The notes beneath the pieces were generated by a model. The model was not told the DNA's origin. It worked only from the letters and a program-made list of their open reading frames with translations, and did not search any database. From the IMG/VR virus record IMGVR_UViG_3300011855_000048, positions 62,001 to 90,091 of that record: a stretch of 28,091 nucleotides of DNA; one strand, 5' to 3'. Made by a program: the position numbers and the translations under genes. This document shows, one piece after another, positions 1-28,091 of this stretch (the first letter of the stretch is position 1; each line of letters opens with the position of its first letter). This stretch comes from an uncultured virus (IMG/VR IMGVR_UViG_3300011855_000048) (taxonomy: Duplodnaviria > Heunggongvirae > Uroviricota > Caudoviricetes).

Positions 1-924
1 CGCCTGGTCGAGGCTCTGCTCAACGTTGGTCATCAACCGGGTCACGCCCGCGTCGGTCTGCGGGATTTTTGTCGTCGAGGTGTACAGCAGGTTATAGAGG
101 TTGGTCTGCACGTAGTTCTGCAGCCAGTCCAGGCCGTGGCGCTCGTCAAAGAAGTCGCCATTGCTCATCACGCCCTGCTGAATAATCGCGGTGTCGTTTG
201 CGTAATAGACGTAGACGTTGCCGTTGATGGTGTCGATAGCCGCTGCCTGCGATACCGTCAGCGTCTCATAGGTGACGCCTGGCTCCGCCTTGAACTTCAG
301 CGTGATGGTGGTGTTGCTGCCGTTGAAGTTGACGGTGAACGCCCGGCCAAACGCCGAAATCGCGGCGTACTTGCTGCTTGTGCTGTACTGCCAAAACGTG
401 CGCCCATATCCGGCCGCCTTCAGCTTATAGCCGAGGTTATCAGTATTGCCGGTCACCAGCACGTCAGGATCGGCAGTGGTCACCGCCAGGATACGGCTCA
501 GGCTCGACGCTTCGATCGCCGCGGCTACAGAAAGCACGTCCGCATCCACCAGCTCGGCGCTGTCAGCCAGCGCCAGGCCGTACCATTTGGTGTACTGCAA
601 CGCAGCATTGACCGCCTGCAGCGCAGTTTCCGGGTCGCCTGCTTCGGCGTTCGCCAGCGTTTTCGCCCAGCGGCCGATAAATACCTGAGTGGGCTTCGGC
701 GACTGCGAGAAAAATACCGTTGCCGCGGCATATTCGGGGCTGTCTACGCCGAAGTCCTCGCCGATATCTTCGAGCGCAGCATATTCACGGATGCGCTCAG
801 TCAACGGAATAACGGTCGACGTGCCCAGGATAAGCAGCGCGCCAAAATTGCGCCCCTGCGCCGCGACCGGCGACATGATGACGTCAACGTTCACGACGTT
901 TGAGACAGGTAAGCCCTGTGCCAT
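1..924 (-). CDS. Tail sheath protein (DUF3383-like), 3' end outside window
   Basis: Not in ORF track; my translation from ATG 924 gives [36 protein letters not shown]...; GGAG RBS; follows neck genes. Confidence 0.8.
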
Positions 925-927
925 AGG

Positions 928-1470
928 TTAATCTCCAAAATATTGAACTGGCGCGCTGGCCAGCGTTTTGATGCCGTATTCGCGGATGATTTTGCGGCGC
1001 AGGTCAACGCTCAGGTCGTAGCGGCGCACCCACTGGTTATTGATGAGTTCGGGCAGGTTGAGGATCCGCCCGTGCTGCATGAACGTCAGCCCGGTGCGGT
1101 TCAGCTCGTCGTTGTTCTGGGCCACCAGCATGCCGTCGCGGAATTGGGTGGCGGCTGCCAGACCTGAGGGGCCGTAGAAGCAGGTGATGATGCTGACGGT
1201 CTCATGCGACCACTGCTCCGCTGACTCAGCGCCCTGCAAGTAAGACGGGTTGAAGTCCTCCTGGATGCCGGTGATGCCAAATGCACACCATGTGACGCCG
1301 TTTTTGGGGATCGCTTGCTGCGGGTCAGTCCAGCGCGGGTAAACCAGTTTTGCCGGCAGCGCGGTCAGCCCCCGAATCCACCGGCTGATTTCCCGCTCAA
1401 GTTCCTCGTCGTACGCCGGGCCCGCCCCGGCGGGAGTCAGGTAGCCAGCCGATGTGCTGTCATTACTCAA
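928..1470 (-). CDS. Tail completion / neck terminator protein
   Basis: ORF 928..1551; likely TTG start at 1470 (MSNDSTSAGYLTP) overlapping the upstream stop; position just before sheath. Confidence 0.65.
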   Translation of the reverse strand: MSNDSTSAGYLTPAGAGPAYDEELEREISRWIRGLTALPAKLVYPRWTDPQQAIPKNGVTWCAFGITGIQEDFNPSYLQGAESAEQWSHETVSIITCFYGPSGLAAATQFRDGMLVAQNNDELNRTGLTFMQHGRILNLPELINNQWVRRYDLSVDLRRKIIREYGIKTLASAPVQYFGD

Positions 1471-1849
1471 CCGGGGTGCCTCCGTCAAATTCCAGCAGCT
1501 CGCAGTGCGCCTGCACGAAACCGGCGCCGTAGCTGACGTAGGGATCGACAAACGTCACGCGGTACTCGCGCCCGTTGTAGGTCACCGTGTCCGCATCGAG
1601 CCCCGGCTGGCCCTGCGTCAGCCTGAACGTGGTCACAATGAGGATCGCCCCGCCGATGTTCTGCCCGGCGGCCATCCGCTGCGCCTGCAGGGAGCGGTCT
1701 ACGGTCACCACACCTGAGAACGGAATGTCCTGCGGGGTGTTGATCGGGAAGTTATCCTCATCCACTGTCTGCACCTGCCGGTGACACACCAGCGTCGTGT
1801 CCATGAAATCGGGATCGAACAGGACTTCTGTCACGTCGAGCATCGGCAT
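1463..1849 (-). CDS. Head-tail adaptor / head closure protein
   Basis: 128 aa beta-rich ORF (ADTVTYNGREYRV), coupled to neighbours in neck module. Confidence 0.65.
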   Translation of the reverse strand: MPMLDVTEVLFDPDFMDTTLVCHRQVQTVDEDNFPINTPQDIPFSGVVTVDRSLQAQRMAAGQNIGGAILIVTTFRLTQGQPGLDADTVTYNGREYRVTFVDPYVSYGAGFVQAHCELLEFDGGTPVE

Positions 1850-2355
1850 TATTTTTTCCTCACCACGTAGTTGATGGACCGCAGCAGGTAGCCGTGGGCA
1901 TAGAGCGGCTTGTCGCCAGGGATGCCCTCGGCGCGCCGGCGCTCCAGCGTCTTCTCTGAGAGCGGGTGAAGGCGGTCACCGGCCCCGATAACTGCCTTTG
2001 CCGCGTCACGGGCAATCTGCCCTGCACTCTCCAGCTCAAGCAGTGCCGCATCGGTTTTCCCCTCAAGTGCGGCGGTGGCCGCCGCTTTCAGGTGCGCCGT
2101 GGTGCGCGGTTTCGAATCCTCGATACCCATCTCAAGAAACGGCCTGGGCGGCAGCGTCACCGTCTTCCCGTCGATCTCGACAGTAGCGCCGGTTGAGTGC
2201 AGGTAGCCCAGCTCTGCGTTATTCACCGGGCTGCCGTCCTCGCGCTGCGCCTTATCCGCCGGGATGCCAACCAGCACATCCATGCCGGAGAGCGCGCGCA
2301 GCGCCTCCAGCACGCTCTCGGCGTTGTCAGCGCGGATAGTCAGACCAGATTTCAT
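1849..2355 (-). CDS. Neck / virion morphogenesis protein
   Basis: VLVGIP...NAELGYLH...LPPRPFL...PLSEKT...KPL motifs typical of phage neck proteins. Confidence 0.7.
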
Positions 2356-2771
2356 ACGGGAACCCCTAACTGGATACCTCCAGCACCGAAAAGCAGAAGG
2401 TATTCCCAGAACTCTGAGCCATACCGGGAGTTGTTCCAGAAACCTGCGTTGGGATCCAGCGTCGCGCTGGCGTCGTAGCTCACTGAAACCTTGTCCACTG
2501 ATTTTGACGTTTCTACCCCGCTGTTGGCACCACCAGCAGCGCCCACAGTAACGCCACGCATATCGGCAGCGTAAAGGTACAGATAGTGCGCAACGTACAG
2601 CCCAGCCACGTAAGGGAAAATATCTTCACCAAAACGCGACTCACTCAGCAGGACATCAGCGAGAGCAAGCCTCGCCTGAATCATGGGGGTGGGGTATTTT
2701 GTTTCGTCAGCGAACTGCGGAAATGTGGCCCTGAACTGCTCAGGCGTCGGAAGACTTTTGTTTCTTGCCAT
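2352..2771 (-). CDS. Head-tail connector (DUF4054-like)
   Basis: Start at ATG 2771 ([20 protein letters not shown]); [12 protein letters not shown] and [11 protein letters not shown] motifs. Confidence 0.75.
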
Positions 2772-3024
2772 TGTTGCCAGCCTCCGCGATCTGCGCTTCG
2801 AGTTCAGCGATACGCTCTTCCTTCTCAGCCAGTTGCGCTTCGAGTTCAGCGATACGCGGGTCAACCTCAGGCTGAGGCGCTTCACCGTCCGGTGAGCAAT
2901 GCGCCTTCACGAACCAGTGATCGGCAACTTCAGCATCAACCTCATGGAGTCCCTGGTTAAACTCCTTGATGCTTGCGCCGTCGTTAAAGTTAAACTTCGC
3001 CAGCACATAGATTTTTTTCTTCAT
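2740..3024 (-). CDS. Small capsid-adjacent protein with coiled-coil tail
   Basis: ATG 3024 after GAGG RBS ([11 protein letters not shown]...HWFVKAH); RIAELEAQ repeated twice. Confidence 0.7.
2792..2857. repeat. 24-bp perfect direct repeat, 42-bp period
   Basis: TGCGCTTCGAGTTCAGCGATACGC at 2792-2815 and 2834-2857. Confidence 0.9.
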
Positions 3025-3042
3025 AGCGGTTCCTCGGAATGA

Positions 3043-3060
3043 GGCCCCGTTTCCGGGGCC
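3043..3060 (-). terminator. GC-rich GAAA-tetraloop hairpin after capsid gene (attenuator or mRNA stabiliser)
   Basis: Minus strand GGCCCCG-GAAA-CGGGGCC; no clear U-tract. Confidence 0.55.
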
Positions 3061-3067
3061 CTTCGGC

Positions 3068-4009
3068 TTAAATGCCATCCATGTAGTTAAGAGTCTCCGG
3101 GTAAACCGGCTCGATCGCGCCGAGCTTCCCGAAATAGGTCACCAACTGATAGATGCCCCGATACTGAATCGGGACACTTTGCAGCGGCACCATCGGGAAG
3201 CGGACGAACTTTTTATCGTTCGTATAGGCCGCCATGCGATCCTTGCCGGCGGCGCCGCGACCAATAGCCCACTTAACGGGACGAATGTTCAGCGGCTTGC
3301 CATTCTGATGGAATGCGATGGTGTTGGTTTCGAGATAGGTCAGCAGTGACTGGTTACCCGCAGAAGAAACGATGGTGCTCGCCAGGAAGGAATACTGCTC
3401 CGGCGGGATCAGTAGATCCTCTGGCACCTTCGAGTAGGCGGAACGCGCCCAGGCATTGCTCAGCACCTGGTTAATGCTGTCGCGAATTTCATCAGGAGAT
3501 GAAGTAGCCCAGGCTTTAGCGGCATTGGTCGGCGCTACCTGCGACAAGTTCAGCAGCCCTTTAGCTCCGAGGCCGCCGTCACCGATGTATACCTGCTCGT
3601 CGGTGTCCATGTTCCACTTCAGCTGCATGCCGTCATACTTCTGCGTGTCGATCGGGCGACCTACCTGAGCAGCAGCGGCGAGTTCAGGAATGGTCCAGCC
3701 AAGCTCCATGCCCCAAAACGTCAGCGGGAATCCCTTTTTGTCGATATCAACATCGACACCAGCCATCGCCGTCGCGCGCGGGCTGATCCAGTTTTTGCCG
3801 TTCGAATTAGGCGTACCGGCTGCGGAAAACTTGGTGTTGGTAAAGGAGCTGATTTCGTCTGCGATAGAGACATCCTCGCGCAGCTGAACGTCCCGGCTCC
3901 AGGTTTGGGAGGTCAGGGGCAGGTTCAGCGTTTGATCGAGGCGTTCCAGCTCATGAATGAGAAAGGCACCAGTGCTGTCGACTGTTGCCTGGTCAAAGGT
4001 CATTGGCAT
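3068..4009 (-). CDS. Major capsid protein (DUF2184-like)
   Basis: ATG 4009 (MPMTFDQ) after [17 protein letters not shown]...GRPIDTQK and [10 protein letters not shown] motifs; follows protease and decoration genes. Confidence 0.88.
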
Positions 4010-4019
4010 TTGCGAATCC

Positions 4020-4514
4020 TTAAATGTTGAAGGCCAGCTCAATGTTGCCGCTCGCATCGCCAGGGCCATTGAAGTAAGCGTTTGTTACCTGCACAGTGTT
4101 TTCACCGTCGGCGGCGGCCAGGAATGAACCTAGCGGGCTATTTGCGCTCGCATTATCGACGCGCATATACACCGGTGCGCTGAGAGCCACACCAGAGGCG
4201 TCGCCGCCGATGTTTACGGATACGTATCCGCGCTTCAGGCAATCGCCGGTAAAGCTGTAGCCGCTGCCAATCTGGCGGACCTTATCCGGCTGTGAGGCCG
4301 TCGGATAAGGTCGGACGAAGATGCCCGCCAGCACCGTAACGGCGTCAGCCGCTTCAATCGGGACAAACTTACCCGAAGAGATTTTCCCGGCCAGGCCGTA
4401 CGCCGGGAACACCTTCGCACTGTCCAGCATCTGCGGTTCTACAGTCAGGTCCTGAGGACGAGTAATAGCCCCGGCAATGCCCGCAGGCATCCGGAAGAGG
4501 ATCGTGTTATCCAT
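4020..4514 (-). CDS. Capsid decoration / cement protein
   Basis: 164 aa between protease and capsid; RMPAGIAG, GIFVRPYP, ELAFNI motifs. Confidence 0.7.
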   Translation of the reverse strand: MDNTILFRMPAGIAGAITRPQDLTVEPQMLDSAKVFPAYGLAGKISSGKFVPIEAADAVTVLAGIFVRPYPTASQPDKVRQIGSGYSFTGDCLKRGYVSVNIGGDASGVALSAPVYMRVDNASANSPLGSFLAAADGENTVQVTNAYFNGPGDASGNIELAFNI

Positions 4515-4524
4515 TTTTGCCCCG

Positions 4525-5724
4525 TTAGCGTTTAGCCCAGATTTCCTTCGCGGCAGCGTTAATCTCCGCGATAGTCCTGGTCGTTGTGGTGGTCATTGAG
4601 CGGAAACTGTCGTTAGTTTTCGCCGCTGTATTGCGGTTTTTAGCCAGCTCTGACACAGCGTTAAACGCCATGTCTACGGTGGCTTTTTTCAGGCGGGTAA
4701 TGTCGGCATCACCGACTACAGCTCGAACGAGCTGCTGATCTGCTGCCGAGAGCACCTGACGTTTGAACACCGTCAGCTTCGCTTTCACCGGCAGTTGAAT
4801 GCCTGGCTGAATCAGATCGGCACGATAAGCGGCATCGCCAGTTACGGCGCCCTCTTCTTCGTCTTTTTCCTCTTCATCCTCGTCACCAGTCGCCGGCGCT
4901 GCAGGTGTGAGTTTTGCCACCGCCTCAATCAGCGCCTTGCCCCAGGCGGGGATCTCTTCTTCTGAATCCGTCGTGACGGGAAGCGTTGGCGCAGGCATAG
5001 GCCCTTGCGGTGAAAGATTAATGACCACACCGCCCGGCGTCAGGGAGGTAGTTACGTCATCATCGTCGCCAGTCATGTTGCCCGGCGGGTTGTCGATAAG
5101 ATTCGCCATTTCGGCGGCATCGTTGGTTTTACGGGCCTTCAACAGCCGGGTAAACCAGTTTTTAGTAGTGCTCGGCATAGCGTCTCCCAATGCACAACGT
5201 GAACCAGCCCGCCCGTTAGGGACAAAGGCCAGATGATTACCGGTTATCGCGTACTGCTCTGCGATGCCCGGCGAGATTTGTCGGTAGTCTGCGTCATAAC
5301 CGCAGCTCACCTCGTCGTCGCCGTTCTCCACCGCCTGAATGGCCTCAGGCGTTTTGGCAATGACGTCCGCCAACAGCAGGTCTGATTTATCACCTGCGCC
5401 ACGGCGAACGTTCTGGATGTGCCCGTTAGAGAGCTGCCGCCAGTTTTCTGGCGTGACGAAGATGATGTTTCCGCTGAAGTCTTTGGGGTGGCCTATCGTG
5501 ACGGCCATACCCTCAAACGATGCGATCGTGCGCTCACTGAAAACCTCTTCAGGCGTGCGCCGTACGGTTATGAGTCCGTGGCTGTCAGGCTGCAGGTCCG
5601 GCAGCTCCTCAGCGCCATATACCTGCTCACCAGTGCGGCCAATCGGTACATCCTTGAAAAGCACCGAGCCGTCAGCAAGCTGATAGCGGGTGTTGCCCAG
5701 GCGGGTTTTGAAGAAATATTTCAT
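4525..5724 (-). CDS. Prohead protease / scaffold (DUF2213-like)
   Basis: [37 protein letters not shown] motifs; acidic C-terminal scaffold region. Confidence 0.85.
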
Positions 5725-5749
5725 TGTCTACCTGCTGAATTGCGGGCAT

Positions 5750-5774
5750 TAAAAAGGCCGCTCTGTAGCGACCG
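5750..5774 (-). terminator. Intrinsic terminator
   Basis: Minus strand GGTCGCT-ACAG-AGCGGCC-TTTTT. Confidence 0.7.
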
Positions 5775-6527
5775 TTATTTTCGTGGTTCAGGGATCTGCA
5801 CTTCCGACCAGCACTTGCAGTTCGGCAGGCATCCAGCATGGCCAGTCATGCCGTCAAGTGTTGGTGGGTTATCCCAGCGCACGAATTTATTGCGCATTTT
5901 GTAGTGGGAATCTCGGGTGCCAGCGCCCTCGATGCGCCACCAGTAGCCCTCGGAGCCTACCGCCAGCGCGCGGGCTTCCGTCAGCGCCCCAGTAGCGCGG
6001 CCAATCTCCGTTCTGGCTATCAGCTGTGCCCTACTGGCGGCTACGTCGCCGGACTGCATAATCATTTCGTAGAGCTGGTCGGGGCGCTCGCCATTGATAA
6101 CCGCCTCCATCGCGCGGGACTGGATATCCCGAACGCGATCGGCGGCCTCCAGCGGGAGCGACTTCATCAGTTGGACCTGGCGATGAACGATATCCTGCGC
6201 CACGGCGCCGACGGGAGTGTTTCCCACCACGTCGCGCAGGCCGGCGGCTATTTCCTCAGATACGGACCGCCACTGGTTCCACTCCTCGCGCTCAACCTGC
6301 TCAAACATCCGCTGACCGACTTTCTCCGCCCATGAGCTGATTACCTCCGAATAGTCCACCAGCACGCTGGCGGCCTCGTCAGCGCTTGCCTGTGAACCAT
6401 CGTAGGATCCCGCCACGATTTCGCCGATCTGGTTGGCTATCGCCAGTAGGCTCTTTCGGTACTGAGCTTCCGAACGGCGGCGGAGGCTCGGTTTCAGATT
6501 CAGTCTCCTCCCACTGGGTCTTCGCAT
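5775..6527 (-). CDS. Minor head protein (Mu gpF / SPP1 gp7 family)
   Basis: RAQLIARTE, TRDSH, HAGCLPNCKC motifs; GAGG RBS before ATG 6527. Confidence 0.88.
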   Translation of the reverse strand: MRRPSGRRLNLKPSLRRRSEAQYRKSLLAIANQIGEIVAGSYDGSQASADEAASVLVDYSEVISSWAEKVGQRMFEQVEREEWNQWRSVSEEIAAGLRDVVGNTPVGAVAQDIVHRQVQLMKSLPLEAADRVRDIQSRAMEAVINGERPDQLYEMIMQSGDVAASRAQLIARTEIGRATGALTEARALAVGSEGYWWRIEGAGTRDSHYKMRNKFVRWDNPPTLDGMTGHAGCLPNCKCWSEVQIPEPRK

Positions 6528-7830
6528 CTTTTATGTCCTCATCGGAGATACTGGCTCCTATACCGGTCACGTCAGCCATTTCGCGTAAATCAGTCAGCGC
6601 CGCTGCGGGAGACATTCCCAGCTCACGAACCGCGGTCGCCAGTGCGCTGGTGGTGTTCGTTGCGACCGTAGATCGGTCAACGTCACTCATCTGCCAGAGC
6701 GGATTGAACTCGAAGGTAAAATCCTCCGGGAGCGGTTCGCCAAACTCGGAGCGATGCAGCACGTCGAAAAGTAGTCGGACGTGCGGGCGGAGATCCCGCT
6801 CCTGCTGGGTGCCCACGTCGCCGTAGTAATTCGCAAGGTCAGAATCGCCGGTCGAGAAACCCTTGGGGGACTGGCGGAACATCCGGACCAGAGGGATCCC
6901 CACGGCGCCAGCAATATCCTCTTTAAACTCACTGAGCAGATCAGAGAGGCCCGCGAACGAGTAGGAGTGGGTTTCGAACTCGTCCTCAGCATCGAACAGG
7001 GACATGCCCTCGTTGGTCTGAAACTGGCGCACCATATCCATCTGCTTGACGAGCGCCTCAAATGGCTTGCCGCCCATAGCAATGATTTCGCGCAGCTTCT
7101 TGATTTTCGCCGTCCGGAGGTGTGCCTTATAGGCCAACTGCGCGGCACCGACGCTTGTGCTGTCGTAGGACGTCAGGCGGTCGAAAATGCGTTCAACGAC
7201 GGACATGCCCCACTCGTTTTCTGTCACCTTCTGCTGGTGCGGCAGCTTTACGCCATCCATGCGGATCAGCCGGCTGTGGTGCAGGGTCCAGGCAGGCAAC
7301 CCCTGGGCCGTCGTCACGATGTCGTAGAACTCCGGCTTGCCGAGGTTAGGACCTAGCGTTTTAATGCGGCGCGTCAGCTGCGGATTGAGCATCCAGCGGT
7401 CGAGAACTGCCAGCCCCTTAAAGCTCCCCTTACCCACTTTGTCCAGCATCAGTGGCGTCAGCGGTGCCTGGCCTTCAATCAGAATCAGCGCTCCGGCGCT
7501 GCCGTAGAGGCGGGACCACTTCAGCGACTCGTTGAGACCTTCCCACAGCTGAAGCTCTTCGAACTTTGACTCAAGGATTCCCCGGCGTTTAGGGTCGATC
7601 TCGCTGGTGATGCGTACGCCTTTTTTGGTCATATCGTCGGCGATGGCATCCACGGCCACGCCAATTATCCAGGATGAGCGATACGCCCACTCGATAAGCA
7701 GCCGGTTTCGGCTGGTGTAATTTGCCCGGTATGTGGACGCGGCGTGCTGGTTGGGCTGCTGCATTCCGACGCGGGCAACGAAGTTATCGTATGAGTCAGC
7801 AGTAGCGACTTTTTGCTTTCGTGACATCAC
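6379..7830 (-). CDS. Portal protein (DUF1073-like)
   Basis: About 483 aa downstream of terL; YRSSWI...DDMTKKG, WSRLYG, GIPLVRMF, FEFNPLWQMS motifs. Confidence 0.85.
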   Translation of the reverse strand: MMSRKQKVATADSYDNFVARVGMQQPNQHAASTYRANYTSRNRLLIEWAYRSSWIIGVAVDAIADDMTKKGVRITSEIDPKRRGILESKFEELQLWEGLNESLKWSRLYGSAGALILIEGQAPLTPLMLDKVGKGSFKGLAVLDRWMLNPQLTRRIKTLGPNLGKPEFYDIVTTAQGLPAWTLHHSRLIRMDGVKLPHQQKVTENEWGMSVVERIFDRLTSYDSTSVGAAQLAYKAHLRTAKIKKLREIIAMGGKPFEALVKQMDMVRQFQTNEGMSLFDAEDEFETHSYSFAGLSDLLSEFKEDIAGAVGIPLVRMFRQSPKGFSTGDSDLANYYGDVGTQQERDLRPHVRLLFDVLHRSEFGEPLPEDFTFEFNPLWQMSDVDRSTVATNTTSALATAVRELGMSPAAALTDLREMADVTGIGASISDEDIKDAKTQWEETESETEPPPPFGSSVPKEPTGDSQPDRRNRGGILRWFTGKR

Positions 7831-7867
7831 TGACCCCTGCAGAGAAAATTTGAGAAAAAACGGCCCG

Positions 7868-7895
7868 ATTTAACATAATGGTCCTTATGCGCCCT
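7868..7895 (-). other. XerC/XerD recombination core site (dif/psi-like)
   Basis: Minus strand AGGGCGCATAA-GGACCA-TTATGTTAAAT; XerD arm identical to E. coli dif, XerC arm 9/11, 6-bp spacer. Confidence 0.88.
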
Positions 7896-8039
7896 GGCCG
7901 GAGAGCACTCGCCGGCCATACCGCGTGAAAGGCCTGTTTTCATCAGGAAACCAGTAAAAAACGGGTGAATAAAACGTGCATAAACAGGGCCGAAAAATGA
8001 ATAGTGCGTTTTTAGCCTGAATCGGCTGTTTCCGACGAT

Positions 8040-9440
8040 TTAGGCGCGGCCCAGCGCCTCCCAGATATCCAGGGCGGAATCTGTCGGAGCGAACGCCATG
8101 ATGAATGCATCGGCCACGTTCGGCGACGGCACATCGCGCTTCGCCAGGTCCTTTTTACTTTCGACCATCACGCGCCCGTTCTTGTCAAAGTCGCGGTGCG
8201 GTGTAGTCAGCTCCAGCTTGAGCTTTTCCAGCAGCGGGCAGGATGAGTCGATGCTTATCAGCTCGTCGACGGCGTACTGCTCACCGTTATTGATGGCGTT
8301 GAATGTGTTCCGAAAGCGATCCGCCACCAGCCACCAGGCCTGCGCCTTCAGGTTGGCGAAAAAGTCTTTGTTCGGAATATCGTTGTACTCGTTGTCCGGC
8401 TCATGAACAGCGGCACCAGCATTGAATCGCTGATAATTCACCCGGCGGGAGTGAGCGTTCTCCCGGCGCCGGTCCTCATTTATCTCCGAGAACTTGGCGC
8501 CTGCCGACGCCCCCACACCGATCGAGTCGTAGACGATATCCGCGTCGCGCTCCATCGCAGCCTGGTAGGTGCGCTGGCAGCTTTTCAGCAACTCGTCCTC
8601 TTTGGCCTTCCACTCATCCGCCCAGTAGACGACAGAGCCGTGCCGGTAGACGTTGGCGCATTTGTCGGCGCCACTGTCGGCGACGTCGAAACCAAGGCGC
8701 TTGCGGCCGCTGGGATCGAAGTTCAGCTTTTTGTGGGCATCCACCGCCGCCTCTATCCACGACAGCTTGATGATTGCCGCGTCATCGTCTGACTCCGGTA
8801 CGCCCTCATAGACGTGCTTAAAGCCGTCGGGGTCGCGGCGCCGGGCAGCGTCGATCACCTTCAGCATGGTGTCGGACAGAAACGGGTTTTCGTCGTAGTT
8901 GATTTTGCGAATCAGCGTGTCTTCCGGCGGGTCCACAACGAAGTTTCGCCAGACGAAATCGGTCACCAGGCCGGGGTTAAAGATGAACCAGCACTCTGAT
9001 CCTGCTTTACGGATGGTCGGTTCGAGAATCTTCCACTGGTACTCCGTCAGCGCGTGGGCCTCTTCGAGCCAGAGTACGCTGATACCCTCCAGCGATTTTA
9101 TCTCCTCGATATTGCGCCAGAGGCCATAGAAAACGAACTCGGAGCCGGTCACCCGGTTAATGATTTTGTTGTTCAGGATGCGGAATCTGTGCCGCAGGCC
9201 GAACCGGTCAATCTGGATTTTGAGCAGCGTGTAAACCGACTCCTCAATTTTGTTCTGGATTTGACGCGCGCAGCAGAAGCGCAAGGTGTACTTATTTGAC
9301 AGGAATATCGCAATCCCGGCGGCGTCCCACGACTTCGAAGAAGACCGGCCACCGAACAGGATTTTATTACGCGCCTGTGTCGTCCAGAAGTTCCGCAGGA
9401 CCGGATTCAGTGTCGGCCTGGAGGTCAGAGTAGAAGTCAT
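8040..9440 (-). CDS. terL: Terminase large subunit (PBSX-like, probably headful)
   Basis: Walker A GGRSSSKS, Walker B LWLEEA, FNP motif, nuclease GFDVA and SPNVADA; ATG 9440 with GGAG RBS. Confidence 0.93.
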   Translation of the reverse strand: MTSTLTSRPTLNPVLRNFWTTQARNKILFGGRSSSKSWDAAGIAIFLSNKYTLRFCCARQIQNKIEESVYTLLKIQIDRFGLRHRFRILNNKIINRVTGSEFVFYGLWRNIEEIKSLEGISVLWLEEAHALTEYQWKILEPTIRKAGSECWFIFNPGLVTDFVWRNFVVDPPEDTLIRKINYDENPFLSDTMLKVIDAARRRDPDGFKHVYEGVPESDDDAAIIKLSWIEAAVDAHKKLNFDPSGRKRLGFDVADSGADKCANVYRHGSVVYWADEWKAKEDELLKSCQRTYQAAMERDADIVYDSIGVGASAGAKFSEINEDRRRENAHSRRVNYQRFNAGAAVHEPDNEYNDIPNKDFFANLKAQAWWLVADRFRNTFNAINNGEQYAVDELISIDSSCPLLEKLKLELTTPHRDFDKNGRVMVESKKDLAKRDVPSPNVADAFIMAFAPTDSALDIWEALGRA

Positions 9441-10170
9441 TGAGATCACGTTCTCCGTTGCCGTCATCAATGCCAGCATCACGGCGCAGGCGATCCGCTT
9501 CCAGCGATACTTTGTCAGTAGCCGCCACGCGGTAATCGGTGTCGGCAGAGATTTTGCCGACAGTGGCCAGCGTGCCCACGATGGACTCTATGCGTACCGT
9601 GTTGCGCAGCATCGCCTTGTCAGCGGCAACCATAAGCGCCGCCAGCTTATCCCGAACCTCGTCGCTTTCCGCATCCTCAAGCATCGTCTGCCAGCGCCCG
9701 ATGTTCTCAGCAGCGGTCAGGTTGTTGGCCCGGAGCCGGAATAGTTCATCCTCCAGCGTCAGCGCTCTGGCATCTTCGATAACCTCATCTTTCAGCAGGA
9801 GCCGGCGGGCGTAGCCACCGTGCTTGAGAGCGTGCTGGTTGCCAGGCTGGAACGGGGGATGGTTGGTCACTACCTTGCGGCGTGCCGGTTCGGGTTTCGT
9901 ATCTGGAGGCCGTTCGCTTTCTGACTGCGCACCGCTATGCGTACCGCCAGAGCTGGTCGGCTTCGCCGTGGTACGCGGCTTACCCTTATGCGTACCACTC
10001 TGCGTACCGTTTTTGCGTACCTGCGTACCGCCCTTGCGTACCCATCCATCGCGCTTGGCTCTCTTCCTGATTGCCCCTTCAGTGACGCCGTACTGCGCGC
10101 CTATTTCACGGAGGCTCAATGCCCCGGCCCGGTACGCCGTTTCGATGGCCTCCCAGTCCGGTTTTGCCAT
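9367..10170 (-). CDS. terS: Terminase small subunit
   Basis: N-terminal HTH MAKPDWEAIETAYRAG...IRKRAKRDGW; GNQHALKHGGY motif; immediately upstream of terL. Confidence 0.88.
   Translation of the reverse strand: MAKPDWEAIETAYRAGALSLREIGAQYGVTEGAIRKRAKRDGWVRKGGTQVRKNGTQSGTHKGKPRTTAKPTSSGGTHSGAQSESERPPDTKPEPARRKVVTNHPPFQPGNQHALKHGGYARRLLLKDEVIEDARALTLEDELFRLRANNLTAAENIGRWQTMLEDAESDEVRDKLAALMVAADKAMLRNTVRIESIVGTLATVGKISADTDYRVAATDKVSLEADRLRRDAGIDDGNGERDLNDFYSDLQADTESGPAELLDDTGA
9938..10042. repeat. Array of TGCGTACC octamers in terS
   Basis: Direct copies start at 9938, 9989, 10001, 10014, 10022, 10035; inverted GGTACGC at 9970. Confidence 0.9.
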
Positions 10171-10234
10171 TGTTCTGTTCCTGTGGTTAAAGCCATTATC
10201 GAGACCCCGCAGAGGCGGAGGCTCTGTAATGACG

Positions 10235-10378
10235 TTATTGGGATTGACTAACCCAGTTGTTAAAGGCTTCTACTGGTGAAACGCCCTGACCAACTGGGCA
10301 ATTCAAGAAAATTGCGTCGCTCCTGACATAGCAGAAGTATGTTCCTGCATGAATGTGAATTTTCGGCTTCTTGTTCAT
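10235..10378 (-). CDS. Small hypothetical protein, 47 aa (not in ORF track)
   Basis: MNKKPKIHIHAGTYFCYVRSDAIFLNCPVGQGVSPVEAFNNWVSQSQ; ATGA overlap with the o-spanin stop; GAGG RBS. Confidence 0.65.
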   Translation of the reverse strand: MNKKPKIHIHAGTYFCYVRSDAIFLNCPVGQGVSPVEAFNNWVSQSQ

Positions 10379-10632
10379 TGAGTTTGTCCTCGCTCTTTCT
10401 CAATTGCCTTGATATCTGCCTTATCCCGGTTGCACTGTGCCAGCGCAGACAGCAGGCTGACGTTCAAGTCCAGGCTACCGCCCCACGTCAGCGGTTCCGG
10501 CACCTCAGGCTGCGGAGTATCAGCGGTCAGACTGGCCGGCAGCGGCACGTACGGCACCGGCACGTAAACTGTCCGCGTACTCCCGCAGCCGGTCAGCTGC
10601 ACCAGCAGGCACAACGCGAACAGCGCAATCAT
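10375..10632 (-). CDS. Rz1: o-spanin (Rz1-like lipoprotein); alternative GTG start at 10659
   Basis: Lipobox LTGC then Pro-rich mature domain; overlaps the 3' part of Rz in another frame. Confidence 0.85.
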   Translation of the reverse strand: MIALFALCLLVQLTGCGSTRTVYVPVPYVPLPASLTADTPQPEVPEPLTWGGSLDLNVSLLSALAQCNRDKADIKAIEKERGQTQ

Positions 10633-10912
10633 CGCCCGCGACAGCAGCTTTGATGTCACGCGAGGCTCGCGATGACTCCAGTGCGATCTGCTCTTTAGCA
10701 TGCCGGTTGGCCTCAGTGATTTGGTTCATGATTGAGACGGTGCGCAGAACGTTTGCCGTAATGGTCTCGGTAGAGTCGGCGCGTTGCTCTGCGGCATCCG
10801 CCCTCTTCTGCTCTGCGAGGTATTTGTCGTAGTAATGGGCGGCGGCCCAGAGAATCCCGGCGATGACCGACGCCAAGACGGCCAGTGCGATAAGTCGATA
10901 TCGCAGGGTCAT
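10520..10912 (-). CDS. Rz: i-spanin (Rz-like)
   Basis: N-terminal TM helix plus coiled coil; starts at endolysin stop (TGATG). Confidence 0.85.
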   Translation of the reverse strand: MTLRYRLIALAVLASVIAGILWAAAHYYDKYLAEQKRADAAEQRADSTETITANVLRTVSIMNQITEANRHAKEQIALESSRASRDIKAAVAGDDCAVRVVPAGAADRLREYADSLRAGAVRAAAGQSDR

Positions 10913-11442
10913 CAGTCTATCCCCCAGCACGCAAGGGCGCTTTCCTGGTCCCTGCGGGAAACCTGCCCGTAGCAGTTATTCGACCGAACCCGGCAGTCCT
11001 TGCCGCCGTCCTTTATCCACCAGCGAATAGCCTCGCATGCACCGCGGCGGTCGCCGGCATTGATGCGCTGGTAAAACGTTGACGGAAAGCACTTCCCAGG
11101 TCCGATGTTGTACGGGCAGAACGAGGCAATGCCGACCTTCTGCGGCGGAGTCAGTGGGGCGTGGATGTTTTTTTCTACCCACGCCAGCGCCTTATTGCGC
11201 TCGATGGCGTTCACAGCGTCGCATTTAGCCTGCGTCAGCTTCATACCCTGCACCACCGGGCGTCCATCCACTCGCGTAGCGCCGCGGCAAATCGTCCAGA
11301 TGCCCTGGCTGCCATCGCGGTACGCGGTAAGGCTGTTGCCCTCTTTCTCATTCAGAAACTGGTCCATCAGCACCGGCGCCGACGCGCCAGCAGCAATAAG
11401 CCCCAGCATGGCGGCGCTAAGTTTTGCTCTGGTCGATGCCAT
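10912..11442 (-). CDS. SAR endolysin (phage lysozyme, R21-like)
   Basis: Ala/Gly-rich N-terminal SAR segment; catalytic E..D..T in EGNSLTAYRDGSQGIWTIC. Confidence 0.92.
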   Translation of the reverse strand: MASTRAKLSAAMLGLIAAGASAPVLMDQFLNEKEGNSLTAYRDGSQGIWTICRGATRVDGRPVVQGMKLTQAKCDAVNAIERNKALAWVEKNIHAPLTPPQKVGIASFCPYNIGPGKCFPSTFYQRINAGDRRGACEAIRWWIKDGGKDCRVRSNNCYGQVSRRDQESALACWGID

Positions 11443-11443
11443 A

Positions 11444-11692
11444 TCAGTTGTCCTGCGGTGGAGAGGTCACGTAGCCGCGGGCGAGAGCCTGCTCATAGGC
11501 TTTCGTCTGCCGGCGCTTGAAATAGAGGTTGGTGAAATATGTCGCGATACCGAGAACCACGCCGCTGGCCAGCGCGATGAAGTTCCAGTCTAGGCCGTGA
11601 AACCAGTCATACATGCGTGCCAGTCCCGTGCAAATTAGGCCGCCTGACGTGCAGTACGTGGCCGCCGAAAAGATTTTGTCAGGCATTTTCAT
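11444..11692 (-). CDS. Class II holin (S21 pinholin-like), dual start Met-Lys-Met
   Basis: Two hydrophobic segments, TYFTNLYFKRR motif; ATGs at 11692 and 11686. Confidence 0.85.
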   Translation of the reverse strand: MKMPDKIFSAATYCTSGGLICTGLARMYDWFHGLDWNFIALASGVVLGIATYFTNLYFKRRQTKAYEQALARGYVTSPPQDN

Positions 11693-11788
11693 AGTCTCCA
11701 CCTCGCTAGGCGGGTGTCGTTGATAATGGGTTCAGGCCTCCGGGCTGGATTAACAACAGCGCACGTCGATGATTTTTCCCGGGGCCTG

Positions 11789-11819
11789 AAAACAGAAAGG
11801 GTTCGCCGAAGCGAACCCT
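11789..11819 (-). terminator. Intrinsic terminator downstream of moron
   Basis: Minus strand AGGGTTCGC-TTCG-GCGAACCCT-TTCTGTTTT. Confidence 0.85.
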
Positions 11820-11871
11820 AGAAGGTTAAATTTTTTATAAACCAGATAGGAAGTTATTGCATCACAGAATG

Positions 11872-12120
11872 TCAATCATTCCAATCACTGGTAATGCGAA
11901 GAATCCTTTCTGAAGAATTATTGAACTCATAAACAAAGTCTGCATGGTTAGGATAAGAACTTCCATTAAACCAGACTGTTAGCGTTCCTTTGTGTGGAAA
12001 TTTATCAGTATTAAAGCTGGGATTGATCTCCCTAATGTTTTCTAAATGAGAGTAGTGCTCACGCGCTTTTACGCTAACCTCCTCCCTGGTCTCATAAGGT
12101 ACAGAATCACCTTTAGCCAC
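11872..12120 (-). CDS. AT-rich moron, 82-aa hypothetical protein
   Basis: GTG start; visibly AT-rich relative to flanks; bracketed by terminators. Confidence 0.65.
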   Translation of the reverse strand: MAKGDSVPYETREEVSVKAREHYSHLENIREINPSFNTDKFPHKGTLTVWFNGSSYPNHADFVYEFNNSSERILRITSDWND

Positions 12121-12165
12121 TTAACCATCCCCCGGCAGGAAATTGAGATCTAATTGTATGGCATT

Positions 12166-12198
12166 AAAAATAAAAACCCAAGGCGTTAACTTGGGCTT
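12166..12198 (-). terminator. tR'-like terminator
   Basis: Minus strand CCCAAG-TTAACGC-CTTGGG-TTTTTATTTTT, about 60-80 nt after the PR' start. Confidence 0.75.
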
Positions 12199-12254
12199 GA
12201 AATTTCCTCTAATGCCAATGCGTATAACAGTGGCACAATATCAGATTTACACGA

Positions 12255-12283
12255 AATATATGCCGTTTAATTGATTTTTGCAA
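12255..12283 (-). promoter_or_regulatory. Late promoter PR'
   Basis: TTGCAA-17 bp-TATATT overlapping the end of Q; early transcript carries a -10-like pause element (TATTGT). Confidence 0.75.
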
Positions 12284-12956
12284 TACCCTGCATCGAATTA
12301 GCTGCCTTTTGTTCAGAACGTGATCTTGATACTGATATGAGTGCGTCGCTATCCAGCCTCAAAAATAGCCCGGTCATGGCCCGCCAATGGTCAGCGTAAT
12401 TGTGGCTCCAGTTATCCGGCTTGACGCCCACCAGTGCTGCCAAATCCGCATACTGATACTGCTCGCGCCCCAGCAACCTCGCTTTCACGTCCTGCGCTGC
12501 CAGCCAGATGAGTTGCCGCAGGCGGTCAGTAGTCTTCTTCGCCACCCGCTTCCCCACCAGTTTCTCGCTGAACTGTTCCCATCCCCACCGAGTTATGCTG
12601 ACCTGGTTTTCCCAGCTGGTGTTTTCACTGTAGCTCCACAACAACCACGCTTTGTACTGCTCATCGAGCGACATCAGCGCCCGGCGCCAGGATGCCGTGG
12701 AGTATTCGACCGGCTGCACCAGCGGGATATGCGAGCCTTTAGCGTGCGACTGCTTGCCGGAGATCGGCGGATTATTCAGCGTTATCATTTTCCCGGTCAC
12801 CTCATCCCGTACTCGTAACTTCTTTCGCGGGTAGGTGTTGGTGTCAAACTGCGCGTTCTCCAGCCAGGCCATCAACTGGCCCTTTGTCGCCCCACTCAGG
12901 TCGGCGGTGGCCGTAATCAGCTGCTGGCGAACGTACTCTAAATATTGCTGCGTCAT
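12267..12956 (-). CDS. Q: Late antiterminator Q (phage 82-type)
   Basis: LEYVRQQL...ATADLSGATKGQL, STASWRRA, LIWLAAQDVK motifs; upstream of lysis cassette. Confidence 0.9.
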   Translation of the reverse strand: MTQQYLEYVRQQLITATADLSGATKGQLMAWLENAQFDTNTYPRKKLRVRDEVTGKMITLNNPPISGKQSHAKGSHIPLVQPVEYSTASWRRALMSLDEQYKAWLLWSYSENTSWENQVSITRWGWEQFSEKLVGKRVAKKTTDRLRQLIWLAAQDVKARLLGREQYQYADLAALVGVKPDNWSHNYADHWRAMTGLFLRLDSDALISVSRSRSEQKAANSMQGIAKIN

Positions 12957-13537
12957 GCGGCCTCCTGGTTTTTGATGAAGCGAAGTTTCGCCCGGGCGTC
13001 GGCGCGGATGCCGGCCAGATCCTCCCGAGTGTATCGGTGGGTTTCGTTGTTATTCTCCAGCGCCTGCACGCGCTCTTCGCCAATCAGGCGGACAAGGTTT
13101 GCCCGGTACGCCTCGATGTTGCCGGATTTATGAACGTTACAGGCTGAGCACTGGAGCCAGATATTGTCGGGGTTGAATCGGAGTTGCGGGGCGGCGGCCG
13201 TAGTCCGGTAGTGGCCGGCGTGCCAGGCGATCGCCGTGTGGGTGCCGCAGGATATGCAGCCATATCCAGCCACCAGCAGCATTTCCCGGCGCCAGTCGTT
13301 TACGGCGCGCTGGGTCATGTTTATCCAGTGACCGAGGGGCTTCACCGCGGCTTTCTTCTCACGCCATGCTGCTCGCTGCTTTTTCTCAACTGATTTGCGT
13401 TTCTTCGCTCTACTCTTCTCCAGCTCCTGCAGGGCGAACTGCGATCCGTGCTCCGGGCAGCACCAGCGCTGATTTTCGAAAGCAGGCGTGAACTTAGCCC
13501 GGCATATTTTGCAGCGGCGCTGCGGATTCTTAGGCAT
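12953..13537 (-). CDS. ninG: NinG (Rap) recombination endonuclease
   Basis: RRCKIC, CISCG, AGHYRT, LRFNPDNIWLQC..CN..KSGN motifs. Confidence 0.92.
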   Translation of the reverse strand: MPKNPQRRCKICRAKFTPAFENQRWCCPEHGSQFALQELEKSRAKKRKSVEKKQRAAWREKKAAVKPLGHWINMTQRAVNDWRREMLLVAGYGCISCGTHTAIAWHAGHYRTTAAAPQLRFNPDNIWLQCSACNVHKSGNIEAYRANLVRLIGEERVQALENNNETHRYTREDLAGIRADARAKLRFIKNQEAA

Positions 13538-13700
13538 GCCGCCTCCTTGCCGCCAGACGCAGCCACTTCTGATTCACCAGCCGTGAGGTATAGTCCTTCA
13601 GCGTCGGGATGTCCGACGGTTTAATCTCCGGCTTGCGCTTACCGCGCGCCGGCACGCGAAATATGCGGTTTGAGATTACGCGGGCGAGCGGACTATTCAT
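13530..13700 (-). CDS. ninE: NinE-like protein
   Basis: ATG 13700; IFRVP.R..RK...PSDIPT...Y...L...KWLR motif; lies between ninB and ninG. Confidence 0.7.
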   Translation of the reverse strand: MNSPLARVISNRIFRVPARGKRKPEIKPSDIPTLKDYTSRLVNQKWLRLAARRRHA

Positions 13701-14142
13701 TGCGCTCGCTCCACCACTTTGCCCACTCAATTTCAGCGCGTGATTTTTCGCTGAACCTGACGTTCTGCTGAGTGCCGAACCAGTAAATCGCCTCGATTAC
13801 CTCCACCATCTGGCGGACCGTCATCTTGCTGGTACGCTGTCCGAACATCACAATGCCGCCGTCAAGCCCCGGAGCCATCCTCTGCTCTTCCTTCCTGGAT
13901 TTCGCCACCATGGCTGTGATGAGGTCTTTCCAGTCGTCAGCATCGTATTTGCTGCCGAACCAGGTAACCTGGTCGGAGAGGTCTTTCAGGAGCGGCCACA
14001 TTTTGCGGTTCTGGATTGCGGTTCGCGTAGCTTCTTTGATATCGAGAACCAGCGGGCGCTTATCGCTCACCGGTAGCGTGCGTATGAAGTTTATTGCGTT
14101 CTGCTTGACGCTTTCGTTGATGAGATGGAATTGCTGCTTCAC
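13693..14142 (-). CDS. ninB: NinB (Orf) recombination protein
   Basis: RTAIQNRKMWPLL.DLS.QV.W, WKDL, GQRTSKM, FGTQQNVRFS motifs; GTG start. Confidence 0.92.
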   Translation of the reverse strand: MKQQFHLINESVKQNAINFIRTLPVSDKRPLVLDIKEATRTAIQNRKMWPLLKDLSDQVTWFGSKYDADDWKDLITAMVAKSRKEEQRMAPGLDGGIVMFGQRTSKMTVRQMVEVIEAIYWFGTQQNVRFSEKSRAEIEWAKWWSERNE

Positions 14143-14237
14143 GCGTCACCTCCGCAGAGGCCTAACGCTGAATACAGGTAATCGCAGGCGCATTTCTGCG
14201 TCTGTCGCGGAGCTGTGTTGCAGTTTGAATGCGCCAT
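14139..14237 (-). CDS. 32-aa leader ORF coupled to ninB
   Basis: MAHSNCNTAPRQTQKCACDYLYSALGLCGGDA; GGAG RBS; stop overlaps ninB start (GTGA). Confidence 0.6.
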   Translation of the reverse strand: MAHSNCNTAPRQTQKCACDYLYSALGLCGGDA

Positions 14238-14279
14238 GATTTCTCCTGGCGCAGCAGGTGTCGGTTGTTCATGCCGATA

Positions 14280-14313
14280 CTGACATTATGTACAGCAACT
14301 GCCTTTATCGCAA
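14280..14313 (-). promoter_or_regulatory. Sigma70 promoter with overlapping LexA-like box
   Basis: TTGCGA-17-CATAAT; CTGTACATAATGTCAG (CTG-N10-CAG) at 14280-14295. Confidence 0.6.
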
Positions 14314-14314
14314 T

Positions 14315-14337
14315 AAAAAAAGCCTCCGAAGAGGCTT
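14315..14337 (-). terminator. Intrinsic terminator ending the PR early operon
   Basis: Minus strand AAGCCTC-TTCG-GAGGCTT-TTTTT. Confidence 0.88.
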
Positions 14338-14363
14338 GTAACTTACTGATTATTCGTGACATG

Positions 14364-14702
14364 TCACGATGATAACTTGGTCTCATGCCAGCCAGCTGAC
14401 ACCCAGCACTGCGAGTCGCCAGCGCAGGGGCATGACGTCACCGGCAGCCGCTCTCCGCATTTACCGCAGCAGCGCTTACTCAGCGACTTTATGAGGCCGC
14501 GCACGCGGGCGTCGTCCTGGCGGATTAGCAGGGCTATATACTCCGCAGTGTCGTACGGCGCACGACCTGGGCGCCGTACGGCGCAGTTGCGCGCAAGCAT
14601 CTCCTGCTCCTGTTCGTCAAGAATCAGCTCAAGTTTGCGCTCTCCGGCCGCTGCCTGGCGGGCCCGCTGTGCGGCTTTGCGCTCTGCGGCAGACTTTGCC
14701 AT
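14364..14702 (-). CDS. Phage hypothetical protein with C-terminal Cys cluster (probable Zn/DNA binding)
   Basis: ATG 14702 overlaps MTase stop; MAKSAAERKAAQRARQ...CGKCGERLP...C.C....CW. Confidence 0.75.
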   Translation of the reverse strand: MAKSAAERKAAQRARQAAAGERKLELILDEQEQEMLARNCAVRRPGRAPYDTAEYIALLIRQDDARVRGLIKSLSKRCCGKCGERLPVTSCPCAGDSQCWVSAGWHETKLSS

Positions 14703-16558
14703 TATGCAGCCTCCTGTTTCTGACACAGTTCAGGCAGGTTTGCGCGCACCAGCGCCTCAGCAAACGGCGGCGGCACCGCGTTGCCACAGCGTGCGACCTG
14801 CTTGTCTTTGGCATACTTCACGCCGCGATAATCTTGATCGATGATGTACCAGTCCGGGAATCCCTGCGCCCTGTATAGCTCATGTGGCTGCAGCATACGC
14901 ATTCCGATATCAACGATGCGATACGTCACCCCGTCAATTTCCACCAGCCCCGTCGATTCCGGCCCACAGTATTCACGAAGGAATGCCAGCGCCTGCTGCG
15001 CACGCTGTTCGTCGTAGCCATCCACAGCCAGGCTTGTACTAACCTCGCCAAAATGCGTACCACCAGCGGTTACCGTTTGCAGCGGGGTATCAGTAGGCTG
15101 TCCAATATTGGTGCCGCGCAATTTGATGAGATGCGATGTCACTGCCGCATGATGATCCAATGTCGTCACTGAATGAAATGGCTCATCCATCCGTACGCCG
15201 GGGCCGGTATAATTTCCGCCATAGTGTTTTGCCAGGAATGCCGATACAAGCTGTGATTTACCGCCCCCACCGGCCGTTACCGTAGCGCTGGGTTCATCAG
15301 CCCGGTGGCCGACGCTAGCACCAAACTGCCGGGCGATAACTGGGGCTATAACACACGCGTGGTTCGTATTGCACAGCGTATGCATCGGCTGTTCGGCGCT
15401 GCGCGGTTTTGCGGAGTATTTTGGCCCACCAGCACCAGCGATGAATGGCGCCAGAGCCGCCTCAACCAACCCCAGTGCATGACCATTGCCGCCTGGCCGT
15501 GTGGACGTTCCCGCCGTTACTGTCGGTACAGGCTCTGTGACCGGCTGCCCGGTAGCTCCAGTGCGAAATTTTGTCAGGTGCGGAACAGCTACGGCATAGC
15601 CATGAGTCTTGGTGATGGTCTGCAGTGGCTCCGCCAGCGATTGACCCCGGAAATAGTCGTACGTCCCGCGCGTCGTCGTGTGGTTGCATTTCACGATAAA
15701 CGGCTGAGCGCTGTCGATAACGAACCGCTGAATGCCGCGGGCGATACGCTTGAGCGTGTTTTCCGCCAGTGGGCGTTTGCGGTCGAATATTGACGGCGCC
15801 GGGATGGACCAGTCGATACACTCCGCCGCGGTGCGCCACGGCGCCAGCTTCCCGGCCAGCACCGCCGGTGATTTCGGATCCCCGTGGCTAGCCTCCGGCC
15901 ATACTATCGGCTGCCCGTCTCGGCGCATCACCATAAAAAAACGTTTCCTGATCGTCGGCGCACCGTAGTCGCACGCCCGCAACTCCCGGAAATCTACGTC
16001 ATAGCTCAGCCCGCTAACCAGCCTCTGCGCCTGCTCGCTAGCCGTCGACATCGACAGAAAATCGCAACACTCAACCAGCGCCGGGTGTTCCTCCGGCACG
16101 CCGGTGGTCAGCATTCCAACGAACGCCCGGAACGTCTCTCCCGCGCGAGCCGGGTCAGGGCGCATTTCCGGTGCCAGCAGTGGCCCCCACGTTCTGAACT
16201 CCTCCACGTTCTCCAGCATCATCACGCGCGGCCCCACGTCCAGCGCCCACCGGATTACAATCCACGCCAGGCCCCTGATGGATTTCTCTACCGGCTTAGC
16301 CCCTTTCGCTTTTGAAAAATGGCGGCAATCCGGCGAGAACCACGCCAGCCCCACCGGACGGCCGGCGGTAGCCGCGCGCGGATGAATATCGAATACTGAT
16401 TCGCAATAGTGTAGCGTGTCGGGGTGGTTAGTTGTGTGCATCGCGACCGCGTTAGGGTCATGGTTAATCGCTATATCGACGCTACGGCCGATCGCCATTT
16501 CAATACCGGTGCTGGCCCCGCCGCCGCCGGCAAAATTATCAACGATGATTTCTCTCAC
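14702..16558 (-). CDS. DNA (cytosine-5) methyltransferase
   Basis: Motif I FAGGGG, IV SPDC, VI ENV, VIII RKR, IX QGFP, X GNAV; GTG start at 16558 overlapping upstream stop. Confidence 0.93.
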   Translation of the reverse strand: MREIIVDNFAGGGGASTGIEMAIGRSVDIAINHDPNAVAMHTTNHPDTLHYCESVFDIHPRAATAGRPVGLAWFSPDCRHFSKAKGAKPVEKSIRGLAWIVIRWALDVGPRVMMLENVEEFRTWGPLLAPEMRPDPARAGETFRAFVGMLTTGVPEEHPALVECCDFLSMSTASEQAQRLVSGLSYDVDFRELRACDYGAPTIRKRFFMVMRRDGQPIVWPEASHGDPKSPAVLAGKLAPWRTAAECIDWSIPAPSIFDRKRPLAENTLKRIARGIQRFVIDSAQPFIVKCNHTTTRGTYDYFRGQSLAEPLQTITKTHGYAVAVPHLTKFRTGATGQPVTEPVPTVTAGTSTRPGGNGHALGLVEAALAPFIAGAGGPKYSAKPRSAEQPMHTLCNTNHACVIAPVIARQFGASVGHRADEPSATVTAGGGGKSQLVSAFLAKHYGGNYTGPGVRMDEPFHSVTTLDHHAAVTSHLIKLRGTNIGQPTDTPLQTVTAGGTHFGEVSTSLAVDGYDEQRAQQALAFLREYCGPESTGLVEIDGVTYRIVDIGMRMLQPHELYRAQGFPDWYIIDQDYRGVKYAKDKQVARCGNAVPPPFAEALVRANLPELCQKQEAA

Positions 16559-16815
16559 GCGTATTTCTCCATAGCTGCGGCCAGCGAACGGGCAGCGGCG
16601 ATAATTGACGGTACTGGCATTTTTTCCAGCCACATGCGGTTGATGTGGTGCTGCAGGCGGCGCTGATGGTGCGCAGGTAGACCCCCGGCATTTTCCACCT
16701 GACCGAATACCATGCCCACCTCAGCCGGCCAGACAGTTTCCGGAACATCGGGCAGCAGCAGGCGCTCCAGCTCGGTGATACGCTTGCATGCGTACTCCAG
16801 GGATGGCTCCATCAC
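16555..16815 (-). CDS. Hypothetical phage protein
   Basis: 86 aa, coupled to both neighbours. Confidence 0.7.
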   Translation of the reverse strand: MMEPSLEYACKRITELERLLLPDVPETVWPAEVGMVFGQVENAGGLPAHHQRRLQHHINRMWLEKMPVPSIIAAARSLAAAMEKYA

Positions 16816-17171
16816 TCACCTCCCTGACACTTCTCAAACCAGAAAACCACCGGGTCTGGCTTCATAGATACCAGCCCCATACGGACCAGCGCTTTGCCCT
16901 TCCCTGACGCCAGGAATTCGCGGCGGCCATCGCCGATGATGCGCCGGTAATCCTCTAAGCTGCTGCAGTGTTTGTGCAGGTTGCACGGATGGCAGGCCGC
17001 GACCAGGTTGCTGATATCATCGCGCTCCTGATGCAACATCTTGCCGTTAAAGCGAATGACCGGCTGAACATGGTCTGCATGCCATTTATCGCCAAGCTCG
17101 CCTCCGCAATATGCACAGCGCCCTGAGAACTTAATACGGAGCTGCTCTCGCTGAATTTTGTTCAGACGCAT
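16812..17171 (-). CDS. HNH endonuclease
   Basis: GRCAYCG...WHADHVQP...NLVAACHPCNLHK. Confidence 0.88.
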   Translation of the reverse strand: MRLNKIQREQLRIKFSGRCAYCGGELGDKWHADHVQPVIRFNGKMLHQERDDISNLVAACHPCNLHKHCSSLEDYRRIIGDGRREFLASGKGKALVRMGLVSMKPDPVVFWFEKCQGGE

Positions 17172-17650
17172 CACTCACCTCCCTGAATCTGTATGCCATC
17201 GTTATCTCGCAGGCAATCTGCCGCGCATATCAACTGCTCACGACGCAGATAGTCCATTGCCGATTCGCATAACTCACTGTTCAGGCCCGTTTTTTTCAAT
17301 GCACGGACTAAAACCTTTATCAGCATCACTAAATCGCCAACCGGAGCACTCCGCGTTTTCAGCGCCCGCTCTGCGGATTCGGCGCGGGACTCCAGCTCAG
17401 CTATGCGCGCGTCTTTTTCATCCGACTCCCGCATTAGCTCGCGGCGGTCAATTTTCAGCAACGCTACGTGTGACGTTGCGCCCTCCAGTTCGTCGAGCAG
17501 CGCCAGGATCTGCGCCGGACTATCGGTTAACGAATTGAACTCGGAACATTGGCGCGCAAACTCTGCAGGGTTGATGTCGCCATTAGCGTATTTTTCCGCT
17601 GCGGATTTTGCGCGCTCAGCGGCTACTCTCAGCTCTTTGATATCAGTCAT
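17171..17650 (-). CDS. Ead/Ea22-like protein
   Basis: ELRVAAERA and PAQILALLDELE motifs, coiled coil. Confidence 0.75.
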   Translation of the reverse strand: MTDIKELRVAAERAKSAAEKYANGDINPAEFARQCSEFNSLTDSPAQILALLDELEGATSHVALLKIDRRELMRESDEKDARIAELESRAESAERALKTRSAPVGDLVMLIKVLVRALKKTGLNSELCESAMDYLRREQLICAADCLRDNDGIQIQGGE

Positions 17651-17706
17651 GCTGCAGGTTCCTCGCTGCGATACATCATGATGGTGAGATTTCCCTTTGT
17701 GGTCAT
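17647..17706 (-). CDS. 19-aa mini-ORF bridging two genes
   Basis: MTTKGNLTIMMYRSEEPAA; ATGA overlaps at both ends; GGAGG RBS. Confidence 0.5.
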   Translation of the reverse strand: MTTKGNLTIMMYRSEEPAA

Positions 17707-18083
17707 TTGGATGCCTCCGCGCGCAGCTGCTGTGCGAACTCTAACGCGTCAGTATTTGTGATATCAGCGTGCATCTGCTGTTCGAACATCTCCACGCCCT
17801 GCGCCCGCAGTTCAGCAATCGCCGCGTCGGTGGCCGGTGTTTCTACTGCGTAGAATTCATCCATTGCCGCTTCCAGAGCGATTTGCTCGCAAGCCACCTC
17901 TGCGCGACCTTGGATTCCTACACCCTCGCCATTTAGCCGCTCATGCATTTCATTAAGCTTGTCGCCAAACGACTTGAGTGCCGCATTCTCCGCCGCCAGC
18001 GCCGCCACCCTCGCCTCCAGATTTTTCACCGTGGCTTCGTATGCGCGAAGTTCGCGCTCCAGTTCTTCGTATGTTGGTTTCAT
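17703..18083 (-). CDS. Ead/Eae-region coiled-coil hypothetical protein
   Basis: LAAENAALK and ETPATDAAIAELRAQGVEM motifs common in lambdoid accessory genes. Confidence 0.72.
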   Translation of the reverse strand: MKPTYEELERELRAYEATVKNLEARVAALAAENAALKSFGDKLNEMHERLNGEGVGIQGRAEVACEQIALEAAMDEFYAVETPATDAAIAELRAQGVEMFEQQMHADITNTDALEFAQQLRAEASK

Positions 18084-18403
18084 GCCTTTGCGCTCCCGAA
18101 TATTTTATGAACCTGATACCCCTGCCAGCTCTGGCGACACTGCTCTGTGATACTCACGCGCTGGCGCTTTGGCTTTTCTGCTGCTGGCTTAATCGGCTTG
18201 AGATTGATATCGCCGCGGCGCAGCCTGTAAACCGGGTGATAGAGTCGACCAACGTTGGACACGACCCCGGAACGTACCAGGTGCTCCAGCAGGCGATTGG
18301 CTTTTTTGCAGTCGCAGTCCACCAGCGCGCGCACCTCTCTTGGCGTTATCTCTCCCTGCTCCCGCATCGCGTTCACAATTTTCCAGAGGTTTTCGCTAGC
18401 CAT
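18080..18403 (-). CDS. Winged-helix protein downstream of P
   Basis: ATG 18403 overlaps P stop; ITPREV...KANRLLEHLVRSGVV; CRQSWQGYQVHKIFG tail. Confidence 0.7.
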   Translation of the reverse strand: MASENLWKIVNAMREQGEITPREVRALVDCDCKKANRLLEHLVRSGVVSNVGRLYHPVYRLRRGDINLKPIKPAAEKPKRQRVSITEQCRQSWQGYQVHKIFGSAKA

Positions 18404-19095
18404 CAGTGTCTCCCCTGTTCTTCGATGCGATTGCGTTTCGCCAGCAGCAGCTCGATAGGCGTCGGACCTGCGGCTGCCGTCGGTGCAGCCAGCGCCCTGC
18501 GGATCGGAGGGGTTGGCTTTCCGGCCAGTGCCCGCTTTTCCCACTCGTGCAGAATTTCCCCAGCAGCACGCAGCAGCTCCTTCTCGCTCAGCTGCCCCTC
18601 GGTGCCGCGGCGGCGCAGCTCCAGGCAGACGTGGTAATACAGCGGGTTTTTGTCGCGCCAGGGGAATTGCTCGCTGGTAGGGTAGCGAAACACCAGCTTC
18701 CGCCAGCGCCAGTATTCACCGACGATGTCGTCAACGGTCACGCCTAGCGCACCGCCGCTTTCACGGCACCACGCGATGAACTGCCCAGGCGACGGCAGGA
18801 ACGGCTTTTCCTGGCGGCGCGCGACGCGCATCCCGGCTTTGACCTGCTCCATCGTGGTTATCCCGTTCTCGACAAATGCCAGGGTCCACTGCCCGCGAAT
18901 GGTGTCCAGGTCGCCCTGCGTGCGGTTGGCCAGCGCCGCCGGTAACGCCGCCAGGAGCTGCGCAAACACGCTGTTGATGATTTGGGCCACCTGCTCCAAC
19001 TGCGGGCGCTCCTGGTACTGCTCTGGCAGGTTGTGAGCAACGCGGCGCATCTGCTCGCGGTCGAGGTTGTGCATGCTCTCTGCGATGTTTCTCAT
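18403..19095 (-). CDS. P: Replication protein P (helicase loader)
   Basis: QWTLAFVENGITTMEQV.AGMRVAR.QEKPFLPSPGQFIAWC, lambda P signature. Confidence 0.92.
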   Translation of the reverse strand: MRNIAESMHNLDREQMRRVAHNLPEQYQERPQLEQVAQIINSVFAQLLAALPAALANRTQGDLDTIRGQWTLAFVENGITTMEQVKAGMRVARRQEKPFLPSPGQFIAWCRESGGALGVTVDDIVGEYWRWRKLVFRYPTSEQFPWRDKNPLYYHVCLELRRRGTEGQLSEKELLRAAGEILHEWEKRALAGKPTPPIRRALAAPTAAAGPTPIELLLAKRNRIEEQGRH

Positions 19096-19997
19096 TCCAG
19101 CACCCCGTAGATCCAGTCGGTGTTATTCAGGTCGATTGCCGGTTTCCCAGCACCGCCGCCGGCGGCCAGCTTGGACCGCTTGATGTCGAGCTGTGTCCAC
19201 TTTTCCCTGAGGGTGGCCGGGCACAGCACGTTGCCCTTCCAGAAGCTGTCCTCGCAGGCCCACTGGAACAGCACGGCGATTTCCCGGTGGGACCGGTGGT
19301 CGCGTTCGCGCATCAGGCGCACATCGTTCGCCCAGGTGGCATAGTTCGGTTTTTTTGCAGTGGGGGCGATGCCCTGCAGGACTTTGAAGAGCCATTCTGC
19401 GCAGCGGAGGTCTTCTGAGTTACCCCACTTGGTTCCGTTCTGGATCGCAGCATCAGGACGAACAACGGGAGGTTTATTTTTTGAGCTGTCAGAGGATTCG
19501 CCAGAATTCTCGGACGAAGAGGTTTTATTACTGTTCTTGTTCTTGTATTGGGTGTCTACCGTTTCCGGGAAGACTTTTCCCGTTTTCGGGAAGGATTTTC
19601 CCGATTTCGGGATTTTTCTTCCCGTTTTCGGTTTGTCTAAAATCCAGGCAGAAAGCTCAGTATTTACACCGACGGTTTTCATCACGCCCTGCTTGCGCGA
19701 GAAGATAATCTGGCGCTCTGCGAGAGACCTCAGTGCGTCCGATACATGCGTGTCGCTAAGCCCCGTCAGCTCAGCTATTACCGTGTTAGTTACGCGGTCA
19801 CTTTTTTTATTCCAGCCGTAGGTAATCCAAATCACCGCCTCCAGACACTGCCACTCCCTGCCCGACATGCGCAGGCGCGGCTTAAGCTGCTGGATCTCGT
19901 TCGCGATTTTGGTATACCCGTTCGACAGGTCGGCCATACGACCTCCCGGTTGTTCGGTATTGTTTGGAAAATTGATAATTTCAGCGGTATTTGACAT
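19092..19997 (-). CDS. O: Replication initiator O
   Basis: MSNTAEII...ADLSNGYTKIANE...TYGWNKK and WANDVRLMRERD...FWKGNVLCP.TLREKW; contains iterons. Confidence 0.92.
   Translation of the reverse strand: MSNTAEIINFPNNTEQPGGRMADLSNGYTKIANEIQQLKPRLRMSGREWQCLEAVIWITYGWNKKSDRVTNTVIAELTGLSDTHVSDALRSLAERQIIFSRKQGVMKTVGVNTELSAWILDKPKTGRKIPKSGKSFPKTGKVFPETVDTQYKNKNSNKTSSSENSGESSDSSKNKPPVVRPDAAIQNGTKWGNSEDLRCAEWLFKVLQGIAPTAKKPNYATWANDVRLMRERDHRSHREIAVLFQWACEDSFWKGNVLCPATLREKWTQLDIKRSKLAAGGGAGKPAIDLNNTDWIYGVLE
19559..19631. repeat. Replication origin iterons (4 copies, 21-bp period)
   Basis: CCCG-N4-CGGG-type palindromic units at about 19559, 19579, 19600, 19621; AT-rich tract adjacent at about 19520-19550. 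Confidence 0.85.
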
Positions 19998-20073
19998 ACT
20001 CACCCCGTGAATTGACTCAACTCGTTCACAACCCGAAGACACGGTGTGTTGGCGCACTCCGGTCTTCACCCAC

Positions 20074-20332
20074 TCAGAACAGCCCTTGCTGCGGCTGATT
20101 GCGCTTGCTGCGCTTTTTCTCGAACCGGTCAGAGGGAAGCTGCTGCTTCTCCGCCCAGACCCTGGCATGGCGCATAACATCATCAAATATTCTCCCCTTG
20201 CGACTGGCCTGTGACATGCGCTTGTACATATCGACTGCCTGGTATGCCCCCCCCCTGAGCCACTGCGACAGTAAACCCCTGTCGAATCAGCTCTTCGCGG
20301 ACGTGCTTTTCGATAAACTCGATGTGGTTCAT
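20074..20332 (-). pseudogene. Small gene between cII and O, frameshifted at a G9 tract
   Basis: With G8 it reads 85 aa (MNHIEFIEKHVREELIRQGF...QGGAYQAVDMYKRMSQASRKG...QQGLF); as given it stops after 49 aa at 20183. Confidence 0.7.
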
Positions 20333-20334
20333 TG

Positions 20335-20655
20335 CTAATCCCACCCCAGCGGCCCCGGCCGCGCGCGCTCAGCCTTCAGGCCTATGTCCGCCAGTGTCTC
20401 TACCGACGCCAGGTACTCTCGCGATACCAGCACCGCTTCCGGCGGCGCCGCCTGCACACCCAGGAACGCCAGCTCCCGCGCCATGTCAGTGAAGTGGCCG
20501 TCAGACTTCCGCCGGCTGGCGGCAGACTCACTGATGCTCATGTGCTCCGCGTAAGCCTTCTGGCCGACCGATGCAAGACGGTTGAGCAAAATGCTTTCTA
20601 TCTCAGCCGGTTTGAGGATCGGCGGTTCTAACTTGCGTGCGATTGACTTCTCCAT
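20335..20655 (-). CDS. cII: CII-family transcriptional activator
   Basis: IESILLNRLASVGQKAYAEHMSISESAASRRK HTH; position after cro. Confidence 0.85.
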   Translation of the reverse strand: MEKSIARKLEPPILKPAEIESILLNRLASVGQKAYAEHMSISESAASRRKSDGHFTDMARELAFLGVQAAPPEAVLVSREYLASVETLADIGLKAERARPGPLGWD

Positions 20656-20665
20656 TAGTGATACT
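20633..20665 (+). promoter_or_regulatory. PRE-like CII-dependent promoter
   Basis: TTGC-N6-TTGA at 20633-20646, 13 bp, then GATACT; same geometry and location (start of cII, antisense) as lambda PRE. Confidence 0.65.
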
Positions 20666-20672
20666 CCTGGTG

Positions 20673-20885
20673 TTATCGGTGAGTAATTGAATTGAGAATT
20701 TCTGATGCGCTAACCTGACCGTCGGTAGCAATTACGATTGACTTGATAAACCGAGAACCGATTTCAGCGCCATTAAGCCACTTGCTAACGGTTGACTGGT
20801 TTACGCCTGTTTTTTTAGCCAGCTCAGTTTGAGAACCTGCGATTACGATGGCGCGCTTAATTGCCTCGTTAATGATGACGCTCAT
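20673..20885 (-). CDS. cro: Cro-like (YdaS-type) HTH regulator
   Basis: AGSQTELAKKTGVNQSTVSKWL; AGGAG RBS; divergent from cI. Confidence 0.88.
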   Translation of the reverse strand: MSVIINEAIKRAIVIAGSQTELAKKTGVNQSTVSKWLNGAEIGSRFIKSIVIATDGQVSASEILNSITHR

Positions 20886-20889
20886 AAAA

Positions 20890-20986
20890 ATTCTCCTCTG
20901 CATAATTTTTAAGTGATTATGCGTTAGGGAATTTAAATGATCAAGTCTTACGAGACTTTGACTTGTAATTCTTTAGGGAATATTTT
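20890..20986. promoter_or_regulatory. OR region: three operators, PR and PRM
   Basis: ATKC-N6-GMAT at 20890-20903, 20919-20932, 20968-20981; PR (minus) TTGATC-17-CATAAT at 20916-20944; PRM (plus) TTGACT-17-TATTTT at 20958-20986. Confidence 0.75.
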
Positions 20987-20993
20987 TCGGGGT

Positions 20994-21590
20994 ATGAAAA
21001 CACTGAAAGAAAGACTGGCTTACGCCATGAGTTCGACTGGCAAAACTAACCAGACCGAACTCGGAAAGCAGGCAGGGGTACCGCAGTCATCCATATCTAA
21101 AATTCTTCGTGGGGATAGCGAGACGTCTCGCCACTCAGGTAAATTAGCTGCTGCCTTAGGGGTTAGCGCTGATTGGCTGATTAATGGTTCAGGCTCGATT
21201 TTTGGAGAGTCAACCCAACCATTACAGCCCATCGATGTTTCGAAGAACGTAAGGGTATATGACGCGGAGGGATTTACTGGCGACTACCTATCCTGGTTTA
21301 GCGAGTTACCAGAACACTTCCGGGCATATGTTATTCGGGCAAGAACCGGCATAGCGCAAACTCCGGCCGGGTCGATAGTCATCGTGGATCCAAAAACAAC
21401 CCCGTCAGCTGATGATCTCGTATTGGTGAGGCTTAAAGAATCAGTATCCGTTTTTCGTTATCACATTGGGGGTGACGGAGATGGCTTTTTGTCGGTAGAT
21501 GACGCAAGGGTTCCATTGGCCCCAGTTTCAGATTCGAGCTCAATCATAGGTGCGATCGTCCAAGTTTTTATTCCTGAATTGAATAAGTAG
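20994..21590 (+). CDS. cI: CI-like repressor (HTH plus degenerate S24-like domain)
   Basis: TLKERLAYAM...QTELGKQAGVPQSSISKIL...LGVSADWL; C-terminal GSIVIVDP...IIGAIVQ. Confidence 0.88.
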   Translation: MKTLKERLAYAMSSTGKTNQTELGKQAGVPQSSISKILRGDSETSRHSGKLAAALGVSADWLINGSGSIFGESTQPLQPIDVSKNVRVYDAEGFTGDYLSWFSELPEHFRAYVIRARTGIAQTPAGSIVIVDPKTTPSADDLVLVRLKESVSVFRYHIGGDGDGFLSVDDARVPLAPVSDSSSIIGAIVQVFIPELNK

Positions 21591-21693
21591 ACAACCCTCC
21601 GATCTGATGCCTGGGCGCTTGCATATCTCCCGGGCCCCATCCTCACATACAAAAACCCCATAAACCCCTCCCAACATACTAACCTCAAAAATA

Positions 21694-21735
21694 CTGTATG
21701 CAAATACAGTGTACATCCTGAAACTCAGTATTCAA
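21694..21735 (-). promoter_or_regulatory. LexA box and convergent promoter pointing into cI
   Basis: taCTGTATGCAAATACAGtg at 21694-21709; minus strand TTGAAT-16-TACACT overlapping it. Confidence 0.8.
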
Positions 21736-21743
21736 GCAAAAAA

Positions 21744-21828
21744 ATCCCCACAAGAATTACGCAAAAAATCCTCATAGGAATATTTTTATAAAGTCTCTAT
21801 TGACTAAAATTATTCTCTATCGCATAGT
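21744..21828 (+). promoter_or_regulatory. OL region and PL
   Basis: Operator-like ATYC-N6-GMAT at 21744-21757, 21768-21781, 21812-21825; TTGACT-17-CATAGT at 21800-21828. Confidence 0.75.
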
Positions 21829-21909
21829 TACCTCATCAACAACGCACAACGCGCAGCAGGTTTCAACGTTCTGGCAGCCGGGAAGACGGCAGCGATAAGC
21901 GAGGCACAC

Positions 21910-22128
21910 GTGGAAAGCAAAGATTTAGTGGTGATAAACGGTCAGCTTTGCAGCAAAGACATTGCGTTGCTGCTTATTGAGAAGACCTTACCCACCGTTC
22001 TTGAGGTGGTGGCAGAGAAGGTGAAGTGCGGAAGGCCTGATGCTGAGGTTAAAGAAGCGGCAGCAACTGTGGTTAATGCCGCTATTTCAGCAATTAGTTT
22101 GAAGAGCCTAATTGCTCCCAAAGCTTGA
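21910..22128 (+). CDS. First PL gene, 72-aa hypothetical protein
   Basis: GAGG RBS and GTG start. Confidence 0.6.
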   Translation: MESKDLVVINGQLCSKDIALLLIEKTLPTVLEVVAEKVKCGRPDAEVKEAAATVVNAAISAISLKSLIAPKA

Positions 22129-22288
22129 TAGATTCAGCGCTTTTTTCCTCTTCTCTTTTGGATAGAAGGGAGAGGAAATCAACTTCAGAGCGCTCTACTT
22201 CGGCAAGAAACTCTTCCGGAGTGACGTCATCTGGTTGGGTGGTGGCGTAGGCAACTGAAAGGAGCCAGGCCTTATCTTCTTTTTTCAT
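22094..22288 (-). CDS. 64-aa acidic protein, counter-oriented moron
   Basis: ATG 22288 (MKKEDKAWLLSVAYA...); extended -10 TGGTATGCT upstream at 22320-22328. Confidence 0.65.
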   Translation of the reverse strand: MKKEDKAWLLSVAYATTQPDDVTPEEFLAEVERSEVDFLSLLSKREEEKSAESIKLWEQLGSSN

Positions 22289-22372
22289 AGTTTCTCTTTG
22301 CTGGTTGTGTGGAAGCTCCAGCATACCACCGAGCCTGAAGTGGTGAAAAGACAGGCATAACGGGAGGAAATT

Positions 22373-22489
22373 ATGGTTGATTTCGCACGTAAACCGGCAC
22401 GCCAACAGGCCATTCGTCTTGGCCGCTGCGGCGCTGCTGTTCGCCGGCTCTGCTATCTGCTGGCGCAGAAGGGGGATCCAAATGCTTAA
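22373..22489 (+). CDS. 38-aa small early phage protein (not in ORF track)
   Basis: GGGAGG RBS; MVDFARKPARQQAIRLGRCGAAVRRLCYLLAQKGDPNA; overlaps next start. Confidence 0.72.
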   Translation: MVDFARKPARQQAIRLGRCGAAVRRLCYLLAQKGDPNA

Positions 22490-22640
22490 GAAATGCGCGT
22501 ACTGCCGCAAACCGCTCGAAGAGGGTCAGGAAGTCAAGATGACGATCCTCATCATTCAGGGCTCGCAGCTGCAGCCTGTGGAAAGGAAGTATTGCTCTAA
22601 GCAGTGCGGTCAATACGACCAGATGGCCAACGAGGCCTAA
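22482..22640 (+). CDS. ydaE: YdaE-family zinc-binding protein
   Basis: ATG 22482; KCAYC...RKYCSKQC..DQMANE resembles Rac YdaE; upstream of recE. Confidence 0.7.
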   Translation: MLKKCAYCRKPLEEGQEVKMTILIIQGSQLQPVERKYCSKQCGQYDQMANEA

Positions 22641-22643
22641 CGT

Positions 22644-22662
22644 AAAAACCCGCCGAAGCGGG
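22644..22662 (-). terminator. Intrinsic terminator on antisense strand
   Basis: Minus strand CCCGC-TTCG-GCGGG-TTTTT. Confidence 0.75.
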
Positions 22663-22774
22663 CCTGTACGTCCGGTGATACCGCCAAGTCGCACCGGAAA
22701 TTACACCAACCAATGAACACCCCATGGGCGCTATCAATGGCCCGGGCATTCTAACACCCAAAAACGAGGGTCCT

Positions 22775-25543
22775 ATGGAATTTTTTAACGTAGTGAGAGC
22801 GACGCAGAAGTCCGGCAAGCCTGATGCGGTCGTGTGGTTCACGGCCAAAAGCGAGGCGCGGGCCAACTTGCAGCTGGATGTTGCCCTTGAAGACGCAGGC
22901 ATCGAAACTGGCCGCGGCCAGGACTACAACAAACCGGCCCGCACCGACTTTCCCGTCGTTGACGATCTGCCTGAAGAGGGAGAGGTAGACCTGACCTGGT
23001 GCGGTCGCTATGAGCTGCAGGAAGACGGCCGGACCTGGCTGCCGAAGGCGAAGGAAGAGCCAAAGGCGAAGCCAGAGACCACCACTGGAACAGTCGTTGA
23101 AAACGGCCTGGAAATCAGCAAGCACGACGGCGCAAACACCACCTACGGCATGGCGCAGCTGCCGTTCCGCAAGCAACTGCTAGCGCAGTTCTCCGCCGAC
23201 GCTGTGCGCCATCAGATTACTCGCGCAGAAAATGCCGAGATCACCGCACTCGAAATGGACACTGACAACGGGTACGTCCAGAACCTGATTCTGGCTGCCG
23301 AGAGCTGCGACGAGCTGAAGACGCTCGACCTGGCGAGCCTGTGGAAGTACACCGACGCCATCAAAAAGGTATTCGCCTCGGATAAGCGCCACGAGCTGTC
23401 GCTGGTGCTGCAGTTCACCAAAATCTGGCTGGCCGCCGAGCACATCGACCGCGGCGTCCTGGTGCGCGAGTGGGCTGCCGGCAACCGAATCTCAAAAGTG
23501 GAATCTCAAGCGCAGGATGACGCGCCGACGGCGGAAATCTATAAGCGCGCTGTGGCACAGAATATGACTAACCTCAGCATCGAGATCGCAATCGCTCTGC
23601 TCTATCCGGAAGCCCAGCCCGGAAAAATTAGCCGGCCGCAGCTGGTCGGCGCCAAAGAGCTTGCAGATCGCAAAGAGGAAGTTCATGCCAAAGCGCTCAA
23701 GGTTATCGGGAAAATCACCGACATCATGGATTACGACGCCAGCAGTATTTTTGGCGTAACTCGCGACATTCCGTGGAACGGCGCCGAAACCACCTCTGAG
23801 CTGCGCTCCTGGGCACGCGAGTGGTTAGCGACCAACGGCATCTACGAAAACGGGGAGCGCTCGAAGGGCTATCCGGAGTGGGAGGACGATCCGCGCGCGG
23901 GTCGCCAGGCCCAGCAATCACAGCCAGAAATCGGCAATGTCGGCGGCGGCATCTTCTCCATTGACGGCCTGATGACCCCAGCAAAAACCGAGGACACCAG
24001 TAATGAGCAGATGGAAGAGACTGTCGACGCCGAAAGCGCGACTGATAATGCGGTATCAGCAGGCGAAAGCGCTGATGAAGCTGATCCGCAAGCAGATACC
24101 GTAATAGCGGAAAGCATTGGTGCCGAAATTCTCGCCGCGGCAGCGCCAAACCTGGCTAAAGCGGTTCAGGAAGAAGCTGCGCCGGTAGCGTCAACTACGG
24201 AAGAAGACAACGCTTCGCCAGAAGAAACACAGGAAGGTGCGGCGCCAGCCTGGCCGGAATATTTCGAGCCTGGCCGCTATGAGGGCGTGCCTAACGAAGT
24301 CTACCATGCAGCCAACGGCATCAGCAGCACGCAGGTGAAAGACGCCCGCGTCAGCCTGATGTATTTCAACGCGCGCCACGTCGCAAAGACCATCCAGAAA
24401 GAGCGCTCGGCGGTGCTCGACATGGGTAACCTGGTGCACGCGCTGGCGCTGCAGCCGGACACTCTCGATAAAGAATTCAGCATCGAGCCGCAGATCCCGG
24501 AAGGCGCATTCACCACGACGGCGACTATCCGCGAGTTTATCGACGAGCACAACGCCAGCCTGCCGCCGCTGCTGAGCGCTGACGAAATCAAAGCGCTGCT
24601 GGAAGAGTACAACGCCACCCTGCCCGCCCAGGTACCGCTCGGCGCATCCGCCGAAGAAACCGGCCAGAGCTACATGGCTCTGCCGGCGGAGTTCCAGCGC
24701 ATCGATGAGGGTCAGAAGCAGACGGCCGCCGCGATGAAGGCCTGCATCAAAGAGTACAACGCCACCCTGCCCGCCCAGGTTAAAACCAGCGGCAGCCGTG
24801 ACGCGCTGCTGGAGCAGTTGGCGCTGATCAACCCGGACCTGGTCGCTCAAGAGGCGCAGAAAGCGCAGCCGCTGAAAGTATCAGGCACAAAGGCTGATCT
24901 GATGCAGGCGGTTAAGTCGGTCAATCCGAGCGCGGTGTTCGCAGACGAACTGCTGGACGCGTGGCGCGATAACCAGGATGGAAAAGTGCTGGTGACCCGC
25001 CAGCAGCTGAGCACTGCCCTCGCTATTCAGAAAGCGCTGCTGGATCACCCGACCGCCGGCAAGCTGCTGACGCACCCGAGCCGTGCTGTCGAAGTCAGCT
25101 ATTTCGGTTTCGACGAAGAGACCGGACTGGAAGTCCGCGTGCGGCCAGACCTTGAAATCGACATGGGCGGCCTGCGCATCGGTGCCGACCTGAAAACAAT
25201 TAGCATGTGGAACGTTAAGCAGGAGGGCCTTCGCTCCCGACTGCACCGGGAAATCATCGACCGCGACTACCACCTGAGCGCTGCGATGTACTGCGAGACT
25301 GCGGCGCTCGACCAGTTCTTCTGGATTTTCGTTAACAAAGACGAGAACTACCACTGGATCGCGATCATTGAGGCATCAGCCGAACTGCTGGAGCTGGGCA
25401 TGCTGGAATACCGCAAAGCAATGCGCGCGATAGCTAACGGGTTCGACACTGGCGAATGGCCGGCGCCTATCACAGAAGACTACGCCGAAGAGTTGAATGA
25501 TTTTGACGTGCGCCGTCTTGAGTCGTTGCGCGTGCAGGCATAA
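22775..25543 (+). CDS. recE: RecE-type exonuclease VIII
   Basis: ATG 22775 after GAGG; C-terminal PD-(D/E)xK domain (YHAANGISSTQVK, GNLVH, EVSYF, RPD, DLKT, YHLSAAMY). Confidence 0.92.
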   Translation: MEFFNVVRATQKSGKPDAVVWFTAKSEARANLQLDVALEDAGIETGRGQDYNKPARTDFPVVDDLPEEGEVDLTWCGRYELQEDGRTWLPKAKEEPKAKPETTTGTVVENGLEISKHDGANTTYGMAQLPFRKQLLAQFSADAVRHQITRAENAEITALEMDTDNGYVQNLILAAESCDELKTLDLASLWKYTDAIKKVFASDKRHELSLVLQFTKIWLAAEHIDRGVLVREWAAGNRISKVESQAQDDAPTAEIYKRAVAQNMTNLSIEIAIALLYPEAQPGKISRPQLVGAKELADRKEEVHAKALKVIGKITDIMDYDASSIFGVTRDIPWNGAETTSELRSWAREWLATNGIYENGERSKGYPEWEDDPRAGRQAQQSQPEIGNVGGGIFSIDGLMTPAKTEDTSNEQMEETVDAESATDNAVSAGESADEADPQADTVIAESIGAEILAAAAPNLAKAVQEEAAPVASTTEEDNASPEETQEGAAPAWPEYFEPGRYEGVPNEVYHAANGISSTQVKDARVSLMYFNARHVAKTIQKERSAVLDMGNLVHALALQPDTLDKEFSIEPQIPEGAFTTTATIREFIDEHNASLPPLLSADEIKALLEEYNATLPAQVPLGASAEETGQSYMALPAEFQRIDEGQKQTAAAMKACIKEYNATLPAQVKTSGSRDALLEQLALINPDLVAQEAQKAQPLKVSGTKADLMQAVKSVNPSAVFADELLDAWRDNQDGKVLVTRQQLSTALAIQKALLDHPTAGKLLTHPSRAVEVSYFGFDEETGLEVRVRPDLEIDMGGLRIGADLKTISMWNVKQEGLRSRLHREIIDRDYHLSAAMYCETAALDQFFWIFVNKDENYHWIAIIEASAELLELGMLEYRKAMRAIANGFDTGEWPAPITEDYAEELNDFDVRRLESLRVQA
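24603..24780. repeat. 31-bp perfect direct repeat within recE
   Basis: AAGAGTACAACGCCACCCTGCCCGCCCAGGT at 24603-24633 and 24750-24780. Confidence 0.9.
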
Positions 25544-25551
25544 GGGGAAAA

Positions 25552-26796
25552 ATGATGAACAACACTATATCTAACCCATTCGGCAACCGTGAGCAAGCTA
25601 ATACCGGGAATAGCCTCGTTGCTGTCGAGCAAGAACGAGCAATTCAAGAAGTTCAGGCATCACTCGTTATCGCCAAAAAATTTCCGCGAGATTCAATTGC
25701 TGCAATGGACAAGATACTCCAAGCCTGTACACGCGAAACTCTGGCGGACTCCGCGCTTTATAGCTATAACCGTGGCGGCACTGAGGTTACCGGGCCCAGC
25801 ATCCGGCTTGCAGAGGCAATGGCTCAAAACTGGGGGAATATCCAGTTTGGTATACGCGAATTAGAACAGCGAAATAACGCCTCTATTGTTGAGGCTTTCG
25901 CTTGGGACGTGGAAACCAACGTCCGTCAGGTTAAAACTTTCACAGTCCCACACGTTCGCGACACCAGAAAGGGCAGGAAGGTGCTAACTGACTCCCGTGA
26001 TATTTACGAGATGGTTGCAAACCAGGGTTCACGACGCCTCCGCGCCTGCATTCTGGGAGTTATCCCCGGCGATGTCACGGAAGCAGCTGTGCGTCAGTGT
26101 GAAATTACGCAAAGCTCAACTGTCGATGTCTCTCCGGAGAATATCAAAAAATTGCTTGGTACGTTCCTCACTGAGTTTAGCGTAACGCAGGCGCAGATTG
26201 AGAAGCGCATTCAGCGTCGGATTGAATCCATACGCCCTGCGCAGTTCCTACAGCTTCGCAAGATTTACCAGAGCCTGCGTGATGGCATGTCTGGGGTGGA
26301 AGACTGGTTTGAGTTAAGCGGTAACTCACCGCTAAGCGCCACATTAAACGCTGCCAGTAACTCTGAGACTCCTGACAGTGCAGCCCAAGGTCAAACCGAC
26401 GCACATCACGCATCGGAAATAGCCAACAGTGCGCATGAGTCGGCGGCTAACGTCAACACGATGGCCGACGAGCTGCGCGACCGAATCGAAAGCGCCGGCA
26501 CCGTAGACCAGGCAAAAGCGATCCGCGCCGACATCGAGTCGCAGAAGGCGCTGCTGGGTAACGCGCTGTTCACTGAGCTGAAAAACAAAGCGGTTAAGCG
26601 TTATTACCAGGTTGACGCGCAGAACAAAGTCGAGGCTGCTATCAACAGCCTGCCGCAGCCGGACGAACCGGATGCCGATGAGCGTTTTGCGGCGGTAGAG
26701 CAGACGTTGACCGCGGCGAAACGACACCTTGGTGATGATCTGTACGGCCAGTTCCGGATCACCATGGACGACATGAAACCCGAGTACGTCGCCTAA
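25552..26796 (+). CDS. Putative single-strand annealing protein in the RecT position (chimeric)
   Basis: Follows recE; N-domain AKKFPRD...GPSIRLAE...WGNI; C-domain KNKAVKRYY...DDMKPEY. Confidence 0.65.
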   Translation: MMNNTISNPFGNREQANTGNSLVAVEQERAIQEVQASLVIAKKFPRDSIAAMDKILQACTRETLADSALYSYNRGGTEVTGPSIRLAEAMAQNWGNIQFGIRELEQRNNASIVEAFAWDVETNVRQVKTFTVPHVRDTRKGRKVLTDSRDIYEMVANQGSRRLRACILGVIPGDVTEAAVRQCEITQSSTVDVSPENIKKLLGTFLTEFSVTQAQIEKRIQRRIESIRPAQFLQLRKIYQSLRDGMSGVEDWFELSGNSPLSATLNAASNSETPDSAAQGQTDAHHASEIANSAHESAANVNTMADELRDRIESAGTVDQAKAIRADIESQKALLGNALFTELKNKAVKRYYQVDAQNKVEAAINSLPQPDEPDADERFAAVEQTLTAAKRHLGDDLYGQFRITMDDMKPEYVA

Positions 26797-26836
26797 CAAA
26801 GCAGGGAGGGGTAACCCTCCCTACAGGAGAGTGTCC

Positions 26837-27061
26837 ATGACCAGAGAAAACGATCTGCTCAATGACGATGAACTGGTAGAACTGACCGGCTACCGCTTCC
26901 AGTCAAAACAGTGCGAGGCATTAGCGCGTGCAGGTATTTCGTTTGTGCGCCGCCGGGATGGCAAGCCGCGCGTGACATGGACGCATGTTAATGCCGCGCT
27001 ATCCGGTATTCAGCAACAGGTAATCGTTGAAGAAGAGCGCCCTAATTTCGACGCAATTTAA
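26837..27061 (+). CDS. xis: Excisionase-like protein (DUF4224-like)
   Basis: LLNDDELVELTGY...Q...L...GI.F..R.DGKPRVTW; AGGAG RBS; directly upstream of int. Confidence 0.8.
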   Translation: MTRENDLLNDDELVELTGYRFQSKQCEALARAGISFVRRRDGKPRVTWTHVNAALSGIQQQVIVEEERPNFDAI

Positions 27062-27062
27062 T

Positions 27063-28091
27063 ATGGGAAGAAAAAGATTAAACCCGGGGGATAATAAGCT
27101 CCCCCCACGCGTTTACGCGAATAAGTACAGCTATTACTACAAGCCTACATCCAAAGAATGCATCACCATCGGCCCCATTACTTTGCCCATATCACAGCTA
27201 TGGGCAAAGTATGAGGCACTGCTGGACGAACAAAGCAACCTGATGACCTTCAGCAAGCTGTGGGGGTTATTTTTAAAGAGTGCGTATTATCTCGACCTCA
27301 AACCACGCACCCAAAAAGACTATTTACAGCACCAGAAAAAATTGCTGGCTGTGTTTGGAAAAATAACGGCTGATAAAATAAAAACGGAGGATATAAGGAA
27401 ATTCATGGATCGCCGAGGAGTACAGAGTAAAACCCAGGCCAATCATGAAATGAGCAGTATGTCGCGCGTTTATCGCTGGGGATATGAGAGGGGTATGGTG
27501 AAGGGGAATCCCTGCCAGGGAGTAAGCAAGTTCAAATCCGTAGCCCGCGGACGTTATATCACCGATGCGGAATACGAAGCCATTTACCAGGAAGGCGATG
27601 CCGTTACCCGCGTGGCGATGGAAATAGCTTACTTGTGTGCGGCCCGGCAGGCTGACGTCCTGGAACTCCAGTGGCGCCAGGTCACTCCGGAGGGAATCTT
27701 TATCCAGCAGGGGAAAAACAGCGTCGCCCAAATCAAGCAGTGGACAGACCGGCTGCGGCAGGCGTTCGAGCTGGCAAAGACCTTCTCTACGCCGAATAAT
27801 GCCGGCTCATGCGTAATTCAGGGTACGCACGGCAGCGGATTTGGTAAGCGGGGATTCAGCCATCACTGGGAGGATGCCAGGCAGAAAGCATCGGTAAAAC
27901 TAGGGTACGCGCTCGACTGCACGTTTCACGATCTGAAAGCTAAGGGGATCTCAGATTACGAAGGTAGCAGTCGGGACAAGCAGCTCTTCAGCGGACATAA
28001 AACTGAGAGTCAGGTACTGGTTTACGACCGCAAAACGAAGGTGTCTCCCACCCTCGACAGGCCATCGATTCAGGAAAAATATTCTAAGTGA
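27063..28091 (+). CDS. int: Tyrosine integrase
   Basis: ATG 27063; AARQAD (R), QGK (K), FHDLKAK, SGH, VYDR (Y). Confidence 0.93.
   Translation: MGRKRLNPGDNKLPPRVYANKYSYYYKPTSKECITIGPITLPISQLWAKYEALLDEQSNLMTFSKLWGLFLKSAYYLDLKPRTQKDYLQHQKKLLAVFGKITADKIKTEDIRKFMDRRGVQSKTQANHEMSSMSRVYRWGYERGMVKGNPCQGVSKFKSVARGRYITDAEYEAIYQEGDAVTRVAMEIAYLCAARQADVLELQWRQVTPEGIFIQQGKNSVAQIKQWTDRLRQAFELAKTFSTPNNAGSCVIQGTHGSGFGKRGFSHHWEDARQKASVKLGYALDCTFHDLKAKGISDYEGSSRDKQLFSGHKTESQVLVYDRKTKVSPTLDRPSIQEKYSK

Follow-up and report, generated by a model that had tools for sequence, protein, structure and literature searches.

A predicted psi-family Xer site in the late operon of a lambdoid-style temperate phage, with a possible role in returning joined phage genomes to single circles

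Among plasmids, Xer sites that carry an accessory arm are textbook material. The closest described examples are psi of pSC101 and cer of ColE1, which combine a dif-like core, accessory DNA and PepA with either ArcA or ArgR, and which recombine only direct repeats on one supercoiled molecule (excerpts of 10.64898/2026.02.23.706985 and PMC5357621), with negative supercoiling favouring psi-type recombination (available part of 10.64898/2026.02.23.706985). Phage use of the Xer machinery appears in the literature searched, as far as the available sections of PMC5357621 go, only for IMEX elements, which are small, lack an integrase and integrate at dif. In the portions of the literature searched, tailed temperate phages were nowhere reported to carry psi-type sites, in agreement with the remark in the first-pass annotation of our locus that such a site was undescribed for lambdoid prophages.

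For reference sequences, the E. coli dif quoted in that annotation is printed in the accessible part of PMC3603311; its last 25 bases are the chromosomal site found in enterobacterial genomes, and three host genomes have a real dif elsewhere. For psi and cer, the cores were taken from the records of pSC101 (GGTGCGCGCAA-GATCCA-TTATGTTAAAC) and ColE1, respectively. The locus compared with them lies in what we call the window—the whole 28,091-nucleotide stretch of DNA analysed, which is the last 28 kb of a 90-kb provirus record—and belongs to a phage we regard as lambdoid-style and temperate because it carries Q, a lysozyme, replication protein O, a CI-like repressor, a RecE-like exonuclease and an integrase. 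The early region also has a minus-strand gene (14702-16633) whose 643-aa product includes a C-5 cytosine DNA methylase domain.

Core and accessory arm of the terL-portal site

A host XerC/XerD site had been proposed in a long non-coding gap between terL and portal, and the sequence is found there, with position and letters as first given: on the minus strand, from 7895 to 7868, it reads AGGGCGCATAA-GGACCA-TTATGTTAAAT, and on the plus strand (7868-7895) ATTTAACATAATGGTCCTTATGCGCCCT (Table 1). Re-deriving the arm counts against E. coli dif gave the same values as the first-pass annotation, 11/11 for the XerD arm and 9/11 for the XerC arm, and its suggestion that the spacer is closer to psi also stands, GGACCA sharing 4/6 bases with the psi spacer GATCCA read from pSC101 vs. 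2/6 with that of dif.

Table 1 Features of the element and its neighbourhood in window coordinates
Feature	Position	Strand	Remarks
Portal	6379-7830	-	Phage_portal_3, E 2.7e-98
terL-portal gap	7831-8039	-	209 bp
Right flank	7831..7867	-	CGGGCCGTTTTTT..CAAATT, then remnant of old terL 3' end and portal ribosome-binding site
Promoter-like TTGAGA-18-CATAAT	7850..7879	+	antisense to late genes; -10 inside XerD arm; reads into accessory arm
Xer core	7868..7895	-	28 bp; exact match to the sequence first annotated
XerD arm TTATGTTAAAT	7878-7868	-	part of Xer core
6-bp central region GGACCA	7884-7879	-	part of Xer core
XerC arm AGGGCGCATAA	7895-7885	-	part of Xer core
Accessory arm, XerC side	7896..8039	-	144 bp beyond XerC arm
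Inverted repeat in accessory arm	7896-7917	-	GAGTG at 7906-7910
Three direct repeats TATkCAy	starts 8003, 7982, 7971	-	spacing 21 and 11 bp
Left-end motif GGAAACAGCCGATTCAGGC	8015-8033	-	common to psi (GAAAyAGC..TTCAG)
terL, large terminase	8040-9482	-	PBSX/Terminase_3 type; Pfam Terminase_3, E 6.5e-39
terS, small terminase	9367-10170	-	PHROG phrog_370, E 5.8e-85
Phage integrase	27027-28091	+	Phage_integrase and SAM-like domains; end of provirus record

When up to 3 mismatches are allowed, the window yields a single hit for the 28-mer and likewise for a version of it with free spacer, vs. 0 matches to the core in 100 dinucleotide-preserving shuffles of the window at the same tolerance (0/100), and a chance match was therefore rejected. 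No second such core is present in the 90-kb provirus record. With a single site, no partner and an integrase of its own (19 kb away, as had been noted), the element is not an IMEX attachment site, a point on which we concur with the first-pass annotation. A degenerate second core at the left end, which would be IMEX-like, was considered by eye and judged to be chance (8/11 in the window, 5/11 in the Klebsiella copy described below). By its sequence, the element is a genuine XerC/XerD-type site, of the kind that plasmids use (psi) and not a copy of dif.

The resemblance to psi extends well beyond the core. The XerC arm of the window is preceded by GGCGAGTG and then 10 bases, a motif and distance found also in pSC101 psi, so that GAGTG plus 10 nt stands ahead of the XerC arm in both; the right flank, kept across lineages, likewise resembles that of psi. 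An nhmmer profile built from four copies (window, L013, L097 and L101) matched pSC101 psi at 6751-6819 (E 3.3e-9, 29 bits), compared with a maximum of 7.8 bits in 200 shuffles, and after addition of a Pantoea ananatis copy (L130) the match covered psi 6638-6814 (E 3.7e-16). ColE1 cer matched the profile weakly and in the core only, its accessory arm being without sequence homology.

Within the accessory arm the element departs from both plasmid sites in its candidate regulator boxes. The psi box, which we take to be an ArcA box, has no counterpart ~100 bp before the window core, where the three TATkCA repeats are found instead. A cer-like ARG box is likewise lacking in the window, where the spacing differs (TGCAC-N5-ATTCA vs. 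TGCAT-N4-ATTCA in cer) and the central region is 6 bp, and none of several regulator boxes compared fitted the TATkCA repeats well. The window contains the components of a plasmid Xer site—an 11-bp XerC arm, a central region in the range of 6-8 bp, an 11-bp XerD arm, and accessory DNA on the ~150-200 bp scale beside the XerC arm, psi-homologous near the core and at the left end. Judged on this homology, the whole 209-bp gap is a psi-family Xer site, with an XerC-side accessory region of ~145 bp.

From the sequence, psi homology, conservation, insertion and spread of the element we infer binding, recombination and a biological role as follows. The 209-bp gap would be a complete psi-family Xer site, acquired as an insertion, that returns joined phage genomes to single circles, a reading we favour tentatively and put a little below an even chance. 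Host XerC and XerD would bind the 28-bp core, while the ~145-bp XerC-side arm would be wrapped by host architectural proteins, PepA and a second factor bound to the phased trio of TATkCA repeats. Strand exchange would then be limited, as it is at psi and cer, to two direct-repeat copies on one molecule, and would proceed without FtsK, so that joined genomes (circular dimers arising from replication or recombination, or tandem copies) would be converted to single circles. The non-dif spacer would prevent reaction with chromosomal dif, and a site inside the late operon could act unhindered for as long as the late genes are not transcribed.

Conservation, insertion and spread among relatives

Scanning relatives for the two arms, as the first-pass annotation had proposed, shows that both are kept while the spacer is free to vary. 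In the Klebsiella phages Mulock, GZ7, ST405-OXA48phi1.2 and PDP110P2, the corresponding gap measures 237 bp and holds the core GGTGCGGGTAA-CAGTCA-TTATGTTAAAT, a Pantoea stewartii prophage has AGGGCGGATAA-CATCTA-TTATGTTAAAT, and a Raoultella prophage AGTGCCGATAA-CGTACA-TTATGGTAAAT. Across these four divergent lineages, the window's included, the arms and the 6-bp spacer length are retained, and the spacer letters differ.

For a finer view, we aligned 58 Klebsiella-clade loci (50 distinct 828-nt segments), chosen by a pattern allowing every core variant seen, with the gap-bearing L028 alone left out. Polymorphic columns numbered 2/11 in the XerC arm, 1/6 in the spacer and 0/11 in the XerD arm, or 3/28 over the whole core, vs. 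116/145 in the accessory arm, 35/65 in the right flank, 220/292 in the terL 3' end and 98/340 in the portal 5' end. The Klebsiella-clade core thus appears to be under purifying selection, with the accessory arm and flanks varying freely. In L028 (~1900-1935), a short deletion took the XerC arm and part of the spacer, and the XerD arm has 1 base altered; this copy is, by the alignment, a decayed site.

Close relatives also reveal how the gap arose. In L008 and L026, whose terL is 92% identical to that of the window, the terL stop abuts the portal start with no gap and no site, and the same holds for L007 (terL 85%) and L006 (77%). To the right of the element, the window and Klebsiella copies retain a short remnant that, by alignment with gap-less relatives, resembles their terL 3' end together with the portal ribosome-binding site. 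In Pantoea stewartii, the terL ahead of the element is a different one (37% identity). On these comparisons, the window gap is an insertion acquired by the phage lineage.

We then searched IMG/VR with a pattern that required GAGTG along with much of the core (the greater part of the XerD arm and portions of the XerC arm), which matched at least 125 viral stretches, of which 80 loci were analysed. These 80 loci, among the matches listed, held 82 sites with 47 distinct cores (two sites were seen twice, in overlapping loci). All 82 sites among the matches listed have 6-bp spacers and none has that of dif, consistent with the earlier suggestion that a non-dif spacer would avoid recombination with chromosomal dif. 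Among the full-length viral-contig copies listed, the repeat block lies exactly 97 bp before the XerC arm in 56/80 and 87 bp before it in 4/80; the window, itself outside the 80, has the 87-bp spacing. The remaining 20/80 copies listed carry TGTTA-N6-TGTTG-type repeats where psi has its box, as does the Pantoea ananatis copy. The two spacings differ by exactly one helical turn, which speaks for protein and DNA forming a phased complex, as has been described for the accessory sequences of psi and cer (excerpts of 10.64898/2026.02.23.706985 and PMC5357621). Taken together, sequence, homology, phasing and selection point to a probably working accessory-arm XerCD site.

Host genomes carry such cores as well. 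A general core pattern gave 104 matches in 71 of 151 Enterobacteriaceae genomes, compared with 4 for a reversed-pattern control, and by hand count ~58 of the 104 were dif and ~46 had other spacers. For instance, the same non-dif core, TGCGCTTAA-CAGCCA-..., occurs three times in one genome (G024; C1:978464, C1:1754266 and C2:1355175), and two of these copies are equally oriented on a single contig at a distance of 776 kb, suggesting that direct-repeat pairs at such a distance are tolerated. In Raoultella lignicola (G002, C104:671278 and 768175), the prophage with the Raoultella copy lies ~97 kb from the chromosomal dif.

The element was also seen in records labelled as plasmids. Five circular K. 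pneumoniae 'plasmid' records in PLSDB (NZ_AP024758.1, NZ_CP095237.1, NZ_CP053366.1, NZ_CP146029.1 and NZ_CP077781.1; L259-L263) carry it, and 5/5 checked are non-mobilizable, integrase-bearing phage copies of 40-42.6 kb; a sixth K. pneumoniae record with the element, NZ_CP076549.1 (L131), is linear. The circular records may represent episomal phage, induced phage or permuted headful DNA, and a plasmid lifestyle is unproven by them because permuted headful DNA and induced phage also assemble as circles.

Given this distribution, the element might be a passenger, that is, a plasmid resolution site captured by recombination that spread with mosaic late modules and persisted harmlessly at gene junctions with no benefit. 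Close relatives do differ in presence or absence of the site, the L028 copy is degenerate, morons occupy the same junctions, and psi-like cores exist on true plasmids too. Such an origin sits badly with the conservation data, however, as the core is far better conserved than adjacent coding DNA, the accessory phasing is exact, and intact arms recur at many independent junctions and lineages, and we think it unlikely.

Another reading starts from what adjoins the site. Plasmids, satellites or cassettes with a matching Xer site could fuse here and ride in capsids, or phages could exchange modules through the core. The XerD side is a frequent place for morons, such as the two-gene moron of L134 (2544-3180; DUF6953 and DUF2158), which is on the opposite strand, adjoins the XerD side and has its own promoter-like and terminator-like signals, or the HicB-like and HTH genes that occupy this side in other loci. 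Identical cores also turn up where the surroundings are unrelated: the 25-base core of the window, with the same spacer, recurs exactly between terS and terL of another prophage in G014 (C1:1963110; L271 1507-1531), and the psi spacer GATCCA was found in a RepA-bearing contig. Against such docking, the record has one site and no second core lies beside the L134 cargo, and accessory arms disfavour reactions between separate molecules (available portion of 10.64898/2026.02.23.706985); we regard it as very improbable. Recent transfer of the element between junctions found no support either, since the G014 accessory arm is of the other, 97-bp class and is unlike the window's in other respects too. 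The return of joined genomes to single circles, our preferred reading, would involve direct repeats on a single molecule.

Transcription signals in and around the element

Besides its recombination-site features, the element contains a promoter-like sequence antisense to the late genes (Table 1), with TTGTTA-18-CATAAT at the homologous place in the Klebsiella copy. This raises the alternative that the site is regulatory, with an XerCD/PepA complex blocking leaky late transcription, or with an antisense RNA from the XerD arm acting on late messages or on the host. There is a parallel in cer, which holds the promoter Pcer, source of the small RNA Rcd (available text of PMC4393325 and PMC5935869).

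We mapped three raw-read RNA runs, from stranded libraries, to the Klebsiella copy L052 (1200-2600; terL stop at 1763, core at 1908-1935, portal start at 2001), with strand assignment assuming the usual library type, an assumption that fits the sense signal over the late genes. Sense depth was 3-16 throughout. In two runs (X21 and X22), antisense depth was 0 in the outer bins and raised only over ~1482-2092 of L052, so that antisense reads were confined to the element, peaking at 10.7 (X21) and 8 (X22) over 1764-1857. This depth falls past 1670, and a terminator-like hairpin lies at 1671-1658 on the antisense strand. The third run, from the same sample as X22, gave a weaker antisense signal, and the reads mapped per run were few (99, 72 and 52).

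An active outward promoter could also explain the uniform direction of the copies, since a flipped element would read into the late genes in the lysogen. On the other side, a -35-like hexamer is present in only 29/78 family copies vs. 19% of shuffled flanks, antisense depth is low, RNAalifold on 9 copies predicted 0 pairs for the antisense strand, and an Rfam search at E up to 10 gave no match within the element and a single hit elsewhere, at chance level. Folding of the sense strand gave an ordinary z-score (-0.75), and the pattern of conserved arms around a variable spacer speaks for DNA recognition by a recombinase. A regulatory role as the main function therefore seems quite improbable to us, and resolution of joined genomes by XerCD remains the reading we prefer.

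Other signals were noted nearby. No intrinsic terminator of terL was found on the coding strand within the gap. Behind Q, the region 12100-12290 (minus strand) contains a promoter-like TTGCAA-17-TATATT, read by eye, and just past Q a strong hairpin with a T run (~12195-12160, minus strand); these are likely the late promoter and tR', and a small ORF (11872-12120) separates them from the lysis genes. An Enterobacter plasmid (pE76_003, CP042502.1; L129) carries the repeat block and GAGTG hairpin behind Q (1500-1625) with no Xer core: the element's left two thirds are followed by two direct repeats GCTCAATTrAAATGwCC. This observation prompted a late promoter/qut reading of the conserved block, which was dropped because Q of the window precedes a different stretch, the promoter-like and terminator signals just described.

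Placement near packaging genes and comparison with known systems

Where the site sits in the late operon bears on its role. We named by Pfam the gene on the accessory side for 80 sites among the matches listed, finding terS in 26/80, terL in 7/80, a Mu-F head gene in 11/80 (one a duplicate locus), the Q antiterminator, which is upstream of terS, in 8/80, a phage metallopeptidase in 4/80, DUF2280 in 1/80, IncFII RepA in 1/80, and a gene without family in 22/80. PHROGs resolved 2 further accessory-side genes among these matches as terS and 4 as a small repressor-like protein, and confirmed 536-567-aa downstream genes as terL; other downstream genes were portal, DUF2213, holin and small morons.

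We also scored 108 portal relatives with full flanks at three junctions—terS|terL, terL|portal and after Mu-F. No site was present at any of these in 44/108 loci, while 41/108 had one at terL|portal only, 10/108 at terL|portal and after Mu-F, 5/108 at terS|terL only, 4/108 at terS|terL and after Mu-F, and 4/108 after Mu-F only. All sites found (78/78) are co-oriented with the late genes. In loci with two sites, the spacers of the pair differ in 14/14 cases, as would be expected if like sites in direct repeat would delete the genes between them. With 44/108 head modules site-less, and the XerC arm lost in L028, the site appears to be dispensable.

P1 Cre-loxP offers a precedent for a recombination site near packaging genes, as it both closes terminally redundant DNA and resolves dimers. 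A loxP-like reading of our element would have host XerCD (with PepA) close injected, terminally redundant headful DNA, with no need for RecA or phage gene expression. Headful DNA is redundant by ~5-10%, a surplus that recombinases must have in order to form circles and on which replication and lysogeny both depend (available part of PMC7290940). An Xer site lying some hundreds or a few thousands of bases past pac would fall inside the terminal redundancy of the first headfuls and so be present as a direct repeat, once at each end of the injected DNA. Later headfuls would be served in the same way by second sites whose spacers differ. The terS, terL and Mu-F neighbours counted above fit this idea, as do the confinement of all 78 sites in portal relatives to the three junctions, the PBSX/Terminase_3-type terminase and Mu-F head gene of the window phage, and the distance of 1.5-2.3 kb between its Xer site and terS, in or near which we think pac is likely placed. 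Two-site phages, with their two distances from terS and unlike spacers, would serve two headful classes.

Several points weigh against circularisation. Psi-type sites favour negatively supercoiled DNA, and injected linear DNA is not supercoiled; the 8/80 listed sites after Q are upstream of terS, and others are in unassigned contexts; pac, packaging direction and redundancy size are assumptions for the window phage; and clustering near pac could reflect shared head-module ancestry, or DNA breaks at pac favouring insertions. We therefore hold closure of injected DNA to be somewhat unlikely. Genome resolution, which we still prefer, has difficulties of its own. Headful and cos phages package concatemers, and cutting multimers to monomers late in infection could hurt. 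The accessory block of the window matches neither the psi box nor a cer-type ARG box, many related head modules do without the site, and identical cores in direct repeat are tolerated in G024, all of which count against this reading. Resolution alone also leaves unexplained the crowding of sites downstream of packaging genes, the two-site phages and the co-orientation of every site, the first two of which fit a loxP-like role, while co-orientation fits an active outward promoter.

Whichever step is served, a conserved and widespread psi-type site in the packaging/head operon implies an unrecognised step in the phage life cycle, in which host XerCD would handle phage DNA; monomerisation, circularisation after injection and antisense-RNA control are the candidates. 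If circularisation were true, it would be a host-powered equivalent of P1 Cre-loxP in temperate headful-packaging enterobacterial phages. For annotation, these results suggest that 'empty' 200-bp gaps in late operons are not mere spacers, and they bear on the exchange of parts between phage and plasmid DNA. Cultured relatives exist in Klebsiella phages Mulock and GZ7; the genome note on Mulock (PMC6856289) makes no mention of packaging, termini, terminase or integrase.

Among known systems, psi (pSC101; XerCD with PepA and ArcA) is the closest: the window site shares its 28-bp core with 6-bp central region, 10/11 bases of the XerD arm and GAGTG with the 10-nt spacing, and it has a similar right flank and left-end motif and an XerC-side accessory region of ~145-165 bp. 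It differs in lying within an integrase-bearing tailed prophage, inside the late operon, and in having three TATkCA repeats in place of an ArcA box and the spacer GGACCA instead of GATCCA. The cer site (ColE1; XerCD with PepA and ArgR) likewise joins a dif-like core to an XerC-side accessory arm and has CATAAT on the reverse strand of its XerD arm, and a transcript running from core into accessory DNA is suggested in the phage element also; cer, however, has an 8-bp central region, another ARG box spacing and no homology in the accessory arm. Compared with Rcd, the phage antisense RNA would be longer and has no conserved fold, the comparison with Pcer being by description.

The site resembles dif in its arms (XerD 11/11, XerC 9/11) but not in its spacer, where 4/6 bases differ (GGACCA vs. 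TGTATA), nor in having an accessory arm and a prophage rather than terminus location, and we would expect it to be FtsK-independent. With loxP-Cre of P1, it shares the character of a phage recombination site near the packaging start, with circle closure and dimer resolution both possible; P1, however, has its own recombinase and a plasmid life, whereas the window phage would borrow XerCD and integrates through its own integrase. Finally, IMEX phages (CTXphi, VGJphi and TLCphi) also exploit host XerCD through a dif-like site (sections available of PMC5357621), but they integrate at dif without an integrase and are flanked by two sites, whereas the window phage has one internal, non-dif site together with an integrase.

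Follow-up and report, generated by a model that had tools for sequence, protein, structure and literature searches.

A conserved LexA-boxed small open reading frame antisense to the 3' end of a dyad-less cI gene is a candidate micro-antirepressor of lambdoid prophages

We have identified a conserved module, consisting of a putative LexA (SOS) box, a candidate minus-strand promoter and a 66-amino-acid open reading frame (ORF), that appears to be built into the immunity region of phages whose cI-type repressors have lost the catalytic dyad of self-cleaving repressors. Its conservation is backed by sequence comparison across the repressor family. We propose, with a probability of roughly 0.6, that the ORF is a micro-antirepressor gene under LexA repression, embedded in the 3' end of the repressor gene, and that its transcript is also antisense to cI. 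The module was analyzed in a window of 28,091 nucleotides, which makes up the right-hand 28 kb of a provirus record of 90 kb from a Klebsiella-type temperate phage. Structural genes of the window are ~78% identical in DNA to Klebsiella prophages, and a search for near-identical DNA gave no match in 50,697 phage records or 5,426 E. coli genomes.

Lambda cI-like repressors that are unable to cut themselves occur in many lambdoid prophages from Klebsiella, Raoultella, Yersinia and related bacteria. The DNA-damage sensing of such prophages is unannotated, and a conserved, overlooked gene would supply the missing link. Gene callers systematically overlook short genes that lie antisense to known ones. 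If our reading is true, the 66-aa protein founds a new sequence family among small antirepressors, and the module has a new layout in which an inducer gene overlaps the gene of its target on the opposite strand. Owing to this layout, protein and antisense effects would be separable by simple mutations. The module also bears on predicting which prophages are induced by DNA-damaging antibiotics. In the open-access papers that were searched, a LexA-boxed small gene running antisense to cI was nowhere described.

The immunity region has the layout of lambda, mirrored, with the cI-type repressor gene on the plus strand and the cro-like gene (20673-20903), the cII-like gene (20335-20655) and the replication genes on the minus strand. 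To the right of cI is a PL-like promoter (TTGACT-17-CATAGT; 21800-21828, plus strand) that scored 9/12 in the promoter scan. It is near-invariant in relatives and points to the right, away from the LexA-boxed promoter. Between these promoters are two OL-type operator palindromes (21744-21757 and 21768-21781). Against an expectation of 0.67, their motif, ATYC-N5-RGAAT, occurs six times in the window, and the immunity region holds four of the six at three sites, namely 20968-20981 (both strands) and the two OL-type operators. Since the first OL-type operator lies 9 bp from the -35 element of the minus-strand promoter, upstream of it, CI might additionally modulate the LexA-boxed promoter. The terminator scan reported a minus-strand 'terminator' at 21781-21744, which was treated as a probable false positive because it has 3 G-C pairs and falls on the operator repeats.

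The repressor gene (20994-21590, plus strand) encodes a protein of 198 aa (MKTLKERL...) with an N-terminal helix-turn-helix (HTH) and a C-terminal S24/LexA-like fold that lacks the dyad. An alternative start at 20937 was ruled out, and 20994 was taken as the start, because the upstream extension is interrupted by a stop in a relative. Against Pfam, the protein matched HTH_3 at E 1.3e-7 and Peptidase_S24 at E 0.06, with 13.5 bits against a cut-off of 23.3. It also matched PHROG 4, transcriptional repressor (E 2.4e-21), and phmmer matched it to lambda repressor (E 3.7e-5). The AF2 model (pLDDT 88.5) shows five helices and a beta domain. Its top Foldseek match was the phage 186 CI structure 2fjr (E 7.6e-8), and further matches were to the C-terminal domain of lambda cI (1f39, TM 0.71 on target), LexA and UmuD'. 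An HTH domain followed by an S24-type beta-fold is thus indicated by the AF2 model, Foldseek and phmmer alike.

The alignment with lambda cI and E. coli LexA places Ala121 at the position of LexA Ser119 and Arg155 at that of lambda Lys192, and the hairpin of the window cI reads Glu92-Gly93 in place of the Ala-Gly of cleavable repressors. It therefore has neither the Ser-Lys dyad nor the Ala-Gly (or Cys-Gly) site of self-cleaving repressors such as lambda cI, P22 C2 and 434 cI. Having lost the dyad, the window repressor cannot, judging by this alignment, cut itself by known chemistry. A profile scan with cI yielded 80 viral loci, of which 54 (L058-L111) make up a full-length family of 194-198 aa with 37-83% cI identity; the other 26 have an intact S24 motif or match in the HTH alone. 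Ser and Lys are present together in none of the 32 distinct family proteins and in one of the 54 loci (L102), and at least one dyad residue is missing in the remaining 53. At these positions Ala and Ser replace one another among close relatives, as do Arg and Lys, which argues that the dyad is not under selection. Ala-Gly persists in some clades of the family and points to their descent from cleavable ancestors.

Behind this gene, the putative LexA box (CTGTATGCAAATACAG, 21694-21709) is an exact CTGT-N8-ACAG, the single match to that pattern in the whole window. It starts 104 nt beyond the end of the cI stop codon (21590), and its position is kept in relatives. That pattern is loose and had at least one match in 25 of 100 shuffles; since it is so common by chance, the weight of the box comes from its flanks and its conservation. 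With flanks included, 16 of 20 positions agree with the E. coli LexA consensus. The box overlaps a candidate LexA-occluded promoter (21708-21735, minus strand) with a -35 element TTGAAT (21735-21730), a 16-nt spacer and a -10 element TACACT (21713-21708). Two bases are shared by the -10 element and the box, and the expected transcription start falls inside the box. A LexA box overlapping the promoter that precedes the small gene is the arrangement seen in LexA-controlled antirepressors, and we infer from it that LexA controls the minus-strand promoter. At 8/12 consensus positions the promoter is of moderate quality and was missed by the scan, which reports sites with at least 9/12, so that the promoter call depends on conservation rather than strength. 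In close relatives the equivalent hexamers are TGGAAT and, in most, TATACT. Upstream of the promoter is a stretch of 7 T (21744-21738, minus strand). The preliminary description of this DNA had reported an SOS box overlapping a minus-strand promoter about 100 bp past the cI stop, with no obvious terminator in between. The analysis bears out both statements; from the cI stop to the box, the terminator scan found nothing terminator-like on either strand.

The same description had named two small ORFs with ribosome binding sites that overlap the 3' end of cI. Both are present at their coordinates, and when codon conservation was analyzed in relatives, one held up and the other did not. The first is the 66-aa ORF, the candidate micro-antirepressor (21461-21661 with its stop codon, minus strand). 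Its residues 1-24 lie outside cI, and its residues 25-66 are antisense to the final 42 cI codons and the stop codon. A Shine-Dalgarno sequence (GGGAGGGG, 21665-21672, minus strand; core GGAGG at 21671-21667) precedes its ATG at 21661 by 5 nt. The close set used for comparison consisted of the window and 22 loci with repressors 78-83% identical, including one Raoultella genome and one Klebsiella plasmid. In 23/23 of these sequences the ORF has exactly 66 codons and a conserved ATG behind a GGAGG-type site. Codons 2-23, which lie wholly outside cI, gave a pN/pS of 0.32 in frame, and the other two frames gave 0.73 and 1.42 (16 distinct of the 23 sequences). The 22 columns at each codon position of this stretch included 12 variable ones at position 1, 11 at position 2 and 20 at position 3. 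A GGAGG or GGGGG core and the ATG were retained in 13/13 distinct 30-nt leaders, and the rest of the leader was free to vary.

Within the antisense overlap of the 66-aa ORF and the cI 3' end (21461-21590, 130 nt), both genes share their third codon positions. The conservation and low pN/pS of residues 25-66 are consequently forced by cI, and the value of 0.21 in the overlap was rejected as evidence of selection, being an artefact of the shared third positions. The openness of the frame over 42 codons is likewise weak evidence, since the stop rate in the antisense frame upstream (0.027 per codon) gives 42 open codons a chance probability of ~0.31 per lineage. Longer starts of the frame (TTG at 21703, 80 aa) were discarded, as they begin inside the box or promoter and are not conserved. 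The second ORF, of 45 aa (21540-21677, minus strand), has a GAGG ahead of its ATG, but an ORF of at least 35 aa occurs in its frame in only 4/23 sequences, the window included, and it was rejected as a gene. It had no Pfam or PHROG family match. Of the two, then, it is only the 66-aa ORF that is, by its pattern of variation, taken to be a real protein-coding gene.

The module extends across the repressor family. Of the 54 family loci, 53 have a minus-strand ORF of at least 55 aa that opens with an ATG 65-80 nt past the cI stop; in the 54th (L110), the ORF is present from an in-frame ATG farther upstream. Among distinct family sequences the ORF is 60-71 aa long and starts 68-77 nt past the cI stop, one clade having a shorter 60-aa tail. 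In 53/54 loci, a LexA-like box with at most one mismatch is found 97-155 nt beyond the cI stop, and the box of L097 has two mismatches. The box is exact in 11 of the 54; most close relatives have CTGT-N8-CCAG, and one clade reads, on the minus strand, TACTAT...ACAGT (CTAT-N8-ACAG), each being one mismatch from canonical. The N-terminal motif M-G-x-L-x-x-[RK]-x-x-x-G-x-[YF] of the small ORF is retained down to 37% cI identity, with little else kept. In the 26 other repressor loci the minus-strand ORF was never found (0/26), and a box with at most one mismatch occurred in 2/26. A Klebsiella plasmid (L022) has kept the ORF and lost half of the box to an insertion or rearrangement. These counts show that the predicted box, the ORF and the dyad-less cI are linked across a diverged family. 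Because the ORF physically overlaps cI, their co-occurrence may stem from a single origin and linkage rather than from function.

A distant member of the family is found in Yersinia phage vB_YenM_21.09, whose repressor is 38% identical to the window cI and which carries a 68-aa homologue of the ORF together with the box and the ribosome site. There, the module sits in a 630-bp stretch without annotation, and the record annotates no antirepressor or DinI. The best LexA-like site of this phage is the one behind cI, with agreement at 14/20 positions. According to its description, the phage was recovered from a mitomycin C-treated culture (PMC9224151), although spontaneous release is possible. The repressors of the family have no dyad, yet a member was recovered after mitomycin C, which suggests that some SOS-linked inducer is needed.

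The LexA-controlled transcript could itself be the effector, acting against cI mRNA as a cis-antisense RNA or by convergent collision, with the ORF being incidental or RNA-stabilizing. Geometry guarantees at least 130 nt of antisense overlap with the cI 3' end, no terminator lies between, and no minus-strand terminator-like site was found inside cI. In every family locus with an ATG start, the ORF begins 68-77 nt past the cI stop, and this fixed position indicates that the overlap itself is conserved. A precedent exists in OOP of lambda, whose promoter is LexA-controlled. According to PMC2327240, this antisense RNA leads to RNase III-dependent decay of cII mRNA and contributes little or nothing to the SOS induction of lambda. 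The region outside cI, however, evolves like a protein-coding sequence, as seen in its pN/pS, its variable third positions and the retention of its ATG and ribosome site. There is also no conserved RNA structure to be found: 0 consensus pairs were predicted across the ORF stretch in 22 diverse sequences, and the window transcript folded no better than shuffles (z = -1.48). Taken together, coding-type variation and the lack of a conserved fold argue that the constraint acts on the peptide. Moreover, a reduction in new CI synthesis would leave already bound CI in place. An inverted repeat noticed by eye at ~21609-21635 was dismissed, as it has no T-run, was unreported as a terminator and is not conserved in the wider family. 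We consider it unlikely that the RNA is the effector by itself. The preliminary description had offered a micro-antirepressor, an antisense RNA or transcriptional collision as routes to induction, and the coding signal of the 66-aa ORF (pN/pS 0.32, 53/54 loci) favors the micro-antirepressor. Antisense and collision effects may be additions to it, since the transcript must run antisense into cI.

The 66-aa protein had no match in Pfam, PHROG or NCBIfam at E values up to 0.1. Two unnamed clusters matched it among 5.8 billion, and a profile search of 1.84 billion representatives returned 26 short unnamed proteins of 59-121 aa. In a protein atlas the best score was 0.83, to a 66-aa viral hypothetical cluster, which is below the level that counts. 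AF2 modeling with 32 sequences predicted a hairpin (residues 2-9/12-18) and a helix (20-28) with block-mean pLDDT of 72-83, followed by a disordered tail; the mean pLDDT of 64 amounts to modest confidence. A fold search with this model returned 0 chains with Z of at least 2 among 48,161.

This lack of homology to any known antirepressor would suit a second alternative, in which the small SOS-induced protein is real and has a target other than CI. It would then be of the moron type, modulating RecA or LexA, mediating exclusion or affecting host physiology. Co-occurrence with the repressor family is explicable by linkage alone, given that the genes overlap. In addition, two loci with cleavable cI (L123 and L132) have a perfect LexA box past the cI terminator, ahead of a plus-strand gene of 82-83 aa, so that dead repressors are not the only ones with SOS-controlled cargo at this position. 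Against a non-CI target stands the argument from the dyad-less family, a member of which was recovered after mitomycin C and which needs some SOS-linked inducer. A Gifsy-type module, which could otherwise fill that role, is missing from the records of relatives (phrog_1813 in 0/30, DinI in 1/30; 21 of the 30 records are at least 90% complete, and the same search finds phrog_1813 in the provirus record as a positive control). The box, the ribosome site and the hairpin motif are, furthermore, kept down to 37% cI identity. A target other than CI is in our view improbable.

Our preferred reading is that the 66-aa protein is an antirepressor directed at CI. In the lysogen, LexA on the box at 21694-21709 would cover the -10 element and the start site of the minus-strand promoter. 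Upon DNA damage LexA would be removed and the promoter would fire leftward, and the 66-aa ORF (21661 to 21461) would be translated from its strong ribosome site. The N-terminal 24-28 residues, with their predicted beta-hairpin and short helix, would bind the CI-type repressor, and PR and PL would be released once CI is bound by the small protein. The transcript, in crossing at least 130 nt of cI antisense, may further lower cI expression by RNA pairing or polymerase collision. From the conservation of the module in a family without self-cleavage, we infer that the protein binds CI, relieves repression and drives induction.

A more elaborate version of this reading, which we consider quite unlikely, has one LexA-gated promoter hitting the repressor twice. 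The hairpin protein would mimic the vestigial cleavage hairpin of the repressor (cI residues 85-100, where Glu-Gly replaces Ala-Gly), dock on the catalytically dead S24 domain and prise the repressor off its operators. At the second level, the mRNA, being antisense to the cI 3' end, would block replenishment of the repressor. If this were true, the overlap of inducer and target genes would lock the pair together through mosaic recombination, resulting in a private SOS trigger for each immunity type.

The provirus record also contains a second LexA-boxed operon, 27 kb left of the window (~34.4-35.0 kb of the record), through which induction could proceed, with the module behind cI being accessory. 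An exact box (CTGTACAAATATACAG) is located directly upstream, at G000:34981-34996 (G000 being the 90-kb record). The operon consists of a DinI-family gene (PF06183, E 8.7e-27) followed by an 80-aa gene of phrog_1813. Its exact box and its gene order, which is that of the Gifsy antirepressor operon, would suit a real inducer; the LexA-regulated operon of Gifsy is ordered dinI, antirepressor gene, irsA homologue (PMC3121763). In BLASTP, however, the 80-aa protein showed no similarity to the gene that follows dinI in Gifsy-2, which from the published gene order (PMC3121763) is probably gftA. As phrog_1813 is missing from 30/30 and DinI from 29/30 of the relatives' records and the cI-linked module is kept, the dinI operon is not part of the conserved switch. 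It could still contribute to induction in this phage, but that it is the inducer proper and the module behind cI an accessory is very unlikely. That a chance ORF and a chance box have come together without function, as the loose box matches in shuffles and the often open antisense frame over cI would allow, is scarcely credible and already contradicted by the comparative data, given the coding-type variation of the ORF and the positional conservation of box, promoter, ribosome site, ATG and hairpin motif in 53/54 loci at 37-83% cI identity.

By analogy, the 66-aa gene probably belongs functionally with the LexA-controlled antirepressors, namely Tum, AntC and the Gifsy and Fels-1 proteins. Tum of phage 186 and AntC of N15 and phiKO2 are LexA-repressed antirepressors that act on repressors that are not cleaved, and 186 CI is accordingly inactivated by an antirepressor. 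Tum is larger than the present protein, and its gene, at the right end of the 186 genome, is distant from cI. The preliminary description had set the candidate switch beside phages of this kind, and the comparison fits, since the family cI has, according to the alignment, lost the self-cleavage dyad. That the presumed target is without RecA-stimulated self-cleavage, as in this class, is read from its sequence only. A further likeness to 186 is that its CI structure was the top Foldseek match of the window cI model. The 66-aa ORF itself matches no PHROG family.

A close functional parallel is provided by the antirepressors of Gifsy-1, -2 and -3 and Fels-1 of Salmonella (GfoA, GftA, GfhA and FsoA). 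They are described as small, LexA-boxed proteins that inactivate uncleaved lambdoid-type repressors (Lemire et al. 2011, PMC3121763). The window module shares with them a small protein under a LexA box and a repressor presumed not to be cleaved during induction. In Gifsy, the gene lies in the dinI-antirepressor-irsA operon, 1.3 kb past the replication genes and not beside the repressor (PMC3121763). In the window, the ORF is found directly behind cI rather than in a dinI-led operon downstream of the replication genes, and it converges on and overlaps the gene of its presumed target. The Gifsy repressors are short, whereas the window repressor keeps an S24-like domain. The sequences differ as well. 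In BLASTP, the best local match between the 66-aa ORF and the Gifsy-2 gene after dinI had an E value of 0.026 over 17 residues and fell in the tail whose sequence is forced by cI. The Gifsy-2 gene matches phrog_4847 (E 1.3e-45) and the 66-aa ORF matches no PHROG family, which places the ORF outside the sequence family of GftA, GfoA and FsoA.

With respect to its transcript, the module resembles lambda OOP, which is described as a short leftward transcript that overlaps the cII 3' end on the opposite strand and promotes decay of cII mRNA (PMC2327240). The window transcript would likewise be antisense to the 3' end of the gene of a lysogeny regulator. OOP is non-coding and targets cII, whereas the window transcript would carry a conserved ORF and run antisense to cI, and no conserved fold was found for it.

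Two further systems involve small phage proteins that act on the repressor or on its control. In linear plasmid-like vibriophages, family-less proteins of ~55-80 aa (those of the TF-smORF modules and Qtip) inactivate the cI of the phage that encodes them without proteolysis (Silpe et al. 2023, PMC10432266). The 66-aa protein is similarly a family-less small protein with the cI of its own phage as presumed target. The vibriophage smORFs are SOS-independent, activated by a divergent transcription factor and active on cleavable repressors (PMC10432266), whereas the window module is LexA-boxed, has no transcription-factor partner and is antisense to cI. In phage 434, SOS induction is reported to be modulated by Hex, the product of an ORF in partial overlap with the coding region of the repressor; it is read from the same PRM mRNA as the repressor and reportedly prevents RecA-mediated cleavage (PMC3564112). 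The window ORF differs from Hex in being on the opposite strand and in that it is presumed to promote induction.

The reading frame of the 66-aa small protein runs antisense over the 3' end of the repressor gene cI. Tyr25 of the small protein is imposed by the cI stop codon, in the window (21588-21590) and in its relatives, because the TA of the stop, together with a purine before it, gives TAY on the opposite strand. The Val codon that precedes Gln in the cI motif '...IVQVF...' was read by eye, with no scripted tally, as GTC in 23 aligned close sequences; GTC yields Trp34 in the small protein, and GTT would yield a stop. This codon usage may reflect selection on the overlapping frame.

On a 276-kb plasmid of Klebsiella sp. 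(NZ_CP170105.1), the prophage copy L022 retains the module of cI and the 66-aa ORF whole. Its LexA box, approximately 110 nt past the cI stop, is halved, and the DNA beyond the box is unrelated to that of the other loci; this plasmid-borne prophage copy may have lost the SOS trigger. Two IMG/VR loci, L123 and L132, encode repressors that keep the GDSM motif of a cleavable cI and carry perfect LexA boxes (CTGTATGCATATACAG and CTGTATATATATACAG) 130-440 nt beyond the cI stop. These boxes lie downstream of a cI terminator. The gene that comes after the box is on the plus strand, has a ribosome site and encodes 82-83 aa; it is predicted to be SOS-controlled cargo, occupying the same map position as the window module in reversed orientation.

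Ahead of cI, a divergent promoter pair (20916-20993) fits PRM and PR. The PRM-like promoter (TTGACT-17-TATTTT, 20958-20986, plus strand) contains an operator palindrome (20968-20981), and the PR-like promoter (TTGATC-17-CATAAT, 20944-20916, minus strand) is directed at cro. Since the PRM-like promoter ends only 8 nt before the cI ATG (20994), cI mRNA may be nearly leaderless, as in lambda, where PRM transcripts have almost no leader. The first genes following the PL-like promoter are three small genes of phrog_23495 (21910-22128, plus strand), phrog_22868 (22094-22291, minus strand) and phrog_1520 (22377-22640, plus strand), all of unknown function. Among these first genes (21910-22640), an 87-aa product matches an FCS-type zinc finger (PF04570, E 5.2e-5), and no N-like antiterminator was recognised.

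Outside the window, the full provirus record G000 holds a second exact LexA box, CTGTACAAATATACAG, immediately 5' of a DinI-family gene; next to this comes a gene for an 80-aa phrog_1813 protein, function unknown (G000:C1:34449-34996; locus L138, 960-1516). In searches of 30 relatives' records, phrog_1813 was missing from all and DinI from 29. The order of LexA box, DinI-family gene and 80-aa phrog_1813 gene is an arrangement like that of Gifsy.
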